Shown: piece after piece, positions 1 to 64,000 of the stretch
How positions within the stretch are numbered: the first letter of the stretch is position 1
Layout of the letters: each line of letters opens with the position of its first letter
Origin: an uncultured Eubacteriales bacterium
Lineage (GTDB): Bacteria; Bacillota; Clostridia; Oscillospirales; CAG-272
Assembly (NCBI GenBank): GCA_934467415.1
Contig: CAKSLQ010000003.1
Location: 77,957 to 141,956 of the forward strand
Length of the DNA: 64,000 nucleotides
Direction of reading: 5' to 3'
Made by a program: the position numbers and the translations under genes
Notes under the pieces: model-generated
Databases searched by the model: none
What the model was told of the DNA's origin: nothing
Seen by the model: only the letters and a program-made list of their open reading frames with translations

Positions 1-1
1 G

Positions 2-289
2 CGCGTCTTCTTCCGGATCAAGCTGCCCTACATATCCTCGACCGTCCTGTTTGTGACGATCCTTTCGCTCATCAGCTCGTTCAAGATCTTCCGTGAGGTC
101 TACCTGATGACCGGGCGCTATCCCTACGAGCGGTTGTATATGCTGCAGCACTTCATGAACAACACCTTTGAATCGCTGGACTATCAGAAGCTGTCCGCCG
201 CCGCCATCATCATGTGCGCGGTGATGGTCGTTCTGATCGGTGCGCTCTTTCTCATCGACGACAAGCTGGGGAGGGATATCGAGTCGTGA
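2..289 (+). CDS. carbohydrate ABC transporter permease, C-terminal part (5' end outside window)
   Basis: Frame open from window edge (..RVFFRIKLPYISSTVLFVTILSLISSFKIF..). Hydrophobic C-terminal helices typical of MalF-type permeases. Stop overlaps next start in GTGA. Confidence 0.7.
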   Translation, partial: RVFFRIKLPYISSTVLFVTILSLISSFKIFREVYLMTGRYPYERLYMLQHFMNNTFESLDYQKLSAAAIIMCAVMVVLIGALFLIDDKLGRDIES

Positions 290-1197
290 ACGCGAAATTT
301 GTCAAGAAATTCGCCGCCGCACGGAAGACGACGGCGACGGCGCTCATCTTTATCTTCTTCCTCTTCATTTCGATCATCTTCGTCATGCCGACGGTGCTGA
401 CCTTCACCAACTCTCTGATGTCCAAGAGCGAGATCGCCGCCAACTACGGGCAGATCTTCTCGAGTGTGTCGGGCGACGCCAAGGTCTTCGTCTCCGCAAA
501 GTCCAATCTCAAGCTGATTCCCGACATGGTCACCTTTGACCAGTATACCAACGTGCTCATCAAGAACCCGCAGTACCTCATCAAGTTCTGGAACTCGGTG
601 ATCCTGACCGTGCCGATCGTGGCGGGGCAGATCATCGTGGCACTGCTCGCGGCTTACGGCTTTGCCCGCTTCGAGGGCAAGATCCGCAGCCTCATCTTCT
701 TTACCTATGTCATTCTGATGCTGATGCCCTATCAGGTCACGCTGGTGCCGAACCGGCTCGTGGCCGAATGGCTGAACCTCTACGACACGCGGTGGGCGAT
801 CATTCTGCCCGGTATTTTCTCCCCCTTTGCGGTCTTCATCCTGACCAAATTCATGCGCCGCATTCCGAACGCAATGATCGAGGCGGCAAAGCTGGACGGT
901 GCGGGCGAGGTGCAGGTGTTCTGCAAGATCTGCGTGCCGATGTCCAAGGGCATTATCTATTCGGTCGCCATCCTCGTCTTCATCGACTACTGGAACATGG
1001 TCGAGCAGCCGCTCGTGCTGCTCAAGACCTCGGATATGCACCCGCTCTCGGTCTTCCTCTCGGAGATCAACTCGGGAGACGCGGCGCTCGCGTTTGCGGT
1101 GGCAAGCATCTACATGGTCATACCGCTGCTGACCTTCCTATACAGTGAGGACTACATCGTCGAGGGCGTTGCCTACGCCGGCGGCGTCAAAGGCTAA
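286..1197 (+). CDS. carbohydrate ABC transporter permease (MalG-type)
   Basis: GTG at 286 overlaps the upstream stop. Multi-TM pattern with an EAA-loop-like segment IEAAKLDGAGEVQVFCKICVPMSKG. Confidence 0.8.
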   Translation: MNAKFVKKFAAARKTTATALIFIFFLFISIIFVMPTVLTFTNSLMSKSEIAANYGQIFSSVSGDAKVFVSAKSNLKLIPDMVTFDQYTNVLIKNPQYLIKFWNSVILTVPIVAGQIIVALLAAYGFARFEGKIRSLIFFTYVILMLMPYQVTLVPNRLVAEWLNLYDTRWAIILPGIFSPFAVFILTKFMRRIPNAMIEAAKLDGAGEVQVFCKICVPMSKGIIYSVAILVFIDYWNMVEQPLVLLKTSDMHPLSVFLSEINSGDAALAFAVASIYMVIPLLTFLYSEDYIVEGVAYAGGVKG

Positions 1198-1228
1198 GGC
1201 AAACATTTCGTCAAAACAGGAGATACAT

Positions 1229-3382
1229 ATGGAAACGAACAAGCGGGGCTGGATCAAGAATCTCATCATCATCTTTCTCGTGCTGATCCTGATTTTCACC
1301 CTTTTCTCAAACACGTTCATGAACCGCTCGCTGCCCGAGGTCGCCGTCTCCAATTCCGAGAGCGGCACGATCACCACGCAGGTGAAGCTGACCGGTACGG
1401 TCAATGCAAACTCGGTCAAGTCGGTCACGCTCGAGTACGCGCGCAAGATCAATGAAGTGTTCGTGCGCCGCGGTGACACGGTCACGCCGGGCACAGTGCT
1501 TGCCACGCTGGTGGCGGGCGAGAGCACCGAGATCGACAACCTCGAGATCGCGCTCAAGCAGCTCCAGATCGAATACAAGAAGATGCTGGTGGAGACCGAG
1601 GACTCGATCACCACGCTGCGCTATCAGCTGGAGGACGCCGAAAAGGAGCTCGCCGAGCTGAACGACTTTCTCGCCGCGTATCCGACGGCCGACGCGCAGA
1701 AGCAGGCCTACGCCGATCAGATCAAGGTGATGGAAACCCAGATCAAGGCGTATGAGGACAAGATCGAGGCGCGGAACGAGGAGATCGATGCAAAGAAGGA
1801 CGACCTCGACGCCAAGCAGGAGGTCATCGACGACCTGCAAAAGCAGATCAACAAGCTGCATGACGCCGGCATGACGCTGGAGAAGCTCGGCAAGGCCATC
1901 AAGGACGCCGAGCAGGACGTCAAGGACGCCGAAAAGGCGACCAGACGCGCAAAGACCGCGCTGACCTCGGCGGAGAGCGCTGCCAATACCGCATCGCTCC
2001 TGAGCGCAGACGCACTCAAGAAGCTGAACGAGGCCAACGCCGCACTGGAAAAGGCCGAAAAGACGCTGAGCGACCTGAACGCAAAGAAGAATTCGCTGGT
2101 GTCCGAGCGCGAGGCGCTGGATGCCCGCATTGCGGAGCTGGAGGCCAAGACCGACCGCACCGAGGCGGAGGAGGCCGAGCTCGCCGAGAAGAAGACCCGT
2201 CTTGCCGCCGTGCGCAGCGAGATCAGCGACACGAACGCCGCGATCGGGACGGCCGAGACTGCCGTGGCAGACGCCGAGAGCGTACAGACGGCAGCGGCCG
2301 CGGACAGTGAAAAGTATACCGGCCAGCTGCAAACGGCCAACAGCGCCCGCTCTGCGGCGGACGCCGAATACAAGAGCCGCCAGGCTGAGGAAAAGAGCGC
2401 GAAGACTACGCTGGACAACCTGAACGAGGGCTGGTCGCGCGCCCTGCTGGAGGACCGCCTTGCGGAGCGCCAGAGTGAATACGACGCGGTGGCCAAGGAA
2501 CAGAAGCTGCTCAACAAGGACGTCGAAAAGATGACCAAGGAGAAGGAGAAGCTGACCAAGGAGAAGACCGAGCTGGAAACCGACAGCACGACCTTCGAGG
2601 AGAAGACCAAGAAGCAGGTCGAGCTGACCCGCTCGGTGGCGGACTGCAAGACGAAGCTCCGCATTGCCGAGGCGAACGGCGCGATCGACGGCGAGACCGA
2701 GGCGCTCAACCTCTCGATTCAGCGCACGAAAATTGCGCAGAAGCAGCGCGAGATCGAAAAGATGCGCGAGAAGGCGGTCTCCACCGAGATCAAGTCTACG
2801 GTCAGCGGCACGATCAGCACGCTGAACATGACGGCGGGCGATGAGATCGCCGCAGGCACGACGGTGGCCGAGATTGCCACCTCGGACGGCTACACGATGG
2901 AGTGCAGCGTGCCGAACGCCCAGGCATCCCGCCTGCGCGTGGGGCTTGTCGGCGAAGTGCAGTACTATTACTGGGGCGATAAGCCGACCGTCACGATTCA
3001 GACCATCAAGAATGACCCGAACAACTCGGGCAAGAACAAGATTGTCACCCTCACGGTGGACGGCGACGTCGCCGACGGCACGTCGCTCACCGTCACCATC
3101 GGCTCGCAGGGCTCGAGCTACGACTGCATCGTGCCGAACAGCGCAATCCAGGAGGACTCGGACGGCAAGTTCATCCTCGTCGTCACCTCCAAGTCCTCGC
3201 CGCTCGGCAACCGCTACTATGCACAGCGCAAGAACGTCACCGTGCTTGCCTCCGAGGCAACGCGCAGCGCGATTGACGCCTCGCTCTCCTGGGGCGACTA
3301 TGTGATCACGGGCGCGACCGATGCGGACGGCAAGAAGATCCCGATCTCCGACGGTATGCAGGTCCGCATGGCGGAGAAATAA
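1229..3382 (+). CDS. HlyD-family membrane-fusion (periplasmic adaptor-like) protein with a very long coiled-coil insert
   Basis: ATG 1229 preceded by AGGAG. N-terminal TM (WIKNLIIIFLVLILIFTLF). Split lipoyl-like halves (VKSVTLEYARKINEVFVRRGDTVTPGTVLATL ... STVSGTISTLNMTAGDEIAAGTTVAEI) flank roughly 400 aa of E/K/A/L-rich heptad sequence. C-terminal beta-barrel-like region. Confidence 0.75.
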   Translation: METNKRGWIKNLIIIFLVLILIFTLFSNTFMNRSLPEVAVSNSESGTITTQVKLTGTVNANSVKSVTLEYARKINEVFVRRGDTVTPGTVLATLVAGESTEIDNLEIALKQLQIEYKKMLVETEDSITTLRYQLEDAEKELAELNDFLAAYPTADAQKQAYADQIKVMETQIKAYEDKIEARNEEIDAKKDDLDAKQEVIDDLQKQINKLHDAGMTLEKLGKAIKDAEQDVKDAEKATRRAKTALTSAESAANTASLLSADALKKLNEANAALEKAEKTLSDLNAKKNSLVSEREALDARIAELEAKTDRTEAEEAELAEKKTRLAAVRSEISDTNAAIGTAETAVADAESVQTAAAADSEKYTGQLQTANSARSAADAEYKSRQAEEKSAKTTLDNLNEGWSRALLEDRLAERQSEYDAVAKEQKLLNKDVEKMTKEKEKLTKEKTELETDSTTFEEKTKKQVELTRSVADCKTKLRIAEANGAIDGETEALNLSIQRTKIAQKQREIEKMREKAVSTEIKSTVSGTISTLNMTAGDEIAAGTTVAEIATSDGYTMECSVPNAQASRLRVGLVGEVQYYYWGDKPTVTIQTIKNDPNNSGKNKIVTLTVDGDVADGTSLTVTIGSQGSSYDCIVPNSAIQEDSDGKFILVVTSKSSPLGNRYYAQRKNVTVLASEATRSAIDASLSWGDYVITGATDADGKKIPISDGMQVRMAEK

Positions 3383-3394
3383 GGAGGACGACCT

Positions 3395-4426
3395 GTGAAG
3401 AAACGCTACATCGTTCTCGGCGCGCTCGTACTCGGCCTTGCGCTCATCGCGCTCGGCCTCGGCGCGGCGCGGCGCGGCGTCGTCGGTGACGACCGCAGGG
3501 ATTTTGCCGCCGAGACCTTCCGCGGCGCGGCGGAGACGCGGTATGTGCAGCTTTCGCTCTATCCGAAGGAGGAGAAGCATCTCACGCCGGACGGTATGAT
3601 GGCGGTGAAGAACGCGCTGGAGGCGTCGCTCACCGCGGACGGCATTTCGCCGCGCGGCAGCTATCTGCTGGTCGGCAGCGGCGAGACCGCCGTCACGCTG
3701 GCGCGCGAGTCCGCCATGGCGGACGGCATGACCTCGATCAACACCACCGATGCCACGGCAACCGTCTATTTCGGCAGCTGGTTCGGACTGCACCCCACGG
3801 TGCCGCAGAGCGGCGGCTTCGTGGACGCGGGCGAGACCGGCCAGGGCTACTGCGTGATCGACGAGTACACGGCGGCGCGCCTGTTCGGCTCGGTCGATGT
3901 GTGCGGGCTGGACATCACGGTCAACGGGTTTATGTACACCGTCACGGCGGTCGTCCCCGCCGACCGCGGCACCTACAGCGGCTATTACGGCTACACGCCG
4001 CGCGTCTGGCTCTTATACAATTCCCCCGCGATGCTTTCCGCGCGGCTGACCTTCACCTCGCTGGAGGCGGTGCTGCCGAGCACGACCACGGGGCGTGCGC
4101 GCAGCATCTTCCTCGAGGCGGCAAAGAGCTATTACGACGATGAGGGCGAGGTGGTGGAGAACACCGGCCGCTATACCCCCGCGCGGCTCTATCAAAAGGT
4201 GAAGGGCCTGACGAAAATGGCGGTCGCCGAGGGCGACACCTACCCCTACTACGAGAACATTTCGCGCATCCGGGAGACAAAATGCGCCATGATCCTCGTG
4301 TTTGAGGCGGTATGCTGGATGGGTGCGGCCGTCCTCCTTGGCGTACTGCTGTACATCTGGCTGCACCCACTCATCAAGCGGCACCGGGAACGCCGCGCTG
4401 CGAAAAAACTGCACGCCATCGTTTAA
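3395..4426 (+). CDS. bitopic membrane protein with a MacB-periplasmic-core-like extracytoplasmic domain (no FtsX 4-TM bundle)
   Basis: GTG start 12 nt after the adaptor gene. N-terminal TM and one C-terminal TM. Segment CVIDEYTAARLFGSVDVCGLDITVNGFMYTVTAVV resembles the MacB/FtsX extracytoplasmic domain. Confidence 0.5.
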   Translation: MKKRYIVLGALVLGLALIALGLGAARRGVVGDDRRDFAAETFRGAAETRYVQLSLYPKEEKHLTPDGMMAVKNALEASLTADGISPRGSYLLVGSGETAVTLARESAMADGMTSINTTDATATVYFGSWFGLHPTVPQSGGFVDAGETGQGYCVIDEYTAARLFGSVDVCGLDITVNGFMYTVTAVVPADRGTYSGYYGYTPRVWLLYNSPAMLSARLTFTSLEAVLPSTTTGRARSIFLEAAKSYYDDEGEVVENTGRYTPARLYQKVKGLTKMAVAEGDTYPYYENISRIRETKCAMILVFEAVCWMGAAVLLGVLLYIWLHPLIKRHRERRAAKKLHAIV

Positions 4427-4467
4427 CCGGGTGATCTGACCCGACAACAAGGAAAGGAAACGATATC

Positions 4468-6870
4468 ATGAAGAGATTTACGAGAATCCTTGCAGGCGCA
4501 TGCGCGCTGCTGCTGGCGACCGGTTCGCTTACCGGCTGCTTCGGCAGCAAAAAGAAGCTGCCCGATAAGCAGACCGTTGACCATGTCTACAAGTACGAGC
4601 AGCGGGAGCTGTACAAGGTCGCACGCCCGGACGATGACAAGGACGTCACCGAGCGCGAGGACATCTACAACACGCTTTCCGATGTCAACGGCTATATGTT
4701 CCTCGTCTGCCGGTCGGATAAGGACTACAACGAGCTCGGCTACACGCTGCACTACGGCAAGTTTGACGGCGAGGACAAGTCGATAGAGCTGCCCGTGGCC
4801 GAGGATGCGGACAGCTATATCTCCTACGGCAGTTTTGCGCGCTTTGAGGATGGCTTTGCCCTGGTCGAGCAGCGCAACATCCTCATCGACAAGGAAAACT
4901 ATGTGTACGACCAGCAGTCCAATTTGCAGATCTACGACGAGAACGGCGTCTTGCAGTCGACCGTCGATCTGCGGAAGGCGTTCGGCATTCCGGACGACGG
5001 CTACATCAACGTCGAACGGGTGCTGCGGCATGACGATACGCTGTACCTGAGCTGTTACGGCGAAAGCGGAATGACCCTGCAGACGATGAGCCTCGACGGC
5101 ACGCTCGGCAAGACCGTCCCGGTCTTCCCGGACGGCACGGACGGCTACATGAACAACATGTTCTTCACGGCGGACGGCAAGATGATCGTCTGCGCGGACA
5201 TTTACGGCACGGACAGCTCAAAGCAGCTGATTATCACGCTCGACCTTGCCACCGGCGCGCGCACCGAGCTGGATACGAAAAACGACTACCGGCTGGGCAA
5301 TTCGCTGTTTGCGGGCCCCGACGGCACCTTCTACTGCTCGGATCAGAACGGTATCTACACCGTTGACCCGACGACGCTTGCAAAGACCGAGATCCTCAAC
5401 TACATCAACTCGGACTACATCTATAAATACAGCAATTTTACGATGCTGCCCGACGGCAGGATCGCCACCTTCAGAGGCAACTACAACCCGGGCGCCATGG
5501 CCTCGACCTACGCCGTCACCATCTTTACCAAGGTGCCGGACAGTGAGATTACGCCGAAGTACATCATCACGGTGGCGTCGGCGGGCTATGCCTACAATCT
5601 GCAGGAGCAGATCGTCAAGTACAACCTGGCCTCCGAGGAATACCGCATCAAGTATGTGGACTATTCGCAGTACAACACCGATGAGGACTACACGCTGGGG
5701 CAGACCCGCCTCGGCGACGACATCCTTGCGGGCAATGTGCCGGATGTGCTGATCGCCGACCAGCAGTTCTCGGTCTCGAAATACGTCAGCAAGGGGCTGT
5801 TTGCCGACCTCTACACCTTCATCGATAAGGATGAGAGCATGAAGCGCGAGGAATTCCTCGAAAATATCCTTGCCGGCTGTGAGATCGACGGCAAGCTCTA
5901 TGAGATCCCGACCAACTTCTATATTCAGGGGCTGATCGGTCCGAAGGAGACGATCGACACCTTCCGGGACCTCACCATCCGGGAGTTTGTTGACAAGCTC
6001 TCCACCCTGCCCGAGGGCGTGACCTTCTTCCGCGACGGCGACATCACCCGCGAGACCCTGCTGCAGATGCTGTTCCTCACCAACTATCAGAACTTCATCG
6101 ACCGCAAGACCGGCAAGTGCAGCATCAACAACGACGAGTGCCGCGCGCTGCTCGAATTTGCCAAGATGATGCCCGAAAAGAGTCTTTGGGACAGAGAAGG
6201 CTTCGATTCCTCCACGTTTGACTGGGACGCGTACAATAACATGTTCCGCGACGGCAAGGCGCTGGCGCAGGGGGTCTCCATCGGCGACTTCTCCGGCATC
6301 CGGGATTATGCCTACAGCTACGGGAAGGATACGGAGCTTGACTTCATCGGCTTCCCCGCGCCCGACCGTGCCGGCATGAGCTTCACCACGGCAAACCTCA
6401 AGTTCCTCGTCAGCGCAAAGGGCGCGTTCCCGGATGCGTCATGGGAATTCGTCAAGATTTTCCTTGCGGATGATTACCAGACCAACCAGTCCTGGGGCTT
6501 CCCGGTCAAGAAGGCCGCGCTCGACGCAAAGAAGCAGGCGATGCTCGACCAGATCAAGGAGAATGAGAAAAACCGGGACGAAGACGGCGACACGACGGGC
6601 GACGGCAACATCATCGGCGTGGCACGGGCGACGATGATCGACGATGTTTACTATGACGATGTTTACTATCGCCGCGAGGTGACCGCCGCGGATGTCGAGA
6701 CGGTCTACGGCTATGCCTGCACCGCCAAAAAGCAGTTTGTCTATGACACCAGCCTGTTCGACATCATCAACGAGGAGGCTTCCGCCTACTTCGCGGGGAC
6801 GAAAACACTCGACGAGATTCTCCCGCTGATGGAGAGCCGCATCACCATCTTCCTCTCCGAGGGAAGATAA
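4468..6870 (+). CDS. large lipoprotein: beta-propeller-like N-terminal half plus extracellular solute-binding (SBP family 1-like) C-terminal half
   Basis: Signal peptide with lipobox LTGC. C-terminal half has SBP-like sequence (PKYIITVASAGYAYNLQEQ..GNVPDVLIAD..GKLYEIPTNFY). Lies downstream of the ABC permeases. Confidence 0.7.
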   Translation: MKRFTRILAGACALLLATGSLTGCFGSKKKLPDKQTVDHVYKYEQRELYKVARPDDDKDVTEREDIYNTLSDVNGYMFLVCRSDKDYNELGYTLHYGKFDGEDKSIELPVAEDADSYISYGSFARFEDGFALVEQRNILIDKENYVYDQQSNLQIYDENGVLQSTVDLRKAFGIPDDGYINVERVLRHDDTLYLSCYGESGMTLQTMSLDGTLGKTVPVFPDGTDGYMNNMFFTADGKMIVCADIYGTDSSKQLIITLDLATGARTELDTKNDYRLGNSLFAGPDGTFYCSDQNGIYTVDPTTLAKTEILNYINSDYIYKYSNFTMLPDGRIATFRGNYNPGAMASTYAVTIFTKVPDSEITPKYIITVASAGYAYNLQEQIVKYNLASEEYRIKYVDYSQYNTDEDYTLGQTRLGDDILAGNVPDVLIADQQFSVSKYVSKGLFADLYTFIDKDESMKREEFLENILAGCEIDGKLYEIPTNFYIQGLIGPKETIDTFRDLTIREFVDKLSTLPEGVTFFRDGDITRETLLQMLFLTNYQNFIDRKTGKCSINNDECRALLEFAKMMPEKSLWDREGFDSSTFDWDAYNNMFRDGKALAQGVSIGDFSGIRDYAYSYGKDTELDFIGFPAPDRAGMSFTTANLKFLVSAKGAFPDASWEFVKIFLADDYQTNQSWGFPVKKAALDAKKQAMLDQIKENEKNRDEDGDTTGDGNIIGVARATMIDDVYYDDVYYRREVTAADVETVYGYACTAKKQFVYDTSLFDIINEEASAYFAGTKTLDEILPLMESRITIFLSEGR

Positions 6871-6883
6871 AAGGAAATACAGT

Positions 6884-6990
6884 AAAAAATACGGCTGCGC
6901 CGGATTTTTCACACCGATAAGGGCGCGAGCGGTGCGCGAGACGCGAGTGAACGCCCTTGCCCCACTTCAAACGCTCGCCGTTTGAAGTGA
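6884..6990 (+). repeat. intergenic repeat HP-III (terminator-like hairpin + AAGGGCG..CGCCCTT hairpin + variable hairpin), copy 1
   Basis: AAAAAATACGGCTGCGCCGGATTTTT, then AAGGGCG..ACGCGAGTGAACGCCCTTGC, then an 11-bp hairpin 6963-6989. Second copy at 21935-22040. Confidence 0.75.
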
Positions 6991-6996
6991 CTGTTT

Positions 6997-7026
6997 GTAC
7001 GATGCCGCAACGCGGCATCGTACTTT
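6997..7026 (+). terminator. strong hairpin with a short T-tract (probable terminator)
   Basis: Perfect 12-bp stem GTACGATGCCGC / GCGGCATCGTAC with a 3-nt loop, followed by TTTGGTTT. Confidence 0.5.
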
Positions 7027-7083
7027 GGTTTCGGGGGTACTTTAAGATTTTATTAAATTCAAAACATATAAAGGAGAACACAC

Positions 7084-9534
7084 ATGAACAGACGTATACG
7101 GATGCTTGCAGGCGCGCTCGCGGCGGTGCTTGCCGCCGGCAGCCTTGCCGCCTGCGGCGAAAAGAAGCGGAAGCTGCCCGAAAAGCAGGTGCTTGACCAT
7201 GTCTACAAGTATGAGACGAAGACGCTTGCCACTTACGACGAGGTGAAGTGGGACGATGATGCCCAGAGAGATTTCAAGGGCTATACGGAGGTGCAGGACA
7301 CGGTGATCTCACCGGCGGGCTATGCCTACCGCACCGTCACCGTGGACAAGGATTACAACACCACGGCGCAGTCCGTCTCCTTCGGCCGATTTGACGGCAG
7401 CGATCCGGTGACGGTGGACAGCGTCCTGCCGACCGGCAACGGCGACTCGGTCTACTTTTCCGTCACGGCGGTCGTGCCGGAGGGGCTCGCCGCTGTCATG
7501 GACGAAAACCGCGTGGTCGGCGAGCAGAAGGTTGACGGCGAAACGGTTCCGATCTACGAGCGAAAAACCTATCTGCGCATCTTCGGCTTTGACGGCGAAA
7601 AGCTGTCCGAGACCGAGATCACCCCGGCGCTGTTCGGGCTGGCCGACCCGGGCGCAAACGGCTATTTCGGCGTGGGAAACCTCATCACCGACGGCAAGGA
7701 TCTGTACATGACCCTGCGCAGCGACAACACCGAGGCGACGGGCAAGCTCTTTCATCTCGGCGCGGACGGCAGCCCGAAGGAGCCGATCACTCTCGCGGAC
7801 GGCGGGGACTATTACTTCCAGTCGCTCTATTTCTTCGGCGAGGGCAAGCTGTTTGCGTCCTACTATGACCAGAGCGGCGGCGGCTCGGCGGCGTTTATCC
7901 TGGATATCGCGACCGGCAAGAAGACCAAGGTGGAAAGAGACAGCTTCCCCGGCGGCTATGCGGTGCTCTACAACTCCTTCGGCGGTCCGGACGGCATGTA
8001 TCTGTTTGACAGCACCGTCGGCGTGTACAAGCTGGATACCGACGCGATGACGCAGGAGATGGTCTGCAACTTCCTCAATTCGGATTTCATCTTCTCTTCG
8101 GGCAGCATGTCCTATTCCAATCTGCCGCTCGCGTCGCTCGGCGACGGCAGGTTTGCGGCACTGCGCAGCTCGACGAAAAAGGGAAAGACCTCGACACAGC
8201 TCAGCGTGCTGGAGCCTGCCGACCCCGCCGCGCTTCAGCCGAAGTACATCATCACGGTGGCGTCCGCGGGCTATGCGTACAATTTTGAGGAGCAGGTGGT
8301 CAATTTCAATCTCTCCTCGGACGAGTATCGTATCAAGTATGTCAATTACGGCACCTATAATACGACGGAGGATTACACGCTCGGCGTAAAGCAGCTCAAG
8401 GCGGACATCCTGGCCGGCAACGTGCCGGACATCCTGATCGCGGACGAGAGCTTCTCGGCGGCGGATTACATGAACAAGGGCGTCTTCGCCGATCTCTACA
8501 CCTATATCGACAAGGACGAGACCCTGACGCGGGACAAATTCCTGCCCAACATCCTTTCGGCGAGCGAGCTGAACGGTAAGCTCTATGAGCTGCCCACTTC
8601 CGTCTACATCTTCGGCATGATGGGCGAGAAGTCACGGGTCGCCGAATTCGGCGGGCTGACGATGCGTGAGTTTGCCGACAAGGTCGCGGCGCTCCCCGAC
8701 GGCGTGAAGTTCGTGCGCGATGGCGACAACACGCGCGACCAGATGCTGCGGATGCTGTTCTTCATCAACTATGCGGACTTTATCAACCGTGCCGACGCGA
8801 CCTGCGATTTCGACAACGACGATTTCCGTGCGCTGCTCGAATTTGTGAAGACCGTGCCCGAAAAGTTCATGCAGGACGACCCGAATTTCAATTCGGATAC
8901 CTTCGACTGGGACGCGTACAACAACATGTACAAGGAAGGCAAGGCGATCGCCCAGATCTCGGGTCTGACCGATTTCTTCGGCTTCGAGAACATGTCATAC
9001 ACCTTCGGCACGCTGGAGACCGACCTTGTCGGGCTGCCGTCGCGGGACAGAAACGGCTACGCCTTCAGCGCAACCCAGCTCAAATTCCTGCTCAGCGCCA
9101 AGAGCCCGTTTGCGGAGGAGGGCTGGAAGTTTATCCGGCAGTTCTTCACGGACGATGTGCAGACCTCGCTCGAATACGGCTTCCCGGTCACCGTGTCCGC
9201 GCTGAACGCGGCAAAGCAGGCGGCGCTCGACAAGATTGAGAAGCGCGCTGCCGAGCAGAAGGAAGGAACCGGCAAGGTCAACGGCTACATGGTCGGCGAC
9301 AACGGCGTGACCATCCCGATCTACGATCAGGGCACGCGGTATGAGACCGCCGCGGATGTGGAGCACATCTACGACATTGTGATGTCCGCAAAAAAGCCGC
9401 TCGGCTATGATGAAAGCATCTACAATGTCATCATGGAGGAGGCATCGGCGTATTTCTCCGGCGAGAAGAGCGTGGAGGAGGTCACCAAGCTGATTAACAA
9501 CCGGGTGGGGATCATCCTGACCGAAAACCGGTGA
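7084..9534 (+). CDS. large lipoprotein, paralogue of 4468-6870 (propeller-like N-half + SBP-like C-half)
   Basis: AAGGAG SD. Lipobox LAAC. Colinear with the upstream paralogue (KLPEKQVLDHVYKYE; PKYIITVASAGYAYNFEEQ; GNVPDILIAD; GKLYELPTSVY). Confidence 0.7.
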   Translation: MNRRIRMLAGALAAVLAAGSLAACGEKKRKLPEKQVLDHVYKYETKTLATYDEVKWDDDAQRDFKGYTEVQDTVISPAGYAYRTVTVDKDYNTTAQSVSFGRFDGSDPVTVDSVLPTGNGDSVYFSVTAVVPEGLAAVMDENRVVGEQKVDGETVPIYERKTYLRIFGFDGEKLSETEITPALFGLADPGANGYFGVGNLITDGKDLYMTLRSDNTEATGKLFHLGADGSPKEPITLADGGDYYFQSLYFFGEGKLFASYYDQSGGGSAAFILDIATGKKTKVERDSFPGGYAVLYNSFGGPDGMYLFDSTVGVYKLDTDAMTQEMVCNFLNSDFIFSSGSMSYSNLPLASLGDGRFAALRSSTKKGKTSTQLSVLEPADPAALQPKYIITVASAGYAYNFEEQVVNFNLSSDEYRIKYVNYGTYNTTEDYTLGVKQLKADILAGNVPDILIADESFSAADYMNKGVFADLYTYIDKDETLTRDKFLPNILSASELNGKLYELPTSVYIFGMMGEKSRVAEFGGLTMREFADKVAALPDGVKFVRDGDNTRDQMLRMLFFINYADFINRADATCDFDNDDFRALLEFVKTVPEKFMQDDPNFNSDTFDWDAYNNMYKEGKAIAQISGLTDFFGFENMSYTFGTLETDLVGLPSRDRNGYAFSATQLKFLLSAKSPFAEEGWKFIRQFFTDDVQTSLEYGFPVTVSALNAAKQAALDKIEKRAAEQKEGTGKVNGYMVGDNGVTIPIYDQGTRYETAADVEHIYDIVMSAKKPLGYDESIYNVIMEEASAYFSGEKSVEEVTKLINNRVGIILTENR

Positions 9535-9612
9535 CATTTGACCGGCGCAGACTGAATGGCGAAAGGGAAGTGGAATAAGGTTTTGCTGTCTGCATAGCTT
9601 CAAATATAAGTG

Positions 9613-9640
9613 GAAAAGCACCCGTAACGGGTGCTTTTCT
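9613..9640 (+). terminator. rho-independent terminator
   Basis: AGCACCCG-TAA-CGGGTGCT stem-loop followed by TTTTCT. Confidence 0.8.
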
Positions 9641-9730
9641 CCATATTGGAGTTGTTTTTCGCGGATTCTGCATCCGCCTGCGCCGGTCAAGGCGGCGGGG
9701 GTAGGCGATGTTTGCGCAAAAGGAAACAAA

Positions 9731-9778
9731 GCCTTCCCCAGTGGGGGAAGGTGTCGGCGGAGCCGACGGATGAGGTGT
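9731..9778 (-). repeat. solo HP-I arm (3'-arm type)
   Basis: GCCTTCCCC-AGTG-GGGGAAGG-T-GTCGGC-GGA-GCCGAC-GGATGAGGTGT. Nearly identical to the arm at 28513-28560. Confidence 0.8.
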
Positions 9779-9843
9779 TTCTCCTGCGCCGGGCAGACGG
9801 CGGGGTGGGGATTTTTTGCGGAAAGAAACGGGGACGCACATTT

Positions 9844-9985
9844 CCGGTAGGGGTCGGCGCCCTCGACGACCCGCGCTCACCTTAGTGCAGGCGGGTGATT
9901 CGTGAATCGCCCCTACGGGATTGCAAAGGTTTTCGCGCACCGCACACCATTTTCACCGTAGGGCGGGGGCTTGCTCCCGCCGCAA
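9844..9985. repeat. mosaic of shared intergenic modules
   Basis: CCGGTAGGGGTCGGCGCCCTCGACGACCCGC (9844-9874) is the reverse complement of pieces at 55485-55499, 55587-55598 and 61565-61582. GTAGGGCGGGGGCTTGCTCCCGCCGCA (9958-9985) recurs at 55622-55648. Confidence 0.75.
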
Positions 9986-10007
9986 ATGTACGCGGACAAC
10001 TCTTTTT

Positions 10008-10118
10008 ACCTCCCTCGGTGAGGGAGGTGGCACGGCAACGCCGTGACGGAAGGAGTCTTGCTCTCTGCAAAACTCCCCCAGTCACCTATCGGTGACAGCC
10101 CCCTCAGCGAGGGGGCTG
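10008..10118 (-). repeat. HP-II five-hairpin element, copy 1 (inverted relative to the other two)
   Basis: Reverse complement aligns end to end with 50671-50778 and 61613-61718. Five consecutive stem-loops. Confidence 0.85.
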
Positions 10119-10156
10119 AAAATATAACAACCATAGAGCGCCGTCTGCGCCCCTCC

Positions 10157-10185
10157 TTGACAACGGCATACGGATGCGGTACAAT
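10157..10185 (+). promoter_or_regulatory. sigma-A type promoter
   Basis: TTGACA, 17-nt spacer, TACAAT. Lies about 30 nt upstream of the ATG at 10216. Confidence 0.55.
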
Positions 10186-10215
10186 AGGGACATCAACAAA
10201 AAGAGAGGTGCGCGT

Positions 10216-10962
10216 ATGCAGGGGCAGGACAACGACAAGCTGACGCCGACGGCCGAGCCGGGCGGGAAATTCTTTCGCCGGCTCGACAACTTCTGGTATC
10301 ACAACAAGTGGAAGACCATCATCGTGAGCTTTCTGCTTCTGACGCTCATCGTCTGCGCCGTGCAGTTTGCGGGGCGCGAGGACGCGGACATCTACATCCT
10401 CTATGCCGGGCCGTACAAGTTCGGGCAGACCGACACGCAGAGCCTTGAGAGCGCGTTTTCCGCCGTGGCGGGCGACCGCGACGGCAACGGAAAGGTGCGC
10501 GTGGAGCTGATCGACCTCTATCTGATGTCGGACGAGCAGATTGAGGGCGCGGTCTCGTCCGCGCAGGTCGGCGGAGAGGGCGCGGTGGTCGTCAACTACG
10601 AGATGTTCAGGAGCAACCGCACCGCGTTTGACCAGCAGATTCTCGCGGGCGACGTGGTGATCTGCCTGCTCGACCCGTGGCTGTATGCCGATGTGCGGGC
10701 GGCGGACGGCTTTCTGCCGCTGGCCGACGCGCTGGGCTACACGCCGGAGAACGCCGTGGACGAATACGCCGTCCGCATCGGCGACACGCCGCTCGGCAGC
10801 TATTTTTCGGTGCTGCGCGGGCTGGATCGCGACACGCTGCTCTGCGTGCGCCGCATGAGCAGCTTCTCCTTCCTCAAGGGGCAGACCCGCACCGAGAAAT
10901 ATTACAGCTACTGCCTCGACACCTTTAAGAAGATTTTTACCTTCGAAGCGCCGACGGAATAA
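10216..10962 (+). CDS. hypothetical membrane-anchored protein
   Basis: ATG 10216 (MQGQDNDK..). Single TM (TIIVSFLLLTLIVCAVQF) followed by an extracytoplasmic domain. No family recognised. Confidence 0.6.
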   Translation: MQGQDNDKLTPTAEPGGKFFRRLDNFWYHNKWKTIIVSFLLLTLIVCAVQFAGREDADIYILYAGPYKFGQTDTQSLESAFSAVAGDRDGNGKVRVELIDLYLMSDEQIEGAVSSAQVGGEGAVVVNYEMFRSNRTAFDQQILAGDVVICLLDPWLYADVRAADGFLPLADALGYTPENAVDEYAVRIGDTPLGSYFSVLRGLDRDTLLCVRRMSSFSFLKGQTRTEKYYSYCLDTFKKIFTFEAPTE

Positions 10963-11068
10963 GCCTCCCTTGTGTAAAGGGAGTGTGTCCCGAAACGCAA
11001 GCGTTCCTAATGAGTTTCCCTTGCGGGAAACATCATCGCCGACGGAGGGATTGTTTTGTATGGAACAA

Positions 11069-11116
11069 CCCCTCAGTCACCTGACGGTGACAGCTCCCCT
11101 TGCACAGGGGAGCCTG
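11069..11116 (-). repeat. half HP-II element (hairpins 1-2 plus CTGAGGGG)
   Basis: CCCCTCAG-TCACC-TGAC-GGTGA-CAGCTCCCC-TTGCAC-AGGGGAGC. Reverse complement matches the left half of HP-II and the GGCTCCCCTGTGCAAGGGG module. Confidence 0.7.
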
Positions 11117-11142
11117 CATAGCAGGTTTACTCAAAGCCCCCG

Positions 11143-11172
11143 TTTTCGGGGGCTTTTCTCTTGCAAGGCGGG
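11143..11172 (+). terminator. rho-independent terminator
   Basis: AAAGCCCCC / GGGGGCTTT 9-bp stem with a 6-nt loop and a T-rich tail. Confidence 0.7.
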
Positions 11173-11189
11173 GCGAAACGTGTTATACT
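11161..11189 (+). promoter_or_regulatory. sigma-A type promoter
   Basis: TTGCAA, 17-nt spacer, TATACT. Upstream of the ABC exporter pair. Confidence 0.5.
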
Positions 11190-11222
11190 ATTGAAGTTAA
11201 ATTCATCAAACGGAGATTTCGG

Positions 11223-12944
11223 ATGAAACGGGTTTTCGGCTACCTTGCCAAATTCAAAAAAGAAGCGATTCCGGCGCCGCTCTTCAAAATGCTGGAGGCG
11301 ACCTTTGAGCTGCTTGTGCCGCTCGTCGTCAAGAGCCTGGTCGATGTCGGCATCAGAAATGCGGATAAGCCGTACATCTTTGGGATGTGTGGGCTCCTCG
11401 TGCTGTTTTGCATCATCGGCTTTGTCAGCGCGGCGACGGCGCAGTATTTCTCGGCCAAGGCGGCGGTCGGCGTCACCACGGAGCTGCGGCACGACATGTT
11501 CGAAAAGGTGCAGCGCTTCTGCCATGCGGAGCTGGATACCGTGGGCATCTCCAATACGCTCACCCGCATGACGAGCGACCTTTCTCAGGTGCAGACCGGC
11601 ATCAACATGACGCTCCGTCTGCTCCTGCGCTCGCCGTTCATCGTCTTCGGCGCGATGATCCTCGCGTTCACGATCGACGTGCGCTGCGCGCTCATCTTCG
11701 CCGTGGGCATTCCGCTGCTGCTGGCGGTGGTATTTGCGGTCACGCTCGTCACCGTCCCGATGTTCCGCCGCGTGCAGAGCAAGCTCGGCGACGTACTCAA
11801 GTCCACGCGCGGCAGCCTCGTCGGCGCGCGCGTGATCCGCGCCTTCTGCGCAGAGGACCTCATGACGCGCGAGTTTGACGATGAGAACGACCTGCTCACG
11901 TCCATGCAGAAGAAGGCGGCACGCATCTCGGTGCTCTTAAATCCGCTGACCTACCTCATCATCAACGCGGCGGTCATCGTGCTGATCTGGACGGGCGCCG
12001 TCCGCATGGAGGCGGGGCTGCTCACGCAGGGCGCGCTGCTCGCGCTCTACGACTATATGTCGCAGATCCTGATAGAGCTGATCAAATTTGCCAACTTCAT
12101 CGTCACGGTCACAAAGTCGGTGGCCTCCGCTGAGCGCATCGACGAGTTCATGGCGTCGGGCGACCCGCGCACCGTGCCGGATGCGCCGCGCGACGCGGAC
12201 AAGCCGTATATCTCCTTTGACCATGTGTCCTTCCACTATCCGCGCGGCGGCGACGTGCTGCATGACATCAGCTTCACCGCAAACCGCGGCGAGACGGTCG
12301 GCATCATCGGCGGCACGGGCAGCGGCAAGACGACGCTGGTCAATCTGATCCCGCGCTACTATGACGCGACGGGCGGCGAGGTCGCCGTGGACGGCCTGGA
12401 CGTGCGCGCCTATCCGGGCGACGACCTGCAAAGAAAGGTCGGCTATGTTCCGCAGAAGGCCGTGCTGTTCCGCGGCAGCATCCGCGACAATATGCGCTGG
12501 GGCAAGGCCGACGCGACCGACGCAGAGATCGTCGATGCAATCACCCGCGCGCAGGGCGAAGACATTCTGCGCGCCAAGGGGTCGCTGGACGCCGCCGTCG
12601 TCGAGGGCGGCAAGAACTTCTCGGGCGGCCAGCGCCAGCGCCTCACGATTGCGCGCGCGCTCGTGCGCAAGCCGGAGATTCTGATCCTGGATGACAGCGC
12701 GTCCGCGCTGGACTATGCGACCGACGCGCGTCTGCGCGCAACGATCCGTGCCGCCGAGAATCCGCCGACCACCTTTATCGTGTCGCAGCGTGCCGCCTCG
12801 GTGATGCACGCCGACAAGATCATCGTGCTGGACGACGGCGCGGCGGTCGGTATCGGCAGGCACGAAGAGCTGCTCGAGACCTGCCCGGTCTACCGCGAGA
12901 TCTACGATTCCCAGTTCAGGAAAGGAGACGCCGCCGATGACTGA
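11223..12944 (+). CDS. ABC transporter ATP-binding/permease (type I exporter half-transporter, multidrug-type)
   Basis: 6-TM domain followed by an NBD with Walker A GGTGSGKTT, signature FSGGQRQR and Walker B ILILDD. Confidence 0.9.
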   Translation: MKRVFGYLAKFKKEAIPAPLFKMLEATFELLVPLVVKSLVDVGIRNADKPYIFGMCGLLVLFCIIGFVSAATAQYFSAKAAVGVTTELRHDMFEKVQRFCHAELDTVGISNTLTRMTSDLSQVQTGINMTLRLLLRSPFIVFGAMILAFTIDVRCALIFAVGIPLLLAVVFAVTLVTVPMFRRVQSKLGDVLKSTRGSLVGARVIRAFCAEDLMTREFDDENDLLTSMQKKAARISVLLNPLTYLIINAAVIVLIWTGAVRMEAGLLTQGALLALYDYMSQILIELIKFANFIVTVTKSVASAERIDEFMASGDPRTVPDAPRDADKPYISFDHVSFHYPRGGDVLHDISFTANRGETVGIIGGTGSGKTTLVNLIPRYYDATGGEVAVDGLDVRAYPGDDLQRKVGYVPQKAVLFRGSIRDNMRWGKADATDAEIVDAITRAQGEDILRAKGSLDAAVVEGGKNFSGGQRQRLTIARALVRKPEILILDDSASALDYATDARLRATIRAAENPPTTFIVSQRAASVMHADKIIVLDDGAAVGIGRHEELLETCPVYREIYDSQFRKGDAADD

Positions 12945-14676
12945 CAAGAAGACGCTCCGCCGTGTGCTTGCGTATATCCGCGGCAGTCTCGGCAAGATCA
13001 TTCTGACCCTGATCCTCGCGCTCGCCATCGTCGGCATGACGCTCTATGTGCCGATCCTCATCGGCGACGCGATCGACCTCTGCGTGGAGGGCGGCGGCAT
13101 CGACTTTGCCGCGATCCTTGCGCTGCTTGCGCGCGCGGGCGCGCTGATTGCGCTCACGGCATTGCTCCAGTGGGTGATGAGCGTGCTGAACTCCAACATC
13201 ACCTACAACGTCGTGCATGACATCCGGCGCGACGCCATCCGCAAGATCCAGGCACTTCCGCTCTCGTATATCGACGCGCATCCCGCGGGCGAGACGGTCA
13301 ACCGCGTGATTTCGGACGTGGACACCTTCTCGGACGGCCTCCTCATGGGCTTCACGCAGTTTTTCACCGGCGTCATCACGATCCTCGGCACGCTCGCGTT
13401 CATGATTGTGCTCGACTGGCGCATCGCGCTGCTCGTCGTGGTGCTCACGCCGCTGTCGCTCTTTGTGGCGAAGTTCATCGCCGAGCATACGCACGCGATG
13501 TTCCTGGAGCAGAGCAGAACCAAGGCGGAGCAGTCGGCGCTGATCGACGAGATTGTCACCAATCAGAAGATTTCCATCGCCTTTTCGCACGGCGACGCAA
13601 ACCTGGAGAAGTTTGACGAGGTGAACGACCGCCTCGCCAAATGCTCGGTGCGCGCGCTGTTCTATTCCGCACTGGTCAACCCGTCCACGCGCGTCGTCAC
13701 CAACCTGGTCTACGGCGGCACGGCGCTGCTCGGCGGCCTGTTCTGCATCGGCGCGGGCGCGACCATGACGGTCGGCAGCCTCGCGGTGTTCCTGCGCTAC
13801 GCCAACCAGTATACCAAGCCGTTCAACGAGATCTCCGGCGTCATCACCGAGCTGCAAAACGCCTTCGCCTGCGCGTCGCGCGTGTTTGAGCTGCTCGACG
13901 CCGAGGAGATGCCGCCCGAGACGGGCGCCGTCGATATGGGGACGGCGGAGGGCCGCATCGACTTCGAGGACGTTTCGTTCTCCTATGTACCCGAGCGGAA
14001 GCTGATCGAACACTTCAACTTCGCGGCGAAGCCGGGGCAGCGTGTGGCCATCGTCGGCCCGACCGGCTGCGGCAAAACGACGCTGATCAACCTCTTGATG
14101 CGCTTCTACGACGTCACGGACGGCAAAATCGCGGTGGACGGCAGGCCGACGGCCGAGATCACCCGCGCCTCGCTGCGCAAAAACTTCGGCATGGTGCTCC
14201 AGGAGACCTGGCTTCGTGAGGGGACGATCCGCGACAACATCGTGATGGGAAAGCCGGACGCGACCGACGAGGAGGTTGTCGCCGCCGCCGGGGCATCCCA
14301 TGCGCACAGCTTCATTTCCGCCCTGCCGCAGGGCTATGACACCTACATCGGCGAGGACGGCGGCGCGCTCAGCGCCGGGCAGAAGCAGCTGCTCTGCATC
14401 ACGCGCATCATGCTCTGCCTGCCGCCGATGCTGATCCTCGACGAGGCGACCTCGTCCATCGACACCCGCACCGAGATGAAGATTCAGCACGCGTTTGCCA
14501 CGCTGATGCGCGGCCGCACCAGCTTCATCGTGGCGCACCGCCTGTCCACCATCCGCGAGGCGGACGTCATCCTCGTCATGCGGGACGGCAACATCGTGGA
14601 GCAGGGCACGCATGACGAACTGCTGGCCGAAAACGGCTTCTACGCGACGCTCTGGAATGCTCAGTTTGCAAATTAA
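12937..14676 (+). CDS. ABC transporter ATP-binding/permease (partner half-transporter)
   Basis: 8-nt overlap with the upstream gene. Walker A GPTGCGKTT, signature LSAGQKQL, Walker B MLILDEATS. Confidence 0.9.
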   Translation: MTDKKTLRRVLAYIRGSLGKIILTLILALAIVGMTLYVPILIGDAIDLCVEGGGIDFAAILALLARAGALIALTALLQWVMSVLNSNITYNVVHDIRRDAIRKIQALPLSYIDAHPAGETVNRVISDVDTFSDGLLMGFTQFFTGVITILGTLAFMIVLDWRIALLVVVLTPLSLFVAKFIAEHTHAMFLEQSRTKAEQSALIDEIVTNQKISIAFSHGDANLEKFDEVNDRLAKCSVRALFYSALVNPSTRVVTNLVYGGTALLGGLFCIGAGATMTVGSLAVFLRYANQYTKPFNEISGVITELQNAFACASRVFELLDAEEMPPETGAVDMGTAEGRIDFEDVSFSYVPERKLIEHFNFAAKPGQRVAIVGPTGCGKTTLINLLMRFYDVTDGKIAVDGRPTAEITRASLRKNFGMVLQETWLREGTIRDNIVMGKPDATDEEVVAAAGASHAHSFISALPQGYDTYIGEDGGALSAGQKQLLCITRIMLCLPPMLILDEATSSIDTRTEMKIQHAFATLMRGRTSFIVAHRLSTIREADVILVMRDGNIVEQGTHDELLAENGFYATLWNAQFAN

Positions 14677-14688
14677 CGGAGGAAAAAT

Positions 14689-15372
14689 ATGATCGGCATT
14701 ATCTGCGCCATGAAAATCGAGGCGGACGCGATCCGCGAGACGCTGACCTCACCTGTCTGCGAGACGGTGAGCGGCATTGAATTTACCCGCGGCAGCCTCC
14801 ACGGCAAGGAGGTTGTGATGGCGGTCTGCGGCATCGGCAAGGTCTTTGCCGCCATCTGCACCGAGGCGATGATTCTGCGCTATGCCCCGTCGCTCGTGCT
14901 CAACAGCGGCGTCGGCGGCACGCTCACGCCCGCGCTGTCCATCGGCGACATCGCGGTGGCGACCTCGCTCGTGCAGCACGATATGGACACCAGCGCCCTC
15001 GGCGACCCCGTGGGGTTGATCTCCGGCATCAACAAGATCTATTTTGAGGCGGACAAGGACGCGGTCGCGCGCCTCTGCGCCGCCGCCGACAAGGTCGGCG
15101 CAAGGACGCTCTGCGGCACCATCGCCTCGGGCGACCGGTTCCTCGCCGACGCGGCGCACAAGCGTTTTGTCGCCGACACCTTCGGGGCGGTCGCCTGCGA
15201 GATGGAGGGCGCCGCCGTGGCGCAGGTCGCCTACGTCAATCACACGCCCTTTGCCGTGATGCGCGCCATTTCGGACAGCGCCTCCGGCGACGCGACGATG
15301 GAGTATCCGAAGTTCCTCGCGATGGCGGCGGCAAGGTCGCACGCCATTCTCGATGCGTTTCTCAAGGACTGA
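14689..15372 (+). CDS. mtnN: 5'-methylthioadenosine/S-adenosylhomocysteine nucleosidase
   Basis: MIGIICAMKIEA.., GIGKV, and a CEMEGAAVAQV motif typical of Pfs/MtnN. Confidence 0.85.
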   Translation: MIGIICAMKIEADAIRETLTSPVCETVSGIEFTRGSLHGKEVVMAVCGIGKVFAAICTEAMILRYAPSLVLNSGVGGTLTPALSIGDIAVATSLVQHDMDTSALGDPVGLISGINKIYFEADKDAVARLCAAADKVGARTLCGTIASGDRFLADAAHKRFVADTFGAVACEMEGAAVAQVAYVNHTPFAVMRAISDSASGDATMEYPKFLAMAAARSHAILDAFLKD

Positions 15373-15379
15373 ACCGAAA

Positions 15380-15417
15380 GAAAAAAACACGGACGGCTTG
15401 CCGTCCGTGTTTTTTTG
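15380..15417. terminator. bidirectional rho-independent terminator
   Basis: A-run, ACACGGACGG-CTTG-CCGTCCGTGT, T-run, between convergent genes. Confidence 0.9.
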
Positions 15418-16452
15418 TCAGAATAGCGTGATCGTCTCGGCGGTGACGGTGTAGTCAGCGGGCTTGCCGCTGCCGTCTCCGATGATGATCCTGCCGTCCT
15501 CGATGCGGTAGCGCTCGAGGAAGACGTGGCGCTTGGCGCCCTTTTCGCGCGAGAGGTAGGCGTGGTAGCAGATGAAGCGGTCGCCCGCCGCGTCCTTGAA
15601 GAAGGAGGCGTGGCCGCAGCCGAACACCTTGTCCGACATCGAGAAGATGGGCTCCTTTTCCTTCTTCCAGTCCTCGATCTTTTCGGGATCGCCATGAAGC
15701 GTCAGCTGCCCGAGCGCGTAGTAGGGCGTCCAGTAGCCGCTGCCCGAATAGGTGAGGTAGACCTCGCCGTTGTCGCCGTAAATCGCCGTGCCGCCCTCGA
15801 CCACGCGCGGGCGGATCTTGCCGTCCTTGCCCATGCCGAAGCCGTGCATCTCCCAGTCCTCGGTGGGGCGGATGATGACGCGCGCCGTCCCGGCGGTGTA
15901 GGGGTTTGTGAGCTTTGCAAGGCGGACGCGCTGGTGGAAGTCCTCGGTCTGCCTGCCCACCTCGTCCACCCACATGGCGTAGACATTGCCGCAGGCGCGC
16001 AGAATCGTCTGCCCGCAGCACCATGCGGTGTTAAAATCGGGGTCAACGGGCGATGCAAATTTTTCGGGGACGTTCCGCGCGCCGGTGACGGGGTTGCCGT
16101 AGTGGGCGAACGGGGAATGCGGGTCCTCGCTTTTCAGCACATACATGCGGTGGTTGACGTTCTGCCCGTCGTCGCAGGCGATGAAGAGATACCAGCCCGC
16201 GTGCGCTTCGCCGAAGTCCTCGGGCGCGAAATAGTGAATTTCGGGCGACCAGAGGTCAAGCGACCATTCGTGCCCCGCCTCGGGTTCAAAGGCGACGATG
16301 CTTTCCTCGCTCTGAATCTTCGTCGGGTCGGCGGCGCGCCACAGCGTGATGCGGTGCCCCGCCGTGCAGCAGAGATAGAACTTCCCCTCAAACGGGAACA
16401 TCCACGGGTCTGCGCCGCGGCAGATCGGGTTGTGAAAGGATATGGTTTTCAT
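15418..16452 (-). CDS. glycoside hydrolase family 43-like protein (cytoplasmic, no signal peptide)
   Basis: NPICRGADPWMFPFEGKFYL.., WSPEIHYF, EGGTAIYG: five-bladed-propeller GH43-type motifs. Confidence 0.75.
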   Translation of the reverse strand: MKTISFHNPICRGADPWMFPFEGKFYLCCTAGHRITLWRAADPTKIQSEESIVAFEPEAGHEWSLDLWSPEIHYFAPEDFGEAHAGWYLFIACDDGQNVNHRMYVLKSEDPHSPFAHYGNPVTGARNVPEKFASPVDPDFNTAWCCGQTILRACGNVYAMWVDEVGRQTEDFHQRVRLAKLTNPYTAGTARVIIRPTEDWEMHGFGMGKDGKIRPRVVEGGTAIYGDNGEVYLTYSGSGYWTPYYALGQLTLHGDPEKIEDWKKEKEPIFSMSDKVFGCGHASFFKDAAGDRFICYHAYLSREKGAKRHVFLERYRIEDGRIIIGDGSGKPADYTVTAETITLF

Positions 16453-16476
16453 GTCGGTCTCCTGATGGAAGAATCG

Positions 16477-19400
16477 TCAGTCGGCGAGGAAGCGCAGCAG
16501 GTTCAGTATATCGGCAAGTGTGCCGCCCTTACCGTTCAGCACGTTTTGCAGGGAAAGGAGGGCATCCCGGATATCGCAGACGCCGTCGCCGTTGGTGTCG
16601 TAAGCCTTGTCATAATGCGCGCCGATGCGCAGGGTCTGCGTCACGCTGTCAAAGACGCGGCCGTCCTCGTCGAGAACATCCAGGCGGAAGACATATTTGC
16701 CGTCTCCCCACGGATTTGCAAACTGTGACGTGCCGACGAGATTGCCGGAAAGGTAGGGGGAACCGTCCCGATAGAGCTTGTAGGAAGCCGCACCCGAGAC
16801 CTCCGAAATGGTCAGTGTGATCGTACCGTTTTTCTCCGAGATGCGCAGGGACGCCTTCGGTTCTGCGGCTGTGCAGAAGGCGGAAATCCGATAGACGGAT
16901 TCTCCGTTTTCATAGGCGGTAATGAGATAATTATAATGTGTTCCCGGCACGACATCGGTGTCGAGGCAGGTTTTGTCCGTTGTGTTTGCCAGCACCTTGC
17001 CGTCATCATAGCGCTTGAACTCGTAAGAGTCGGCACTTCCGCTGTCGGTGATCGTCAGCAGGATGCCGCCGCCGACCGCGGTCTTGGCGGTTGCCGTCAT
17101 GCGCGGAATCGGCACATAAAGGCGCCGCTCCGCGCTCGGCGCACTTTCAAAGCCGTCTTTGACAGCGGTCGCCGAATAGACATAGGTGTGTTCAAGCTCG
17201 ATCTCGGTGTCAACCCACGAGGTGCGGTTTGCCTTGATCTCGGCAAGCAGCGTCTTTGTCGCCGCACCCTCCGCAGCATCGTATTTGTAGATACGATAGA
17301 GGGAAAAGCTCGTTGTGTCGGGGTGCGACAGAAGCAGAATCGCCACTTTTGAATCAGTGGTAATATCGACTTCCAGCGTCGGCGGCTCCAGCCGGACTTC
17401 TGCGGTCGCCTCGTCGGACGGCGCGCCGTAGTAGCGCGTGCCGCCGTGTTCCATGTAGGGAAGCGCGATGTAGGCGTATGCGGTGTTGGCCTCGGTCGCC
17501 GTGTCGGTATACGCTCGGTCGCCGCCGGTCAGATCCGTGAGCTTGACGAACGCGCCGCCGTCAACCTTGCGGCGGATCTCGCAGCCCTCGATCCCGTCCG
17601 CCTTGTAGGAGGCGCGCAGCAGGACACCGCCGTCGACCGGCTCGGCCGAGAGGGAGGCTGCGGCGTCGAGCGTGACGGCGGCATCAAAGCTGTCGTCAAA
17701 CAGATCGAGCAGCGAGGACGCGGACAGCCGCGTGGTGAAGCTGACTTTCATCGAGGTATTGGCGGGCTTTTTGCCGTTTGCAAAGGTCAGCACGCCGTAG
17801 TTTGCACCGTTGAACTTGGTGTAGTCGATGGAGCAGGGCTCGATGTAGGCATTGCGGGCGGACGCCTTGTTTGAGCCGTTCGCATCGGACGGGTAGGCAT
17901 GATAGACGGCGTAGAGCTTGTCCTCCGCGTCGCGCACGAAGAAGGCGTGTCCCGCGCCCTGCATCATGACGCCGGAATAGTGGTTTCCGTTTTTGTCATT
18001 GGCGCCGAAGACCGGGTTGTCGGTGTATTTGACCCAAGAGGAAGCGGATTGCGGGTCGCCGCCGTTCCAGGTGATCTGCCCGAGGCCGTAGTTCGTCCAG
18101 TAGCCGCTGCCGCAGTAGATGACGTAGACCTGTCCGTCCTTGCCGTAGAGCGCGGTCGCGCCCTCGACGACGGCGGGATAGTATTTGCCCTGCCAGTAGC
18201 CCGCGTCGATCTTTTCCCAGTACTGTGAGGGGTAGAGGATCGCCGTCGGCTCGCTTGCGAGCTGCCACGGGGACTTCAGTCTGGCGATCATGATCTTCTG
18301 GCGGAATGCGGCCGTGCCGCGGTTCTCCTCGGCGACCCACATCGCATAGATGCCCTTGTAGGCGCCGCTTTCAATGCGGAGAATGCTCATGCCGCAGGCC
18401 CACTCGGTGATGATGCTGCCGCTTCTGTCGAGGATGGGCTGCGACTTGTAGGTCGTGCCGTCCGTCGGATGACGGTACGGGCCTTCCGGCGTCTCGCCGT
18501 ACTTCGATTTCAGCGCGACCATGCGGATGTTGGAGGAGTCGTCCCCCTTCTTGCGCAGAGCAAGGAACATATACCAACCGGCATAGTCCGCGCCGAAGTC
18601 GTCTGCATCAAAATAATGAAGCTCGGGCGACCAGGTGCCGCTCAGCTCCGTGTAGCCGAAGGTGTCCGTCGCCGTCGCGTCCTGCGCGCCGCGGTAGACG
18701 AGGTTCTGCGAGAGCGTCAGCGAGCCGAGGCCGTCAAGCGACGTGGAGCGAAGCAGCGCGATGTTGGACGAGCCGGTCATGGTGAGGTAATACAGGCCGT
18801 TTGCGTAGAGGAGGCAGGGGTCTGCCACGCCCGTGCGGAGCAGCGTGCCGGAAAGCGTGTCGGTGATGCGGTTCTCGATCACGCCGGTGAGCGACGGAGA
18901 CAGGACGAGGCTCGTCCTGAGGCTGCCGCTGCCCGCGTATCCGTAGATGCCGGTGAGGCCGGAGAAGTCGCCGCCGAGCAGGCGGATCGTGCTCTCGCCG
19001 CGCAGCGTACCGCTGTCGAAGATCGACAGGCGGATCGTGCCGCCGATCCTGCCGCCGTTCACCGTCAGCGTGCTGTCGGCCGTGGATGCGGCCGAGCCGG
19101 ACACCGAGAAGAAGCGGATGTTTGTGATGCTGCCGCCGTTTATCGTGACGTCAAACCGCGAGCCGGGCGCGCTTGCGCCCGCACCGCAGATCTGCAAAAA
19201 TTCGGTGATGCTGCCGCCGTTTATCACGACGCTGCCGCTTTGCAGGACAGAACCCGTACCCGCGTTGCCGCCGCGTATGCGCTGCCAGGTGCCGCCGTCA
19301 ACGGTCAGCCTGCCGCCCGTAAAGGCGGCGGAGGCGGTGTAGCCCGCCATGATGCTGGGGTAATAGTCGCCGGACTTCCCACAGGTGACCGTGTCGTAGA

Positions 19401-19758
19401 AATGCACGTCATGTCCGCCGCAGGGAATGGAGCGGTAAGTGCCGATGTTGTAGAAGCAGATGTTCTTGACGTCCATATCACCGTTCAGCGCCAGGTTGCC
19501 GTTCATCCGGAGCGTGTATCCGCCGCCGTCGATCGTGATGCGGGCGCTGTTTTGGGGGAGCGAAAGCGAAGAAGTCAGCGAAATGTCACCCGAAAACCGG
19601 ATGGTGCCGCCGGTCGCGGCCAGGGTTGAAACCGCGCTTTCAAGCTCGGCCGGGGTGGAGACGGTGATGACGTCTGCCGCCGCGGTGAGCAGCGTGCAGA
19701 AGATGCAGAGAAATGCAAGGATGGCGAGGGCAGGAAGGACTTTTCTGACCTGATTCAT
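16477..19758 (-). CDS. large secreted multidomain protein: beta-helix-like repeats, GH43-like domain, Ig/Fn3-like repeats, C-terminal dockerin-like segment
   Basis: Signal peptide. Repeated ..NGGSIT.. units. GH43-like core (ADPCLLYANGLYYL, WSPELHYF, EGATALYG). C-terminus DTNGDGVCDIRDALLSLQNVLNG. GAGGAG SD. Confidence 0.7.
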   Translation of the reverse strand: MNQVRKVLPALAILAFLCIFCTLLTAAADVITVSTPAELESAVSTLAATGGTIRFSGDISLTSSLSLPQNSARITIDGGGYTLRMNGNLALNGDMDVKNICFYNIGTYRSIPCGGHDVHFYDTVTCGKSGDYYPSIMAGYTASAAFTGGRLTVDGGTWQRIRGGNAGTGSVLQSGSVVINGGSITEFLQICGAGASAPGSRFDVTINGGSITNIRFFSVSGSAASTADSTLTVNGGRIGGTIRLSIFDSGTLRGESTIRLLGGDFSGLTGIYGYAGSGSLRTSLVLSPSLTGVIENRITDTLSGTLLRTGVADPCLLYANGLYYLTMTGSSNIALLRSTSLDGLGSLTLSQNLVYRGAQDATATDTFGYTELSGTWSPELHYFDADDFGADYAGWYMFLALRKKGDDSSNIRMVALKSKYGETPEGPYRHPTDGTTYKSQPILDRSGSIITEWACGMSILRIESGAYKGIYAMWVAEENRGTAAFRQKIMIARLKSPWQLASEPTAILYPSQYWEKIDAGYWQGKYYPAVVEGATALYGKDGQVYVIYCGSGYWTNYGLGQITWNGGDPQSASSWVKYTDNPVFGANDKNGNHYSGVMMQGAGHAFFVRDAEDKLYAVYHAYPSDANGSNKASARNAYIEPCSIDYTKFNGANYGVLTFANGKKPANTSMKVSFTTRLSASSLLDLFDDSFDAAVTLDAAASLSAEPVDGGVLLRASYKADGIEGCEIRRKVDGGAFVKLTDLTGGDRAYTDTATEANTAYAYIALPYMEHGGTRYYGAPSDEATAEVRLEPPTLEVDITTDSKVAILLLSHPDTTSFSLYRIYKYDAAEGAATKTLLAEIKANRTSWVDTEIELEHTYVYSATAVKDGFESAPSAERRLYVPIPRMTATAKTAVGGGILLTITDSGSADSYEFKRYDDGKVLANTTDKTCLDTDVVPGTHYNYLITAYENGESVYRISAFCTAAEPKASLRISEKNGTITLTISEVSGAASYKLYRDGSPYLSGNLVGTSQFANPWGDGKYVFRLDVLDEDGRVFDSVTQTLRIGAHYDKAYDTNGDGVCDIRDALLSLQNVLNGKGGTLADILNLLRFLAD

Positions 19759-19796
19759 GGTTTTCTCCTCAAAATTCGGTTTTAATCATTCTGCTT

Positions 19797-21629
19797 TTAT
19801 TCTACGGTGACGCTCTTGGCAAGGTTGCGGGGCTTGTCGATGTCGCAGCCGCGCGCCGCCGCGACATGGTAGGCCAGCAGCTGGAGCACGGTGGCAAGCG
19901 GGATCGCCGCAAAGAGCGGGTCGCAGTCCGGGATGCAGAGCACACGCTCCGCCTCGTCCGCGGCGTGTTCGGCGTCGCGGCGGGTAATCAGCAGTACCCG
20001 GGCGCCGCGCGCCTTGACCTCGCGGATGTTGCTGATCATCTTTTCGTAGAGCGCCTCGTCGGTCGCAAGTGCGATGACCGGCATCTGATCGGTGATCAGC
20101 GAGATCGTGCCGTGCTTGAGTTCGCCTGCGGCGTAGGCCTCGCTGTGGATGTAGGAGATCTCCTTCAGCTTGAGCGAGCCCTCCATCGAGAGATAGTAGT
20201 CGAGGCCGCGGCCGATGAAGAAGAGGTCCTCGTAGTGTGCAAAGTCGGCGGCCGCCGCCTTGATTGCATCCTCGGTTTTCAGCGTCTCCTCGATGACGCG
20301 GGGCATGTCGCGGTAGAGCTTCTCGGTGTAGGCGCGCGCCTCCGCCTCGCTGAGGCGGCCGCAGAGCAGCGCCATGCGGATGGTGAGCAGATAGATCAGC
20401 GAGATCTGCACGGTGTAGGCCTTGGTGGAGGCGACCGAGATCTCGGGGCCTGCCCAGGTGTAAATCACATTGTCCGCCTCGCGCGCGATGGACGAGCCGA
20501 TGACGTTGACGATGCCGAGCGTGTAGGCGCCGCGGGATTTTGCCAGGCGGAGCGCCGCCAGCGAGTCGGCGGTCTCGCCCGACTGGGAGATGATGATGAC
20601 GAGGTCGTCGGGCGTGAGGATCGGGTCGTTGTAGCGGAACTCGGACGCGATCTCCACCTTGACGGGGATGCGGCAGAGGCGCTCGATCGCCGCCTTGCCG
20701 ACGAGACCGGCGTGCATCGCCGTGCCGCAGGCGACAAACGTCACGCTCTTGGCGCGGCGCAGCCGCTCGTCCGAGAGATGCTCACCCTCAAAGTCGGGCA
20801 GCATCCCCGCGATGCGCGGGTGCAGCGTCTTTTCGACGGCGGCGGGTTCTTCGTTGATCTCTTTGATCATGAAGTGCGGGTAGCCGCCGCGCTCCGCCGC
20901 CTCGACCGACCAGTCGGCGGTCATCATCTCGGGGTGCAGGGGGCGCTTGTCGATGTCCATGATCTCGATGCTGTGTGCCGTGACGACCGCCATTTGCAGG
21001 TCGCCGAGCGGATAGTAGTTTTTCGTGTGGCGCAGCACCGCCGCGATGTCCGAGGCGATGAAGTTTTCGCCCTCGCCGACGCCGACGATCAGCGGATTGT
21101 CTTTTTTGATGGCGTAGAGCCGGTCGGGCGTGTCGGCAAACAGCACGGCGATGGCGTAGGAGCCGACCATCTCGCGCATGACGGCGGAGAGGGCGCTCAG
21201 GTGGTCGCCGCATTCGCGGTAGCGCAGGTCAATCAGCTTTGCCGCGACCTCGGTGTCGGTCTCCGAGGAGAAAGTATAGCCTTTTTCAAGGAGCATTTTG
21301 CGGAGCGCGGCATAGTTTTCAATGATGCCGTTGTGGACGATCTGCACCCGTTCGTTGCCGTGGGGATGTGAGTTTGCGTCCGAGGGCGCGCCGTGTGTTG
21401 CCCAACGGGTGTGCCCGATGCCGACCTGCGCGCCGGCAAAATTGCCGACGGCGGCGAGCTTTGCCTCGAGCGCGGCGACCTTGCCGACCGCCTTGGTGAC
21501 CTCAATGCCGCCGTCTTTGTAAACCGCGATGCCCGCGGAGTCGTAGCCGCGGTATTCGAGCGCGTGCAGCCCCTCCAGAATAATCTTCGCTGCTTCCTTC
21601 TGACCGATGTAACCGGTGATTCCGCACAT
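19797..21629 (-). CDS. glmS: glutamine--fructose-6-phosphate aminotransferase
   Basis: Starts MCGITGYIG (catalytic Cys2). SIS domains. Ends ..AKSVTVE. The ORF-track start at 21641 is rejected in favour of the ATG at 21629. Confidence 0.95.
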   Translation of the reverse strand: MCGITGYIGQKEAAKIILEGLHALEYRGYDSAGIAVYKDGGIEVTKAVGKVAALEAKLAAVGNFAGAQVGIGHTRWATHGAPSDANSHPHGNERVQIVHNGIIENYAALRKMLLEKGYTFSSETDTEVAAKLIDLRYRECGDHLSALSAVMREMVGSYAIAVLFADTPDRLYAIKKDNPLIVGVGEGENFIASDIAAVLRHTKNYYPLGDLQMAVVTAHSIEIMDIDKRPLHPEMMTADWSVEAAERGGYPHFMIKEINEEPAAVEKTLHPRIAGMLPDFEGEHLSDERLRRAKSVTFVACGTAMHAGLVGKAAIERLCRIPVKVEIASEFRYNDPILTPDDLVIIISQSGETADSLAALRLAKSRGAYTLGIVNVIGSSIAREADNVIYTWAGPEISVASTKAYTVQISLIYLLTIRMALLCGRLSEAEARAYTEKLYRDMPRVIEETLKTEDAIKAAAADFAHYEDLFFIGRGLDYYLSMEGSLKLKEISYIHSEAYAAGELKHGTISLITDQMPVIALATDEALYEKMISNIREVKARGARVLLITRRDAEHAADEAERVLCIPDCDPLFAAIPLATVLQLLAYHVAAARGCDIDKPRNLAKSVTVE

Positions 21630-21685
21630 GGTATGACACAATACGGCATACGGGCGCTCATCCCCCGCTGCCGTCTCAATTCTTA

Positions 21686-21852
21686 AAGTATTCTGCGTAT
21701 CCTCCGTGTTGTCGGACGGTTACCCGTCGGTTTTGCCGGAAGATGCGGCGGCAGTCCGCCGTCGGAGCATCCGCCGAATGGGCAGGCGAGCCTGCCGCTC
21801 TCGATAACTCCGATCCTCGTTAACCGCGCGGTGCGCGGTCTGGCGCTAAAGG
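21686..21852 (-). ncRNA. glmS: glmS ribozyme (GlcN6P-activated)
   Basis: The minus strand reads ..UUU-AGCGCCAGACCGCG..GGUUAACGAGGAUCGGAGUUAUCGAGAGCGG..UUCGGCGGAUGCUCC.., matching the conserved glmS core and cleavage-site context. Lies directly 5' of glmS. Confidence 0.9.
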
Positions 21853-21934
21853 CGCGGCACATGTGCCGACGCCCTTTTCATGAGCGTATATTTTCTGCGG
21901 CTCCGCCGCGGAAAAACAAAATATGAAATCCCGT

Positions 21935-22040
21935 AAAAAAGACGGCTGTGCCGGCTTTTTTACTCCTTAAAGGGCGGCGCGGCTGAGCGCACGCGAGTGA
22001 ACGCCCTTGCACCAGTCGAAAACCTCGGTTTTCGACTGAA
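21935..22040 (+). repeat. intergenic repeat HP-III, copy 2 (includes the bidirectional terminator of glmM)
   Basis: AAAAAAGACGGCTGTGCCGGCTTTTT, AAGGGCG..ACGCGAGTGAACGCCCTTGC, hairpin AGTCGAAAACC/GGTTTTCGACT. Colinear with 6884-6990. Confidence 0.75.
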
Positions 22041-22043
22041 TCG

Positions 22044-23408
22044 TCAGTATACCTTCAGCTTCTCCTCGATCCGCTCGGCGACCTGCCGTGCGATCGCCTC
22101 GGTGAAGGCCTCGTCCTCGCCCTCCGCCATGATGCGGATCAGCGGTTCGGTGCCGGACGGGCGCACGACCAACCTGCCGCGGTTCCCGAGCTTTTCCTTG
22201 CCCTCGTCGAGGATGGCGCGCACATCGTCGTCGGTGTAGAACGCGAGCTTTGCCGCGTCGCTGGTGCGGATGTTGACGATGAGCTGCGGGTACTTGGTCA
22301 TGACCGTCTTCAGCTCGGAAAGCTTCTTGCCGCTGCGGTGGATGTGTGCCAGCAGCTGCACGGCCGAGAGCTGACCGTCGCCCGTGGTGGCGAAGTCCTT
22401 GAAAATGATATGCCCCGACTGCTCACCGCCGAAGACATAGTCCTCCAGCAGCATCTCCTCCAGCACATAGCGGTCGCCGACCTTGGTCGCCGAGAAGCGG
22501 ATGTCGTTGGCCTCGCAGAAGCGGATGAACCCGAGGTTGGACATGATCGTGCCCACCACGGTGTTGTTCTTCAGTCTGCCGCGCGCCTTCATGTCCAGCG
22601 CGAGGATCGCCATAATCATGTCGCCGTCCACGACCTCGCCGTTTCCGTCCACGCAGAGCACGCGGTCCGCGTCACCGTCAAAGGCAATGCCGATGTCCAG
22701 CTTCTTCTCCTTGACGCAGGCAATCAGGTTTTCGAGGTGGGTCGAGCCGCAGGCGGCGTTGATGTTGGTGCCGTCCGGCTTGTCGGAGAGCATCACGCAG
22801 TTGACGCCGAGCGAGGTGAACAGCTTTTCCGCCGTGCGGGAGGCCGAGCCGTTCGCGCAGTCGAACGCGACGGTCAGCCCGTCGAGCCGCTCGTCCGTCG
22901 TCGATGCGACAAACCTGATGTACTCGTCGATCGCCTCGGGCTTGTGGATGATCTTGCCGATCTTCGCGCCGGTCGCCGGCTTCGGCATCGGCACTTCGCC
23001 GAGCACCATCGACTCGATGTTCTCCTCCAGCTCGTCGGCGAGCTTGAAGCCGTCGGCGTTGAAGACCTTGATGCCGTTGAACTCAAACGGGTTGTGCGAC
23101 GCCGAGATCATGATGCCCGCGCGCGCCTTGCAGCGGCGGGTGAGATAGGCGACGGCGGGGGTCGGGACGACGCCGAGGTTGATGACGTCGTAGCCGACCG
23201 AGAGAATGCCTGCGGTCAGCGCAGAGGCGAGCATATCCGAAGAAATGCGGGTGTCCATGCCGAGCAGGATGGTCTTTTTGGTATTGCTTTTGCTTTTTGC
23301 CATGCCGATGGATGCGGCAACGGCGCGTCCGGTGGCGACGGCCAGCTCAACCGTGAGCTTTTCGTTGGCAACGCCGCGGATGCCGTCTGTTCCGAAGAGT
23401 CTTCCCAT
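22044..23408 (-). CDS. glmM: phosphoglucosamine mutase
   Basis: MGRLFGTDGIRG.., active-site SASHNP, GDGDADR. Confidence 0.95.
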   Translation of the reverse strand: MGRLFGTDGIRGVANEKLTVELAVATGRAVAASIGMAKSKSNTKKTILLGMDTRISSDMLASALTAGILSVGYDVINLGVVPTPAVAYLTRRCKARAGIMISASHNPFEFNGIKVFNADGFKLADELEENIESMVLGEVPMPKPATGAKIGKIIHKPEAIDEYIRFVASTTDERLDGLTVAFDCANGSASRTAEKLFTSLGVNCVMLSDKPDGTNINAACGSTHLENLIACVKEKKLDIGIAFDGDADRVLCVDGNGEVVDGDMIMAILALDMKARGRLKNNTVVGTIMSNLGFIRFCEANDIRFSATKVGDRYVLEEMLLEDYVFGGEQSGHIIFKDFATTGDGQLSAVQLLAHIHRSGKKLSELKTVMTKYPQLIVNIRTSDAAKLAFYTDDDVRAILDEGKEKLGNRGRLVVRPSGTEPLIRIMAEGEDEAFTEAIARQVAERIEEKLKVY

Positions 23409-23432
23409 GGGGATCTTCCTTTCGTTTAACTG

Positions 23433-24107
23433 TTAACTGTTTTCTTTGAGGACAATGTTGTCGGCGGCCTTGTAGATGCTGTCCGCCATGATGACGCCGC
23501 GGACGCGCGAGAGCGGATAGATGTTGGTGTGCTTGCCGATGATCGTGCCGGGGTTCAGCACGCTGTTGCAGCCGACCTCGACAAAGTCGCCGAGCATGGC
23601 GCCGATCTTGTAGGCGCCGGTCGCGGCGGTCTCCTTGCCGCAGCGGATGACGATGTTTGTCCGGTCGCTCTTGACGTTGGAGGTGATCGAACCGGCGCCC
23701 ATGTGCGAATGCCAGCCGAGGATGGAGTCGCCGACGTAGTTGTAGTGCGGGGTCTGCGCATCGTCGAAGATGATGGAGTTTTTGATCTCGCAGGAGTTGC
23801 CGAAGACCGCGTTCTTCCCGATGATGGCGCTGCCGCGGATGAACGCGCAGTGGCGGATCTCCGCGCCGTGGTCGATGATGCAGGGCGCGCCGATGTACGC
23901 GCTCGGGAAGACCTTGGCGTCCTTCGCGATCCAGACGCCCTCCTCGGGGTGGTCGTACTCGTCGGCGGGCAGGGTCGCGCCGAGCTCGAGAATAAAGGCT
24001 TTCAGCTCCTTCAGCACTTCCCACGGGTAGGTGTGGCGCAGAAGCAGATCCTTGGCGATGGTGTGGTCGAGGTCGTACAGCTCGCTGATCGAAGGAATGT
24101 TGCTCAT
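23433..24107 (-). CDS. left-handed beta-helix (hexapeptide) acyltransferase, GlmU C-terminal-domain-like
   Basis: Hexapeptide repeats. CEIKNSIIFDDAQTPHYNYVGDSILGWHSHMGAGSITSN resembles the GlmU acetyltransferase region. Lies next to glmM/glmS. Confidence 0.6.
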   Translation of the reverse strand: MSNIPSISELYDLDHTIAKDLLLRHTYPWEVLKELKAFILELGATLPADEYDHPEEGVWIAKDAKVFPSAYIGAPCIIDHGAEIRHCAFIRGSAIIGKNAVFGNSCEIKNSIIFDDAQTPHYNYVGDSILGWHSHMGAGSITSNVKSDRTNIVIRCGKETAATGAYKIGAMLGDFVEVGCNSVLNPGTIIGKHTNIYPLSRVRGVIMADSIYKAADNIVLKENS

Positions 24108-24565
24108 CTGCGTTCCTCCTCCTCAATCGCCGCGATCATGTCCACGCGGGTCTGGTGGCGGCCGCCCTCAAAGGCTGCGCCGAGAAAGGCGTCCACGAGG
24201 TCGCAGGCCAGGCCGTAGCCGACGACGCGCGCGCCGAAGCAGAGAATGTTCGCGTCGTTGTGCGCGCGGGTCATGCGCGCCGAGAAGGTGTCCGAGCAGC
24301 AGGCCGCGCGGATGCCCTTAAACTTGTTGGCGACCATGCTCATGCCCACGCCCGTGCCGCAGACGAGAATGCCGCAGGTGTCGGCGTCCGCGTCGCGCAC
24401 CGCTTTGGCGACCGCCGCGCCGTAGACCGGGTAGTGGCAGGAGGCGTCCGAGTCGGTGCCGCAGTCGGTCACGTCGTAGCCGTCCGCGATGAGTTTTTCC
24501 TTGATCTGTTCCTTGAGGTGGTAGCCGGCGCTGTCCGCGCCGATGATGATGTGCTTGAAGATCAT
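24104..24565 (-). CDS. rpiB: ribose-5-phosphate isomerase B / RpiB-LacAB family sugar-phosphate isomerase
   Basis: GILVCGTGVGMSMVANKFKGIRAA.., ARMTRAHNDANILCFGARV. Confidence 0.85.
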   Translation of the reverse strand: MIFKHIIIGADSAGYHLKEQIKEKLIADGYDVTDCGTDSDASCHYPVYGAAVAKAVRDADADTCGILVCGTGVGMSMVANKFKGIRAACCSDTFSARMTRAHNDANILCFGARVVGYGLACDLVDAFLGAAFEGGRHQTRVDMIAAIEEEERR

Positions 24566-24598
24566 GTGTGCAAACCTTTCCTAAAATTTATACAGCAT

Positions 24599-25315
24599 TC
24601 ATTTGCACGGCGCCGTTTCGTGCGCCGCTTTTTCCTTTTCCAGCCGCTCGCGCTCCGCCTGCGGCAGCCGCAGGTAGACCGGGGCAAATTCCGCGTCGGT
24701 CACGGTCTCTCCCGCGCGGTACATCGCGTAGGCGACAAGCCCCACGCTCTCGCCGTCGGCAAGGCGGCGGTCTTCGGGGCAGAGCTCGACCGGCAGCCCG
24801 TCGAAAAAGGGCAGGGCTGCCGCCGCGCCGTCGCCCACCAGGGTGACGTGCGGATAGGCGGCAAGCGATGCCGCGATCTCCTCGCCGCTCTTGGCTTCGT
24901 CCGGGGTGAGGCGGGTGACCCTGCCGCCTTCCACGGCGAACGTTGCGGTGTAGAACTGCCCGCGCCGCGCGTCCATCAGGGCGCAGACGGTGCCGTCCGC
25001 CGCGCGCAGGTTATAGGCCAGCGCTTCGAGCGCGCTGACGGCGCAGCAGGGCTTGTTTCTGCCGAAGGCGATGCCTTTGAGCGTGGCCGCGCCGATGCGC
25101 ACGCCGGTGAACGAGCCGGGGCCCGCCGAGGCGGCAAACAGGTCGATGTCGGCAAAGGTCAGCCCGGCCTTTTTCAGCAGCTGCTCGATGGCGGGCAGCA
25201 GGGTGGACGAATGGGTCATGGCGTCGTCCGCCGCCGCTTTGCAGAGCAGACGGTCGTCGTCGAGCAGGGCGGCCGCGGCGACCTTGGCCGCGGAATCCAG
25301 GGCGAGTATTTTCAT
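24599..25315 (-). CDS. tsaB: tRNA t6A37 biosynthesis protein TsaB
   Basis: MKILALDSAA.. with a GPGSFTGVRIG motif. Confidence 0.85.
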   Translation of the reverse strand: MKILALDSAAKVAAAALLDDDRLLCKAAADDAMTHSSTLLPAIEQLLKKAGLTFADIDLFAASAGPGSFTGVRIGAATLKGIAFGRNKPCCAVSALEALAYNLRAADGTVCALMDARRGQFYTATFAVEGGRVTRLTPDEAKSGEEIAASLAAYPHVTLVGDGAAAALPFFDGLPVELCPEDRRLADGESVGLVAYAMYRAGETVTDAEFAPVYLRLPQAERERLEKEKAAHETAPCK

Positions 25316-25357
25316 GATATGCAAAAGTCCTTTCGCGTGTGCGGTTCGCGTGTGCGG

Positions 25358-25813
25358 TCAGAGCGCCGCGCCGTCCGGCAGGGTGAGGGTGATGCGCCGC
25401 CCGTCCGCGCCGTCGGTCTTCGCGATTTCGACGGTGATGCGGTCATCCGGCAGCGCAAACGGGATCTTCTCACTCCATTCGCAGAGCAGGTAGCCCGCGT
25501 CGAGGTAGTCGTAGTAGCCGGTGGAATAGAGGTCGTCCTCCCCCTCGATGCGATAGACGTCGAAGTGGAAGACCGGGATGCGCCCGCCGCGATATTCGTT
25601 GACGATGGTGTAGGTCGGGCTTTTCACGCGGGCGTCCGGCGCGAGCGCCGAGACAAAGCCGCGGACAAAGGCGGTCTTGCCGACGCCGAGGTCGCCGGAG
25701 AGGGCGACGAACGCGGTCGGCTTTCCGGCCGTCAGCAGCCGCTCACAGAGTGCGCGGCCGGCGGACTCGGTTTCCGCCGCTGAGGCGGTGGTATAGACGG
25801 TGGTCTGCGCCAT
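25358..25813 (-). CDS. tsaE: tRNA t6A37 biosynthesis ATPase TsaE
   Basis: [17 protein letters not shown]-loop and [10 protein letters not shown] motif. Confidence 0.85.
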
Positions 25814-25984
25814 GCGCGCTCCTTTCCGCGGCAGTTCCGCAAAGGTATACTCATACTACATTATGATAGCATATCCGGCGGGAAAAAGAAAGCACTTTTC
25901 ACACTTTTGCTGTGTTTTTTATACCATAAATTTAAATGCATCCGCAAAAAAATGAAAAACACGCCGCAAAAATCGCAAAAGTTC

Positions 25985-26013
25985 TTGACAGACGCGGCGG
26001 GGCTTGCTATAAT
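25985..26013 (+). promoter_or_regulatory. consensus sigma-A promoter for rpmG-secE-nusG
   Basis: TTGACA, 17-nt spacer, TATAAT. Confidence 0.7.
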
Positions 26014-26161
26014 AATTTTACCTCTGTCAAGGAGGGCTTTTTCGTCGTGCTCTTGCACGCGCGCTTATTCCTTCGGCGCAAAAGCCCCCGTTTGGAGAGG
26101 GAGGTACGGCGGCTATGCCGCAGACGGGCGCATGCCCGAAAAACAAACAGGAGGTGCCGAT

Positions 26162-26311
26162 ATGAGAGTAAAAATTACCCTGGCGTGCAGCGAGTGCAAG
26201 CAGAGAAACTACGAGACCAAGAAGAACAAGAAAAACGATCCCGACAGACTTGAGATGAACAAGTACTGCCGTTTCTGCAACAAGCACACGCTCCACAGAG
26301 AGACGAAGTAA
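26162..26311 (+). CDS. rpmG: 50S ribosomal protein L33
   Basis: [56 protein letters not shown]. Confidence 0.95.
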
Positions 26312-26327
26312 TCGGGAGGACGACAAA

Positions 26328-26543
26328 ATGGCAGAAGCTACGAAAGAAAAGAAGCCCGGCCGCGTTGCGAAATTCTTCCGCGACTACAGGAGCGAACTGA
26401 AGAAGATCACCTGGTGCCCGTTCAAGTCTGTGAAGACCAGCACCGCGATCGTTGTCGCTTTCACCGTCATTCTGGCGGCGATCATCGCCGTTCTTGACCT
26501 CGGATTTTCTTCCGGCGTCATCGCACTCGGACGTCTGTTCTGA
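26328..26543 (+). CDS. secE: preprotein translocase subunit SecE
   Basis: KFFRDYRSELKKITWCP followed by a single TM. Conserved position before nusG. Confidence 0.9.
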   Translation: MAEATKEKKPGRVAKFFRDYRSELKKITWCPFKSVKTSTAIVVAFTVILAAIIAVLDLGFSSGVIALGRLF

Positions 26544-26557
26544 GCGGAGAGACAAGC

Positions 26558-27100
26558 ATGAGCGATTTCGATGAGATGAATCTCGGCCCGAGGTGGTACG
26601 TTGCGCATACCTACTCCGGATACGAGAACAAGGTGAAGACCAATCTCGAAAAAATTATCGAAAACAGAAATCTCGGTCACCTGATCTATGAGATCAGGAT
26701 CCCGACGGAGACGGTCATTGCGACCACCGACGCCGGTGTGGAGAAGGAAACCGAGCAGAAGCTGTTGCCCGGCTACGTTTTCATCAAAATGACGATGACG
26801 GACGAAAGCTGGCATGTTGTGCGCAATGTTCGCGGCGTTACGGGCTTTGTAGGCCCCGGCTCGCGTCCCGTTCCGCTGACGGACGACGAGCTTGCCATCA
26901 TGCAGGGTGGCGAGGCGCATCGCGAAAATACCTTCAAGGTCGGCGACATGATTAAGATCGTGCGCGGCTCGTTTGAAGGCTTCAGCGGCAAGATCTATGA
27001 TGTTTCCGAGGACGGCGCAAGCGTCACCGTGCTGGTCAACACCGGCAAGCGCGACATGCCCGTCAAGATCGACGTCGGCGACATTAAGCTCGCAGACTGA
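26558..27100 (+). CDS. nusG: transcription termination/antitermination factor NusG
   Basis: WYVAHTYSGYENKV.. NGN domain and a C-terminal KOW (GDMIKIVRGSFEGFSGKI). Confidence 0.95.
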   Translation: MSDFDEMNLGPRWYVAHTYSGYENKVKTNLEKIIENRNLGHLIYEIRIPTETVIATTDAGVEKETEQKLLPGYVFIKMTMTDESWHVVRNVRGVTGFVGPGSRPVPLTDDELAIMQGGEAHRENTFKVGDMIKIVRGSFEGFSGKIYDVSEDGASVTVLVNTGKRDMPVKIDVGDIKLAD

Positions 27101-27190
27101 ACATCAGGATGTTTCGCCCTTTGTCAAAGGGCAGGTGGGAGAGGAAAAATTCTTGATTTCCTCGAGTAACCACATTTGGAGGTAGTTAAA

Positions 27191-27616
27191 ATGGCAAAGA
27201 AGATTTCCGGTTACATTAAACTGCAGATCCCGGCCGGCAAGGCAACGCCTCAGCCGCCTATCGGTCCTGCACTCGGTCAGTACGGTGTTTCGATCCCGAA
27301 CTTCACCAAGGAGTTCAACGAGAGAACCAAGAACGACATGGGTCTGATTATCCCCGTTGTCATCACGGTTTACGCTGACCGTTCGTTCACGTTTATCACC
27401 AAGACCCCTCCCGCAGCCGTTCTGATCAAGAAGGCTTGCGGCATTGAGACCGCTTCGGGCACGCCGAACAAGACCAAGGTCGCGTCCCTCACCAAGGAGC
27501 AGGTCAGAAAGATCGCAGAGACCAAGATGCCCGATCTCAACGCAGGCTCGATCGAGAGCGCGATGAGCATGGTGGCAGGTACCGCTCGCAGCATGGGCGT
27601 TACGGTTGAAGACTGA
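27191..27616 (+). CDS. rplK: 50S ribosomal protein L11
   Basis: [30 protein letters not shown].. Confidence 0.95.
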
Positions 27617-27630
27617 GGAGGGTATCGACG

Positions 27631-28320
27631 ATGACTGGAAAGAAGTATATTGAAAGCTCGAAGCTGATCGACAAGAGCAAGCTTTACGACGCATCCGAGG
27701 CTGTTGCACTCGTATGCCAGACCGCGAAGGCAAAGTTCGACGAGACCGTCGAGCTGCACGTCCGTCTCGGCGTTGACTCCCGTCACGCAGACCAGCAGGT
27801 CCGCGGCGCGATCGTTCTCCCCAACGGTACCGGTAAGACCGTCCGCACCCTCGTTTTTGCAAAGGGTGACAAGGCGACTGCCGCAACCGAGGCCGGTGCC
27901 GACTATGTCGGCGCTGAGGACATGGTCCAGAAGATCACGACCGAGAACTGGTTCGACTTTGACGTCGTTATCGCAACGCCCGACATGATGGGTGTGATCG
28001 GCCGTCTCGGTAAGGTGCTCGGTCCTAAGGGCCTGATGCCGAACCCGAAGGCAGGCACGGTCACGATGGACGTTGCCAAGGCCGTCAAGGAAGCAAAGGC
28101 CGGTAAGATCGAGTATCGTCTCGACAAGACCAACATCATCCACTGCCCGATCGGCAAGGCGTCTTTCGGTGCAGAGAAGATCGGCGAGAACTTTGACGCG
28201 ATCATGACCGCGATCATCAAGGCGAAGCCGGCAGCAGCAAAGGGTCAGTACATCAAGAGCTGCGTAATCGCAACCACGATGGGCCCGGGTGTAAAGGTCA
28301 ACTACGCAAAGCTGGGCTGA
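27631..28320 (+). CDS. rplA: 50S ribosomal protein L1
   Basis: ..[38 protein letters not shown].. Confidence 0.95.
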
Positions 28321-28349
28321 GTTACAACTTGAATCTTTTGCACAGAACA

Positions 28350-28383
28350 AAAACCACGGAGAGGTTTCTCCGTGGTTTTTTCT
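28350..28383 (+). terminator. rho-independent terminator after rplA
   Basis: CCACGGAG / CTCCGTGG stem followed by a T7 tract. Confidence 0.85.
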
Positions 28384-28512
28384 TGCCGCAAGCCGACTTG
28401 CTTGATAATCATAAAGCGGCGCCGTCTTGCGGCAAGTCTGTACAAAATCTGCTGTGCCGTGGACGCAGCCATTGACAAAGTGTATATGTGAAGTGTAATG
28501 CTTGCGCTTATA

Positions 28513-28985
28513 GCCTTCTCCAGTGGGAGAAGGTGGCGGCGCAGCCGTCGGATGAGGTGTTTACGACAGCTGCAAGCTGTCGTAATCCAAGCACAGCTTG
28601 TCCAGTATATCTGCGGTTACAGAACCGAAGTTTTTGCGGATACTATCATTGGAATAACGAAGCACAGTAATCCCCCACAGGGCAAGCTTCTCATCTCTTT
28701 GTGCATCAGTTTGTACATGTGCATCGGACAGATGCTGTTTTCCGTCTACTTCAATCGCTATTTTTTTCTCTGCAATATAAAAGTCCAGAATATAGTTTTC
28801 AATATTGTGTTGACGCCTCACATTGCAGGGAAGTTTTTTCAGAAAGTCATACCAAAGATGCTTTTCTTCCGGTGTCATATTTTTACGAAGCGTTCGCGCG
28901 TTTTGGACAAGCTTTTTATTATATGGCAGCATGGCTACTCCTCATCCACCGCTGACGCGGTCCCCCTTCTCCCGCAGGAGAAGGC
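28513..28985 (-). mobile_element. candidate selfish element: DUF559 endonuclease ORF bracketed by double-hairpin inverted arms (HP-I, full-length form)
   Basis: Arms at 28513-28560 and 28938-28985. Each reads GCCTTCTCC-N4-GGAGAAGG, then a second hairpin, then GGATGAGG, in inverted orientation. The interior is visibly AT-rich compared with the flanks. The same arms occur without an ORF elsewhere in the window. Confidence 0.55.
28561..28932 (-). CDS. DUF559 domain endonuclease (Vsr-like PD-(D/E)XK fold)
   Basis: ..NYILDFYIAEKKIAIEVDGKQH..RDEKLALWGITVLRYSN.. is the typical DUF559 core. SD GAGGAG lies 5 nt before the ATG. Confidence 0.8.
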   Translation of the reverse strand: MLPYNKKLVQNARTLRKNMTPEEKHLWYDFLKKLPCNVRRQHNIENYILDFYIAEKKIAIEVDGKQHLSDAHVQTDAQRDEKLALWGITVLRYSNDSIRKNFGSVTADILDKLCLDYDSLQLS

Positions 28986-29018
28986 TTTTTTAGTTGTTCG
29001 GCAAAGCTTGTTCGCCCC

Positions 29019-30023
29019 TTACATCATACTGCCGAGGATGAACGTGGCCGCGGCGGCGACGACGATGTAGATCATCATGCCGACGTTGACAAAGGCGGCA
29101 GCCCCCTCGGTATCGGGCGGAAGCTGCTCGGCCGCGGACTTGAAGAAGACTTTTTTGCGGTATTGAACGAGCAGTATACAGCCGCCGATGAGCAGGCCGA
29201 GGCAGAGGAAAGCGTATACAAAGAAGATGCCGATGCCGACGGGGTTGGCTTCAAGGACGGCGATCTGTTCATCGACCGTTTCTGCCTCGAGGAGGGACAA
29301 GACGTCGCTGACGCGCAGGACTTCGGCCGAGATGAGGCCGCCGAAAAGGTTGAAGACGGCATGCATGAGCGCAGTGACGGCCATTTTGCCGGTGCGCAGG
29401 TAGACATAGCCGAAGACAAGGCCGATGAAAAAGGTATAGAAAAACTGATAGATGTTGGTGTGATAGAAGGCGAACAGCAGCGCGGAGACCAGCACGGCGA
29501 GCTTCTCCCCATAGACGCGCGTGCGGTCGATGAGCAGCTTGCGGAAGAACCATTCCTCGCAGATCGGCGCAAGAATCACGGCGACGAAGAACAGCATGAG
29601 CATGTTGTTCTCCATCAGGGCATATACGCCGTCGGTCATTTGCAGGTTGAATGCCTCGGCGGCAAGCTCACCGGCAAGGTTGCCGAGCAGCGCGCCGACA
29701 TAGCTGCACAGATAGAGAATCGGCAGAAAAGCGAAAAAGTGACGCGCGCTGATCTTCCCCTTTTCGGGCGCGGCGGCCGGAAGACGGCGCAGCGGCAGGG
29801 CCGCCATCGGGAAGGCGATGCCGTAGACGCCGACATAGGCGGCGAGCAGCGTCAGCCAGGCGGGCGCGTCGCCTGCCGGGAAGCACAGCCCGATGCAGGC
29901 GCCGACAAGCGTACCGACGAGCAGCTGGCCGACAAGCAGCAGAAGCGCGGAAAAGCCGAGGACAGAAAAGGTGTGCCGCGCGGCCTTCAGCTTGTCGCTG
30001 GGTTTTTGCATTTCACTTTGCAT
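29019..30023 (-). CDS. CPBP family intramembrane glutamic endopeptidase (CAAX protease/Abi-like)
   Basis: Multi-TM. Motifs EEWFFRKLL, FAFYH and HAVFNL. Confidence 0.8.
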   Translation of the reverse strand: MQSEMQKPSDKLKAARHTFSVLGFSALLLLVGQLLVGTLVGACIGLCFPAGDAPAWLTLLAAYVGVYGIAFPMAALPLRRLPAAAPEKGKISARHFFAFLPILYLCSYVGALLGNLAGELAAEAFNLQMTDGVYALMENNMLMLFFVAVILAPICEEWFFRKLLIDRTRVYGEKLAVLVSALLFAFYHTNIYQFFYTFFIGLVFGYVYLRTGKMAVTALMHAVFNLFGGLISAEVLRVSDVLSLLEAETVDEQIAVLEANPVGIGIFFVYAFLCLGLLIGGCILLVQYRKKVFFKSAAEQLPPDTEGAAAFVNVGMMIYIVVAAAATFILGSMM

Positions 30024-30201
30024 GGTACGCCTCCGAAACAGTTACTGCGTTTATTTTAGCATATCGGGGCGCAGAAGTCAAACCCCGCGGCAGATTTCGG
30101 CTGATTTCTATGGGAAATGTCTATTGATTTTGCGCGCGGTTTCCTGTATAATCTTCCCTGTAGGCGCGGCGCGATGCCGCGGCGATGAAAGGAAACAGGA
30201 T

Positions 30202-31197
30202 ATGAAGGAACGCAAGGGTTTTTTTCAGCGCTATTTCATTGATGCGCTCGGCGCGATGGCGCAGGGGCTTTTCGCCTCGCTGATCATCGGCACCATCTTC
30301 GGCCAGCTCGCGAAGATCCCCTACATGGGCTTTCTCACCAACTTCACCGTGCACATCGGCGACGCCAAGTCGCCGGTCATCGGCTGCGCCATCGGCGTGG
30401 CGATCGCCTATGCGCTCGGCGCGCAGAAGCTGACGCTGTTCACCAGCGCCGTCACCGGCGCGCTCGGCTATGCGCTCGGCGGCCCGGTCGGCGCGTATAT
30501 TGCGGCGGTCGTCGGCGCGGAGGTCGGCTCACTCGTCGCGGGCAAGACCAAGCTCGACATCATTCTCACGCCCGCCACGGTCATTCTCTCGGGCGGCGCA
30601 GTCGGCATTCTCGTCGGGCCGTACATCAACCGCTTCATGGTCTTCCTCGGCGAATATATCAACACGGCGACCGAGTATGCGCCGATTCCGATGGGCATTG
30701 TCATCGCGGTCATCGTGGGTCTCGCGCTCACCGCGCCGATCTCCTCGGCGGCCATCTGCATCTCCATCGGCATTGACGGTATCGCCGCGGGCGCGGCGGT
30801 GGTCGGCTGCTGCTGCCAGATGATCGGCTTTGCCGTCGCGGGCTACCGCGACACCAAGCTCGGCGGCGCGATCTCGGTCGGCGTCGGCACCTCGATGCTG
30901 CAGATTCCGAACATCATGAAGCACCCGCAGATCCTGATCGCGCCCACGCTGGCGTCCGCCATTCTCGGGCCGATCTCCACAAAAGTGCTTGCCATGACCA
31001 ACACCAAGGTCGGCGCCGGCATGGGCACCTCCGGCTTTGTCGGGCAGTTCGGCGCATTCGAGGCGATGGGCTTCACGGCGAAGTCGGTCATCGAGGTGCT
31101 GCTCATGCACTTCGTTCTCCCGGCGCTGCTCACGCTGCTGTTCGACCTCATCCTGCGTAAGATGAAGTGGGTCAAGCCCGGCTACATGACGCTGTGA
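30202..31197 (+). CDS. PTS EIIC-like integral membrane protein (PTS_EIIC_2-type), orphan
   Basis: MKERKGFFQRYFIDALGAMAQGLFASLIIGTIFGQL.. Polytopic and Gly/Ala-rich. No EIIA/EIIB nearby. Confidence 0.55.
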   Translation: MKERKGFFQRYFIDALGAMAQGLFASLIIGTIFGQLAKIPYMGFLTNFTVHIGDAKSPVIGCAIGVAIAYALGAQKLTLFTSAVTGALGYALGGPVGAYIAAVVGAEVGSLVAGKTKLDIILTPATVILSGGAVGILVGPYINRFMVFLGEYINTATEYAPIPMGIVIAVIVGLALTAPISSAAICISIGIDGIAAGAAVVGCCCQMIGFAVAGYRDTKLGGAISVGVGTSMLQIPNIMKHPQILIAPTLASAILGPISTKVLAMTNTKVGAGMGTSGFVGQFGAFEAMGFTAKSVIEVLLMHFVLPALLTLLFDLILRKMKWVKPGYMTL

Positions 31198-31208
31198 CGG
31201 AGGCTTCG

Positions 31209-32483
31209 ATGGAGAATACGGCTCTGTTTGATTTTATCGCGCACTGTCCGACGGCGTTTCACACGGCGGCGACCGTGTGCGAGGCGCTGACGGCGGCGGG
31301 ATACACGCGGCTTGCCGAGTCCGACGCATGGACGCTCGAGGCGGGCAGGGGCTATTTTGTCAGCCGCGGCGCGTCCTCGGTGATCGCGTTCCGCGCGCCG
31401 GAAGCGTTCGGCGGCTTCGTGATCGCGGCGGCGCACGGCGACAGCCCCGCGCCGAAAATCAAGGAAAACGCCGATCTGAAGTCGGAGGACTACACCGAGC
31501 TTTCGGTCGAACCCTACGGCGGGATGATCTTCTCGACCTGGTTTGACCGCCCGCTGTCGGTGGCAGGGCGCGTGATCGTCCGCACCGAGGGCGGCATTGC
31601 CGCGCGGCTCTGCGATCTGGGCGCGCCGACGGCGGTGATCCCGAATGTGGCCATCCACATGAACCGCACGATGAACGACGGCACAAAGCTGAACGCGGCG
31701 GTCGATCTGCTTCCGCTGTACGGCGGCGCAGACGCCGAACCGCTCCGCGCGCGGGTTGCGGCGTCGCTCGGCGTCGCCGCGGACGACATCCTTTCGGCCG
31801 ATCTGTTTGTCTACAATCCGCAGGCGGGCGTGGAATGGAACGGCTATATTTCCGCACCGCGCCTCGACGATCTGCAATGCGTCTATGCGGCGCTGCACGG
31901 CTTTCTCGATGCCGGGTTCGGCGCGGCGGCCAAGGTGCTGGCGGTGTTCGACAACGAGGAGGTCGGCAGCCGGACGCAGCAGGGCGCGGCGTCCACCTTC
32001 CTCTGCGATGTGCTGCGCCGCGTCTCGGCGGCGTTCGGCCGGGATTACGATGCGGCGGTGGCGGGCAGCCTGATGCTTTCCTGCGACAATGCACATGCAA
32101 TCCATCCGAATCATCCCGAGTATGCGGACAAGAACCACCATGTGCGCATGAACGGCGGCGTGGTGGTCAAATACAATGCAAACCGGAGCTACGCGACCGA
32201 TGCATGGTCGGCGGCGCTCTTCCGCGTGATCTGTGAGCGGGCGGGCGTCCCGGTGCAGCTGTATGCCAACCGCGCCGACATGCCCGGCGGCTCCACGCTC
32301 GGCAACATCGCCAACACGCAGGTTTCGCTGCCCACCGTGGACATCGGCGCGGCACAGCTGGCGATGCATTCCGCCTATGAGACGGCGGGCGCGGCCGACA
32401 CGGCGTACCTCTACCGCGCGATCAAGCAGGCGTTTGAGACCACGCTCACCGCGGTTTCGGACGGTGCGGCGGAGATTGTGTAA
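31209..32483 (+). CDS. M18 family aminopeptidase
   Basis: MENTALFDFIAHCPTAFH.., AAHGDSP, FDNEEVGS, LSCDNAHAIHPN. Confidence 0.8.
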   Translation: MENTALFDFIAHCPTAFHTAATVCEALTAAGYTRLAESDAWTLEAGRGYFVSRGASSVIAFRAPEAFGGFVIAAAHGDSPAPKIKENADLKSEDYTELSVEPYGGMIFSTWFDRPLSVAGRVIVRTEGGIAARLCDLGAPTAVIPNVAIHMNRTMNDGTKLNAAVDLLPLYGGADAEPLRARVAASLGVAADDILSADLFVYNPQAGVEWNGYISAPRLDDLQCVYAALHGFLDAGFGAAAKVLAVFDNEEVGSRTQQGAASTFLCDVLRRVSAAFGRDYDAAVAGSLMLSCDNAHAIHPNHPEYADKNHHVRMNGGVVVKYNANRSYATDAWSAALFRVICERAGVPVQLYANRADMPGGSTLGNIANTQVSLPTVDIGAAQLAMHSAYETAGAADTAYLYRAIKQAFETTLTAVSDGAAEIV

Positions 32484-32555
32484 ATGAAATAAAAGGGGGA
32501 AACTTTCGTGTACGAAAGTTCCCCCCGCGCCCCCTTCAAAGGACTTTGAAAAAAG

Positions 32556-32600
32556 GAAAAGCAGCTTATCCGGGCAAGGATAGACTGCTTTTCTTCTTTT
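32556..32600 (+). terminator. probable terminator of the aminopeptidase gene
   Basis: GAAAAGCAG..CTGCTTTTC outer stem with an inner TTATCC/GGATA stem, then TTCTTCTTTT. Confidence 0.55.
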
Positions 32601-32621
32601 ATGAAGTTTTTTGGAGGGTTT

Positions 32622-32653
32622 CAGGGGACCTTTTGTTCACAAAAGGTCCCCTG
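32622..32653. other. perfect 13-bp hairpin downstream of folC
   Basis: CAGGGGACCTTTT-GTTCAC-AAAAGGTCCCCTG. No U-tract on the folC strand. Confidence 0.5.
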
Positions 32654-32667
32654 GCGCATCCTCAAAC

Positions 32668-33930
32668 TTACTGAAACAACCGATACACGTCCTTGTAGGT
32701 GTAGAGCGAGCCGAGGATGATGAGCGGCTCGCCTTTTTCTTCGGCGGCGCGCACGCCTGCACGGACTGCGGCGGCGATGGTGTCCCGCGCCTCTGCGGGG
32801 ATGCCGTGCGCGCGGAAGACTTCGGCATATTCTGCCGCGGGGAGTGCGCGCGGATTGTCGGGCGTGAGCGTGACGGCGCAGTCGGCAATCTCGGCGAGGA
32901 TGGAGACCATCTTTTCGTAGGCCTTGTCGCGCATCACGCCGGAGACCAGCACCACCTTGCCGCCGAAGATCGCCTTCACGGTGTCGGCGGCGGCGCGCAC
33001 GCCCTCCTCGTTGTGTCCGCCGTCGTAGATGACGACCGGGTCGCGCGAGAGCAGCTCAAAGCGCGCCTGCCAGCGCGTTTCGGCAATGCCGCGGCGCACG
33101 GCCGCCTCGGGGATGGCGATGCCGATGCCGCGCAGGACGTCCACCGTCTCGCAGACCAGCGCGATGTTGCGCGGCTGGTACAGGCCGATGAGCGAGGTTG
33201 TGAGGCGGGTCCGCCCCTTGTAGTCGAGGACGATGCCGTCGAGGCTCTGCGACACCACCCGGATGGCGGCCGGATCAACGACCGTGCGCGGCGCGCGGCG
33301 CATGGCGGCCTCGTCGGCGATCACGCGCTCCGCTTCGGGCGCGAGCGCCGCGGTCACGACCGGGCAGCCTTCTTTGATGATGCCCGCCTTTTCCCACGCG
33401 ATCTTCGCGAGCGTGTCGCCCAGCAGCTGCATGTGATCCATCGCGATGCCGGTGATGACCGAGCAGAGCGGCTTGGTGACGACATTGGTCGAGTCAAACC
33501 GTCCGCCGAGCCCGACCTCCAGCACGACGATGTCGCATTTCTTGCGGCGGAAGATCTCAAAGCCGATGGCGGTGATCAGTTCAAACTCGGTCGGCTTGTC
33601 CTCCAGCCCCTCGGCGTAGGCGCGCACGGTTTCGGTGGCGCTCGCCAGCATGTAGTTGCTCACGGGCTTTCCGTCCACGGCGATGCGCTCGTTGAACGTG
33701 CGGACATAGGGAGAGGTGAAGCTGCCCACGCGATAGCCCGCCGCGCGCAGGATCGACGAGAGATACGCCACGGTCGAGCCCTTGCCGTTTGTCCCCGCGA
33801 CGTGGACGACGCGCAGCTCCCGCTCGGGGTTGCCCATCGCGTCGCAGAGCGCCTGAATGCGCGACAGCCCCGGCACGCTGCCGCGCCAGGAAACCGAATG
33901 AATATATTGCAGAGCCTCGGTGTAAGTCAT
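32668..33930 (-). CDS. folC: bifunctional folylpolyglutamate synthase / dihydrofolate synthase
   Basis: MTYTEALQYIHS..VHVAGTNGKGST.. The ORF-track N-terminal extension is rejected. ATGA overlap with folT. Confidence 0.9.
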   Translation of the reverse strand: MTYTEALQYIHSVSWRGSVPGLSRIQALCDAMGNPERELRVVHVAGTNGKGSTVAYLSSILRAAGYRVGSFTSPYVRTFNERIAVDGKPVSNYMLASATETVRAYAEGLEDKPTEFELITAIGFEIFRRKKCDIVVLEVGLGGRFDSTNVVTKPLCSVITGIAMDHMQLLGDTLAKIAWEKAGIIKEGCPVVTAALAPEAERVIADEAAMRRAPRTVVDPAAIRVVSQSLDGIVLDYKGRTRLTTSLIGLYQPRNIALVCETVDVLRGIGIAIPEAAVRRGIAETRWQARFELLSRDPVVIYDGGHNEEGVRAAADTVKAIFGGKVVLVSGVMRDKAYEKMVSILAEIADCAVTLTPDNPRALPAAEYAEVFRAHGIPAEARDTIAAAVRAGVRAAEEKGEPLIILGSLYTYKDVYRLFQ

Positions 33931-34448
33931 ACTTTCTCCAAAAGCGCACGCAGCGCTTTGTTTTTCAAGAGCAGGGTCAGGAGGATGAACTCCGCCGTGC
34001 CGGTGAGGATGTAGGTCGGGACGCGCAGCGCAAGTCCGGGCAGCGGCGTTGCGAAATAGAGCCAGATGCCGAACGACTTGACGATGAGCGAGCCGACGAC
34101 GTGCGCCGCGACGACCGACAGCCAGAGCCGCGGCTTTGCGGTGACGCCGCGCCTGCCGAACAGGCCGGCCATCACGCCGACAAGACCTGCGCCGAGCGTG
34201 ATAATCGGGTTGACGGCATAGCCGCGCAAAAGGCAGCCGACAAGGTCGGCGCACACGCCGACGACGGCGCCTGCGACCGGGCCGAAGAGGTAACCGGCAA
34301 GCAGAATCGGCAGATTCTCGAAGCTGATGCGCAGAAAGTCGTTGCCGACCGGGACCTGCGCCAGCTTGAGGACGGCGCTGAGCGCGGCGAGCAGGGCAAG
34401 CCGCACGAGCAGAAGCGGGGGAATGCGATGGGTTTTGGTGTCTGACAT
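33927..34448 (-). CDS. folT: folate-family ECF transporter S component
   Basis: 173-aa polytopic protein (MSDTKTHRIPPLLLVRLALLAAL..). Preceded by a THF riboswitch and followed by folC. Confidence 0.75.
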   Translation of the reverse strand: MSDTKTHRIPPLLLVRLALLAALSAVLKLAQVPVGNDFLRISFENLPILLAGYLFGPVAGAVVGVCADLVGCLLRGYAVNPIITLGAGLVGVMAGLFGRRGVTAKPRLWLSVVAAHVVGSLIVKSFGIWLYFATPLPGLALRVPTYILTGTAEFILLTLLLKNKALRALLEKV

Positions 34449-34550
34449 GGAAATACCTCCGTTATGAGCGTATCCCACGCATAACGGAGGTATTGCGGTC
34501 TTTGGGTGCGGTGCGGCAAAGCCGCCCCACATCCGGGTATCCGAAAAAGT

Positions 34551-34652
34551 CCGTACAGCGGGATGCGGAATACGCACCGCAGGGCAAAGCCCTTTCGTCC
34601 GCTCCGCAACTCCCCGTCGGGGCGGCACTGTACGCGCGCATTCCTACTCTGT
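34551..34652 (-). promoter_or_regulatory. THF (tetrahydrofolate) riboswitch aptamer
   Basis: The minus strand reads ACAGAGUAGGAAUGCGCGCGU..GGGGAGUUGCGGAGCGGACGAAAG..CUGCGGUGCGUAUUCCGCAUCCCGCUGU. This matches the conserved AGAGUAG / GCGU / CGCGGUG / GCAUCCGCU elements of the THF-I class. Located 5' of folT. Confidence 0.8.
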
Positions 34653-34716
34653 AATTTAATCAGTTGAAAAATTCTGTTCTTCAACTGCCGACTCTATTAT
34701 AGTCGCTTTCTGCGGC

Positions 34717-36657
34717 TTATGCAAGAGTTTTCTTGAGATTTTCCAGCTCGTCGAGATAGGATTTTGCCGATGCGTCGGACGGCATACGGAAGTCGCTGCG
34801 CGGCGAGAGCGTCACCGAGCCGACCTTCGGGCCGTCGGGCAGGCAGGTGCGCTTGAACTGCTGTGCAAAGAAGCGGCGCACGAACATGCGGAGCCAGGAG
34901 AGAATTGTTTCGGCGTCATATTCGCCCGCAAAGGCACAGCACGCGAGGCGGAAAATCTTCGCCGGGCGGCAGCCCATGCGCACCATGTGGTAGAGGAAGA
35001 AGTCGTGCAGCTCGTAAGGGCCGACGATCTGCTCGGTCACCTGCGAGATCACGCCGTCCTTCGGCGGCAGCAGCTCGGGGCTGACCGGCGTTGCGAGGAT
35101 GTCGAAAAGGGCGTCGGCAAGCGCGGTTTTGCCCGCGTCGCGGCAGGTCTCGGCGCGGCGGCGCACGATGTGGCGCACCAGCGTCTTCGGCACCGAGGCG
35201 TTGACGCCGTACATCGACATGTGGTCGCCGTTGTAGGTGGCAAAGCCGAGCGCCAGCTCGGAGAGATCGCCCGTGCCGACCACGATGCCGCCCTCCTTGT
35301 TGGCGAGATCCATCAGGATCTGCGTGCGCTCACGCGCCTGGCAGTTTTCATAGGTCACGTCGTGCGTTTCGGGGTCCTGTCCGATGTCGCGGAAGTGGAT
35401 GTCCACCGCGTCCTTGATGTCGATGTCCGAGAAGGTCGTGCCGAGCGCGGCGGCCAGCGTCTCCGCGTTGGATTTGGTGCGCTTCGTCGTGCCGAAGCAG
35501 GGCATCGTCACGGCGTGGATGTCGGACATGGGGCGGCCCGCAATTTCGCAGGCGCGCACCGCGACCAGCAGGGCGAGGCAGGAGTCGAGGCCGCCGGAAA
35601 GCCCGATTACGAGCGTCTTTGCGCAGGCGGCCTCCATGCGGCGGGCAAGCCCGCGCGCCTGAATTTCGAGGATGCGGTCGCAGCGGTCGTTCTTCTCGCC
35701 GTCGTCCGACGGGACGAAGGGATGCTTGTCCACAAAGCGGGTCAGCACCGTCTCGGCAAGCCCGCCCGCGGAGAACGGGATGCGGACATAGCCGTCGTCG
35801 GCAAAGGCGGCGAAGGTGTTCATCTTCACGCGCTCCATCACGAGCTTTTCGCAGTCGATCTCGCTTGCCGCAAAGCTGTCGGCCGCAAAGGGCGCGGCTT
35901 CGGCCAGCAGACTGCCGTTTTCGGCGATGAGGTTGTGCGCCGAGAAGACCAGGTCGGTCGAGGATTCGCCCTCGCCCGCGTCGGCGTAAATATAGGCGCA
36001 GAGCGCGCGGGCGCTGCTCGTCGAGACCAGCATCCGGCGGTAGGCGTCCTTGCCGACCAGCTCGTCCGAGGCGGAGAGGTTGGCGATGACGGTCGCGCCC
36101 GCGGCGGCATGGCGCAGCGACGGCGGCGCGGCCACCCACAGATCCTCGCAGATCTCGACGGCGAGCGTGAAGGCGGGGACTTCGTCCATTGTAAAGAGCT
36201 GCTTTGTGCCGAGCAGTACGTCAAAGCCGCAGAACGTCACCGGGACGTTCTCGGCGATGGCGGGCGCGAAATGGCGGCTCTCGTAAAATTCGCGGTAGTC
36301 GGGGATGTTGCTTTTCGGCACGAGGCCGAGCAGCCTGCCGTCCGTGACCACGGCGGCGCAGTTGTAGAGGCGGTTGCCGTAGACAACGGGCAGGCCGACG
36401 AGCGTCAGCATATGCAGGCCGCGCGAGGCTTCGATCACGCGGGCAAGCGCCGCTTCGGCGTCGGAGAGCAGCTTGGTCTGGAAGAACAGGTCGGCGCAGG
36501 TGTAGCCGGTGAGAAACAGCTCGGGCAGGACGAGCAGCTTTGCGCCCGCCGCGTCGGCGCGGTGCATCGCGGCGATCACGGTCTCGGCATTCTGCATCGG
36601 CGTGCCGAGCGCCACGCGCGGACTGTACGCCGCGACCTTGACAAATCCGTCTTTCAT
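34717..36657 (-). CDS. nadE: glutamine-dependent NAD+ synthetase
   Basis: N-terminal CN-hydrolase domain (MKDGFVKVAAYSP..LVLPELFLTGY) plus a NAD synthase domain (GLSGGLDS). Start moved to 36657 because the upstream part of the ORF lies in repeats. Confidence 0.9.
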   Translation of the reverse strand: MKDGFVKVAAYSPRVALGTPMQNAETVIAAMHRADAAGAKLLVLPELFLTGYTCADLFFQTKLLSDAEAALARVIEASRGLHMLTLVGLPVVYGNRLYNCAAVVTDGRLLGLVPKSNIPDYREFYESRHFAPAIAENVPVTFCGFDVLLGTKQLFTMDEVPAFTLAVEICEDLWVAAPPSLRHAAAGATVIANLSASDELVGKDAYRRMLVSTSSARALCAYIYADAGEGESSTDLVFSAHNLIAENGSLLAEAAPFAADSFAASEIDCEKLVMERVKMNTFAAFADDGYVRIPFSAGGLAETVLTRFVDKHPFVPSDDGEKNDRCDRILEIQARGLARRMEAACAKTLVIGLSGGLDSCLALLVAVRACEIAGRPMSDIHAVTMPCFGTTKRTKSNAETLAAALGTTFSDIDIKDAVDIHFRDIGQDPETHDVTYENCQARERTQILMDLANKEGGIVVGTGDLSELALGFATYNGDHMSMYGVNASVPKTLVRHIVRRRAETCRDAGKTALADALFDILATPVSPELLPPKDGVISQVTEQIVGPYELHDFFLYHMVRMGCRPAKIFRLACCAFAGEYDAETILSWLRMFVRRFFAQQFKRTCLPDGPKVGSVTLSPRSDFRMPSDASAKSYLDELENLKKTLA

Positions 36658-36683
36658 AGTGGTTTCCTCTGTATCAAAATTCA

Positions 36684-36812
36684 GGCTCCCCTGTGCAAGG
36701 GGGTGAGTTGTACGAGACACAAAAGCGTCTCGCGGAGTTTTTCTTCGTCGGCTAAACACCGACGATTTCGCGAGCGAAACCGAAAAACATCCTGACGCAG
36801 TTGACTGAGGGG
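36684..36812 (-). repeat. intergenic module mosaic (GGCTCCCCTGTGCAAGGGG module, ~60-nt shared module, half HP-II)
   Basis: The reverse complement of ~36735-36798 matches 55499-55557 almost base for base. GGCTCCCCTGTGCAAGGGG recurs at 50608 and, inverted, at 11091. Confidence 0.75.
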
Positions 36813-36816
36813 TTGT

Positions 36817-37782
36817 TCACCGCAGGGCTATTTTTTCCTTGCGGACGTCCTCGCCGCAGAAGACGAGGGGGGTATATTCGCCGAACAGGCGGGAGGCGAT
36901 GCGCTCGCCGTAGCGGTCGGTCAGCTCTTTCGCCGACAGGTTGGTGCTCATGACGGTCGGCAGACCGCGCACGAGGCGCGTGTTGATGATGTCGTAGAGG
37001 CAGGCGGTGGTGAACGTGCCGCCGAGCTCTGTGCCGAGATCGTCGAGGATCAGCAGCTCGACCGTAAGATAGCGGTCGGTATCGTCCGCGCCGTCGTGAA
37101 ACCGTGCGTTTTCAAACGCGGAGAAGACATGCATCGCCGAGTCGTACAGCACGTCAAAGCCGCGGTCGATGACCGTCTTGGCGATCGCGCTGGACAGATG
37201 CGTCTTGCCGAGCCCCGTACCGCCGAGAAAGAGCAGCGACGGGCCGTTTTTCGGTGAAAAGTCCTGCGCGAAGCTTTGCGCCGCCTCGAAATTGTGCTTC
37301 ATGCGGGAGTAGGCCTCCGGGTCGCGCTTGTAGTAATCGAGCGAAAACGTGCCGAAGGACTGCGTGGCGATCAGCCGCGCGACGCCCGCCGACTCGTAAC
37401 CGCGCAGGGTGAGCGCCCGGCGGAAGCAGGCGCACATTTTTGTGCCGACAAAGCCGGTATCGCCGCAGGCGGTGCATTCGTAGTGCACATCGGCGTAGTC
37501 GGCGGGGTAACCGGCATTCTTCAAAAGCTCGACCATGGCCAGCCGCATGTCCACGGTCTCCTGCTTGATCTTGGCGATGCGTTCATCCAGTCCCTCGCGC
37601 CCCTCCAGCGCCGCGCCCATGATGCGGCTTGCCGTCGTGGCGAGTGCCGCGTCAAGCTCGGCGTAGCCGGGCAGCTTTCGCCGCAGCTCTTCCTTGCGGG
37701 CATCGGCCTTTTCGATGGCGCGGAGCGGCTTTTCGGCATACTCTTCGCGGAGCTTATAGTAATTCTCGTTGTTGTAGCTCAT
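36817..37782 (-). CDS. DnaC/DnaI-like helicase loader ATPase
   Basis: Zn-ribbon-like CTACGDTGF..CACF and Walker A GGTGLGKTHL. Paired with a DnaD-domain gene. Confidence 0.75.
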   Translation of the reverse strand: MSYNNENYYKLREEYAEKPLRAIEKADARKEELRRKLPGYAELDAALATTASRIMGAALEGREGLDERIAKIKQETVDMRLAMVELLKNAGYPADYADVHYECTACGDTGFVGTKMCACFRRALTLRGYESAGVARLIATQSFGTFSLDYYKRDPEAYSRMKHNFEAAQSFAQDFSPKNGPSLLFLGGTGLGKTHLSSAIAKTVIDRGFDVLYDSAMHVFSAFENARFHDGADDTDRYLTVELLILDDLGTELGGTFTTACLYDIINTRLVRGLPTVMSTNLSAKELTDRYGERIASRLFGEYTPLVFCGEDVRKEKIALR

Positions 37783-38774
37783 GATTTGCCCCCCGCCTCA
37801 CCGTAGGAACGGCGAATTGCTTTTTCAAAAAAGTCTTCGGTGTCAAAGCTCTGCGGCTGCTTGCCGCTCTTTGCGGCGGGCTTGGCCCGCTTTGCCCCCT
37901 TTGCAGCCTCGACGTCAGCGGGCGTCTTGTACCCCGCCTCATGCCAGGCGCGCAGGATGGAGGCGGCATAGGCGATCGAGGCCTTGCCGATCGTGTTGAC
38001 GGTCTTCTCGTAGGCGGCTCTGACCATGTCCTCGCCGTAGCCGAGGAGGCCGAACCAGCTGTCCACGGCGGCGCGCTCCTTCTCGGTCAGCGTGCGCTGT
38101 CCGAGGCCGAACAGGCGGCGGACGATGCCCTCGTGCGTCTCGCTTTCCTCGCGGCGGCGCAGCCATTCTTCCAGCGCCGCGGGGGTGGTGATCCCCTTGT
38201 CGCAGAGGTCGTAGGCGACCTTCTCGACGTAGCGGAGCGGCATCTCCTTTTTGCAGACGTAGTAGCCGATCAGATTGAGGATGAATTCGCCGGGCAGATG
38301 CAGCGAGGCGTAGAGCGAGGCGACGATGCCGATCTCGCTTTCGTTGAAGATCCAGCCCGCCGTCTGCTGTGCGGCGTGCAGCAGGCTCGAAAAGTCTGCG
38401 TTCTCTTTGGCCACGCGGCAGAGCTCCGCGCCGCTCAGCTGCATCGGCGCTTTGTTCCGCAGGGGCTTGTCCGCGGGGGCGGGAACGTCCGCCGCGGCCG
38501 CCGGCACAGCTGCGTCCGCCTTTTCCGCCGCGGGGCGGCGGGATACGCCGAGCAGCCCCGCGCCGCGCCAGAACTTGACCGAGGAGCGCACCTCGCTCTC
38601 GGTGAGCGCGAGCGCTTCGGCGGCGTCCTTCGGCTCGAAATCTTCGCCGTCCGCGTCGCGGAGCGCGGCGTAGATCAGCACGCGCAGGTCGGCGGCGTCC
38701 GCGTCGGCCAGCAGAGGCTCGACGGCGCGCGGGAGGATGGGATTATTCTGTTTTCCGTCGATCTTCAGCTTCAT
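37779..38774 (-). CDS. DnaD/DnaB_2-domain replication initiation/restart protein
   Basis: C-terminal ..IAYAASILRAWHEAGYKTPADVE.. is typical of the DnaD domain. 4-nt overlap with the loader gene. Confidence 0.65.
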   Translation of the reverse strand: MKLKIDGKQNNPILPRAVEPLLADADAADLRVLIYAALRDADGEDFEPKDAAEALALTESEVRSSVKFWRGAGLLGVSRRPAAEKADAAVPAAAADVPAPADKPLRNKAPMQLSGAELCRVAKENADFSSLLHAAQQTAGWIFNESEIGIVASLYASLHLPGEFILNLIGYYVCKKEMPLRYVEKVAYDLCDKGITTPAALEEWLRRREESETHEGIVRRLFGLGQRTLTEKERAAVDSWFGLLGYGEDMVRAAYEKTVNTIGKASIAYAASILRAWHEAGYKTPADVEAAKGAKRAKPAAKSGKQPQSFDTEDFFEKAIRRSYGEAGGKS

Positions 38775-38795
38775 TTTGCCTTTGCCCCCGGAGGT

Positions 38796-39479
38796 CTATT
38801 CTTCGTCTTCGTCCTTGGACGCGCCTGCGCGCATCTTGTAGGTCAGCTGCATCAGCGAGTCGCCGATGTGAACGTTCTGCACGGCGGTGTTCGTGTGTGC
38901 GAGGTCAAGCTCCACATTGGTGAAGTTGAGGATGCCCTTGACGCCGAGCGCCGCCAGCTTTTCCGCCGTTTCCTTGGCGTAGGTGCGCGGCAGGGTCAGG
39001 ACGGCGAGGTCCACGTCGTTCTGGCGCACATATTCGGCCAGGCGATCCACATGGTACACGCGCAGCACGCCGTATTCCGCGCCGACGATGGCGGGCGAAA
39101 CGTCAAACAGCGCCGTCAGCGTGATGCCGCGCTTGTGAAACATCGGGCTGCCGACCAGCGCAAGGCCGAGGTGACCCGCGCCGATGATGATCGCGCGATA
39201 GCCCTCGTCCACGCCGAGAATTTCGCTGATCTTGCTGTAGAGGTACTTCACGTTGTAGCCGTATCCCTGCTGGCCGAAGCCGCCGAAGCAGTTGAGGTCC
39301 TGCCGAATCTGCGAGGCGGTGACGTTCATCATCTTGGACAGCTCCCCCGAGCTGATGCGCATACGTCCCGCCTCTTTCAGCTCGCGCAGATACCGGAAAT
39401 AGCGCGGCAGACGCTTGATGACGGCGGGGGAAATGCGGTAGCCCGCGGATCTAACCTTATCCTGATTGATTTCTTCCAT
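38796..39479 (-). CDS. rex: redox-sensing transcriptional repressor Rex
   Basis: ..VIKRLPRYFRYLREL..SQIRQDLNCFGGFGQQGYGYNV.., then Rossmann IIGAGHLG. Confidence 0.9.
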   Translation of the reverse strand: MEEINQDKVRSAGYRISPAVIKRLPRYFRYLRELKEAGRMRISSGELSKMMNVTASQIRQDLNCFGGFGQQGYGYNVKYLYSKISEILGVDEGYRAIIIGAGHLGLALVGSPMFHKRGITLTALFDVSPAIVGAEYGVLRVYHVDRLAEYVRQNDVDLAVLTLPRTYAKETAEKLAALGVKGILNFTNVELDLAHTNTAVQNVHIGDSLMQLTYKMRAGASKDEDEE

Positions 39480-39508
39480 GATTTCAGCCCTTTCGAGAAA
39501 GTTACGCC

Positions 39509-40510
39509 TCAGACGGCAGAGGCGTTGAGGTCGGAAGCGGCGCGTGCGCCGCATTTGTATTCATAGTAGCCCTGGAGCGCGACCATCGCCGCGTTGTCGC
39601 CGCACAGGTTCAGCGGCGGCAGACAGAGGCGCGCCCCATGCTTTTTGCAGACCTTGTCCGCGGCGGCGCGCAGGTGCGAGTTGGCGGAGACGCCGCCCGC
39701 CACGACCACGGTGGAAAGCCCGGTCGCGTCCAGCGCCATGCCGAGCTTTTTGGCAAAGCCGTCGGCAACGGTGGCGGTGAAGGAGGCGGCAAGGTCGGCG
39801 CGGTCCACTTCTTCGCCGCGTGCCTCGGCGTTGTGGATGAGGTTGAGCGCGGCGGTCTTGAGCCCCGAGAACGAGAAGTCCAGCGTATCGCCCGCGAGCG
39901 CGGGAGAGGGCAGCTTGTAGGCGTGCGGATCGCCCTCGCAGGCGAGGCGGTCCATCGCCGCGCCGCCGGGGTAGGGCATCCCGATCACGCGCCCGATCTT
40001 GTCAAAGGCTTCACCCGCCGCGTCGTCGCGGGTCGAGCCGATCTCGTGGAAGGACGCATAGCCGCCCACGATGTAAAACGAGGTGTGCCCGCCCGAGAGC
40101 ACTACGCCGAGAAAGGGCGGCGCAAGGTCGGGGTAGGCCGCATAGGCGGCGGCGATGTGCGCGCGCACATGATCCACGCCGACGAGCGGAATGCCGTTTG
40201 CCACGGCGAGTGACTTTGCAAAGTTGACGCCGACGAGCAGCGCGCCGATGAGGCCCGGATGGGAGGTGACGGCCACCAGCCCGACGTCGCCGAGCGTGAT
40301 CTTCGCTTCGTCGAGCGCCTCGTGCGTGATGCGCGTGACCGCCTCGATGTGGGCACGCCCCGCGATCTCGGGGACGACGCCGCCGTAGAGGCGATGAATG
40401 TCGATCTGCGACGCCACAATGTCGGCGGCGATGCGGCGGCCGTTGTCGTCCGCCTCGACCACCGCTGCGCTGGTCTCGTCGCAGGAGCTTTCGATTCCTA
40501 AAATGTACAT
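39509..40510 (-). CDS. tsaD: tRNA N6-adenosine threonylcarbamoyltransferase TsaD
   Basis: MYILGIESSCDETSAAVV.. Length is 334 codons. The long upstream extension in the ORF track (to 41344) is rejected. Confidence 0.95.
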   Translation of the reverse strand: MYILGIESSCDETSAAVVEADDNGRRIAADIVASQIDIHRLYGGVVPEIAGRAHIEAVTRITHEALDEAKITLGDVGLVAVTSHPGLIGALLVGVNFAKSLAVANGIPLVGVDHVRAHIAAAYAAYPDLAPPFLGVVLSGGHTSFYIVGGYASFHEIGSTRDDAAGEAFDKIGRVIGMPYPGGAAMDRLACEGDPHAYKLPSPALAGDTLDFSFSGLKTAALNLIHNAEARGEEVDRADLAASFTATVADGFAKKLGMALDATGLSTVVVAGGVSANSHLRAAADKVCKKHGARLCLPPLNLCGDNAAMVALQGYYEYKCGARAASDLNASAV

Positions 40511-40563
40511 AGTGTTCCCTGTGAAAGAAATTTTTGCTTCGGATTGCCGTCCGGCATGCCCGG

Positions 40564-41010
40564 TCAGCCGCTTTCGGCTGCCGCGTCCCGGCGGCAGAGC
40601 ACCGCGTCCTCGCGGGGGCTTTCGTAGTAGTTTTTGCGTATGCCGCATTCGGAAAAGCCGAGCGCGGCGTAGAGCGCGCGGGCGGGGGCATTGCTCCGCC
40701 GCACCTCGAGGTAGACCGTGCCGCCGACCTTGCCGAGCAGGGCGCGCACCAGTGCGCGTCCCGCGCCGCACCCGCGCAGGGCGGGCGGGACGGCGACCGT
40801 TATGATGTCGGTCTCGTCCAGCACGGTGCAGGCGGCGATGTAGCCTGAAAAAGCGCCGTCCGCCTCGGCGACAAGCAGCGTGCGCGCGGGGTCGGTCAGC
40901 ATGTCCGCAAAGTCCTCCGCACGCCACGGGCGGGAGAAGCAGAGCGCCTCCAGCGCCGCCACGGCGGGGATGTCGGCCGCGCAGGCCGCGCGCACCGTCA
41001 CCGCCGTCAT
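40564..41010 (-). CDS. rimI: ribosomal-protein-alanine N-acetyltransferase (GNAT)
   Basis: GNAT fold (..RGCGAGRALVRALL..), adjacent to tsaD. Confidence 0.75.
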   Translation of the reverse strand: MTAVTVRAACAADIPAVAALEALCFSRPWRAEDFADMLTDPARTLLVAEADGAFSGYIAACTVLDETDIITVAVPPALRGCGAGRALVRALLGKVGGTVYLEVRRSNAPARALYAALGFSECGIRKNYYESPREDAVLCRRDAAAESG

Positions 41011-41507
41011 ACGCCGCCCTCCGCAAACAGCATCGGAAAGGCGTCCGCCATCGCGCGGCGGATGTCGGCAAGGCAGGCCCGGTAGCAGGCGAGGTCGCCG
41101 CCGTGCGGGTTCGGGATCTCGCCGAGCACGCGGATCTGCGAGGCATGCTCGGGATAGGCGCCGAGCAGCGCCTCGGCGTGGGCGGCCGACAGGCAGAACA
41201 CGCCGTCGCAGCGGTCAAAATCCGCCGCGGTGAACCGCACGGAGCGGTGGCTGCGGTAGTCGTTGCGCCCCCGGCTCTCGATGCCCGCTTCTTCCAGCGC
41301 CCGCGCCGCGTTCTCGCTGATAGGCGAGCCGTCTTTGGCCGCAATGCCGCGGCTGAATGCGAGGTAACCGCGTCCCGCGCCGGCGGCGGTCAGCAGAGCC
41401 GCCGCCATCGGTGAGCGGCAGGTGTTGCCGGTGCAGACAAAGCAGTAGACGCGGATATCCTTCGTGCGGATGTCCTTGACGGCAAATTTCGGTGCAGCCG
41501 TCTGCAT
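41007..41507 (-). CDS. low-molecular-weight protein tyrosine/arginine phosphatase
   Basis: P-loop VCTGNTCRSPMA. Confidence 0.8.
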   Translation of the reverse strand: MQTAAPKFAVKDIRTKDIRVYCFVCTGNTCRSPMAAALLTAAGAGRGYLAFSRGIAAKDGSPISENAARALEEAGIESRGRNDYRSHRSVRFTAADFDRCDGVFCLSAAHAEALLGAYPEHASQIRVLGEIPNPHGGDLACYRACLADIRRAMADAFPMLFAEGGV

Positions 41508-41508
41508 G

Positions 41509-42000
41509 TCAATAGCCGAGCGCCGTGCCGAGGCTGTCGTCGTTCTCCAGCCAGTCCTCCACGGCGATCTTGCGGTAGGTATCCTTCGTGTCGCGGATGA
41601 CGACCCATTCGATGCCCGCGTTGATAATCATGCGCTTGCACATCATGCAGTTGGACGTGTCCGGCATGACGGCGCCGTCGTGCGGCGAGGTGCAGCACAT
41701 ATAGAGCGTCGCGCCGAGCATCTCGGTGCGGGGTGCGGCGATGATGGCGTTGGCCTCGGAATGCACCGAGCGGCAGAGCTCATAGCGTTCGCCGCGCGGG
41801 ATGTTCATCTCCTCACGCTTGCAGGACGCGAGGTCGCTGCAATTTTTGCGCCCGCGGGGCGCGCCGTTGTAGCCGGTGGCGACGATGCTGTCGTTTTTCA
41901 CGATGATCGAGCCGAAGCGGCGGCGCAGACAGGTGCTGCGCTCCGAGACGATCTCGGCAATGTCAAGATAGTAGTTTTCTTTCGATACTCTGTCCATCAC
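41509..42000 (-). CDS. deoxycytidylate (dCMP) deaminase
   Basis: HSEANAI .. PCMMCKRMI zinc-binding motifs. Confidence 0.85.
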   Translation of the reverse strand: MMDRVSKENYYLDIAEIVSERSTCLRRRFGSIIVKNDSIVATGYNGAPRGRKNCSDLASCKREEMNIPRGERYELCRSVHSEANAIIAAPRTEMLGATLYMCCTSPHDGAVMPDTSNCMMCKRMIINAGIEWVVIRDTKDTYRKIAVEDWLENDDSLGTALGY

Positions 42001-42012
42001 GGCATCCTTTCT

Positions 42013-42885
42013 TCAGAAGCGGTAGTTTTTCACAAATTCGGCAAATGCCGCCGCCGTCTCCGGGTGCTCGAGCGCCTTGACGAAATTCGCCTCGGCGAAG
42101 CCGAGCTTCGACCCGATGTCGTAGCGGTCGCCCTCGAAAATCTTCGCGGTCACGCCGTGCGCGCGGGCATAGGCCGCCATCGCGTCGGTCAGCTGCACCT
42201 CGCCGCCCGCGCCGGGCGCGGTGTGTTCGAGAATCGTGAAGATCTCGGGCGTGAGCAGGACGCGGCCGAGGATTGCCAGATTGGAGAATTCCTCGCCCGG
42301 CTTCGGCTTTTCAATCATGTCGTCCACAAAAAATTCGGTGTCCGAGCCCTCGATGGGCGCGGCCTTCATCGAGCAGTATTTGGAGAGCAGCTCGTGCGGC
42401 ACCTCCTTGACGCCGACGGCGGCGCGGCCGTAGGCCTCGTAGGTGTCCATCAGCTGGCGGGTGACCGGCTTTTCGCTGAAAATGATGTCGTCGCCGTACA
42501 GCACGGCAAACGGCTCGTCGCCGATGAAGTTCTTCGCGCGCAGCACGGCGTGGCCGAGCCCGCGCGGCTCCTTCTGCCGCAGAAAATAGACGTTGGCAAG
42601 GTCGCACGCCGCGCGGAGCGCATCGCGGTCGGCCTCGCGCCCCTTCTTTGCAAGGGCGGCGTCATATTCGGGCGAGTAGTCGAAAAAGTCCTCCATCGGG
42701 GCCTTGTCGCGCCCCGTGATGATGAGCACGTCGGTGATGCCGCTGTCGGCGGCCTCCTTGACCAGATAATAGATGGCGGGATAGTCCATGATGGGGAGCA
42801 TTTCCTTGGGGACGGCACGGGAGATCGGCAGCATGCGCGTGCCGAGACCTGCCGCGGGGATGATCGCTTTTGTGACCTTTTTCAT
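42013..42885 (-). CDS. galU: UTP--glucose-1-phosphate uridylyltransferase
   Basis: MKKVTKAIIPAAGLGTRMLPISRAVPKEMLPI.. Confidence 0.9.
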   Translation of the reverse strand: MKKVTKAIIPAAGLGTRMLPISRAVPKEMLPIMDYPAIYYLVKEAADSGITDVLIITGRDKAPMEDFFDYSPEYDAALAKKGREADRDALRAACDLANVYFLRQKEPRGLGHAVLRAKNFIGDEPFAVLYGDDIIFSEKPVTRQLMDTYEAYGRAAVGVKEVPHELLSKYCSMKAAPIEGSDTEFFVDDMIEKPKPGEEFSNLAILGRVLLTPEIFTILEHTAPGAGGEVQLTDAMAAYARAHGVTAKIFEGDRYDIGSKLGFAEANFVKALEHPETAAAFAEFVKNYRF

Positions 42886-43013
42886 TCGTTCCTCCGTTTG
42901 GGGCTCGCGCCCGTGGGCAGACGAACCCAAGATACATTAACAAGACCATTATAGTACAAGATTGTGAAAAAAGCAACGTTTTTGCGGCTTTTCCTCTTAT
43001 TTAATGAAATATA

Positions 43014-43042
43014 TTGAATCATCCGCGCCGTTGTGGTACAAT
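43014..43042 (+). promoter_or_regulatory. sigma-A type promoter upstream of rbfA
   Basis: TTGAAT, 17-nt spacer, TACAAT (preceded by TGG). Confidence 0.5.
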
Positions 43043-43090
43043 ATTGGGAAGAACAAGACGCGGGAATTTCCCGCGAGATAGAGGTAACAC

Positions 43091-43453
43091 ATGGCAAATT
43101 ACAGAAGAGGACGCATCAACGACGAGATGCAGAAGGAACTGTCGGCGCTGCTGCGCGAGATCAAGGATCCGCGCGTTTCGGGCGCGATGGTCAGCATCAC
43201 GGCGGCGCAGGTCACGCCGGATATGAAGTATGCCACCGTGTATTTTTCGGTTCTCGGCGGCGACCCGAAGGAGACGAAAAAGGGGCTGGACAGCGCGAAG
43301 GGCTTCATCCGCCGCGAGATCGCGGCGCGGCTCAATCTGCGCAATACGCCCGAGTTCAACTTTGTGTTTGACGATTCCATCCGCTACGGCGCGCATATCT
43401 CCAAGCTGATCGAGGATATCAAAACGGCGGACGGCGGAAAGGAAAACAAATGA
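43091..43453 (+). CDS. rbfA: ribosome-binding factor A
   Basis: MANYRRGRINDEMQKELSALLREIKDPRV.. Confidence 0.9.
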   Translation: MANYRRGRINDEMQKELSALLREIKDPRVSGAMVSITAAQVTPDMKYATVYFSVLGGDPKETKKGLDSAKGFIRREIAARLNLRNTPEFNFVFDDSIRYGAHISKLIEDIKTADGGKENK

Positions 43454-44415
43454 GCGTGGACATTTCCGCCCTGCGCGCCGCGCTTGACGATGTGCGGGAT
43501 GCCCTCATCGTGGGGCACAGTCACCCGGATGGGGACTGCGCGGGCAGCGCGGCGTCGCTTGCCGCCTATCTTGCGGCAGACGGAGCGCGTGCGCGCGTGC
43601 TGTTTCCCGAGCCGCTGCCGCTGCGCCTGCGCTTTCTCTGCGACGGCGTTGAGCTGCTCGAGACCCTGCCGGACGATCTCGACGGCGTGACCGTGATCTG
43701 CACGGACGTTGCGTCGGCGGTGCAGCTCGGCAGTCTGCGCGAGGCGCTGGAGGGGCGGGTGGCGATCCGCATTGACCATCACGGGGTCGGCGCGTCCTAT
43801 GCGGCACGCGAATTTGTCGATCCCGCCGCGGCGGCGACCGGCGAGATCCTGTTTGACCTGTATACCGAGACCGGGCTTTCCCGCCTGCCGATGACGGCAA
43901 AGGCGGCGGTCTTCGGCGCGATCGCGTCGGACACCGGCTGCTTCAAGTATGCCAATGTCACGCCGTCCACGCATCTGCGCGCGGCGGCGCTGCTTGCCGC
44001 AGGCGTGGACGGCGCGCGGGTGAATCGGCTGCTGTTTGACACCAAGGACAGGACGCAGATCCGCGCCGAGGGTCTGGCACAGAGCCGCCTGCGGCTCTTT
44101 GACGGCGGGCGTGTGGCGGCGATCGTGATCGAAAACGCCGATTACACGGACGGCCTTGCCATGTCGGACTTTGAGACGGCGGTGGACATCGCGCGCAGTG
44201 TGCGCGGCGTGCAGATCGCGATCGTCATCAAGGGGGCGCCGAAGGCGGGCGTCTATCGCGTGTCTCTGCGCGGCAATGAAGGCACCCCGGTCAGCGGCAT
44301 TGCCGCCGCGTTCGGCGGCGGCGGGCATCTCCTGGCCGCGGGCTGCACCGTTGAGGCGGAAAGCGGCGAAGCTGCCTTGCAGATGCTGCTGGATGAAGTT
44401 GAAAAAGAGAAGTGA
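43450..44415 (+). CDS. DHH-family phosphoesterase (NrnA-like oligoribonuclease/pAp phosphatase)
   Basis: GHSHPDGDCAGS DHH motif and C-terminal DHHA1 GGGGH. Conserved position after rbfA. Confidence 0.8.
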   Translation: MSVDISALRAALDDVRDALIVGHSHPDGDCAGSAASLAAYLAADGARARVLFPEPLPLRLRFLCDGVELLETLPDDLDGVTVICTDVASAVQLGSLREALEGRVAIRIDHHGVGASYAAREFVDPAAAATGEILFDLYTETGLSRLPMTAKAAVFGAIASDTGCFKYANVTPSTHLRAAALLAAGVDGARVNRLLFDTKDRTQIRAEGLAQSRLRLFDGGRVAAIVIENADYTDGLAMSDFETAVDIARSVRGVQIAIVIKGAPKAGVYRVSLRGNEGTPVSGIAAAFGGGGHLLAAGCTVEAESGEAALQMLLDEVEKEK

Positions 44416-44446
44416 AAAAGGAACGGCGAAAGCCGTTCCTTTTTTC
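44415..44446 (+). terminator. rho-independent terminator
   Basis: AAAGGAACGGC-GAAA-GCCGTTCCTTT followed by a T-tract. Confidence 0.85.
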
Positions 44447-44639
44447 AAGGCCGGGGAGAATGTCGGTCGTTTGGCGAGCGTTGGCACGGCACGATGCCGC
44501 GCTTCTTAGGCTTCCCCGGCGGGGAAGGCTTTAGCGGCGGGAGACAGATGTTGCCCTACAGATTTGAGCGTTTTCCGTACATTCCGACGCGCGCATTTCG
44601 CCCTCGGTTCTGAACCCGCACGGGTTCTTTTTTCTTTGC

Positions 44640-45449
44640 CTATTCCGCAATGCCGAAGACGCGGCGGGCGTTGTCGGCGAGGATGGCTTTGTTCTCTGCC
44701 GGGGTCAGCCCGAGCGAGAAGAAGGACGCAAGCTCGCCCTCCGGCGTCCAGAGCGGGTAATCCGTGCCGAACAGGACGCGCGCGGCGCCGTAGCGGCGGA
44801 TGATCTCGACGACGGTCTCGTGCGGCAGGTAGGGCAGGGTGGACGAGCAGTCCACCGTGAGGTTTTCAATGTCGCAGAGCTTGCGGCCGGCCTCCTCCCA
44901 CATCGTGTAGCCGCCCATGTGCGCGGCAATCAGCTTCAGCCCGGTGTAGATGCGCAGGATCGGGACGAGGCGGTTCGGGTTGGAGTAGTCGTAGCGGCTG
45001 TCGCCGGTGTGCATGAGGATCGGCAGCCCGTCCGCCTCGCACATCTCGTAGATTTTGAGGCAGCGGAAATCGTCGATCTTGAAGCCCTGAATGTCGGGGT
45101 GCAGCTTGACACCGTGCAGGCCCAGCTCCCGCAGATGATGGTAGTCACCGACAAGGTCGGGACTGTCGGGGTAGAGCGTGCCGAGGCCGAAGAAGCGGCC
45201 GCCCGCCGCAGCGACCTCGGCGGCGATAAACTCGTTGATGTCCCGCACCTGATGCGCCGAGGTGGCGACCGATTCCACGATGAAGCGGTCGATGCCGCAG
45301 GCGTCTGCGCGGCGGAGCAGTTCTTCCGCCGTGCCGCCGCAGGCGGATTTGGTTCGGTAAAATGTGCCGATGCCCGCCGCGGCGCGTGCGGCGATCTTCG
45401 CGGGGTAGATGTGGCAGTGTGCGTCTATGATAAAGTATCCGTTGTTCAT
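44640..45449 (-). CDS. amidohydrolase-2 family metal-dependent hydrolase (TIM barrel)
   Basis: IIDAHCHIYP.. and later H/D metal ligands. Family-level call only. Confidence 0.65.
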   Translation of the reverse strand: MNNGYFIIDAHCHIYPAKIAARAAAGIGTFYRTKSACGGTAEELLRRADACGIDRFIVESVATSAHQVRDINEFIAAEVAAAGGRFFGLGTLYPDSPDLVGDYHHLRELGLHGVKLHPDIQGFKIDDFRCLKIYEMCEADGLPILMHTGDSRYDYSNPNRLVPILRIYTGLKLIAAHMGGYTMWEEAGRKLCDIENLTVDCSSTLPYLPHETVVEIIRRYGAARVLFGTDYPLWTPEGELASFFSLGLTPAENKAILADNARRVFGIAE

Positions 45450-45465
45450 GATGTTTCCTGAAAAT

Positions 45466-45501
45466 CAAAATAGTTCCGTGCGGCTGCACGGAACTATTTT
45501 A
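45466..45501 (-). terminator. rho-independent terminator after the ATPase gene (A/T tracts on both sides)
   Basis: 14-bp stem AAATAGTTCCGTGC / GCACGGAACTATTT. Confidence 0.8.
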
Positions 45502-45520
45502 GCGCCGATTATTTCCCGCG

Positions 45521-47629
45521 TCAAGCGTTTTCCGCATTCGGCGCGCCCTCCGCGTCATACAGGAGCGGCGTCATGCTGCGCAGGCTGATTGCCAGCGTCG
45601 ATGCGTTGTGCAGGAGCGCCGAGAAGGTCGGCTGGATCGTCCCGGTGACGCCGAGCAGGATGAGCAGCGAGTTGAACGAAACGATCGTGCGGTAGTTGCG
45701 CCCGATGCGGGCTTGCAGCGCCGCTGCGATGCGGCGCAGGGTGACGAGCGCGTCGAGATCGTCCGAGAGTACGGTCACGTCCGCCACCTCGCGGGCAATC
45801 GCCGCGCCGGTGCTGACCGCGATGCCGACGTTTGCCTCGGAGAGGGCGGGCGTGTCATTCACGCCGTCGCCGACCATGATGACCGTGCGCCCGGCCTCGC
45901 GCTCGGCGCGGACAAAGTTTGCCTTGTCCTCCGGCAGCACTTCGGCGCGGAAGTCGTCCACGCCGACGGCGGCGGCCACGCGCGCCGCGGTCTTCTCGTT
46001 GTCGCCGGTCATCATCACGATGCGGCCGACGCCGCAGGCGTGCAGGGCGCGGATCGCCTCTTTCGCGCCCGCCTTGATGGGGTCGTCGATGCAGAGGATG
46101 GCCGCAAGCTCGCCGCCGATGGCGAGATACAGGTAGGAATATTCGCCGTGCAGCGCGGCGAGCTTGTCCTCTTCGCCCGCCGGTACGCGGCAGGCCTCAT
46201 CCTCAAAGATGAAGTGTGCGCTGCCGATGCACACGCGCTCGCCGTCCACCGCGCTGGCGATGCCGTGCGCCACGACGTACTGCACCTCGGCGTGCCGCTC
46301 CTCGTGTCCGAGACCGCGCGCCGTCGCCTCGGCGACGACCGCATTGGCGATCGAGTGCGGGTAATGCTCCTCGAGGCAGGCGGCGAGGCGGAGCATTTCG
46401 CTCTCCGTATGTCCGCCGAAGGTGACGATGTCGGCGACGCGCGGCGTGGCATAGGTCAGCGTGCCGGTCTTGTCGAAGACAACGGTGTCTGCCTTGGCGA
46501 CGGTTTCAAGATAGTGGCCGCCCTTGACCGTGATGCCGTGCAGGCTGCATTCGCGCATTGCGGAGATCACCGCGATCGGGATCGCGAGCTTCAGCGCGCA
46601 GGAGAAGTCCACCATCAGCACCGCCAGCGTCTTCGTGATGTTGCGGGTGAGCAGCCAGGTCAGCACCGTGCCGCCGAGCGTATAGGGGACGAGACAATCC
46701 GCAATGCTCGTCGCGCGGGTCTCGGAGGCGGATTTCATCCGCTCGGAGTCCTCGATCATTTTGACGATGCGGTCATAGCGTCCGCCGCCCGCCACCTTTT
46801 CCACCTCGACGACGATACTGCCGTCCTCCACGACCGTACCTGCGTAGACAAAGCCGCCCGCGCTCTTTTGTACGGGGAGAGATTCGCCGGTCATCGACGC
46901 CTGGTTGACGGCGGCTTCACCCGAGACGACCTTGCCGTCGAGCGGGATGAGGTTGCCGGTGCGCACCGCGATGCGGTCGTGCGCGGCGATCTCGCCGATC
47001 GGCACGAGAACCTCGCCGCCGTCCTCGATGCGCCAGACCTTGTCCACATGGAGCGACATGGCGTCGGCCAGATCGGCCAGCGACTTCTTGCGCGTCCACT
47101 CCTCGAGTATTTCGCCCAACTTCAGCATGAACATGACGGATGCCGCCGTCTTGAAGTCGCCGCGCAGCAGCGAAACGCTGACGGCAGTGGCGTCCAGCAC
47201 CTCGACGGTCAGCTTGCCGCGCCGCAGGGCGGAAAGCCCCTTCCGGACGTAGCGGATGCCCTTGAGCGCCGCCAGCACGGCGCGCAGCGGGGCGGGGAAG
47301 AACAGCTTGGATGCAAAGCGGCGCACCGTCACGCCGATGAGGCTGTCTTCAAAGTCGCGGTTCAACGCCCGCGTCGAATGCGCGGGCAGATAGGCGTCGA
47401 GCGCTTCGTCGGCCTTGTTGTAGCGCGCAAACGCGCCGATGACGGCGGCGCGGTTGCCCGCGTAGCAGACGACGGCGTCGGCCGTGCGGTCGTAGACCTT
47501 TGCGTGCGTCACGCCGGGAACGGCCGCGAGATACCCCTCCAGCTTGTCCGCGTCGCTCAGCGACAGGCGGCAGCCGACAAGGTGAACGCGCAGTCTGCCG
47601 CGCGTTTCATGCAGGACTTTGCATTTCAT
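45521..47629 (-). CDS. P1B-type heavy-metal-translocating ATPase with non-canonical SCA TM motif
   Basis: TGES, DKTGTLT, GDGVNDTPAL. The transmembrane metal motif reads FSCALKLAIP instead of CPC. The N-terminal HMA-like domain lacks CxxC. Confidence 0.85.
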   Translation of the reverse strand: MKCKVLHETRGRLRVHLVGCRLSLSDADKLEGYLAAVPGVTHAKVYDRTADAVVCYAGNRAAVIGAFARYNKADEALDAYLPAHSTRALNRDFEDSLIGVTVRRFASKLFFPAPLRAVLAALKGIRYVRKGLSALRRGKLTVEVLDATAVSVSLLRGDFKTAASVMFMLKLGEILEEWTRKKSLADLADAMSLHVDKVWRIEDGGEVLVPIGEIAAHDRIAVRTGNLIPLDGKVVSGEAAVNQASMTGESLPVQKSAGGFVYAGTVVEDGSIVVEVEKVAGGGRYDRIVKMIEDSERMKSASETRATSIADCLVPYTLGGTVLTWLLTRNITKTLAVLMVDFSCALKLAIPIAVISAMRECSLHGITVKGGHYLETVAKADTVVFDKTGTLTYATPRVADIVTFGGHTESEMLRLAACLEEHYPHSIANAVVAEATARGLGHEERHAEVQYVVAHGIASAVDGERVCIGSAHFIFEDEACRVPAGEEDKLAALHGEYSYLYLAIGGELAAILCIDDPIKAGAKEAIRALHACGVGRIVMMTGDNEKTAARVAAAVGVDDFRAEVLPEDKANFVRAEREAGRTVIMVGDGVNDTPALSEANVGIAVSTGAAIAREVADVTVLSDDLDALVTLRRIAAALQARIGRNYRTIVSFNSLLILLGVTGTIQPTFSALLHNASTLAISLRSMTPLLYDAEGAPNAENA

Positions 47630-47671
47630 GGTGGTTTCTGTCCTCCGATGGAAAAAACAAAAGATGAATCC

Positions 47672-47698
47672 AAAAAAGCCGCGCTCGGCGGCTTTTTC
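47672..47698 (-). terminator. terminator/attenuator between the small protein gene and the ATPase gene
   Basis: GCCGC..GCGGC stem extended by A/T runs. T6 follows on the minus strand. Confidence 0.55.
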
Positions 47699-47727
47699 GG
47701 CGACCGAGTTTCCTCAGTCCGGATGGC

Positions 47728-48024
47728 TTATTCGGCAGCGGGCGCGACTGCGGTCTCGGCTGCGGCTTCCGCCTCGGCATCCTCGATGACCTGCGCTTCC
47801 TCGGCGGCCGCACGATCCTCGTTGATCGCCTTTGCGTCGGCGAGAATGTCCTCCGCATTTTCCTTGACCGTCGTGTAGGTCTTCATCACGCTTTCCTTGG
47901 CGCGCAGAGCCGCCGCGGTCGTGTGCGTGTAGACCTTCTTTGCGTCCTTGCTCGACAGAAGCTTGACGCCTGCCGTGCCGAACAGTACGCCGGCTGCGAA
48001 TACCGCAAGTTTTTCAAAGCTCAT
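47728..48024 (-). CDS. small protein with a hydrophobic N-terminus and an Ala/Glu-rich helical tail (possibly YtxH/DUF6110-like, uncertain)
   Basis: ATG 48024 with a GGAGG SD. MSFEKLAVFAAGVLFGTAGVKLL.. Directly upstream of the ATPase. Confidence 0.55.
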   Translation of the reverse strand: MSFEKLAVFAAGVLFGTAGVKLLSSKDAKKVYTHTTAAALRAKESVMKTYTTVKENAEDILADAKAINEDRAAAEEAQVIEDAEAEAAAETAVAPAAE

Positions 48025-48260
48025 TGTCAATACCTCCGTGTTTATCGCCCGATGGGCGTTTGTTGCATATGCGGGCAGCCTCGGGCTGCTCTACGCTTAT
48101 ATTAGCACAGGCTAACTGAAAATACAAGCCTCAATTTCGAAAAAATTCGCGCGCGTTCACCCGCTTTTTTATGCAAAAGAGCGAAAAAGGCGTTTCTGCG
48201 CCGAAAAAAGTCATTCCGACAGAAGATGAAAAACTGTCGGAATTTTCTTTGCAAATCCCA

Positions 48261-48289
48261 TTGACAAACGCCATCGGATGTGCTATTAT
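48261..48289 (+). promoter_or_regulatory. sigma-A type promoter for the MarR gene
   Basis: TTGACA, 17-nt spacer, TATTAT. Confidence 0.55.
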
Positions 48290-48336
48290 AGTTGCGCTTA
48301 GAATTGTTCTGTTTAGAACTGTTTTGAAAAGGAGGT

Positions 48337-48855
48337 ATGACGGTGGAGAAAGAAAGCAAGCCGCGTTTCAAACCGTATGAGGTGTTCACAAAGCTGATGA
48401 GCCTCGGCAAGTCGATGCGCACGCATTGTCACCGCGCCATCGAGGCGGACGGCTTTACGCTCAACGAGACCGATGTACTGCTGGCGCTGACGGCCTCGCC
48501 CGAGAACAACACGGTGGGCGCGATCAGCGAAGCCTCCAATATTTCCAAGGGGAATATCAGCCAGGCGGTGGAATCCTTAAAGCAGAAGGGGTATCTCGTC
48601 ACCGAGCAGAGCAGCGACGACCGACGGTATTTCGCGGTGCGGCTGACGGCGGCGGCGGACCCCGTGATCGAAAAGCTGAAGGCGGCGGAGGACGAGTATT
48701 TCGCCGGATTCATGGGCGCGCTGCCGAGCAGCGAGGAGGCATCGCTTGTCACCCGCATCTTCGACGCCGCGCAGAAATTTTCACCGACCGCGTTTTTGGG
48801 CAAGCTCTCCGGTAAGGGCAAAAAAACCGATAAAGATGCCGCAGACAAGGACTGA
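48337..48855 (+). CDS. MarR family transcriptional regulator
   Basis: Winged-helix region ..NTVGAISEASNISKGNISQAVESLKQKGYL..DDRRY.. The start may be GTG 48343, which is better spaced from GGAGG. Confidence 0.8.
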   Translation: MTVEKESKPRFKPYEVFTKLMSLGKSMRTHCHRAIEADGFTLNETDVLLALTASPENNTVGAISEASNISKGNISQAVESLKQKGYLVTEQSSDDRRYFAVRLTAAADPVIEKLKAAEDEYFAGFMGALPSSEEASLVTRIFDAAQKFSPTAFLGKLSGKGKKTDKDAADKD

Positions 48856-48871
48856 GAGGAACATCAAAGCG

Positions 48872-50548
48872 ATGAAAAAGACGAAACGCATTTATACACC
48901 GATCACCAATATCAAGCACATGGTCTCCATCTTCGAGAGCCGCGGCGAGCGCACCATGTTCGATTATTTTGACGCCGACGGCAACATCCGCAGGATCACC
49001 TACCGTGCGCTGGCCGCGCGCGTGACGGCGTTCGGCTCGGGGCTGTACCGCCTCGGCCGCATCAAGGGGAAGCGCACGGCCGTCATCGGCGAGACCTCGC
49101 CCTCCTGGTACGTCGCCTACCTCGCGACCGTGATGTTCGGCGGCACGGCGATCCCGATGGACAAGGAGCTGGCGACCGCCGAGATCGAGAATTTCCTCTG
49201 CCGCGCGGAGGCCGACAATGTGGTCTTCTCCCCGCTGTTCAACGAGAAGTTCCGCGAGATGGCGGCGCGCCATCCCGAGATCGCGTTCATCCCGATGGCG
49301 GGTGCTTCGGACGCGCCTTATTACAAATCCATGGATGAGATCGAGTCGATCGGCATCGGCCGCCCGCACGATCCCTCGTCGCCCGCCGACATGAATCGCC
49401 TCGCCGTGATGCTGTTCACCTCGGGCACGACCGGCACGAGCAAGTGCGTCATGCTCTCCGAGAAGAACATCTGCGCCGCCATCAATTCGGCCTGCGAAGC
49501 GGTCGATTTCTTCCCGCGCGACGTGCTGGTCTCGGTGCTGCCCATCCACCACACCTATGAGCTTTGCTGCTCCCTCGCCGCCGCCAACTACGGCTGCGAG
49601 ATCGCCATCAACGACTCTCTGCGCCACTGCATGCGCAATTTTCAGACCTTCCGCCCCACGGCGCTCGTGCTCGTGCCGCTGTTCCTCACCACGATGGACA
49701 AGAAGATCTGGGACGAGATCCGCAAAAAGGGCGTGGAATCCGCCGTGCGCGGGCTGATGAAGCTGTCCGACGGCACGCGGAAGATCGGGCTTGACCCGCG
49801 CCGCCTCCTGTTCCGCGATATTCTCGCGGCGTTCGGCGGCAGACTTGAGAAGATCATCTGCGGCGGCGCGCCGCTCGACCCGAAGATCGCCGCCGACTTC
49901 CGCTCGCTCGGCATTGATGTCTGGGAGGGCTACGGCATCACCGAGTGCTCGCCCCTGATCGCGGTGGATGTGTACTATCATTCCAAGCCCGGCTCGGTCG
50001 GCCCCGCGGTCACGTCCTGCATGGTGCGCATCGAGGACGCCGTGGCCGATGAGAACGGACACGAGATCGGCGAGATCTGTGTCAAGGGCAAGAACGTCAT
50101 GCTCGGCTACTACAAGGATGAGGCGGCCACCGCCGACGCCTTTACCGCCGACGGCTGGTTCCGCACGGGCGACCTCGGCTATCTCGACGGCGAGGGCTAC
50201 ATCTACATCACCGGCCGCAAAAAGTCGGTCATCGTCCTCGAAAACGGCAAGAACGTCTTCCCCGAGGAGATCGAGGAATACCTCGCGTCGGTGGATAAGA
50301 TCGCCGAGTGCGTCGTCGTCGGCCGCAAGAGCGGCAGAGAGACGGTGCTGACCGCCGTGGTCTACCCGAACATGGAGAAGTTTGCGCCCGACATGCCGGA
50401 GAGCGAGATGCTTGCGGCCATCCGCACGGACGTCAACAAGCTCAACCGCCGCCTTGTCGGCTATAAGCAGGTGCGGAACGTGGAGCTTCGTACAACCCCG
50501 TTTGAGAAGACGACCTCGATGAAGATCAAGCGCCATCTGGTGAAATAA
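48872..50548 (+). CDS. AMP-forming long-chain acyl-CoA ligase
   Basis: TSGTTGTSK AMP-binding motif and WFRTGDLGYLDGEGYIYITGRKK. Confidence 0.85.
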   Translation: MKKTKRIYTPITNIKHMVSIFESRGERTMFDYFDADGNIRRITYRALAARVTAFGSGLYRLGRIKGKRTAVIGETSPSWYVAYLATVMFGGTAIPMDKELATAEIENFLCRAEADNVVFSPLFNEKFREMAARHPEIAFIPMAGASDAPYYKSMDEIESIGIGRPHDPSSPADMNRLAVMLFTSGTTGTSKCVMLSEKNICAAINSACEAVDFFPRDVLVSVLPIHHTYELCCSLAAANYGCEIAINDSLRHCMRNFQTFRPTALVLVPLFLTTMDKKIWDEIRKKGVESAVRGLMKLSDGTRKIGLDPRRLLFRDILAAFGGRLEKIICGGAPLDPKIAADFRSLGIDVWEGYGITECSPLIAVDVYYHSKPGSVGPAVTSCMVRIEDAVADENGHEIGEICVKGKNVMLGYYKDEAATADAFTADGWFRTGDLGYLDGEGYIYITGRKKSVIVLENGKNVFPEEIEEYLASVDKIAECVVVGRKSGRETVLTAVVYPNMEKFAPDMPESEMLAAIRTDVNKLNRRLVGYKQVRNVELRTTPFEKTTSMKIKRHLVK

Positions 50549-50557
50549 AGGAAAATG

Positions 50558-50592
50558 AAAAGGGAACGAACGGAAAGTTCGTTCCCTTTTGT
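50558..50592 (+). terminator. rho-independent terminator
   Basis: 13-bp stem AAAGGGAACGAAC / GTTCGTTCCCTTT followed by a T-tract. Confidence 0.85.
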
Positions 50593-50670
50593 GTTGATGT
50601 GTTTTTCGGCTCCCCTGTGCAAGGGAGGCAAAGAGAGATTGCGCACGGTGCGAGAAATCGGTTCATCTTT

Positions 50671-50778
50671 CAGCCCCCTCGGTGAGGGGGCTGTCACCGA
50701 TAGGTGACTGGGGGAGTTTTGCAGAGAGCAAGACTCCTTCCGTCGCCGTTCGGCGACACCTCCCTCACCGAGGGAGGT
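50671..50778 (+). repeat. HP-II five-hairpin element, copy 2
   Basis: CAGCCCCCT..AGGGGGCTG, TCACC-GATA-GGTGA, GGAGTTTTGC..GCAAGACTCC, GTCGCC-GTTC-GGCGAC, CCTCCCT..AGGGAGG. Confidence 0.85.
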
Positions 50779-50861
50779 AAAAAGAGTAGTTCGTGCAAAG
50801 ATTGCGGCGGGAGAGAGCCACCCCTCCATGCGGTTAAAGTCTTTTCTGTCTTCCTGAATCC

Positions 50862-53192
50862 TCACTGCACATAATCGAGCGCGGTGTCGTCGGCAGGGAC
50901 AAACGCAATCCACGCGATGTCAATGCCGTCGCCCACCTTTGCCTGCAAGCCGTCGTAGGGGTCGATGCGCAGGGTCTTCAGCTTGCCGAAGAAGCCGTCC
51001 GCCGCCGAGAAGTCCACGAGCGCGACATGCCATTCTCCGTCGGTTGCAAGCGCGCCCATCGTCAGATGCGCCGCCGTGTAGGCATAGGCTTCGTCATCGC
51101 CCGCGCAGTAGTACAGCCCGAGTCTGCTGCTCTCTCCGTGGTTGCGGTAGCAGATCAGCATCTGCTTGTTTGCATCTGCGTCGGTCTCGCCGAGCACCAG
51201 CGAAACATAGGGGTCGTAATTGTCGGTGATGCGCAGGGCAGCGTAGCCGTCCTCCGCCGTGACGGCAAGGCCGTTTGCGCCGTCAAATACCGTCCCGACA
51301 AGCGTCTTGTCCGCAAAGTCGAAGAAGGTCTGCGGCGCGTTTTCGCGCACAGGCGGCTTTGCATCGACGACCGAGGCGGGCGCACCGTCCGCAAGCGGGG
51401 GCTTTTCGCCGCTTGCAAAAGTGACATCCAGCCACGTGTTCGCGTCATAGAGGTCGGCGGCGTCGATGCTGTCGCGCGTCAGCGCATCGGCGTCGCCGTC
51501 GGCGTTGTAAAGGACATAGTTGACCTTCAGACTGCCGCGGTTTTCAAGCCCGATGGACGCAAGGTCCACGGCGATTTCGGTGACGATGCCCTCCGTGAGG
51601 ACAGTGGACGCCGCCGTGAATTTACCCTCCGCCGCCGCAAAGGCCGCGCCGATGCCGGACTCCATCGTGACCTCACCCGCCGCGTCCACGACAAGACGGT
51701 AGGCCTTGCCCGCCGTGTCCGCGAGGTAAACGGCGGTGCGGTCGTGCGCGGTCAGGCTGTCATCCCGCCGCTCGATGAGGAGGTAGAGCGTGTTTTTGTC
51801 CTTCGCGTAGCGGAAGGTTGCCTGCGCCTGCGAGGCGCTGCCGATGAAGTGCGCGTCGGTCACGCCTGCCCAGTCGTCGCTGTTTTTGCCGTCGGTGCAG
51901 ACGGCGCGGTCGGCGGCGGGAATGGCGTGGTTGAGATAGAAGTTTTCAATCAGGATCGCGTTGCCGTCCTGGCTGGAGATGGCGGGGTAGACTGCGGTCA
52001 GGCGATTTGCGCCCGTGACCTCGATCGAGCCCCAGTAGCCCGATTTGCCGAAGGCGAGAATCGGCTCGCCGATATTGCGCGCGCTGCCGTCGGCAACACG
52101 CAGGCAGTAGTCATTGCTTCTGCCGTAGCCGATGATGACCTCGCCGCTCGGCATCTTGCGGATGTAGGGCGCCGCGCCGACAAAAAGATTGCTCTGCCGG
52201 TCGGCAGGACCGGTCTTGTCATAGTCCGGCGCATCCGACCACGCCGCGTCCGAATAGATAATCGAGATGTGGAACTTTTTGTCCGCGTCCTTGGATTCGC
52301 AGACGGCGGCAAGCGACCCGTCGTACAGCTCGGTGACGACGCTCATCTGGTCGGTGAAGCTGGGCGAGCCCTCCACGTCGAGGACGTACTGCTGGAAGGC
52401 GATCTTCGCCTGCCACGGCGCTTCGGTGACGTTCGGCGTCCAGGTATAGCCGCCGTCGGTCGAGGAAATCATCGCCGTGCCCGTCGAGTTGCGGTCCTCC
52501 TTCAGCCCCCAGCGCGCGATGCCGGGCGAAACCTGCGAGAAGAAAATCTGGATCTCGCCGCTTGACAGCTCGATGATGGAAGGCTCCCAGTTGACGCCCT
52601 TGTAGATCGAGGTCTCGGTGCTCCAGGTGCGGCCGCCGTCGGTCGAACGGCGCAGATAGATGCCCGCGAGCTCCGGATAGTCACGGTACTTCTCCTTGTT
52701 GCGGTAGGAGGTGACGGCGAGGATGTCGCCGTTTTGCAGCACGACGGCGTCACAGTTGACAAAGTAGGTCACGCCCGCGCCGTTTGGCAGGCGCTCGTCC
52801 TTGTAGCGGTAGAGCTCCGCGTTGTAAAGCACCTCGGGCGCTTCCCAGTGCACAAGATCTTTGCTGTGTGCATAGTAGATATGCGGACCGTAGGTGGCAT
52901 ACTGGAAGAAGAGGATGTAGCTGCCGTCTGCCTTCTTCTTGAGGCGGGGATACTGCGCCTTGATATAGCGCGGCTCGCCCGTGGTGTCGTCGGACAGCTC
53001 GATATAGCTGCGCGCGTCGCCTTCAAGATAGGCGAGCGTCTCGGCTTCGGCATAGGCATTCTCGGCGACGGCGTTCAGGTCGTCGGCTGAGGTCAGCAGG
53101 GCTTCGCCGCTCGACGGCACGGTTTTGCCGCAGGCGGCAAGTGCCAGCGCAAGCGCTGCGGCGGCAAGCAGGGAAAGGGCGATTTTTTTCAT
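50862..53192 (-). CDS. BNR/Asp-box repeat (sialidase-fold) lipoprotein with C-terminal accessory domains
   Basis: Lipobox LAAC. Asp-boxes STDGGRTWS and STDGGYTWT. GGAGGA SD. Confidence 0.7.
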   Translation of the reverse strand: MKKIALSLLAAAALALALAACGKTVPSSGEALLTSADDLNAVAENAYAEAETLAYLEGDARSYIELSDDTTGEPRYIKAQYPRLKKKADGSYILFFQYATYGPHIYYAHSKDLVHWEAPEVLYNAELYRYKDERLPNGAGVTYFVNCDAVVLQNGDILAVTSYRNKEKYRDYPELAGIYLRRSTDGGRTWSTETSIYKGVNWEPSIIELSSGEIQIFFSQVSPGIARWGLKEDRNSTGTAMISSTDGGYTWTPNVTEAPWQAKIAFQQYVLDVEGSPSFTDQMSVVTELYDGSLAAVCESKDADKKFHISIIYSDAAWSDAPDYDKTGPADRQSNLFVGAAPYIRKMPSGEVIIGYGRSNDYCLRVADGSARNIGEPILAFGKSGYWGSIEVTGANRLTAVYPAISSQDGNAILIENFYLNHAIPAADRAVCTDGKNSDDWAGVTDAHFIGSASQAQATFRYAKDKNTLYLLIERRDDSLTAHDRTAVYLADTAGKAYRLVVDAAGEVTMESGIGAAFAAAEGKFTAASTVLTEGIVTEIAVDLASIGLENRGSLKVNYVLYNADGDADALTRDSIDAADLYDANTWLDVTFASGEKPPLADGAPASVVDAKPPVRENAPQTFFDFADKTLVGTVFDGANGLAVTAEDGYAALRITDNYDPYVSLVLGETDADANKQMLICYRNHGESSRLGLYYCAGDDEAYAYTAAHLTMGALATDGEWHVALVDFSAADGFFGKLKTLRIDPYDGLQAKVGDGIDIAWIAFVPADDTALDYVQ

Positions 53193-53262
53193 GGCTTCCT
53201 CCGTTTTTTCGCGGGAATATCATCTGCCTCCATTATGCAGGAAGAAAAACGGCTTTGCAATA

Positions 53263-53295
53263 CAAAAAACCGCATCCGTTTTGGATGCGGTTTTG
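53263..53295 (-). terminator. rho-independent terminator after rpsR (bidirectional)
   Basis: ACCGCATCC / GGATGCGGT stem. T6 follows on the minus strand. Confidence 0.85.
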
Positions 53296-53310
53296 CGCTT
53301 TTTGCAAAAA

Positions 53311-53628
53311 TCAGTCGCTGACGTAAGGGATCAGAGCCATCTGTCTTGCTCTCTTGACGGCAACGGTAAGCTGACGCTGGTGAACGGCGCAGGTGCCCGA
53401 GATTCTTCTGGGAAGAATCTTGGAGCGCTCGCTGACGAGCTTCTTCAGTCTTACGGTATCCTTATAATCGATGTAGTCGATCTTGTCTGCGCAGAAAATG
53501 CAGACCTTCTTCTTCTTCCGCATGGGGCGGAAGGGGCGCTGCTGAGGCGCTGCTGCGGCCGCGGGTGCGGGTGCAGCTGCGGGAGCCTCTGCTGCGGGCG
53601 TTACGTTTTCGGTAACATTCGTATCCAT
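53311..53628 (-). CDS. rpsR: 30S ribosomal protein S18 (with a possible Ala/Pro-rich N-terminal extension)
   Basis: ..[66 protein letters not shown]. Start uncertain: 53628 or the internal ATG at 53523. Confidence 0.85.
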
Positions 53629-53701
53629 GATTATGCCCTACTGTAAAGTACAGATTCCTTTCTATAAATTCTTTGCGCCGTGGCGCATCCGACCGCGTGG
53701 G

Positions 53702-54160
53702 TCAGAACGGGAGATCATCCTCGTCGGAGACGGGTTCGAACTTCGGCTCGGCCGCATTCGTGTTGGAATACGACGGCGCCGCGTTGTAAGCGTCGGGCGT
53801 GTATGGGGAAGCGCCGGCGGACTCGGACTTGCTTTCGACAAATCCGACCTCATCGGCCACGACCTCGGTAACATAACGCTTATTGCCCTGATTGTCGGTG
53901 TACGATCTCGACTGGATCGAGCCGCATACGAGAATCGGCTTGCCCTTCTTGAAGAAGCGCGAGACAAACTCCGCCGACTGTCTCCATGCAACGATGTTGA
54001 TGAAGTCCGCCGTCTGCTGTCCCTCGGGCGCGTTCTTGCTCTGGTAGCGGCGGTTGATCGCGATCGTAAAGGATACGACCGAGATGCCGGACTGCGTCTG
54101 CTTGAGCTCGGGGTCTGCCGTCAGATTGCCGATCAGGATTACCTTATTCAAACTTGCCAT
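53702..54160 (-). CDS. ssb: single-stranded DNA-binding protein
   Basis: MASLNKVILIGNLTADPELKQT.. OB fold with an acidic tail ..DEDDLPF. Confidence 0.95.
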   Translation of the reverse strand: MASLNKVILIGNLTADPELKQTQSGISVVSFTIAINRRYQSKNAPEGQQTADFINIVAWRQSAEFVSRFFKKGKPILVCGSIQSRSYTDNQGNKRYVTEVVADEVGFVESKSESAGASPYTPDAYNAAPSYSNTNAAEPKFEPVSDEDDLPF

Positions 54161-54180
54161 AACTACGCTCCTTGTCTCAA

Positions 54181-54492
54181 TTACGACTTGGCCTTTTTCT
54201 CGTGGAGTCTGATTACAAGACCGCGCATGATGTTTTCATCAATGTTGTAGCGGCGCTCCAGCTCTGCGGGGAATGCGGGCTCGCTCGTAAAGTTTACGAG
54301 GACATAGTAGCCTTCGGGAATGTCCTCGATCGGGTATGCCAGCTTGCGCTTGCCCCACTCGTTGACTTCGCCGAGGGTACCGTTCTCCGCGATCAACGCG
54401 ATGAACTTCTCCGCCGTTGCCTTGACCTCGTCATCACCGATCGTGGGATTGACGATGAACAGCGTTTCGTAAGAATTTACTACCTTTTCCAT
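54181..54492 (-). CDS. rpsF: 30S ribosomal protein S6
   Basis: ..YETLFIVNP..WGKRKLAYPI.. AAGGAGG SD. Confidence 0.9.
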   Translation of the reverse strand: MEKVVNSYETLFIVNPTIGDDEVKATAEKFIALIAENGTLGEVNEWGKRKLAYPIEDIPEGYYVLVNFTSEPAFPAELERRYNIDENIMRGLVIRLHEKKAKS

Positions 54493-54710
54493 CTGTGTTA
54501 CACCTCCTTATGGACTGATGGCCATGCACGAACACATGGCAAGGGGGTAGGGTCAACTTCGGTCAACCTATACCGAATCAATATTCTACCATGCAAAAAA
54601 GGCTTTGTCAAGAAAAATCATCAATATTTTTTACGGAACGTGCCGAAAAAACTGCGCACACGGGCGGATTTTGTGCTAAAATAAAGGCAGTTATGGTTTC
54701 GGAGGCAGTT

Positions 54711-55361
54711 ATGACGGTCATGTATTTGGTGCGCCACGGGCAGAGCGAGGGCAATGTACGCGGCGGATTTGCGGGGCGCGTGGACTACGCGCTCTCCGAA
54801 AAAGGCGCGCGGCAGGCGCGCCTCACGGCGGATTTTCTCGGCGGCGTGCATCTCGACGCCGTCTGCGCAAGCCCGCTGCGCCGCGCGCAGGAGACAGCCG
54901 CACCGATCGCGGCCGATCACGGGCTTGTGACAGAGACGCGCGCGGGGCTTGTCGAGTTCGATTTCGGCGACTGGGAGGGGCTCGCGCCCGACGTGCTGAA
55001 TGCCCGCTTCCCGGACGCCGTGCCGACCTGGAAGTATCACCTGCCCGACGTCGCCTGCCCGCACGGCGAGCGCATGGCGGACTGCTTTGCGCGGGCCGGG
55101 GCGGAATTTGCCGCGCTTGCGCGGGACTATGCCGGGCGCGACGTCTGCGTCGTGACGCACGGCGCGTTTCTCAAGTGCCTTTTCTGCGTGCTGCACGGTC
55201 TGCCGCTTCGTGAGATCGACCGCGTGCCGTGGGCGGACAACGCCTCGGTGACCAAGGTCGTCATCGGTGCGGACGGCGTCCCCGCGATCGAATACGAGAA
55301 TTACAGCGCCCATATGGGCGACCTCGTCACCGGCGTCTCCCGCACCCTCACCGAGAAGTAG
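54711..55361 (+). CDS. histidine phosphatase family protein (phosphoglycerate mutase-like)
   Basis: LVRHGQSEGN catalytic motif. ATG 54711 lies 6 nt after GGAGG. Confidence 0.8.
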   Translation: MTVMYLVRHGQSEGNVRGGFAGRVDYALSEKGARQARLTADFLGGVHLDAVCASPLRRAQETAAPIAADHGLVTETRAGLVEFDFGDWEGLAPDVLNARFPDAVPTWKYHLPDVACPHGERMADCFARAGAEFAALARDYAGRDVCVVTHGAFLKCLFCVLHGLPLREIDRVPWADNASVTKVVIGADGVPAIEYENYSAHMGDLVTGVSRTLTEK

Positions 55362-55365
55362 GGGC

Positions 55366-55781
55366 GGGAACGCGCAAACCGCACGGGGGCTTACTCCCGC
55401 CGTCCGAACCCAATCTGACTTTGGCTCCTCCTGACGGGGGAGCTGTCGCCGTAGGCGACTGAGGGAGAGATAACGCAAAGCAAGGCGGGTCGTCGAGGGA
55501 TGTTTTTCGGTTTCGCTTTGCGAAATCGTCGGTGTTCAGCCGACGAAGAAAAACTCCTTAGGAACACATCGTGTTCCGGGGGTCATGACCCCTACCGGAT
55601 TGTACAAAAGACGCACACACTGTAGGGCGGGGGCTTGCTCCCGCCGCACCTGCTCATACAAAACAATCATTCCCCGGTTGTTATTTTACTTTGCAAAAGA
55701 CACCTCATCCGTCGCCGTTCGGCGACACCTTCCCCCGCTGGGGAAGGCAAAGAACGCGGGTGACCGTACCGTTCTAACCAA
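55366..55781. repeat. dense mosaic of intergenic hairpin modules
   Basis: Contains a half HP-II (55423-55468), the ~60-nt shared module (55499-55557), GTAGGGCGGGGGCTTGCTCCCGCCGCA (55622-55648) and a solo HP-I 3' arm (55700-55748). Confidence 0.8.
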
Positions 55782-55944
55782 GCCTTCCCCCTTGGGGGAA
55801 GGTGGCGTGTAATACGCCGGATGAGGGGTAGCCATTCGTCAGAATGGCGTCTCACAGCACAGAACGAGACTGCGCAGACGGATGCTTACGCATCCTACCC
55901 CTCATCAGTCAACTCCGTTGACAGCTTCCCCCAAGGGGGAAGCC
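55782..55944. repeat. HP-I miniature (gene-less, symmetric arms)
   Basis: A and B hairpins, then GGATGAGGGGTA, then three small hairpins, then TACCCCTCATC followed by B' and A' hairpins. Confidence 0.85.
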
Positions 55945-56117
55945 AAAAGACGCTTTGCGTCTCGTACGGCTCTCCCCACCGGGGAAGCCTAAGGGCGAAG
56001 AGCGCTTTCTTCTCCGCTTCCCGCAAACAACCCGCCGGAAACGGCGTATTTTTTGTATTTACTTGCCGGGCGGCGGATGCTATGATTGAAATAGGAAAAA
56101 ACGCGGAGGAAACCGAC

Positions 56118-58598
56118 ATGAAACTGGTTGCAAAACTTCTGTGCGCGGCGGCGCTCACGCTTTTGCTGTGCTTTGCGGCTTCGGCCAAAGAGGTCGTCAT
56201 CTACGAGAACAGCTTCGACGGCGCGTCCGCCCTCTCCGACTTTACCGTGCGCGGCAACTGGTCGGTGAAAAACGGCGCCGCAAATCTCGCGGCGGGCAAA
56301 TCCTCGTCGGGCTGCCTGACCTACAAAATGCCGCAAAAATACCGCGGCAAAAAGTACAAACTTGAGGTGGACTACCTCGGGCAGAGCGGCATGGGCGGCC
56401 TGCTGATCGGCGCGGACGGCGCGGGTCTCTCGTCGACGCCGTCCTACTTCTTCGGCTATACCGCATCGGTCGCGGCAAGCGGCACGAAGGGCATGTTTGC
56501 CTATTTCAACGAAGAAGGCGGCTGGGGCGACACGCTGCGCACCGGGCTTGACACCTTTGACGAGAAGGACGTCCGCCTCACGGCCGTGGTCGATCCCGCA
56601 AAGCGCGAGATCCTGTTCACGATCAAGCCGCAGGGCGGCTCGCGCGAGCTGTTTGCCATGACCTACTGCCTGCAGACGACCGAAAACGAGATGATCTACA
56701 CGTCGTTTTCGGACACGGTCGGCCTGCGCCGCGCTTACACGGCAAAGGGCAGCTTCGACAATTTCCGCGTCAGCGTCTACGAGGACGATGTCATGCCCGC
56801 GATGGGCGGCAGCGTCACGCTGTCGGGGCTTGCGTTTGCCGCCTCGGCGGACGCGGCCGTGACCGACGGCACGCTCACGGCTGGGACGGTCCTCTCGGCC
56901 GCAGACTTCGGCAGTGCCGCCGACTTTGCGGCGGACATCCGCTGCGAGCGCCGTATGCTCTTTTATTTCGGTATGCGCGATGCGAAAAACGGCTTTGCCG
57001 CCGAAATAAACCGCGCCGAGGAGACCGTGGTGCTGTATGCCGTCCGGGACGGCGCGTTTGTCTGGCTCGGCGAGCGGCATGTGCCGGTCACGGACGATTT
57101 CTGCCGCCTGCGCGCCCGTGTGCGCGATGAAGTTGTCTCGGTCTGGTACGACTGCTACGGGGAGAGCGACGACCTCTATCCGCTGATTGAGCTTGCGCAG
57201 GATGGCGCGGCCGCCGGGCGGTTCGGCGTCCTCTGCGAGGGCGGCGAAGCGAAGAACTTCACCGTGACCGGTGCGGGTGAGGCATATGCGGGCAAAACCT
57301 TTGTCAACCCGGTCTGCTACGGCGCAGACCCGGATGTGCTTTACCACGACGGCGTGTATTACCTCTACATCCGCAAGGTCGTCGGCGACGATCCGTTCAC
57401 GGTGTACACCTCGACCGATATGGTCAACTGGACGGAGCGGGGCGGGGTCTACAAGTGGCAGAAGGGCTGGAGCAGCAAGTACCACTTCATGAGTCCGAAC
57501 GTCTTTTACTGCGACGGTATGTTCTATCTGCTGTTCCAGGCGTGGAACAACGACACCGACAAGAGCGCGCGGCTGTTCTATGCCAGCGCAAAGTCGCCGC
57601 TCGGACCGTTTGAGGGCTGCACGATGCTGCACGATGTCCACGAGATCGGCGGACATCCGTTTGTGGACGACGACGGCAAGGTCTATATCACGCTCTGCCG
57701 CTTTGACTTCGGCTCAAACCTGTATATCGAGGAGGTCACGGTGAAGGACGGCGTCATCACGCCGAAGCCCGAGACCTGCAAGCTGATCCTCTATCCGCAG
57801 ACTGCCTATGAGGTCAACGGCCGCGGCCGCACGGTGGAGGGCGGCGTGCCGTGGAAGCACGGCGGCTATTATTACATGTTTTATGCCGTTGGCAGCTACA
57901 AGCTGCATTACGGGCAGAGCTATGCGGTGTCGAAGAACATCTACGGCCCGTACGAGAAGTACGAGTACAATCCGTTCCTCGTCTACAATGCGGCGGTGGA
58001 CGGCCCGGGCGACGCGGTCATCCTGCCCTCGCCGGACGGAGAGGAGCTGTATCTCGTCTACCATCAGCACAATGCGATCGGCACGGTCTCGCCGCGCATG
58101 ACCTGCATTGACCGGCTGAAATTTGTCCCGAATCCGGACGGCGGCCCCGATGTGCCGGTGACGGCGGGGCCGTCCTCCACGCCGCAGCCCGTGCCGTCCG
58201 GCGCGGCGGAGACCCCTGCGGCGGCCGAAACCAAAGTGACGCTGACGCTCGGCAGCCGGGCGGCGACGCGGAATGATACCGCCGTGACGCTGGATGCCGC
58301 GCCGCTCTCCCGCGGCGGGCGCATGATGCTGCCCATCCGCTTTGTGGCCGAGGCGTTCGGCGCGGCGGTCGGCTGGGACGGCGACACCGCCACGGCGACC
58401 GTGGCGGCCGGGGACACGGTTATCACCGTGCGGATCGGCGAAAAGCAGATCTTTGTGAACGGCAATGCCGTGCCGCTCGACACCGCCGCCTTCATCGAGG
58501 GCGGGCGCACCTATCTGCCGGTGCGCGCCGTTGCCGACGCGCTCGGCGCGGCGGTCGGCTGGGACGGCGACACCGCCACGGCGACTCTGACGAAGTGA
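56118..58598 (+). CDS. secreted GH43-like glycoside hydrolase with an N-terminal lectin-like domain and two C-terminal copper-amine-oxidase-N-like (stalk) repeats
   Basis: ATG 56118 after GGAGGA. Signal peptide. GH43-like NPVCYGADPDVLYHDGVYYLY. Duplicated ..AVGWDGDTATAT.. C-terminal repeats. Confidence 0.75.
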   Translation: MKLVAKLLCAAALTLLLCFAASAKEVVIYENSFDGASALSDFTVRGNWSVKNGAANLAAGKSSSGCLTYKMPQKYRGKKYKLEVDYLGQSGMGGLLIGADGAGLSSTPSYFFGYTASVAASGTKGMFAYFNEEGGWGDTLRTGLDTFDEKDVRLTAVVDPAKREILFTIKPQGGSRELFAMTYCLQTTENEMIYTSFSDTVGLRRAYTAKGSFDNFRVSVYEDDVMPAMGGSVTLSGLAFAASADAAVTDGTLTAGTVLSAADFGSAADFAADIRCERRMLFYFGMRDAKNGFAAEINRAEETVVLYAVRDGAFVWLGERHVPVTDDFCRLRARVRDEVVSVWYDCYGESDDLYPLIELAQDGAAAGRFGVLCEGGEAKNFTVTGAGEAYAGKTFVNPVCYGADPDVLYHDGVYYLYIRKVVGDDPFTVYTSTDMVNWTERGGVYKWQKGWSSKYHFMSPNVFYCDGMFYLLFQAWNNDTDKSARLFYASAKSPLGPFEGCTMLHDVHEIGGHPFVDDDGKVYITLCRFDFGSNLYIEEVTVKDGVITPKPETCKLILYPQTAYEVNGRGRTVEGGVPWKHGGYYYMFYAVGSYKLHYGQSYAVSKNIYGPYEKYEYNPFLVYNAAVDGPGDAVILPSPDGEELYLVYHQHNAIGTVSPRMTCIDRLKFVPNPDGGPDVPVTAGPSSTPQPVPSGAAETPAAAETKVTLTLGSRAATRNDTAVTLDAAPLSRGGRMMLPIRFVAEAFGAAVGWDGDTATATVAAGDTVITVRIGEKQIFVNGNAVPLDTAAFIEGGRTYLPVRAVADALGAAVGWDGDTATATLTK

Positions 58599-58621
58599 GC
58601 GCGGGATGCGCGGGTGCAAAG

Positions 58622-58656
58622 AAAAAAGCGGGGCGACGGTGCTCCGCTTTTTTTCG
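58622..58656 (+). terminator. rho-independent terminator
   Basis: AGCGGGG..CTCCGCT stem followed by a T7 tract. Confidence 0.75.
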
Positions 58657-58664
58657 CTTTGACG

Positions 58665-58693
58665 TTGACATCTTCTATATAGGGTGCTATAAT
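58665..58693 (+). promoter_or_regulatory. consensus sigma-A promoter for alaS
   Basis: TTGACA, 17-nt spacer, TATAAT. Confidence 0.7.
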
Positions 58694-58752
58694 ATTTTGG
58701 ATCATTTTTTGTGATAATGAATTTTATACAGATAAAAGGACAGGAAACCGCC

Positions 58753-61380
<2,628 letters not shown>

Positions 61381-61420
61381 AGGTAATAAGGTAGGAAATG
61401 CAGGGCGGCGCGTTCTCCAA

Positions 61421-61559
61421 GCCTTCCCCTTGGGGGAAGGGGGACCGCACCCGCGGTGGATGAGGGATTGCAGGCAGCAGGCACAGCATTGTGTGATGCT
61501 TTGCTTGCATCAATCCCTCATCAGTCGCCTACGGCGACAGCTTCCCCAATGGGGAAGCC
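61421..61559 (+). repeat. HP-I miniature (gene-less, with 5'-arm and 3'-arm polarity like the DUF559 copy)
   Basis: Left arm ..GGGGAAGG-GGG-ACCGC-ACCC-GCGGT-GGATGAGGGATT. Right arm AATCCCTCATC-A-GTCGCC-TAC-GGCGAC-A-GCTTCCCC-AAT-GGGGAAGC. Confidence 0.85.
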
Positions 61560-61612
61560 TAAGAGGCGCCGACCCCTACCGGGTTTGTGGAGAATCTGCA
61601 CAATCTGTCTTT

Positions 61613-61718
61613 CAGCTCCCTCGGTGAGGGAGCTGTCGCCGAAGGCGACTGAGGGAGTTTTGCTCTGAGCGAAACTCCTTCCACCGCTGGCGCGGTCCCC
61701 CTCCCTCAATGAGGGAGG
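61613..61718 (+). repeat. HP-II five-hairpin element, copy 3
   Basis: Colinear with 50671-50778. Stems differ by paired substitutions. Confidence 0.85.
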
Positions 61719-61761
61719 TATAATTACTGTCCATCCCATCGAATTAAATTTCAAAAAACAC

Positions 61762-61790
61762 TTGACAAGCTATATCCGATTTCGTATAAT
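61762..61790 (+). promoter_or_regulatory. consensus sigma-A promoter for rpmH
   Basis: TTGACA, 17-nt spacer, TATAAT. Confidence 0.7.
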
Positions 61791-61857
61791 ATAGATTGTC
61801 TTATTGTGAATACACGCGAAGTTTCCGCTTCCGAAATACTGCAAGGAGGTGCAACCA

Positions 61858-61992
61858 ATGCTCAGAACTTACCAGCCTAAAAAGCGTCAGAGAAAAAAAG
61901 AACACGGCTTCAGAAAGAGAATGAGAACTGCCGACGGCAGAAAGGTTCTCAAGAGACGCCGCGCTAAGGGCAGAGCAAGACTCACCTATTGA
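61858..61992 (+). CDS. rpmH: 50S ribosomal protein L34
   Basis: Not in the ORF track (44 aa). [53 protein letters not shown]. Confidence 0.95.
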
Positions 61993-62034
61993 TGAGCCGC
62001 TTTCTGCCTCGCTCCCCACGGGAGTTTCAAATCT

Positions 62035-62068
62035 CCGATAACTCTTTGTGAGGTTATCGGGGTTTTTG
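62035..62068 (+). terminator. intercistronic terminator/attenuator between rpmH and rnpA
   Basis: CCGATAAC / GTTATCGG stem followed by GGTTTTTG. Confidence 0.55.
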
Positions 62069-62123
62069 ATTATTCGGCCCGTTTTGAAGATCCCGGCGAA
62101 AACCAATCGGAAGGGGTAGACCC

Positions 62124-62495
62124 GTGAAATACCGCGCTATCTGCGAAAACCATCTGTATTCCAAGGCATATAAAAAAGGGGCACGGGCGGTCACATCGAC
62201 CGTTGCCGTCTATGTCCTGCCCGACTACAAAAAACACGCGCTGATGAAGGCAAATCCCGAAAAGAAGTATATCAACCGCGTGGGCCTCACGGTCGGCAAA
62301 CGCATCGGCGGCGCCGTCGCGCGCAGCCGCGCAAAACGCATCATCCGGCACGCATACCGGAACATTGATACAGCTACGCCCGTGAAAACGGGGCATCTCG
62401 TCGTGATCGTCGCGCGCGAGGGCATTACCGGGAAAAAAACGCAGGACATCGAGCGCGATCTCCGATACGCGCTCCGCAAAACCGGGCTTCTATGA
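62124..62495 (+). CDS. rnpA: ribonuclease P protein component
   Basis: GTG start. ..[28 protein letters not shown].. (RNR motif region). Confidence 0.9.
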
Positions 62496-62767
62496 AGCAT
62501 CTCTGCATTTTTCTCATCGAGCTGTATCGGAAGTATATTTCCCCGCATAAGAGGAGTTGTTGCAGGTTCAGTCCGACCTGTTCTGCCTACGCCCTCGAGG
62601 CGTTTCAAAAACGCGGCTTTTTCTGCGGGCTGATTCTCACCGTGTACCGCATCCTCCGCTGCAATCCGTTTTGCCGCGGCGGCTATGACCCGGTGCCGGA
62701 CAAAGGATTTCGCCCCTACACCAAACAACCGGACGGGGAAACCGACGAAGACAAGGACAAGCAATGA
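62492..62767 (+). CDS. yidD: membrane protein insertion efficiency factor YidD
   Basis: [40 protein letters not shown]. Confidence 0.9.
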
Positions 62768-62796
62768 AAGGACGCCGCTTGTGCGGCGGTTGAAAC

Positions 62797-63963
62797 ATGG
62801 AATTTATCAACATCCCATTTGCGTATATCATGCGCTGGTTTGACGGCTTCACGCATTCCTATGCGCTGTCGCTCCTGCTGTTTGCGATCCTGATCAAGGT
62901 GATCTTCATCCCGGTCGGCATCAAGCAGCAGAAGAACCAGATCAAGATGGCATCGCTCCGTCCGAAGGAGGCGGTCATCAAAAAGAAATATGCCGGGCGC
63001 ACCGACCGTGCCACCCAGCAGAAGATGCAGCAGGAGCTGATGGAGCTTCAGCAGAAGGAGAACGCAAGCCCGCTTGGCGGCTGCCTGCCGCTTCTCATCC
63101 AGATGGTCTTCATCATCATTCTGTATCAGATCATCCGCAACCCGCTGACCTACATCTGCCAGATGAGCAAGGACGCGATCGTCGAGCTGGCAGAGCAGAT
63201 CGGCTATACCGTCGGCGGCAGCGCCGTGACGCTGGAGAACATCGGCAAGATCGACCAGATCAGCATGATCGCACAGATCCCGGCCGACCTCAAGGCATCT
63301 ATGCCCGCGCTCGTCAACCTGCCGAACTTCAATTTCCTCGGTCTTGACCTGTCGATGACCCCGATGCTTGTCTGGAACAGCTTCATCGGCAAGTCGGCCA
63401 TGACGATCTTCGGCGACGCTGCGCCCACGATCGTCAACGTCATTCTCTATGCGCTCATTCCGCTCATCTGCTTTTTGTCGCAGGTGCTCACGATGAAGCT
63501 GACCCGCAAGTTCACCTATCAGTCGCAGGCCATGCAGACCGAACAGGGGGCAAACGGATGCAGCACGCAGATGATGGACTGGTCCATGCCGCTGCTCTCG
63601 CTGTTCTTCTGCTTCACGTTCCCGCTTGCGATCGGCCTGTACTGGATCTATCAGAACATCCTTTCCTTCGCGCAGACCGTTATCCTCGCCAAGACCATGC
63701 CCATTCCGGTGCTGACCGACGAGGACTACAAGCGCGCCGAGAAGGAAATGAAGGCCAAGGGCTATGACACGAAGCGTGCCGACCTGCCCCGCGTCCGTTC
63801 GCTCCACCACATTGACGACGATGACTACGAGGATCTGCCCGACGCGCCGAAGGACGGCGCAAAGGGGACGTCGCAGCCGCTGCTGAACGGCGAGAAAGTC
63901 CCCGTCAAGGATGAGAGCGACAAAAAAGCGCCGAAGCTGAAGGACGAAAGCGACAAAAAGTAA
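62797..63963 (+). CDS. yidC: YidC/Oxa1 family membrane protein insertase
   Basis: ..KMQQELMELQQKENASPLGGCLPLLIQMVF.. Polytopic, with a basic/acidic C-terminal tail. Confidence 0.9.
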   Translation: MEFINIPFAYIMRWFDGFTHSYALSLLLFAILIKVIFIPVGIKQQKNQIKMASLRPKEAVIKKKYAGRTDRATQQKMQQELMELQQKENASPLGGCLPLLIQMVFIIILYQIIRNPLTYICQMSKDAIVELAEQIGYTVGGSAVTLENIGKIDQISMIAQIPADLKASMPALVNLPNFNFLGLDLSMTPMLVWNSFIGKSAMTIFGDAAPTIVNVILYALIPLICFLSQVLTMKLTRKFTYQSQAMQTEQGANGCSTQMMDWSMPLLSLFFCFTFPLAIGLYWIYQNILSFAQTVILAKTMPIPVLTDEDYKRAEKEMKAKGYDTKRADLPRVRSLHHIDDDDYEDLPDAPKDGAKGTSQPLLNGEKVPVKDESDKKAPKLKDESDKK

Positions 63964-64000
63964 TACGAGAAAGGCGGACGGAAGCGTCCGGATATGAAAT

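What the first reader, a model, noticed from the sequence alone, without database searches (positions are those of the whole stretch)
28513..28985. DUF559 endonuclease ORF enclosed by the same double-hairpin inverted arms that occur gene-less elsewhere: candidate autonomous copy of a MITE-like family
On the minus strand the element begins with the 5' arm: GCCTTCTCC-TGCG-GGAGAAGG-GGG-ACCGC-GTCA-GCGGT-GGATGAGGAG-TAGCC. This is followed by the ATG and the 123-aa DUF559 ORF ending in TAA. The 3' arm then reads ACACCTCATCC-GACGGC-TGC-GCCGCC-A-CCTTCTCC-CACT-GGAGAAGGC. The two ~48-nt arms are inverted repeats, each made of an A hairpin, a B hairpin and the GGATGAGG/CCTCATCC motif. The ORF fills the space between them exactly, with 5 nt before the ATG and 0 nt after the stop. 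The interior is visibly AT-rich in a GC-rich genome, which suggests foreign origin. The same arm architecture brackets only 40-65 nt of hairpin-forming sequence at 61421-61559 and 55782-55944, and solo arms also exist. This full-length versus miniature relationship is what is expected for an autonomous element and its non-autonomous derivatives. DUF559 is a Vsr-like PD-(D/E)XK nuclease fold, a plausible nicking or homing activity. I do not know of any description of DUF559 genes as the protein component of a hairpin-repeat mobile element.
Basis: partly seen in the sequence, partly recalled or inferred. Interest (0 to 1): 0.85.

Follow-up and report, generated by a model that had tools for sequence, protein, structure and literature searches.

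The report
DUF559 nuclease framed by BoxC-type repeats
A small nuclease gene of unknown function (DUF559) sits exactly between two inverted copies of a folded DNA repeat, which is the old and unexplained 'BoxC / triplex motif' repeat of bacteria; the same gene-plus-repeat package recurs across bacterial phyla, so this nuclease may be the long-missing partner of those repeats.

Summary
A 123-aa DUF559 (Vsr-like) ORF at 28561-28932 (-) is bracketed by two ~48-nt inverted arms. Each arm is hairpin A, then hairpin B, then a GGATGAGG box. Gene-less pairs and solo arms occur elsewhere in the window.

The bracket is conserved. At least 60 of 80 homologous loci in other Clostridia have both arms, in many unrelated gene contexts. 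About 70% of 56 distant (soil and water) DUF559 loci have them too, as do plasmid copies from Sphingobium, Deinococcus and cyanobacteria.

The arms are not a new repeat. They follow the BoxC / PIT / 'TM' intrastrand-triplex rule: a pyrimidine block, a purine block and a mirror purine block. Here hairpin B is inserted in the second loop. Published work on that repeat class found no associated mobility gene, and I found no paper linking it to DUF559. E. coli ycjD (DUF559) carries a TM copy at the edge of its presence/absence segment.

In this lineage the gene is fixed, vertically inherited and under purifying selection (dN/dS 0.11). It therefore looks more like a resident REP/RAYT-type partner than a jumping transposon. 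Nuclease action on the arms, the mobility mechanism and the exact ends are all inferred, not shown.

The parts
28937..28986 (-). 5' arm, a BoxC/TM-type motif. Hairpin A 28965-28984; hairpin B 28948-28961; mirror purine box GGATGAGG 28940-28947, which also carries the Shine-Dalgarno AGGAG (28938-28942).
   Evidence: The same arm lies 3-9 nt before the ATG in 69 of the 80 homologous loci.
28561..28932 (-). DUF559 / Vsr-like PD-(D/E)XK nuclease gene, 123 aa. The conserved residues D50, E61, D63 and H67 are present.
   Evidence: Pfam E 5e-27. Invariant residues in alignments A1 and A3. AlphaFold2 model, pLDDT 81; best fold matches are I-Bth0305I (3r3p), 3hrl and Vsr. dN/dS 0.11.
28512..28560 (-). 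3' arm in inverted orientation. Box' CCTCATCC 28550-28557; hairpin B' about 28535-28549; hairpin A' 28514-28533. It abuts the TAA stop.
   Evidence: The same arrangement follows the stop codon in 63 of the 80 homologous loci.
61420..61559 (+). Gene-less arm pair downstream of alaS. The left arm has a 'GGG-ACC..GGT' hairpin B and the right arm a 'T-GTC..GAC' hairpin B, as in the full unit. About 50 nt lie between the boxes.
   Evidence: (five-hairpin fold, z = -7.8). Present in the sister lineage L191; absent from the short alaS-rpmH spacer of relative L194.
55781..55944 (+). Gene-less arm pair with about 90 nt between the boxes.
   Evidence: (z = -9.5).
55700..55748 (-). Solo arm (hairpin A, hairpin B, box).
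9730..9778 (+). Solo arm (hairpin A, hairpin B, box).

Best explanation
The region is a resident copy of a pan-bacterial two-part module. One part is a Vsr-like DUF559 nuclease gene. The other is its cognate DNA repeat, a BoxC/PIT/TM-type motif. Here the motif is a pyrimidine/purine hairpin A, a variable hairpin B in the second loop, and a purine box that mirrors the purine half of A. The two arms face the gene as inverted repeats.

Proposed working:
- The DUF559 protein recognises the folded arm (hairpin, possibly an intrastrand triplex) when DNA is transiently single-stranded or extruded, and nicks at or beside it.
- A hydrolytic PD-(D/E)XK enzyme cannot join DNA, so copying must be done by host repair or replication.
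- A break at an arm or arm pair is repaired from another copy, with the ~48-nt arms serving as homology. This can put the gene into an existing arm pair, or delete it to leave a gene-less pair.
- New arm insertions arise by nick-primed or slipped synthesis, which would explain the occasional long (31-66 nt) flanking direct repeats.

In this genome the gene copy is fixed and vertically inherited, like a RAYT gene among its REPINs. The gene-less pairs and solo arms are its dispersed non-autonomous relatives.

If the transcript spans both arms, they would pair over about 46 bp and bury the ribosome-binding site, keeping expression low.

Shown: the anatomy, its conservation across phyla, the diversity of contexts, the mirror-block rule, covariation in hairpin B, purifying selection, and the nuclease fold with intact catalytic residues.

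Inferred: that DUF559 binds or cuts the arms, that this spreads or maintains them, and every mechanistic step above.
For: 1. Clostridia. Of 80 loci from different species, 60 have both arms by a strict pattern, and most of the rest are contig ends or degenerate arms. The ATG lies 3-9 nt after the 5' box and the stop abuts the 3' box. Only 47 further arms occur in about 0.4 Mb of flanks.

2. Neighbouring genes are mostly unique per locus: valS behind its T-box, ileS, recF, a NUDIX gene, a kinase, a methyltransferase. Seven genomes have 2-3 copies.

3. Distant DUF559 genes (33-40% identity) on plasmids.
- Sphingobium has the identical A / GGG-ACC..GGT hairpin B / box architecture on both sides.
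- Deinococcus and Synechocystis have inverted pairs.
- Pseudanabaena and Picosynechococcus have related hairpin-plus-G-box repeats on both sides.

4. Metagenome loci.
- In the 56 with both flanks, the upstream-versus-reverse-complement-downstream score is >=40 in 70%, against 11% in mismatched-pair controls.
- It is >=60 in 52%, against 1.5%.
- Across all 80 loci of that scan, motif density is 8.8/kb within 100 nt of the ORF and 0.46/kb further out.
- 107 of the 136 adjacent motifs point at the ORF.

5. Across sequence families the third block mirrors the second with an A->T change: 219 perfect mirror cases against 26 direct. Hairpin B shows compensatory changes: 4 of 6 pairs changed on both sides, 97% of cells paired, 0 of 500 shuffles as good. 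There are at least 23 distinct stems, with expansions at the apex.

6. The protein is functional. dN/dS is 0.11 against the sister lineage and 0.076 as the family median. The catalytic D/E-D/H residues are invariant. Fold matches are the homing endonuclease I-Bth0305I, 3hrl and Vsr.

7. Turnover between relatives.
- L071 and L079 (90-96% identical flanks) carry the unit and solo arms in a different order, each preceded by a 31-42-nt duplicate of the target.
- The alaS-rpmH spacer holds two gene-less elements here and a different-family element in L192 (AlaS 95%).
- It holds none in L194, where the spacer is 152 nt.

8. E. coli.
- ycjD is present in 3378 of 5426 complete genomes.
- It lies where other phylogroups carry eefRABCD, an operon reported lost at least twice with ycjD in its place (PMC12817139).
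- TMECO no. 9 of Holder et al. lies about 170 nt from ycjD.
- That motif begins only a few to ~25 nt beyond where homology with the ycjD-less allele fades out.

9. The ORF is 10-20 G+C points below its host in all 78 hosts tested.
Against: - No biochemical or genetic datum links any DUF559 protein to these motifs.
- In the window's lineage the unit is fixed at one site. All 23 contigs read that carry the identical protein show it there, as do the 23 read for the sister lineage's 90% variant. Its dS equals that of its neighbour, so there is no recent movement here.
- I found no clean filled-versus-empty pair for the full-length unit.
- There is no regular target-site duplication. Long flanking repeats occur in only 4 of the ~60 loci tested.
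- In many Clostridia about 110 nt beyond the 3' arm (a promoter-like stretch plus a terminator) also travel with the unit. So do whole upstream genes, in ~1.2-kb blocks. The arms are therefore not always the ends of what is shared.
- Some DUF559 genes lack arms on one or both sides: L059, L069, the E. coli ycjD upstream side, and Azospirillum downstream.
- Holder et al. saw no stable triplex in vivo. They report that earlier work found no promoter or terminator activity (PMC4666352).
- No copy was found in viral contigs.
Confidence: 0.55

Rival explanations
1. Host-side guardian. DUF559 is a domesticated, structure-specific repair nuclease that removes or processes hairpin/triplex obstacles formed by BoxC/TM repeats. 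Its gene lies between two such motifs for autoregulation or because of common descent. The repeats spread by other means, such as replication slippage, recombination or an unknown enzyme.
For: - Fixed position, co-divergence with neighbours and strong purifying selection.
- Vsr, the closest characterised relative, is a repair nickase.
- TM loci are hot spots of rearrangement in E. coli (PMC4666352).
- Usually one gene copy per genome.
Against: - A housekeeping repair gene would not be expected in dozens of unrelated contexts or in 2-3 copies per genome.
- It would not be absent from 38% of E. coli genomes.
- It would not sit 10-20 G+C points below every host.
- The exact bracketing and the left/right asymmetry retained by gene-less pairs point to common descent of gene-containing and gene-less units.
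Confidence: 0.2
2. Expression signals only. The arms are cis-regulatory parts of the DUF559 transcript: a 5' leader with the ribosome-binding site, and a 3' stabiliser or terminator whose pairing with the leader represses translation. Gene-less pairs are wrecks of former gene copies. The protein has some unrelated target.
For: - The 5' box contains AGGAG 5-9 nt before the ATG.
- An RNA spanning both arms folds into a ~46-bp panhandle that hides the ribosome-binding site.
- The 5' arm with its A-run is a terminator-like site for the opposite strand.
- L020 looks like an internal-deletion wreck.
Against: - It does not explain solo arms, tandem arm arrays or the 23 E. coli copies with a single gene.
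- It does not explain the flipped polarity (box outside) in Deinococcus and Synechocystis, or the variable distance from arm to ORF (-8 to -150 nt) in the metagenome loci.
- The three-block mirror rule is a property of DNA purine-motif triplexes. According to PMC4666352 this type does not form in RNA.
- Published tests found no promoter or terminator activity.
Confidence: 0.12
3. The arms are mobilised by a different enzyme, for example an IS200/IS605-type or RAYT-like single-strand transposase elsewhere in the genome. DUF559 genes are merely preferred landing sites or passengers.
For: - Hairpin-based repeats are classically moved by HUH transposases (general knowledge of REP/RAYT and IS200/IS605).
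- Only 64 kb of this genome could be inspected.
Against: - The association holds across phyla with very different mobilomes, with fixed orientation towards the ORF.
- Holder et al. found no transposase or integrase near TM sites.
- The arms lack the conserved tetranucleotide tags of REPs (sequence).
Confidence: 0.06
4. Coincidence. A horizontally acquired DUF559 ORF happened to land inside a pre-existing arm pair in this genome.
For: Arm pairs without a gene exist in the same window.
Against: The same bracket recurs in at least 60 of 80 Clostridial loci and about 70% of distant loci, with conserved spacing to the start and stop codons.
Confidence: 0.02

Closest known systems
BoxC / PIT elements / 'TM' intrastrand-triplex motifs (Hoyne & Maher 2000; Holder et al. 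2015, PMC4666352)
   Same: - Pyrimidine block, short loop, purine block, second loop, then a mirror purine block with A->T.
- Intergenic location.
- Occur solo or as inverted pairs whose two members differ in type.
- Associated with local rearrangement.
- Found in more than 260 genomes.
   Different: - The second loop here is not 3 nt. It holds a 14-18-nt (up to ~65-nt) hairpin B.
- The blocks are 8 nt and A/T-richer (CCTTCTCC).
- The published work reports no associated gene or mobility function, whereas here the motifs frame a DUF559 gene.
- In the copy of the paper I read, the words Firmicutes and Clostridia do not occur.
REP / REPIN elements with their RAYT (TnpA_REP) genes ('REPtron')
   Same: - A single, vertically inherited nuclease-type gene flanked by inverted copies of a structured repeat.
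- Dispersed gene-less inverted doublets and singlets in intergenic DNA.
- Strong purifying selection on the gene.
   Different: - RAYTs are HUH/Y1 transposases that cut and rejoin single-stranded DNA through a covalent intermediate. DUF559 is a hydrolytic PD-(D/E)XK (Vsr-like) enzyme.
- REPs are simple hairpins with a conserved tetranucleotide tag, not three-block triplex motifs.
Homing endonuclease I-Bth0305I (PDB 3r3p) and free-standing homing endonuclease genes
   Same: - Best structural match of the model.
- Small, AT-rich, horizontally scattered nuclease gene.
- Spread would depend on host repair after cleavage.
   Different: - Not inside an intron or intein.
- No defined cognate allele lacking the gene was found.
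- Framed by inverted structured repeats, which homing endonuclease genes are not.
- Lacks the extra DNA-binding domain of I-Bth0305I.
Vsr very-short-patch repair endonuclease (PDB 1cw0)
   Same: Same fold and the catalytic D...(E/x)xD...H pattern. It is a nickase.
   Different: - Vsr pairs with a Dcm methyltransferase and cuts at T:G mismatches.
- No methyltransferase partner is conserved here. A methyltransferase neighbour occurs in only one subgroup of loci.
MITEs and their autonomous insertion sequences
   Same: Long and short versions share terminal inverted repeats. The short versions fold into long hairpins and lie between genes.
   Different: - No DDE or other transposase.
- No regular short target duplication.
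- The ends of the shared DNA are not always the arms.

Membership tests
BoxC / PIT / TM intrastrand-triplex motif | Three blocks on one strand: pyrimidine block, complementary purine block, then a third purine block that mirrors the second (G*G, A*A or T*A). | tested here: met
   CCTTCTCC / GGAGAAGG / GGATGAGG fits with 8 of 8 allowed triplets. Across all loci there are 219 perfect mirror cases against 26 direct.
BoxC / PIT / TM intrastrand-triplex motif | Second loop of about 3 nt (TMECO consensus N3). | tested here: not met
   Loop 2 is 15-18 nt and forms hairpin B, expanded up to ~65 nt in some loci. Short-loop versions flank other DUF559 genes.
BoxC / PIT / TM intrastrand-triplex motif | Intergenic; solo or in inverted pairs of two unlike types. 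| tested here: met
   Window copies. Left arm 'GGG-ACC' type with right arm 'T-GTC' type. Compare the type A + type B pairs in E. coli.
BoxC / PIT / TM intrastrand-triplex motif | Forms a triple helix in vitro. | not testable with these tools
   Only hairpins can be predicted. CD/NMR would be needed, as in PMC4666352.
DUF559 (PF04480) / Vsr-like PD-(D/E)XK nucleases | Profile match above the curated cut-off. | tested here: met
   94.3 bits against a cut-off of 20.6. PDB 3hrl E 7.5e-8.
DUF559 (PF04480) / Vsr-like PD-(D/E)XK nucleases | Conserved catalytic acidic and histidine residues, and the Vsr-like fold. | tested here: met
   D50, E61, D63 and H67 are invariant in A1 and A3. Foldseek matches 3r3p, 3hrl and 1cw0.
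DUF559 (PF04480) / Vsr-like PD-(D/E)XK nucleases | Nuclease activity. | not testable with these tools
REP / RAYT (REPIN) system | HUH / Y1 transposase (TnpA_REP) as the associated protein. | tested here: not met
   The protein is DUF559 with no Y1_Tnp hit.
REP / RAYT (REPIN) system | Gene flanked by inverted repeats, with gene-less inverted doublets dispersed in the genome. | tested here: met
Autonomous transposon + MITE family | A transposase capable of strand transfer. | tested here: not met
   The only ORF is a hydrolytic nuclease.
Autonomous transposon + MITE family | Fixed-length target-site duplication at the ends. | tested here: inconclusive
   No short regular duplication. Long direct repeats (31-66 nt) occur at 4 loci only.
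Autonomous transposon + MITE family | Insertion polymorphism (filled and empty sites). | tested here: inconclusive
   Gene-less elements differ between relatives at alaS-rpmH. E. coli ycjD is present or absent. No exact empty site for the full unit.
Homing endonuclease gene | Resides in an intron or intein, or next to a cognate cleavage site that the gene-containing allele disrupts. | tested here: not met
   The unit is intergenic, with no intron or ribozyme signal (Rfam).

The most novel reading that the evidence does not exclude
DUF559 proteins are the cognate enzymes of the BoxC/PIT/TM triplex-motif repeats throughout Bacteria. Together they form a previously unrecognised class of nuclease-driven, transposase-free repeat system. 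It resembles REPIN/RAYT in layout but uses a Vsr-like hydrolase and a three-block, triplex-capable DNA fold, and it spreads through host repair. E. coli YcjD and its 23 BoxC copies would be the ready-made model.
Probability: 0.45. Interest if true: 0.92.

Novelty: new variant of a known kind. Interest (0 to 1): 0.86.

Why it matters
BoxC/PIT/TM motifs have been known in E. coli since the 1990s and are catalogued in hundreds of genomes. Their origin, spread and function remain unexplained. The most detailed study I could read explicitly found no mobility gene near them.

DUF559 is one of the commonest 'unknown function' nuclease domains in bacteria. Linking the two would give each an explanation and define a second REPIN/RAYT-like partnership built on a different enzyme chemistry. 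It would also explain a recognised source of local genome instability.

The idea is directly testable in E. coli K-12, which has one gene (ycjD) and 23 motifs. A nuclease that reads a folded DNA motif could also be of practical interest.

Tried and rejected
1. Known RNA families. Rfam gave nothing at the element, at gathering or at E <= 10.

2. Phage carriage. No relative in IMG/VR.

3. Defence-system membership. PADLOC gave only weak generic nuclease or P-loop hits.

4. Conserved flank as rRNA/tRNA. I suspected that the conserved ~110 nt after the 3' arm in many Clostridia was an rRNA/tRNA neighbourhood. It is not. It is a promoter-like stretch plus an intrinsic terminator, and it travels with the unit.

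5. Target duplication. I then tested whether that tail is a degenerate duplicate of the upstream target. Only 'CTTATAAAA' is shared, which is not significant.

6. Empty site at rplA/CPBP. The sister lineage is filled. More distant relatives have a different neighbour (a GH43 gene), so there is no comparison.

7. Exact-protein look-ups. Two look-ups of neighbours of the gene-less copies failed, probably because I chose the wrong start codons.

8. Alignment across arm types. One MAFFT alignment of all arms puts the two hairpin-B types in different registers. I therefore counted pairs on one type only and measured stems with my own script. No covariance model was built.

9. Metagenome scan. A three-protein one worked.

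10. Gene-less interiors. blastn-short of their interiors against the ORF found nothing. Only L020 shows recognisable C-terminal codons, by eye and translation.
Full report
WHAT IS THERE

- AAAAAG, then hairpin A (CCTTCTCC-TGCG-GGAGAAGG, 28965-28984);
- GGG, then hairpin B (ACCGC-GTCA-GCGGT, 28948-28961);
- the box GGATGAGG (28940-28947), followed by AGTAGCC;
- ATG at 28932, then a 123-codon ORF ending in TAA at 28561;
- then, with no spacer, ACA, box' CCTCATCC (28550-28557), hairpin B' (GACGGC-TGC-GCCGCC), A, and hairpin A' (CCTTCTCC-CACT-GGAGAAGG, 28514-28533), followed by CT.

The ORF is a full-length DUF559 domain (Pfam E 5e-27).

The arms are far beyond chance. The A-hairpin pattern occurs 5 times against 0.00 expected. 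The box occurs 12 times against 2.3 expected. Each arm folds as single-stranded DNA with z of about -4.

The window holds eight complete arms:
- the two around the gene;
- gene-less pairs at 61420-61559 and 55781-55944;
- solo arms at 9730-9778 and 55700-55748.

It holds only one DUF559 gene. The element lies between the nusG-rplK-rplA cluster and a CPBP-protease gene. ORF GC3 is 0.43 against 0.71-0.80 in the neighbours.

IS THE GENE-ARM BRACKET A ONE-OFF?

No. The protein has more than 4800 relatives of 123-124 aa at about 72-79% identity in gut Clostridia.

A scan of one genome per species returned 80 loci. Reading their flanks gave these results:
- 60 have both arms by a strict pattern.
- Most of the remainder are contig ends or recognisable degenerate arms.
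- The geometry is constant. The 5' arm ends GGATGAGGAGT 3-9 nt before the ATG, so the box supplies the Shine-Dalgarno AGGAG. The stop codon abuts CACCTCATCC.
- Only 47 further arms occur in the roughly 0.4 Mb of flanking DNA.

The neighbouring genes are mostly different from locus to locus. They are ordinary housekeeping genes. Examples:
- The unit sits between a T-box leader's terminator and the valS start codon in three species (L044, L045, L058).
- It lies next to ileS, recF and a NUDIX gene in others.
- Upstream ORFs often read into the arm and stop at the TGA inside the box.
- Seven genomes carry two or three copies, with the caveat that these are metagenome-assembled genomes.

THE ARMS ARE A CONSERVED FOLD, NOT JUST A CONSERVED SEQUENCE

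Hairpin B always abuts the box, but its stem differs. I counted at least 23 distinct stems of 4-25 bp, and extra material is always at the apex.

A formal count on one arm type gave the following:
- 97% of cells paired;
- 4 of 6 hairpin-B pairs changed on both sides;
- no shuffle out of 500 as good;
- all slid registers much worse.

There is a conserved left/right asymmetry:
- 5' arms have loop TGYG, a 'GGG-ACC..GGT' hairpin B and GGATGAGGAGT.
- 3' arms (read as the reverse complement) have loop AGYG, mostly a 'T-GTC/GGC..GAC' hairpin B and GGATGAGGTGT.

Gene-less pairs keep this polarity: 3 of 4 in the loci, and 61420-61559 in the window.

One second copy, in L020, consists of a 5' arm, 83 nt and a 3' arm. 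The 83 nt still encode a recognisable C-terminus (LGLEYYDLTP against the consensus LGLDFxDLKP). This is what an internal deletion on the way to a miniature element would look like.

THE SAME PACKAGE IN OTHER PHYLA

tblastn against plasmids found 24 DUF559 genes at 33-40% identity. I read eight of them:
- Sphingobium has the same architecture on both sides. Upstream it reads CCTCCCCGAG-CTTGT-CTCGGGGAGG, then GGG-ACCATGC-GAA-GCATGGT, then GGAGGGGTGA. The inverse follows downstream.
- Deinococcus and Synechocystis have inverted pairs with the box on the outside.
- Azospirillum has two upstream copies.
- Pseudanabaena and Picosynechococcus have related hairpin-plus-G-box repeats on both sides.
- Sinorhizobium and Photobacterium have them downstream only.

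A metagenome scan seeded with proteobacterial and Deinococcus DUF559 gave 80 more loci from soil and water.

Of the 56 with at least 200 nt on both sides:
- the upstream flank matched the reverse complement of the downstream flank with score >=40 in 70%, against 11% for mismatched locus pairs;
- the score was >=60 in 52%, against 1.5%.

Across all 80 loci of that scan:
- motif density is 8.8 per kb within 100 nt of the ORF and 0.46 per kb beyond;
- 107 of the 136 adjacent motifs point at the ORF.

One of these arms (L173: TCCTTCTCCC..GGGAGAAGG..hairpin..GGATGAGGGGG) is almost the window's arm.

WHAT THE ARMS ARE

A sequence-string search of the literature led to Holder et al. 2015 (PMC4666352). 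Their 'TM' motif has the consensus CCCTCNCCC-N3-6-GGGNGAGGG-N3-GGGNGAGGG. Earlier names are BoxC and PIT element. According to that paper the motif:
- forms an intrastrand purine-motif triplex in vitro;
- occurs in more than 260 genomes, 23 times in E. coli K-12;
- is intergenic and occurs solo or as inverted pairs that always combine two types;
- marks unusually rearranged loci.

The authors state that they found no transposase, integrase or other mobility function near it.

The window's arms obey the same rule. Read antiparallel, the box GGATGAGG gives G*G, A*A or T*A against every base of GGAGAAGG.

Across all the loci I hold, the third block tracks the mirror of the second in every sequence family:
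- GGAGAAGG -> GGATGAGG;
- GGGGGAAGG -> GGATGGGGG;
- GGGGGAGGG -> GGGTGGGGG;
- GGGGAGAGGG -> GGGTGAGGGG.

There are 219 perfect mirror cases against 26 perfect direct ones. The arms are therefore BoxC/TM-class motifs whose second loop has been enlarged to hold hairpin B. This is a resemblance tested on the defining three-block rule. The short second loop of the published consensus is not met. Triplex formation itself cannot be tested here.

E. COLI AS A CHECK

E. coli's DUF559 gene is ycjD, at 1,351,407-1,351,760 on the minus strand.
- TMECO no. 9 in Holder's Table 1 is at 1,351,204-1,351,239, between ycjD and fabI.
- A degenerate hairpin overlaps the ycjD stop codon.
- A partial duplicate of the gene's 3' end lies between that hairpin and TMECO no. 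9.
- ycjD is present in 3378 of 5426 complete genomes.
- A 2026 study reports that it occupies the place where other phylogroups carry the eefRABCD operon. That operon was lost at least twice, with ycjD in its place each time (PMC12817139).

I compared K-12 with an O157:H7 genome. Unbroken homology ends about 40 nt before TMECO no. 9, and patchy similarity persists to within roughly 25 nt of it, so the motif sits at the edge of the ycjD-specific segment. None of the papers that mention ycjD, DUF559 or COG2852 connects them to BoxC.

IS IT MOVING HERE?

Not recently.
- The identical protein was found on 23 metagenome contigs read, always at this site, with the arms and ORF nearly invariant. The surrounding spacers carry large insertions and deletions.
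- A sister lineage has the gene at 90% identity in the same place.
- Between the two lineages dN/dS is 0.11, and dS (0.47) equals that of the neighbouring CPBP gene (0.48). The family-wide median dN/dS is 0.076.

So the gene is old at this site, vertically inherited and functional. Yet its G+C has not drifted towards the host's. Across 78 hosts with flank G+C of 37-60%, the ORF stays at 28-42% (slope 0.33).

Signs of turnover come from elsewhere:
- L071 and L079 have 90-96% identical flanks. They carry the unit and variant solo arms in a different order. Each insertion is preceded by a duplicate of the last 31-42 nt of the upstream gene.
- L088 has a 34-nt terminator duplicated on both sides, and L042 has a degenerate ~66-nt repeat.
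- The alaS-rpmH spacer holds two gene-less elements in the window.
- In the sister lineage it holds the same first element, with another repeat inserted in the apex of hairpin B'.
- In a strain with 95% identical AlaS it holds an element of a different arm family.
- In a 73% relative, whose spacer is 152 nt, it holds only a plain terminator.

I did not find a clean empty site for the full-length unit.

COMPLICATIONS

The arms are not always the limits of what is shared.
- In many Clostridia about 110 nt after the 3' arm recur in different contexts. This stretch is TTGGTT-17-TATAAA followed by the terminator TTCCCACAAACC..GGTCTGTGGGAA.
- Two ~1.2-kb blocks are shared at 75-94% identity by species whose flanks are otherwise unrelated. 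Each block is an upstream gene, the unit and this tail. One upstream gene is a 181-aa P-loop kinase-like gene and the other a methyltransferase.
- One locus (L023) keeps only the first eight codons of the kinase directly before the arm.
- Some DUF559 genes have no arm on one or both sides (L059, L069).

THE PROTEIN

The AlphaFold2 model (pLDDT 81) matches three structures best:
- the catalytic domain of the homing endonuclease I-Bth0305I (3r3p, E 2.5e-5);
- the Neisseria DUF559 protein 3hrl;
- Vsr (1cw0).

The Vsr-type residues (D50, E61-x-D63, H67) are invariant even in the cross-phylum alignment. I found no relatives in viral contigs and no defence-system match of note.

HOW IT MOST LIKELY WORKS

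The fixed orientation of two unlike arms towards a nuclease gene is conserved from Clostridia to Proteobacteria. The block sequences and hairpin B drift in a compensated way. This is best explained if the protein and the folded motif are partners.

My preferred model (confidence about 0.55) has these steps:
- DUF559 recognises the folded arm and nicks it.
- Being a hydrolase, it leaves joining to the host.
- Repair from another copy, using the arms as homology, moves or deletes the gene between arm pairs.
- Nick-primed or slipped synthesis occasionally creates new arms with long flanking duplications.

In this genome the gene behaves like a RAYT gene among its REPINs. As RNA, a transcript that includes both arms would pair them over about 46 bp and occlude the ribosome-binding site. 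This could keep a dangerous nuclease at low level. The 5' arm with its A-run also reads as a terminator for the opposite strand.

Everything from 'recognises' onward is inference.

Rivals:
- a domesticated repair nuclease that clears triplex or hairpin obstacles (0.2);
- arms as mere expression signals, with gene-less copies as wrecks (0.12);
- mobilisation by some other transposase (0.06);
- coincidence (0.02).

NOVELTY

The repeat class is known and the protein domain is known. The layout has a precedent in REP/RAYT. The partnership itself was not in any paper I could search. That library lacks most subscription journals, so absence is not proof. The principal study of the motif says that no such partner was found.

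I therefore rate it a new variant of a known kind. There is a substantial chance (about 0.45) that it is a distinct, widespread class of nuclease-driven repeat system. It is directly testable in E. coli K-12.

Noticed in passing
L012-L050 (e.g. L012:2295-3534); L019, L027, L036, L038, L049, L057, L073 (e.g. L019:2219-3500): Two ~1.2-kb blocks are shared at 75-94% nucleotide identity by different species whose flanks are otherwise unrelated. One block is a hairpin, a TGnTATAAT promoter, a 181-aa P-loop kinase-like gene, the DUF559 unit and a terminator tail. The other has a ~210-aa SAM-methyltransferase-like gene instead of the kinase. L023 keeps only the first 8 kinase codons before the arm.
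   Followed up: partly
L079:2860-3620, L071:2750-3560, L088, L042; E. coli L195:800-1050: Long direct repeats of target DNA flank some units: 42 nt perfect in L079, 31 nt in L071, a 34-nt terminator in L088 and a degenerate ~66 nt in L042. In E. coli a partial duplicate of the ycjD 3' end lies downstream of the gene. These are unusual for any known insertion mechanism.
   Followed up: partly
window 61613-61718; also hairpins at 10008-10028, 50758-50778 and 11093-11113: A second arm family with the same layout but different blocks (CTCCCTC / GAGGGAG with box TGAGGGAG) forms a gene-less pair right after the first one, downstream of alaS. Related lone hairpins (ACCTCCCTC-N4-GAGGGAGGT) occur elsewhere in the window.
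   Followed up: partly
L191:2290-2380; spacer downstream of the element in L001-L010 (e.g. L001:3560-3680): Another small repeat (..GGACGTTTTTCGGTTTCGC..GCGAAATCGTCGGTGTT..CCGACGAAGAAAAACTCC..) is inserted in the apex of hairpin B' of the alaS-side element in the sister lineage. It also occurs in the variable spacer between the DUF559 unit and rplA. Hairpin-B apices in L061, L068, L071, L079 and L086 carry a different ~45-nt insert (..GGTTCCCAAAA..TTTTGGGG..). The apex of hairpin B appears to be a landing site for other elements.
   Followed up: no
L044:2686-3470 (also L045, L058): The DUF559 unit is inserted between the terminator of a T-box leader and the valS start codon. Read-through transcription of the leader must therefore cross the whole unit to reach valS.
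   Followed up: no
L082:2843-2991, L063:42-138, L085:10-103: Two or three tandem direct copies of the 5' arm, with a period of about 52 nt, precede the DUF559 gene in three loci.
   Followed up: no
E. coli K-12 NC_000913.3 1,351,040-1,351,760 (L196) against O157:H7 (L197): ycjD (DUF559) is an accessory gene, present in 62% of complete E. coli genomes. It occupies the sapF-fabI slot where other phylogroups have the eefRABCD efflux operon. BoxC/TMECO no. 9 lies at the edge of the ycjD-specific segment: unbroken homology with the ycjD-less allele ends about 40 nt before it, and patchy similarity reaches to within ~25 nt.
   Followed up: partly
78 loci of L011-L090, and window 28561-28932: The DUF559 ORF is 10-20 G+C points below its host in every genome (28-42% against 37-60%). 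This holds even where it has co-diverged with its neighbours, which suggests a constraint or repeated replacement rather than simple recent import.
   Followed up: partly
window 34554-34653 (-) and 21689-21858 (-): A THF riboswitch and a glmS ribozyme, both above the Rfam gathering scores. They are ordinary features unrelated to the finding.
   Followed up: no
L105/L106 ends (contigs stop about 50 nt after the CPBP gene); many hits lie on contigs under 2 kb: Assemblies often break right next to these units. This is as expected if the arms are multi-copy repeats in those genomes.
   Followed up: no

Follow-up and report, generated by a model that had tools for sequence, protein, structure and literature searches.

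Why should the ribosome-binding site of a small gene be built from a frozen sequence motif, and why should the complement of the same motif stand just past the stop codon? The window, i.e., the whole 64-kb stretch of DNA that was analysed, contains such an arrangement in a 475-bp unit (28512-28986), where two inverted arms of ~48 nt each (28512-28560 and 28937-28986) bracket a DUF559 gene. This open reading frame (28561..28932, minus strand) encodes a Vsr-like PD-(D/E)xK protein of 123 aa and has a GC content of ~37% vs ~58% in the host.

The gene and its inverted arms

Direct reading of the sequence gives a minus-strand mRNA with GGAUGAGGAGUAGCC-AUG on its 5′ side and UAA-ACA-CCUCAUCC on its 3′ side. 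At the DNA level, GGATGAGGAGTAGCC-ATG precedes the gene on the minus strand (start codon at 28932-28930) and TAA-ACA-CCTCATCC follows its end, while the corresponding plus-strand strings are GGATGAGG at 28550-28557 and CCTCATCC at 28940-28947. The Shine-Dalgarno (SD) sequence AGGAG (28938..28942, minus strand, 5 nt from the ATG) combines motif positions 6-8 with positions 9-10. An earlier note on this DNA had placed the SD within the conserved motif, and this was borne out, as AGGAG lies inside the motif or abuts it, at a suitable spacing of 5-7 nt, a feature conserved in the main clade. The complementarity between the motif and the sequence after the stop codon, also described there, is real and its strings are present, but it extends beyond 8 nt, being the inner end of the ~48-nt inverted arms. 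In a typical element the arm-to-arm identity runs over 8 nt, meets an A/A mismatch within the SD and continues for 2 nt.

Read from the outside inwards, the arm consists of a pyrimidine strand CCTTCTCC, a 4-nt loop, a purine strand GGAGAAGG, a covarying second hairpin (HP2), the motif GGATGAGG, which closes the arm on its inner side, and one further base, position 9; CCTTCTCC and GGAGAAGG together form the first hairpin, HP1. The 50-nt arm sequence is 5′-AGCCTTCTCCTGCGGGAGAAGGGGGACCGCGTCAGCGGTGGATGAGGAGT-3′. In the arm downstream of the gene, whose sense is that of the plus strand, HP1 reads AG-CCTTCTCC-AGTG-GGAGAAGG (28512..28533), with covariation in its stem, and is followed by a linker and HP2, TG-GCGGC-GCA-GCCGT-C (28534..28549), and by GGATGAGG with a T at position 9 (28550..28558), complementary to the loop base A28522; this last segment appears on the mRNA strand as A-CCUCAUCC, 3 nt past the stop codon. 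The upstream arm, on the minus strand, comprises AG-CCTTCTCC-TGCG-GGAGAAGG as HP1 (28965..28986), a linker and HP2, GGG-ACCGC-GTCA-GCGGT, with a GNNA loop closed by C-G (28948..28964), and GGATGAGG with an A at position 9 (28939..28947), the partner of the T that opens the HP1 loop.

On the plus strand, HP1 of the upstream arm followed by CTTTTTT resembles an intrinsic terminator, and this antisense, terminator-like hairpin with its T-run was the sole feature that a promoter scan of the arm returned, a sigma-70-like promoter for the ORF being absent from it. Searches against Rfam gave no family match for the arms, either at the gathering score or at E<=10; for this reason, no weight was given to a passing likeness between GGAUGAGG and the CUGAUGAG box of the hammerhead. 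In the variable spacer upstream, TRF found no tandem array.

The motif is not confined to the gene. GGATGAGG is found 12 times in the 64-kb window vs 2.3 times expected (0/100 shuffles reach 12), and half of these copies (6/12) belong to the eight arms that the window contains. A solo arm at 9732..9775 (plus strand), with neither ORF nor inverted partner, retains GGATGAGG-T next to a variant HP1, CCTTCCCC/GGGGAAGG, and another at 55703..55747 (minus strand) also retains GGATGAGG-T; the motif is as well conserved in these two as elsewhere. The two gene-less miniatures with motif-built central stems that the earlier note had reported were found as well. The first (55783..55943) has inverted arms at 55783-55826 (plus) and 55900-55943 (minus) with a central stem GGATGAGGGGTA...TACCCCTCATC, and still carries GTAGCCAT, that is, the leader of the full unit plus the first two bases of its start codon; in the second (61422..61558), arms at 61422-61465 (plus) and 61516-61558 (minus) enclose GGATGAGGGATT...AATCCCTCATC. 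Both keep the motif.

Of 80 related Clostridial loci selected by protein, most show this motif-gene-motif layout again, and in nearly all of them arms flank the DUF559 gene. In 48/80 loci the ATG follows the end of the motif by 6-10 nt, in 30 of the 80 by exactly 7 nt, and the other arm abuts the stop codon, CCTCATCC beginning 2 nt past it in 29/80. Furthermore, the ORF-arm junctions are identical to the nucleotide over many species, and the orientation of the ORF relative to arm polarity is flipped in three loci (L018, L024 and L044).

The motif as a putative third strand

The relation of the motif to its own arm follows a simple rule: GGATGAGG mirrors GGAGAAGG, the purine strand of HP1, apart from a T in place of one A, and is therefore able to lie antiparallel on that strand. 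Under a triplex code of G.G-C, A.A-T and T.A-T, all eight positions fit in both arms of the unit (8/8), as would be the case for an arbitrary 8-mer with a chance of ~1/8192, whereas the ORF-less arms of the window fit at 6-7/8 positions (7/8 triplets in the solo arm at 9732..9775). Both arms of the unit contain the three successive blocks, i.e., pyrimidine, complementary purine and mirrored purine-rich, of an intrastrand triplex. We consider it probable, at roughly 60%, that GGATGAGG serves as the third (Hoogsteen) strand in a module that folds into an intrastrand purine-motif DNA triplex. In such a module, GGATGAGG would run antiparallel along the purine strand through these triplets, HP2 would link the purine strand to the third strand by a U-turn at the foot of HP1, and position 9 would extend to the HP1 loop, whose first base it would meet in a Watson-Crick pair.

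Covariation between HP1 and the motif is consistent with this arrangement. Compensating changes combine AGGGAAGG with GGATGAGT, GGGGAAGC or GGAGAAGC with TGATGAGG, GGGAGAGGG with GGGTGAGGG (15/27 hairpins, which were not selected by pattern) and GAGGGAGG with GGAAGGAG (7/8). The soil loci were chosen by a pattern that itself imposes GGAGAAGG...GGATGAGG, so that the unbiased set consists of the Clostridial loci and second arms only. Independent events of this kind are few, and lineage effects may account for them.

The strongest covariation of the arm (mutual information of 1.12 bits) links two single bases, the first of the HP1 loop and position 9, which stands just after the motif and supplies the A in the SD "GGAG". 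All four pair types occur (A/T 53, T/A 42-45, C/G 5-19 and G/C 5), 87-93% of the pairs being Watson-Crick regardless of the type of HP2, and in a 30-arm alignment pairing is complete (UA 17, AU 13; 100%). The two bases are brought together only by a third strand running towards the loop. Extending this pair into a pseudoknot helix in either direction was rejected, the neighbouring bases being non-complementary, and so was selection of the SD as the sole cause of the A/T asymmetry at position 9, where the base follows the HP1 loop and the three flipped loci show the reverse polarity. A Watson-Crick/wobble hairpin of GGATGAGG with CCTTCTCC (six Watson-Crick pairs plus one G.T) is weaker and leaves both the covariation of loop and position 9 and the change at position 8 unexplained, so that we rank it below the triplex; an inversion of flip/flop hairpins like that of parvoviral ITRs was discarded, as neither arm has a loop that is the reverse complement of the other's.

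Two further features are strand-specific. HP2 loops are of the G..A type (GNA or GNNA, arm sense) in 73/132 arms and closed by C-G in 104/132, while the complementary T..C class amounts to two cases, and this polarity goes with the arm and not with the mRNA. Moreover, the pairs of the HP1 stems comprise 1154 Watson-Crick against 5 G.T and 6 A.C. Both the loop polarity and the near absence of wobble pairs point to folded DNA rather than RNA.

The arms resemble the BoxC/PIT/TMECO elements, whose description as palindromic repeats dates from the 1990s (Holder 2015, NAR 43:10126, PMC4666352; work on BoxC and PIT by Hoyne/Maher and colleagues is cited therein). TMECOs have the block order CCCTCNCCC-N3-6-GGGNGAGGG-N3-GGGNGAGGG, form a stable class II triplex in vitro by CD and NMR, and are multi-copy and intergenic with no known function (PMC4666352). 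The Clostridial arms share the pyrimidine block, the complementary purine block and the mirrored purine-rich block with a T opposite one A (purine and third strand are GGGAGAGGG/GGGTGAGGG in TMECO and GGAGAAGG/GGATGAGG here). They are likewise multi-copy, intergenic, single or in inverted pairs, and located at unstable loci with hairpin scars, just as inverted TMECO pairs show strain-to-strain instability and partial deletions that leave a hairpin (Holder et al., PMC4666352). Nevertheless, the arm (CCTTCTCC/GGAGAAGG/GGATGAGG) does not match the TMECO consensus CCCTCNCCC/GGGNGAGGG/GGGNGAGGG. Its loop 1, of 4 nt, falls within the 3-6 nt of TMECO, but loop 2, which in TMECO has 3 nt (TTA or CCG, within a search range of 1-6 nt), measures 16-17 nt, up to 40 nt elsewhere, and forms a hairpin, so that the Clostridial arm is a variant and not a TMECO. 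Other differences are the additional Watson-Crick pair that joins the loop to the base following the third strand, the hosts (Clostridia for HP2-type arms, E. coli and other Proteobacteria for BoxC/PIT/TMECO) and the presence of a protein gene between inverted copies. In ~30% of arms HP1 is CCTTCCCC/GGGGAAGG with GGATGAGG unchanged, which gives one central non-canonical triplet, A opposite G-C; TMECOs with a single mismatch are still stable, with a Tm of 70-74 vs 78-82 C (Holder et al., PMC4666352).

The third-strand reading would also account for the peculiar ends of the gene. As the two modules are inverted, their third strands are mutually complementary, and the 5′-3′ closing helix would be a geometric consequence of this arrangement; the ORF is wedged exactly between the arms, and would have co-opted as its SD the third strand, rich in purines, that the upstream arm provides. 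Purine-motif triplexes are reported not to form in RNA (Holder 2015, PMC4666352), and in the mRNA the motif would be either free for the ribosome or masked by pairing, with CCUCAUCC from the 3′ arm or with CCUUCUCC in HP1 of the upstream arm, which may damp expression as a secondary effect. In duplex chromosomal DNA the triplex would form just transiently; Holder et al. could not demonstrate the TMECO triplex in vivo (PMC4666352).

Pairing of the gene ends and mobility of the unit

The earlier note had instead put the pairing of the ends at the centre, as a built-in translational brake: GGAUGAGG:CCUCAUCC would be a selected RNA closing helix that loops out the ORF and occludes the SD. This proposal, which is compatible with a role at the DNA level, survives best among the alternatives, yet we regard it as unlikely. 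Folding does predict the closing helix in the full-length transcript: the two arms are paired in the MFE and centroid folds of the 491-nt RNA (z=-8.3), and the 8-bp helix is thermodynamically strong at equilibrium, with P=0.73-1.0 and a mean of 0.98 in 34/34 canonical elements, as computed with ViennaRNA, whose model leaves triplets out. The 5′/3′ complementarity is also conserved across loci in the other DUF559 copies, whose lack of it would have spoken against the proposal, and the 3′ partner CACCUC is like the general bacterial anti-SD, although the 16S end of the host lies outside the window. In E. coli ycjD the GTG start is buried in a hairpin too, a separate one of 15 bp (CACCTCATTCTGACA/TGTCAGAATGAGGTG), and sequestration of the SD or start may recur in DUF559 genes. 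Furthermore, self-limiting expression is common in the nuclease and transposase genes of mobile elements, which we count in its favour. Transposase translation in IS10/IS50 is inhibited by fold-back, and in phage MS2 long-range 5′-3′ RNA pairing exerts control. The DUF559 unit resembles IS10/IS50 in that a mobile-element gene has its ribosome-binding site in inverted-repeat-derived sequence which another part of the same transcript may pair with and sequester, but there the partner is upstream and forms before ribosome binding, whereas here the predicted partner lies ~380 nt downstream, past the stop codon.

Against selection for this helix stands, first, the pattern of variation. Positions 1-8 are almost invariant across loci and, since they hardly vary, no compensatory change supports the pairing. 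The rare changes at position 8 are common to both arms in four loci (L063, L075, L077 and L079) but uncompensated in two (L074 and L076). The variable SD base, position 9, is an A opposite an A in most elements, and covaries instead with the loop of HP1 in the arm to which it belongs. Second, the occlusion gained is small: SD pairing is predicted at 0.65-0.74 without the 3′ arm and at 0.84 with it, so that this arm lifts it just from 0.74 to 0.84. Distant relatives keep the closing complementarity and yet have a separate AAGGAG SD 20-60 nt downstream of the motif, with a predicted SD pairing that spans 0.13-0.98. The partner is transcribed ~380 nt after the SD, therefore ribosomes can load first, and those that terminate, 2-3 nt upstream of this partner, should pull the helix open. 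The earlier idea thus stands as to the predicted helix, though this helix hides the SD little further and lacks support from covariation. A brake may exist, but it is not the reason for the conservation of the motif, because ORF-less arms keep the motif, relatives have separate SDs, position 9 is mismatched, the added occlusion is small and compensation is lacking.

The DNA-level pairing of the ends, which the earlier note had offered as the other option, fits what is seen among strains. The rplA-Rce1 spacer is polymorphic between strains of the same species and contains solo-HP1 scars: the unit is gained or lost precisely at HP1, and alleles without it keep exactly one HP1, with the loop of either copy. 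These observations bear on a second alternative, which we find more doubtful still, namely, a small transposon or MITE family with the arms as its ordinary terminal inverted repeats and GGATGAGG as a duplex site bound or cleaved by DUF559 or by a transposase encoded elsewhere, with no triplex involved. The ~48-nt inverted arms, the gene-less miniatures and the solo arms (8 arms/64 kb) would suit such an element, as would the leader GTAGCCAT in the first miniature, expected of an internal-deletion derivative, the presence/absence polymorphism among strains, the low GC of the ORF and the occurrence of an invariant, single-stranded-looking motif beside covarying hairpins, which is reminiscent of IS200/IS605 and REP ends. 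Nevertheless, the unit has no target-site duplication, i.e., no flanking direct repeat, and the empty alleles retain one HP1 and not a clean site. No transposase of a known family was detected, the Vsr-like nuclease being the only protein match, and DUF559 is not among the known transposase fold families. Paralogous units within one MAG are 64-91% identical in nucleotides, so recent bursts are not evident. Finally, a duplex site leaves the mirror repeat, the covariation of the loop with position 9 and the polarity of the G..A loops unexplained.

The least probable alternative treats the DUF559 ORF as a free-standing invader of homing-endonuclease type that entered the palindromic centre of a pre-existing repeat, with the arms as its target or homology and both the SD use and the complementarity as accidents; VSR and DUF559 do form one clade that includes a group I intron homing endonuclease (PMC3424549; PDB 3r3p), PHROG and PADLOC return weak homing endonuclease matches, the ORF is flipped in three loci and has a GC content strongly unlike that of the arms, and ORF-less arm pairs offer many possible targets, but no allele with both arms and no ORF was found at the same locus, where losses take everything between the HP1 copies, the junctions are identical to the nucleotide in many species, and the association holds at 34% protein identity and with TMECO arms (L209, E. 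coli ycjD), which speaks for a long-standing partnership and against a recent invasion.

DUF559 nucleases and triplex-type repeats

DUF559 is a large nuclease family and, to our knowledge, no substrate has been identified for any member of DUF559 proper. The protein of the unit carries the D...E-x-D-G-x-x-H motif, which we take, from Vsr-like nucleases, to be catalytic. Its DFYIAEKKIAIEVDGKQH aligns with DFMCVTPKLIVEADGGQH of PDB 3hrl, and it matches the Pfam DUF559 profile (PF04480) in full length (positions 2-108 of 109, E=5e-27, 94.3 bits vs a gathering cut-off of 20.6), both of which tie it to the DUF559/YcjD/Vsr-like family; it is not a YcjD equivalog, given its 60 bits in NCBIfam vs a cut-off of 218. 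Vsr nicks T:G mismatches in duplex DNA, whereas a structured-repeat substrate for DUF559 is a new proposal.

The association of gene and arms extends beyond Clostridia. In soil contigs L099, L112 and L209 it is found at <=34% protein identity, including with classic TMECOs; L112 has the same architecture at 34%, and in L209 classic TMECOs and HP2-type arms occur together beside a DUF559 ORF. The metagenome pattern scan yielded mostly chance matches, real arms being present in ~18/120 loci. In E. coli, a TMECO lies ~170 nt downstream of ycjD, a gene found in 3378/5426 complete genomes. It is carried by phylogroups A, B1 and C, whereas B2 has eefRABCD at that site (PMC12817139), and TMECO numbers are 19-30 in the lineages that carry ycjD vs 1-2 in B2 strains (Holder supplementary table, PMC4666352). 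Among the searchable papers, none was found that ties DUF559 or YcjD to triplex repeats, nor did the literature searched (DUF559, COG2852, ycjD, Vsr-like, REP and Faecalibacterium MITEs) contain a description of the arm-DUF559-arm unit. Holder et al. found no connection of TMECOs with mobile elements and named no protein partner (PMC4666352).

Altogether, we tentatively propose, while holding it to be somewhat less likely true than not, that DUF559 nucleases of the YcjD-type, Vsr-like kind are the missing protein partners of the intrastrand-triplex repeats, both BoxC/PIT/TMECO and the hairpin-linked arms. Such a protein might act as a RAYT/REP-like, structure-specific nickase of folded hairpin-plus-third-strand DNA, encoded between its own inverted repeats and driving their spread, maintenance or instability. 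The comparison is with the REP/REPIN repeats and their RAYT transposase, reportedly forming a 'REPtron', and REP repeats fold on single-stranded DNA. Common to both is a low-copy gene for a small nuclease that is flanked by inverted, short structured repeats, dispersed elsewhere as singlets and inverted doublets. The REPtron, however, relies on a HUH Y1 transposase and a GTAG-flanked palindrome, while here a predicted Vsr-like PD-(D/E)xK nuclease accompanies a hairpin-third strand-hairpin, so that the DUF559 unit is at most REPtron-like in its working, and not a member.

For the gene itself, the frozen ribosome-binding site would find its explanation in an SD built from a DNA structural element, where even the variable base is set by a pairing unrelated to the ribosome. 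This calls for caution in similar cases: where inverted repeats flank a gene, the complementarity of its two ends should not be taken for an RNA switch without evidence of covariation. Neither the 2015 study nor the searchable papers assign a function, a spreading mechanism or a protein to BoxC/PIT/TMECO (PMC4666352). A unit of two triplex-type modules around a DUF559 gene would thus tie together two orphans, the repeats and the nuclease family. The wider lead comes from finding DUF559 genes beside triplex repeats not just in Clostridia but also in soil contigs and at E. coli ycjD.

The DUF559 unit and its inverted arms

The DUF559 open reading frame (28561-28932, minus strand, 123 aa) encodes the DUF559 domain alone (Pfam PF04480, E=5e-27, profile positions 2-108 of 109). 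Among solved structures its product comes closest to 3hrl (an "endonuclease-like protein"), and it retains the D...ExDGxxH motif; PHROGs and PADLOC gave weak matches only, to homing or HNH endonuclease families. The GC content is ~37% in the ORF versus ~58% in the host. The product has thousands of relatives, and the 120 closest ones listed come, where the source is named, only from Clostridia or Ruminococcaceae MAGs. A perfect 11-bp palindrome, TTACGACAGCT-GCA-AGCTGTCGTAA (28561-28585), spans the stop codon and the eight codons before it; it is lineage-specific, the C-terminus being DSLQLS here versus SDLKPxR in relatives.

The strings on which the earlier note had built its proposal are present where it had placed them: read along the minus strand, GGATGAGGAGTAGCC-ATG stands at the start of the ORF and TAA-ACA-CCTCATCC at its end. 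Around the ORF, the 8-nt complementarity forms the innermost part of ~48-nt inverted arms (28512-28560 and 28937-28986), each consisting, from outside to inside, of a hairpin HP1 (CCTTCTCC-N4-GGAGAAGG), a second hairpin HP2 and the motif GGATGAGG, which the window contains 12 times where 2.3 would be expected. Of the eight arms there, two flank the ORF, two are solo arms (9732-9775 and 55703-55747) and the other four belong, two each, to the gene-less miniatures at 55783-55943 and 61422-61558. No Rfam family matched the arms; the THF riboswitch (34554-34653, minus strand, 94 bits) and the glmS ribozyme (21689-21858, minus strand, 64 bits) that Rfam recognizes in the window bear no relation to the unit. 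Antisense to the ORF, an intrinsic terminator is scored on the plus strand where CTTTTTT follows the outer HP1 (28965-28993), and an A-run 5′ of the upstream arm is found in many relatives too.

A scan of species-representative genomes yielded 80 loci, nearly all from Clostridia/Oscillospiraceae MAGs, most of which share the layout to the nucleotide (arm, GGATGAGGAGT, ~5 nt, ATG, ORF, TAA/TGA-CA-CCTCATCC, arm) and retain the complementarity, so that these other copies do not refute the earlier proposal. That the Shine-Dalgarno (SD) sequence lies within the conserved motif holds for this clade, the motif ending 6-10 nt before the ATG in 48/80 loci and exactly 7 nt before it in 30/80. In ~20 more distant relatives the motif lies 20-140 nt 5′ of the ATG, several of them having their own AAGGAG or AGGAG directly before it. 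A strict pattern search found no motif in 12/80 loci, several of which, by eye, carry variants such as GAATGAGG. In three loci (L018, L024 and L044) the ORF runs the opposite way with respect to arm polarity, and the arm with loop TGTG and an A after the motif (position 9) sits 3′ of the stop codon; either arm can therefore supply the SD.

A proposed RNA closing helix versus constraints within the arm

It had been proposed that the upstream motif pairs in the mRNA with its complement after the stop codon, a closing helix that would occlude the SD and act as a translational brake. Such a helix is thermodynamically credible, because in both the minimum free energy fold and the centroid fold of the 491-nt transcript the entire 5′ arm is paired with the entire 3′ arm (z=-8.3), and the partition function gives GGAUGAGG:CCUCAUCC a pairing probability of 0.73-1.0 (mean 0.98) across 34 canonical elements. 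The single-stranded DNA fold of the element likewise pairs the arms (z=-7.1). Nevertheless, several results speak against the helix being what was selected, and a translational brake, possible as a side effect, is improbable. Between the arms, 8 nt are identical; at position 9, within the SD core, A faces A, after which 2 further nt agree before the identity ends. The motif is invariant and thus offers no covariation to draw on, and the few changes at position 8 are common to both arms in some elements but not in others. Relatives with a separate SD retain the helix while the pairing of their SD ranges from 0.13 to 0.98. Moreover, the SD segment is predicted to be paired at 0.65 in the nascent transcript, 0.74 with the whole ORF but without the 3′ arm, and 0.84 in the full element, so that the 3′ arm would contribute little to occlusion. 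Finally, the motif is kept in the solo arms and miniatures, which have no ORF to regulate. The complementarity is real and predicted to fold, but its status as a selected function is doubtful.

On the complementary strand, or in the mRNA, the 3′ arm (28512-28560, minus strand) reads CCUCAUCC-HP2-CCUUCUCC-loop-GGAGAAGG. It is pure speculation that this might in principle fold into a pyrimidine-motif triplex containing one mismatch, which would compete with the closing helix; triplexes of that type can exist in RNA.

The comparison of ~140 unique arms, pooled from the window and the fetched loci, reveals constraints of another kind. Both the sequence of HP2 and its length (11-40 nt) are free to vary, but it folds in every case. 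Read in the arm sense, its loops are of the G..A type (GNA triloops, GNNA tetraloops) in 73/132 arms and closed by a C-G pair in 104/132, the complementary T..C class being seen twice; this polarity is equal in upstream and downstream arms and hence goes with the arm, not with the mRNA. C-GNA-G loops are classic ultra-stable DNA mini-hairpins (Hirao, Yoshizawa). The HP1 stem presents compensated changes (pair 6 is T-A in 98 arms and C-G in 43) and virtually no wobble (1154 Watson-Crick pairs, 5 G.T, 6 A.C), as would be expected for DNA rather than RNA.

No two positions of the arm covary more strongly than the first HP1 loop base and the base directly after GGATGAGG (MI 1.12 bits; in the unit, 28522 with 28558 and 28976 with 28939). 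The combinations A/T (53), T/A (42-45), C/G (5-19) and G/C (5) make it 87-93% Watson-Crick, independently of HP2 type, and a 30-arm alignment is 100% paired (UA 17, AU 13). T/A prevails in upstream arms and A/T in downstream ones. It is therefore a T in the hairpin loop of the same arm that sets the A completing the SD "GGAG", and the A/A mismatch of the closing helix arises because the downstream arm has the opposite pair. A DNA structure within the arm explains the invariance of the motif, including the SD base at position 9, better than the RNA helix does, and the end-to-end complementarity would then follow from two triplex-type modules lying in inverted orientation.

A probable triplex-type module and its behavior in DNA

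Read in mirror image (GGAAGAGG), the HP1 purine strand GGAGAAGG gives the motif GGATGAGG once a single A is changed to T, a relation that matches exactly the code of antiparallel purine-motif triplexes (G.G-C, A.A-T, T.A-T). HP2 would make a U-turn at the HP1 base, the third strand would ascend the HP1 stem, and the base after it would reach the HP1 loop, the site of the covarying pair. The code is followed at 8/8 positions in both arms of the ORF-bearing unit and at 6-7/8 in the ORF-less arms of the window. Furthermore, HP1 and third strand change together: AGGGAAGG with GGATGAGT, GGGGAAGC or GGAGAAGC with TGATGAGG, GGGAGAGGG with GGGTGAGGG, and GAGGGAGG with GGAAGGAG (7/8). The main evidence against the code comes from GGGGAAGG arms, which retain GGATGAGG and so contain one odd triplet; one-mismatch versions of the E. 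coli triplex repeats, TMECO, were found to remain stable (Holder et al., 2015, PMC4666352). On sequence grounds, the arm is probably an intrastrand triplex-type module.

Two variants deserve mention. In the second arms of the miniatures (55900-55943 and 61516-61558) the basal HP1 pair is inverted (GCTTCCCC/GGGGAAGC) and the third strand begins with T (TGATGAGG), which may give a T.C-G triplet at the inversion site. One strain carries at the same locus (L085, ~3370-3480) an arm with HP1 CCTCCTCC/GGGGGAGG and motif GGATGGAG, its third strand partly co-changed with the stem.

CD and NMR show that the E. coli BoxC/PIT repeats, or TMECO (CCCTCNCCC-N3-6-GGGNGAGGG-N3-GGGNGAGGG), fold into stable class II intrastrand triplexes; these repeats are intergenic, of unknown function, "not associated with" transposons, phages or plasmids, and occur 3610 times in 262 proteobacterial genomes, and RNA cannot form purine-motif triplexes (PMC4666352). 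The arms would be a new, hairpin-linked variant of the same kind of repeat, one that would escape the search of Holder et al. because it admitted loops of 1-6 nt only (PMC4666352).

Same-species contigs, recognized by an identical rplA product, either contain the unit in the rplA-Rce1 spacer or lack it and have exactly one HP1, with the left-copy loop AGTG in L088 and the right-copy loop CGCA in L086 and L087; a more distant strain has the spacer without any HP1. No target duplication was found in the compared alleles. This pattern would be that given by deletion between the two 8-nt HP1 stem repeats, and such deletions are, we infer, promoted when the inverted arms fold back. The unit-loss alleles match the "palindromic TM" deletions of TMECO pairs, whose loci are unstable, inverted pairs tending to lose part and leave one hairpin (PMC4666352). 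The alternative offered in the earlier note, a DNA structure bringing the ends together, gains indirect support from these one-HP1 alleles. Paralogous units within one MAG are 64-91% identical, with no sign of recent transposition bursts among them.

Related blocks make up the spacer that separates the rplA terminator from the unit (28390-28510; ~3270-3500 in L082-L088), each block ending GACAAGTCTGTACAAAATCT...TTGACAAAGTGTA(T/G)AT...GTGTAATGC, with a promoter-like TTGACA at 28473-28478. Block number varies between strains (spacers of 284 to 860 nt), and TRF called no tandem array in this spacer.

Apparent association of DUF559 genes with triplex-type repeats

Judging from sequence, the association of arms with DUF559 extends beyond gut Clostridia. 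A soil contig (L112) presents arm, ORF and arm at 34% protein identity, the motif lying ~80 nt 5′ of the ORF start; in L209 a DUF559 ORF is followed by a classic TMECO and then by a hairpin-linked arm; and in L099 GGATGAGGGTGAAGACT-ATG opens an apparent DUF559 N-terminus, the ORF being cut by the contig end. In E. coli K-12 (L211, 5030-5850), a TMECO lies ~170 nt 3′ of ycjD, the DUF559 gene of that region, with a duplicated fragment of the ycjD 3′ end between them. A 15-bp hairpin (CACCTCATTCTGACA/TGTCAGAATGAGGTG), its motif similar to GGATGAGGTG, buries the GTG start of ycjD in its 3′ half.

ycjD is present in 3378/5426 complete E. coli genomes. For the strains with TMECO counts, the phylogroup labels (A/B1/C, B2 and D/E/F) are those that we take to apply. 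Phylogroups A, B1 and C have been described as carrying the gene where other lineages have eefRABCD (PMC12817139). In turn, the per-strain table of Holder et al. (PMC4666352) gives 19-30 TMECOs in A, B1 and C (MG1655, 55989, IAI1, W, HS, BL21, APEC O78), 1-2 in B2 (CFT073, UTI89, IHE3034, UM146, S88, APEC O1) and 6-15 in D, E and F (O157:H7, 042, UMN026, IAI39). This apparent co-distribution is a lead and not a test, because it would reflect few independent evolutionary events.

The openly searchable literature, to which our search was confined, yielded no paper tying DUF559 or YcjD to BoxC or triplex repeats. The link between a triplex-type repeat and a nuclease family of unknown function is apparently unreported, and it is the part of the finding worth pursuing.

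Follow-up and report, generated by a model that had tools for sequence, protein, structure and literature searches.

A 756-nt intergenic region in a gut Oscillospiraceae genome is probably a mosaic of palindromic repeats that includes elements with the arms of a DUF559 nuclease cassette

All coordinates are positions in a 64,000-nt window of contig CAKSLQ010000003.1 (assembly GCA_934467415.1) from an uncultured gut Oscillospiraceae bacterium; the window is the whole stretch of DNA that was analysed. Within it, a 756-nt region (55362–56117) separates a histidine phosphatase gene of 216 aa (54711–55361, + strand; Pfam His_Phos_1, 1.5e-53) from an 826-aa gene with Pfam GH43 and Cu_amine_oxidN1 domains (56118–58598, + strand, ATG at 56118), in line with a preliminary description of this DNA. 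The 256-codon phosphatase ORF starting at 54591 is an over-extension, as the close homologues are all 215–216 aa long and cover 84% of the ORF. Orthologues of the GH43 gene in relatives encode 826–828 aa, which fits a start at 56118, and the N-terminus of the protein, MKLVAKLLCAAALTLLLCFAASA, looks like a signal peptide by inspection. An ORF start at 55821 puts 99 codons without a Pfam match before GH43, and these codons lie within a repeat module (the HP-I miniature described below) and strain-variable sequence. The small ORFs of the region (75, 62, 99 and 101 aa) gave no Pfam match. The earlier view of a gene-free region with several spurious ORFs, among them a 99-codon false extension of the GH43 gene, thus held. 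No exact matches to the phosphatase or the GH43 protein of the window are on record.

A promoter and terminator scan of the last part (55998–56117, + strand), a native conserved block free of repeats, identified a terminator-like hairpin CGCCGGAAACGGCG with a T-run at 56033–56056, a promoter with the -35 element TTTACT (56058–56063) and the extended -10 element TATGAT (56081–56086), and the RBS GGAGGA at 56105–56110. This block is about 80% identical across all clade relatives, and its core is retained in the outgroup L014-16. On the left side, the first 18 nt past the phosphatase stop codon (55362–55379, + strand) are the only part common to other same-species contigs, whose phosphatase is 99% identical: in L001–L003 the stop codon is followed by GGGCGGGAACGCGCAAAC, after which the sequences diverge from the window.

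Every hairpin and repeat listed in the preliminary description was located at its place, to within 1–3 nt. Recognisable modules occupy 473 of the 756 nt (63%), or 74% once the native 3' block is set aside, so the statement that the region consists almost entirely of hairpin modules was too strong; the final ~120 nt hold the native terminator, promoter and RBS. The spacers 55649–55699 and 55749–55777 match nothing. The fold of the whole region reached -352.8 kcal/mol versus -271 ± 6.7 for shuffles (z = -12.2). A search of the whole window with Rfam 15 at gathering scores returned nothing relevant and no match in the region, where a search at E-value thresholds likewise gave nothing relevant and the best sub-threshold scores were 20.9 bits for mir-3718 (cut-off 78) and 16.9 bits for whalefall-1 (cut-off 37). 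The modules belong to at least four kinds of element, namely GTAGGG-headed REP-like hairpins, HP-I elements, an HP-II arm and small nested modules. Across the 64-kb window, short dispersed repeats account for 16.4% of intergenic versus 1.3% of coding bases. The GTAG(GG) heads, the DUF559 link of the HP-I arms and the native 3' block are features that the preliminary description had missed.

The G-rich REP-like hairpins are present as G1, G2 and one split copy. G1 (CGGGGGCTTACTCCCGCCG; 55384–55402, + strand) is a decayed copy of the GTAGGG-headed REP-like hairpin: it is a degenerate version of the GGCGGGGGCTTGCTCCCGCC hairpin, lacks the GTAG head and is 95% identical to 55628–55646 and 9964–9982, and its fold alone is not significant (z = -0.8). 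G2 (GTAGGGCGGGGGCTTGCTCCCGCCGCA; 55622–55648, + strand) carries the GTAGGG head and is 97% identical to 9954–9984; a head and hairpin of the G2 type were also found in unrelated flanks at the MAG loci L107, L071, L095, L109 (twice), L085 and L068. The split copy, of the GGGTCG type, lies on the - strand. Its left half as read on the + strand (55485–55499) equals the reverse complement of 9860–9874 at 15 of 15 positions, and its right half GACCCCTACCGG (55587–55599), with a CCCTAC (GTAGGG) head, equals that of 9843–9855 at 13 of 13. An intact copy of this hairpin is found at 9843–9876 (TCCGGTAGGGGTCGGCGCCCTCGACGACCCGCGC), and a half copy resembling 55587–55599 sits at 61565–61582.

The stems of G2, 9843–9876 and 9893–9920 are 8–9 bp long with one mismatch, as in the short palindromes of REP elements. 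A GTAGGG or CCCTAC lies directly beside the stem at 9847, 9893(-), 9958, 55622, 55587–55599(-) and 61565–61582(-), and in 8 copies at other MAG loci; within the 64 kb, the association of GTAGGG with a hairpin is not statistically distinguishable from that of control hexamers. The window holds about 6 copies of REP-like hairpins, all intergenic. Their orientation alternates (9847(+), 9893(-), 9958(+); 55587(-), 55622(+)) and they are mixed with HP-I/HP-II arms and small modules, so that alternating REPs and other motifs share one cluster in the manner of a BIME-like mosaic. Because the G1, G2 and A-type hairpins (the last described below) singly fold no better than shuffles (z about -1), it is their repetition that identifies them as real elements.

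An 87-nt nested insertion (55500–55586, + strand) takes the place of the 4-nt loop of the split hairpin. It contains a 60-nt module with three stems (55498–55557; fold z = -5.8) and a GGAACAC/GTGTTCC hairpin (55561–55577). A second copy of the 60-nt module, with 95% identity in reverse complement, lies inside another hairpin-armed element at 36734–36792 (- strand), and a double-hairpin module nested in a miniature arm of contig L007 contains a stretch 88% identical to the GGAACAC hairpin. Toward the 3' end of the region, the hairpin AGACGC-TTT-GCGTCT (55948–55962, + strand; z = -3.1) recurs as (GAG)ACGC..GCGTCTCGTAC directly 5' of A-type hairpins, an arrangement also seen in L007 and L004 and, as the reverse complement, at 36700–36740 of the window. 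The A-type hairpin, GGCTCTCCCC-ACC-GGGGAAGCC, and the junction CCTAAGGGCG extend over 55968–55997 (+ strand), and the hairpin is similar to 44505–44525 (95%) and 61543–61563 (90%).

The larger modules are built from double-hairpin arms. An HP-I arm consists of a terminal hairpin, a second hairpin and the GGATGAGG / CCTCATCC box. A complete, ORF-less HP-I miniature of 169 nt (55778–55946, + strand) comprises a left arm (55781–55831), a 63-nt core and a right arm (55895–55944); its DNA fold is -58.3 kcal/mol (z = -11), and its arms of ~45–50 nt pair with each other, as expected of a small ORF-less, MITE-like element with terminal inverted repeats. L007 has an orthologous copy whose core is 95% identical, and L001 has a paralogous one (82–84%) at another locus. 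A solo HP-I arm (55700–55748, - strand; z = -4.4) was recognised by the arm pattern and is 90% identical to the reverse complement of 9731–9778; it reads box CCTCATCC, hairpin GTCGCC-GTTC-GGCGAC and terminal hairpin CCTTCCCCC-GCT-GGGGAAGG. The half HP-II (55423–55468, + strand; z = -3.5) is an HP-II-type left arm with the terminal hairpin GGCTCCTCC-TGAC-GGGGGAGC, the hairpin GTCGCC-GTA-GGCGAC and the purine box TGAGGGAG, and its part 55438–55467 is 97% identical to 61628–61657. A 33-nt inverted repeat (55419–55451 / 55720–55752, 76% complementary) forms a long-range pairing in the MFE fold, and the HP-II arm and the solo HP-I arm may be the two ends of one composite element. HP-II is an ORF-less family homologous to HP-I and abundant in gut metagenomes: its arms gave at least 120 exact-pattern matches in metagenome contigs, none of them followed by a credible ORF, and no gene-bearing form was found among 82 arms from 80 metagenome loci.

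Two sister mosaics lie elsewhere in the window. One (9729–10121) consists of a solo HP-I arm (9729–9775), three GTAGGG-headed hairpins and a complete HP-II (10002–10121), and the other (61417–61723) of a second HP-I miniature (61417–61562), the half REP-like hairpin at 61565–61582 and an HP-II (61608–61723). A further complete HP-II (50666–50782) shares 99% identity over 77 nt with 10045–10121 in reverse complement, and strain L001 carries an HP-I miniature in place of HP-II at this position. The same miniature subfamilies occur at different loci, that of 55778 in L001 and that of 61417 in L004, where the miniature of the spacer has a core of the same subfamily as 61417–61562. Around the miniatures and around about 70 cassettes carrying a DUF559 gene (see below), no direct repeat was found that could be a target-site duplication; 5' of these elements the sequence is rich in A, and 3' of them it varies. 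The modules are multi-copy and occur at unrelated loci, and small modules lie inside the loops of other hairpins.

Comparison of the same spacer in relatives showed that the modules are not a constant part of this gene pair. In two outgroups the spacer measures 132 nt (L014-16; phosphatase 84% identical) and 158 nt (L250-257; phosphatase 78% identical), has no modules and holds only the terminator, promoter and RBS, which indicates that the module-bearing spacer is the derived state. Spacer length differences in the window's clade correspond to whole modules: six contigs coding one identical phosphatase protein (P0003) have 235–236 nt, and other contigs encoding P0003 have 442 nt (L007) or 1415 nt (L004/6/10), compared with 756 nt in the window. 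The preliminary description had proposed that modules of dispersed repeat families come and go, and had named conservation without module-level indels as an observation that would speak against mobility. No such conservation was seen among spacers of 132, 158, 235–236, 442, 756 and 1415 nt, and both the copies at unrelated loci and the whole-module differences among strains agree with the proposal.

The A-type hairpin with its junction is the anchor at which all spacer alleles converge; in the 236-nt alleles it is present as AGCCTTCTCCCCCAAGGGAAGCCTAAGAGGCG and is the sole HP-like element. Two miniatures with unrelated cores are located directly 5' of this same A-type hairpin in different strains. 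L007 and L012 differ cleanly by 205 nt, and the breakpoints lie within AGCCT|TC(C/T)CCCC, a homologous hairpin sequence. Recombination between conserved hairpins can explain such gains and losses as well as transposition can.

From these data, the small non-coding palindromic repeats of the 756-nt spacer probably form a dispensable mosaic that expanded recently between the phosphatase stop codon and a terminator-like hairpin. The region is most likely a hotspot in a 3' UTR at which REP/MITE-like elements insert into one another and recombine through their arms. As the modules are located between the phosphatase stop codon and its own terminator-like hairpin, the mosaic probably lies in the phosphatase 3' UTR, upstream of the conserved GH43 promoter. 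The mosaic would have grown as structured elements inserted into the loops of hairpins. Near-identical terminal hairpins would also recombine or undergo gene conversion, so that modules are added, swapped and deleted and solo hairpins are left behind.

The position between stop codon and conserved terminator-like hairpin and the extreme degree of structure would also suit a regulatory structure under host selection. Such a long structured 3' UTR or insulator would make the phosphatase mRNA more stable, keep transcription from running on into the GH43 gene or serve as a binding site for nucleoid proteins, in the way reported for E. coli REP/BIME elements; PMC3733652 attributes to REPs a part in termination and in stabilising mRNA. 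We consider such a function quite unlikely, since two related lineages have the same gene pair without modules, the modules differ among contigs coding an identical phosphatase, and the same modules stand beside unrelated genes. Moreover, a T-run occurs only at the native hairpin 56033–56056; the repeat modules lack one and do not qualify as intrinsic terminators. It is more probable that the elements are passengers, selfish or neutral, than that the two neighbouring genes need them for regulation. An assembly artefact, in which a chimeric join through short repeats in a MAG or short-read genome would have produced chiefly the segment 55380–55775, is very improbable. This left half is reproduced by no other assembly, same-species short-read contigs stop or diverge 18–64 nt past the phosphatase stop codon, and related contigs break at HP-type repeats elsewhere, all of which an artefact would explain. 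However, L007 reproduces the right half (55775–56117) module by module, and the two halves of the split REP-like hairpin have the order and orientation that a genuine nested insertion would give. The L001-type allele continues into the sequence that flanks, on the left, a copy of the element with the 60-nt module, and thus also looks module-rich and of the same kind.

The HP-I arms have the same sequence and structure as the ends of a DUF559 cassette at 28512–28987 (- strand), in which the gene for a 123-aa Vsr-like endonuclease (28561–28932; 41% GC in a 61% GC window) lies between HP-I arms. On the gene strand, the 5' arm reads AAGCCTTCTCC-TGCG-GGAGAAGG GGGACCGCGTCAGCGGTG GATGAGGAGTAGCC and is followed by ATG, and the 3' arm begins after TAA and reads ACACCTCATCC GACGGCTGCGCCGCC ACCTTCTCC-CACT-GGAGAAGGCT. 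HP-I arms flank the DUF559 gene in about 70 of 80 loci from species-representative MAGs of other gut Clostridia, with 41 distinct upstream flanks among 65, and the same arms surround a 73%-identical DUF559 gene at a different locus. The gene has a dN/dS of about 0.075 and saturated synonymous sites (pS 0.72), and the terminal hairpin stems are 99–100% identical, also across genomes of 37–61% GC; the arms around the gene are conserved far past the neutral expectation. Hairpin 1 is 99.8% paired, and its T:A to C:G swap is always two-sided. As a point against a link between the two, the window miniatures have the CCTTCCCC variant of hairpin 1 and the resident cassette has CCTTCTCC. Hairpin 2 is 96–98% paired with 3–5 pair types (89% observed versus 61% shuffled). 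The loops of the two arms are distinct, with TGYG in the 5' arm versus CRCT in the 3' arm. The arms can also carry nested modules: hairpin 2 of the 5' arm contains a ~50-nt double-hairpin module in L026 and lacks it in L017, which has the same locus and an identical DUF559 protein, and this module is also present in the L007 miniature arm.

We also considered whether the miniatures are internal-deletion derivatives of the cassette. This was rejected, as comparisons of their cores with the DUF559 ORF score no better than shuffles; the miniatures and the cassette have only the arms in common, plus an 8-nt GTAGCCAT beside the box in one miniature, so it is the arms that link HP-I to DUF559. Recent copying of DUF559 within a genome was likewise rejected, because copies in one MAG are 81–93% identical, as are copies between genomes. 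At the Rce1-like/rplA locus, examined through homologues of the neighbouring Rce1-like gene, no empty site for the cassette was found: one same-species strain has the cassette, and more distant lineages have other synteny or contigs that end about 50 nt past the gene. No DUF559 cassette was found in the phages of IMG/VR, and the DUF559 homologues in PLSDB and in GenBank phages do not exceed 43% identity.

The 123-aa protein is a full-length member of the DUF559/YcjD family (PF04480, 5e-27, domain at residues 7–113; PRK09767; 3hrl). Its sequence matches in the PDB are 3hrl (2.6e-13) and the homing endonuclease I-Bth0305I (3r3p, 0.007), and the best fold match of the structural model is 3r3p_A (TM 0.77 normalised to target), followed by 3hrl and Vsr (1cw0); residues 1–13 of the model have low confidence. 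Residues D50, E61, D63, H67, D76 and D80 are invariant in the DUF559 alignment and are putative active-site residues, and the Vsr-like fold with conserved acidic and histidine residues corresponds to that of EDxHD nucleases. A separate DNA-binding region (NUMOD/HTH) is absent from the protein, which consists of the ~120-aa nuclease domain only. Its 60 bits against the NCBIfam equivalog fall below the cut-off of 218, which places it in a separate clade. More than 4800 close relatives of the window protein were found, many of them on contigs shorter than 2 kb. A role in defence was rejected, as PADLOC gave only weak matches, to nuclease domains. To our knowledge, DUF559 is a very large family without an assigned function, and no transposase or homing activity is known for it.

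By analogy with RAYTs and their REPs, the DUF559 nuclease might be a trans-acting protein that recognises the HP-I arms, and we infer from the shared arms that it is a candidate mobiliser of HP-I. It is possible, although we hold this only tentatively, that the nuclease and the double-hairpin arms constitute an undescribed selfish or domesticated element of gut Clostridia, a nuclease-based counterpart of the RAYT-REPIN system. The terminal hairpins, in hairpin or cruciform form, would then be what the nuclease recognises, and it would drive copying, exchange and deletion of HP-I and possibly HP-II, which fill spacers such as 55362–56117. In a rival account, passive turnover, the palindromes would form and multiply with no dedicated enzyme, through replication slippage, ectopic homologous recombination and switching of templates at quasi-palindromes, and DUF559 would merely lie inside one palindrome. 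Each change in module content could have come about by deletion or by gene conversion at short homologies, and the breakpoints do lie in microhomology. No transposase, RAYT or target-site duplication was found in the sequence examined, and the within-genome DUF559 copies are old. Template switching can also produce apparent compensatory changes in DNA palindromes, which counts in favour of passive turnover. We nevertheless regard passive turnover as rather unlikely, given that the stems stay 99–100% identical despite saturated synonymous sites in DUF559 and a genomic GC range of 37–61%, that about 70 of 80 loci, in many contexts, have the arms around this one gene, and that the 5' and 3' loops keep their distinct sequences. 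Stem identity, the association of arms with the gene and the distinct loops argue for a sequence-specific partner.

The repeats resemble several known systems in part. Like REP and BIME elements, the single hairpins are short, G+C-rich, imperfect extragenic palindromes with a GTAG(GG) head beside the stem (PMC2817692, PMC3733652, PMC8266576). They also alternate in orientation and mix with other motifs into mosaics as in BIMEs, and the palindrome is kept by complementary changes as in REPs, but the HP arms are double hairpins of about 45–50 nt rather than single REPs. The cassette has the layout of a REPtron, in which a RAYT gene lies between inverted REPs, with a DUF559 gene between inverted structured repeats instead. 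In contrast to a REPtron, the bracketed gene encodes a PD-(D/E)XK Vsr-like nuclease, and no Y1/HUH RAYT was found: with E. coli RayT as the tblastn query, no match in the window or in any of the loci (1.59 Mb) fell below E = 0.25.

With MITEs and modular repeats (Correia/NEMIS, RUP, ERIC, BOX), the miniatures share an ORF-less length of ~120–170 nt, long inverted ends, strong folding, intergenic location, presence or absence among strains and a longer gene-bearing relative with only the ends in common. They differ from MITEs in that there is no target-site duplication, the product of the gene-bearing relative, a Vsr-like nuclease, is no recognised transposase, the ends are themselves hairpins, and insertions lie in the loops of other hairpins. 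[quoted passage not shown] As with free-standing homing endonuclease genes, the DUF559 gene is small, AT-rich, strongly conserved and found in many genomic contexts; it differs from them in lacking NUMOD/HTH, in residing in no intron or intein, and in having on both sides conserved structured repeats, of which there are also many ORF-less copies. We know of no homing endonuclease genes with bracketing repeats of this kind and ORF-less copies. In the literature on DUF559, REP/RAYT, I-Bth0305I, Clostridia MITEs and nucleases between inverted repeats, the cassette is not described, and no paper of the searchable literature describes conserved flanking repeats for the DUF559 family.

The combination of DUF559 with conserved structured repeats that have many ORF-less copies provides a testable idea for the function of one clade of this family. 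If hairpins are indeed what the nuclease acts on, it would join the Y1 RAYTs as a second class of enzyme associated with families of palindromic repeats, and such systems would be extended to gut Firmicutes; the two REP surveys consulted make no mention of Clostridia or Firmicutes. The repeats also have practical consequences. They end short-read contigs and create false ORFs and N-terminal extensions, such as the 99 codons before GH43, and spacers that range from 132 to 1415 nt among close relatives bear on MAG annotation and strain typing, and on the inference of 3' UTRs and promoters in Oscillospiraceae.

The 756-nt region at 55362-56117 was found, as had been proposed from sequence alone, to separate a phosphatase gene from a GH43 gene. 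Pfam searches identified both flanks: a histidine-phosphatase gene (His_Phos_1, 1.5e-53) at 54711-55361 on the 5' side, and on the 3' side a gene encoding GH43 and Cu_amine_oxidN1 domains, which starts with the ATG at 56118. Because all close homologues of the phosphatase are 215-216 aa long, its true length is 216 aa. The ORF at 55821-58598 consists of the GH43 gene and 99 extra codons; these had been read as a false extension, and rightly so, since the orthologues are 826-828 aa and Pfam recognises nothing in the added codons. A 33-nt inverted repeat (88%), TGCTAAAATAAAGGCAGTTATGGTTTCGGAGGC, occurs at 30029-30061 and 54674-54706, just 5' of the start of an Rce1-like gene and just 5' of the true phosphatase start, and may be a promoter or leader motif common to the two genes.

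Each module listed in the preliminary description was recovered within 1-3 nt of its coordinates. From the phosphatase side, these are a G1 hairpin (55384-55402), the left arm of HP-II as a half copy (55423-55468), the left half of a GGGTCG hairpin (55485-55499), a 60-nt module (55498-55557), a GGAACAC hairpin (55561-55577), the right half of the GGGTCG hairpin, GACCCCTACCGG (55587-55599), a G2 hairpin, GTAGGGCGGGGGCTTGCTCCCGCC (55622-55648), a solo HP-I arm (55700-55748), a complete HP-I miniature, which lacks an ORF (55778-55946), an AGACGC hairpin (55948-55962) and an A-type hairpin followed by CCTAAGGGCG (55968-55997). The GGGTCG hairpin is split, with 87 nt (55500-55586) in place of its 4-nt loop, and this nested insertion contains the 60-nt module and the GGAACAC hairpin. 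The modules were said to make up almost the entire region; recognisable modules are the majority, 473 of 756 nt (63%), and not nearly all of it. The final ~120 nt (55998-56117) are a native non-repeat block, conserved in all relatives, that carries, at 56033-56056, a terminator-like hairpin and its T-run, as well as a -35/-10 pair (TTTACT, 17 nt, TG-TATGAT) and an RBS.

The region folds at -352.8 kcal/mol, compared with -271 +/- 6.7 for dinucleotide shuffles (z = -12.2). Among its parts, the HP-I miniature (z = -11), the 60-nt module (-5.8) and the solo HP-I arm (-4.4) were also more stable than shuffles. The G1, G2 and A-type hairpins taken singly fold unexceptionally (z about -1) and are regarded as real because they are repeated. 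Over the whole window, short dispersed repeats occupy 16.4% of intergenic versus 1.3% of coding bases. An Rfam search of 55362-56117 found nothing.

We retrieved the phosphatase-to-GH43 spacers of relatives through phosphatase homologues. In two outgroups the spacer is short: 132 nt with terminator, promoter and RBS only (L014-16, phosphatase 84% identical to that of the window), and 158 nt with a simple hairpin, T-runs, promoter and RBS and no HP-I, HP-II or REP module (L250-257, 78%). Sister-species contigs (91%) carry three alleles and all encode one identical phosphatase protein: 235-236 nt with one G2-type and one A-type hairpin (L005, L008, L009, L011, L012 and L013), 442 nt with these hairpins plus an HP-I miniature (L007), and 1415 nt with two extra genes and a different HP-I miniature (L004, L006 and L010). 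Conservation without module-level indels, which would have argued against mobility, is thus clearly ruled out: spacer length and modules differ among relatives. Of the two states, the module-rich one is derived. The core of the L007 miniature matches the window's at 95% identity but its arm sub-hairpins differ, and the core in L004, L006 and L010 belongs to the same subfamily as window 61417-61562. L007 and L012 differ by a clean 205 nt, and, because the breakpoints lie inside a common hairpin sequence, AGCCT|TC(C/T)CCCC, the difference can be read as a hairpin insertion or an inter-hairpin deletion. All spacer alleles converge at the A-type hairpin with CCTAAGAGGCG. At another site, L001, a contig of the window's own species, has an HP-I miniature 3' of a BNR-repeat gene, at the position of an HP-II copy in the window. 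The 2-gene insert of some sister-species strains (L004 6652-8066; also L006 and L010) encodes a 115-aa regulator of HTH_3/Xre type (-) and, on the plus strand, a 157-aa protein without Pfam match, followed by a CCCCTTGCACAGGGGAG hairpin and the second kind of miniature.

Every module is located downstream of the phosphatase stop codon and upstream of the conserved terminator-like hairpin; the modules are therefore probably transcribed as part of the phosphatase 3' UTR, a placement we infer from position. That they are 3' UTR structure selected by the host is nevertheless improbable, fitting poorly with their absence in relatives. Contigs of the window's own species (phosphatase 99% identical) diverge 18 nt past the stop codon, where their sequence becomes that of the left side of another 60-nt-module element, and then end. 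Public short-read contigs of the same or related species show this: L001-L003 stop 49-64 nt past the phosphatase stop codon, and L117-L121 about 50 nt past the Rce1-like stop codon; ending at or just before hairpin repeats, they indicate that such repeats break metagenome assemblies. Partial mis-assembly of the region itself is very improbable as a whole; for the right half it is countered by L007, and what likelihood it has lies with 55380-55775.

Among the hairpins are REP-like and double-hairpin families. In the G2 hairpin, the GGGTCG hairpin (intact at 9843-9876, CCGGTAGGGGTCGGCGCCCTCGACGACCC) and a third hairpin (9893-9920), GTAGGG/CCCTAC directly adjoins the stem; the units at 9847, 9893 and 9958 alternate in orientation, and the same head-plus-hairpin units occur at eight places in other gut MAG loci with unrelated flanks. 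The signature of REPs is an extragenic palindrome headed by GTAG or GT(A/G)G (PMC2817692, PMC3733652), and neither paper mentions Clostridia or Firmicutes. The window's G-rich hairpins thus have the structure of GTAG-headed REPs; one would expect such hairpins to rely on a RAYT, and none was found in 1.59 Mb (the window and relatives' loci).

An HP-I arm combines a terminal hairpin, CCTTC[T/C]CC-N3-4-GG[A/G]GAAGG, with a variable second hairpin and a box (GGATGAGG in the left arm, CCTCATCC in the right). A simple pattern located eight arms in the window, at 9729, 28512, 28940, 55703, 55780, 55900, 61419 and 61516. HP-II (10002-10121, 50666-50782 and 61608-61723, besides the half copy) has the same layout, and one of its arm types has the HP-I second hairpin (ACCGC..GCGGTCCCCC), which makes HP-I and HP-II homologous. 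When metagenome contigs were scanned for the exact pattern of an HP-II arm, at least 120 matches came up, and a credible gene followed none of the 82 arms examined among the matches listed. In the spacer, the half HP-II arm shows 76% complementarity to the solo HP-I arm across 33 nt, and the predicted fold pairs them. One possibility is therefore that these arms mark the ends of a single 334-nt composite element, into which the REP-like hairpins and the nested module later inserted.

At 28512-28987, a pair of HP-I arms brackets a minus-strand ORF of 123 aa, a full-length DUF559 (Vsr-like) endonuclease domain (PF04480, 5e-27) with 41% GC in a window of 61%. The left arm, on the gene strand, ends GGATGAGGAGTAGCC-ATG, so its box GGATGAGGAG doubles as the Shine-Dalgarno sequence. 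The right arm starts directly after the stop codon with the box complement ACACCTCATCC; as box and complement flank the gene, the mRNA ends could pair and hide the RBS. The family is large: homologues at E < 1e-10 number more than 4800, are mostly 124 aa long, and in many cases lie on contigs <2 kb. In another species, a 73%-identical gene elsewhere in the genome has the same arms. Scanning a single genome for each species, we confirmed 310 loci, of which 80 were kept. In all 80 the gene is more AT-rich than its surroundings (median 36.5% versus 46% GC), and about 70 have conserved arms, with the 5' consensus (A)AGCCTTCTCC-TGYG-GGAGAAGG-[hairpin]-GGATGAGGAG-N4-6-ATG and the 3' consensus stop-CACCTCATCC-[hairpin]-CACCTTCTCC-CRCT-GGAGAAGGCT. 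Upstream flanks were of 41 distinct kinds among 65, one being common to 21 species (L038 2431-2991 and 20 other loci). There the cassette abuts a gene with a GxxGSGKT P-loop motif, read by eye, whose ORF enters the 5' arm ~12 codons before its stop, so that the arm supplies its C-terminal tail. Left arms are tandemly duplicated two or three times upstream of the gene in L089, L108 and L111, and in L096 tandem units, each starting with box ACACCTCATCC, lie downstream.

The arms are constrained far beyond neutrality and tied to one nuclease gene. Among 46 ungapped DUF559 genes, dN/dS was about 0.075 and synonymous sites were saturated (pS 0.72), and despite this the terminal hairpin stems are 99-100% identical. 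Hairpin 1 is paired at 99.8%, its sole variation being a two-sided T:A to C:G swap; hairpin 2 is freely variable yet 96-98% paired, with 3-5 pair types per position (pairing 89% observed versus 61% in shuffles). Purely passive turnover of palindromes fits this extreme conservation poorly and is unlikely, if somewhat less so than host selection. By sequence, the protein matched 3hrl (2.6e-13) and, at E = 0.007, the homing endonuclease domain of I-Bth0305I (3r3p) in the PDB, and its AlphaFold model (pLDDT 80) best matched 3r3p_A, then 3hrl and Vsr; DUF559, Vsr and I-Bth0305I were grouped together in a PD-(D/E)XK survey (PMC3424549). Several results limit the link between the gene and the HP-I elements. 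Divergence among the copies of a single MAG equals that among copies from different MAGs. No empty site for the cassette was found, this clade of the gene family was not found in phage or plasmid collections, and miniature cores show no similarity to the DUF559 ORF.

The modules are multi-copy, dispersed and strain-variable. Small ones are nested in the loops of other hairpins, as with the 87 nt in the REP loop, and different miniatures occupy the same position beside the A-type hairpin, strain by strain. A ~50-nt double-hairpin module is present in hairpin 2 of the DUF559 5' arm in L026, absent from L017 at the same locus, and nested in the L007 miniature arm. These patterns suggest that structured elements insert preferentially into hairpin loops, and that near-identical terminal hairpins may provide portable homology for ectopic recombination or gene conversion. 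Such recombination would add, swap and delete modules, and A-type hairpins or arms would be left behind singly. A candidate for the protein that reads HP-I arms is the DUF559 nuclease, whose gene lies between them much as a RAYT gene lies between its REPs. In its workings the mosaic is comparable to a BIME or MITE pile-up; HP-I and HP-II resemble MITEs but lack target-site duplications or a recognised transposase. The DUF559 cassette is similar to a free-standing Vsr-like homing endonuclease gene, but has no DNA-binding domain and is unique in having conserved structured repeats on both sides. In the searchable literature, which covers few subscription journals, no description of this cassette or these repeat families was found. 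As a hotspot of small palindromic repeats, the spacer is of an ordinary kind; what merits further work is the association of arms and nuclease.

In six loci from several species (L087, L094, L097, L105, L112 and L113) hairpin 2 of the DUF559 5' arm holds another nested module, with a long A-run/T-run stem (e.g., GAGGATCCCAAAAACG...GTTTTTGGGTTCTC), which is another insertion into a hairpin loop. Elsewhere in the window, the gaps at 48031-48745 (715 nt) and 25814-26327 (514 nt) between high-GC3 ORFs are free of dispersed repeats. At gathering score, Rfam identified only a THF riboswitch (34554-34653, minus strand, 94 bits) and a glmS ribozyme (21689-21858, minus strand, 63.9 bits) in the whole window. 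Two adjacent paralogous genes of about 800 aa each (4468-6870 and 7084-9534, plus strand) share blocks of 69-84% identity, offset throughout by about 2685 nt.
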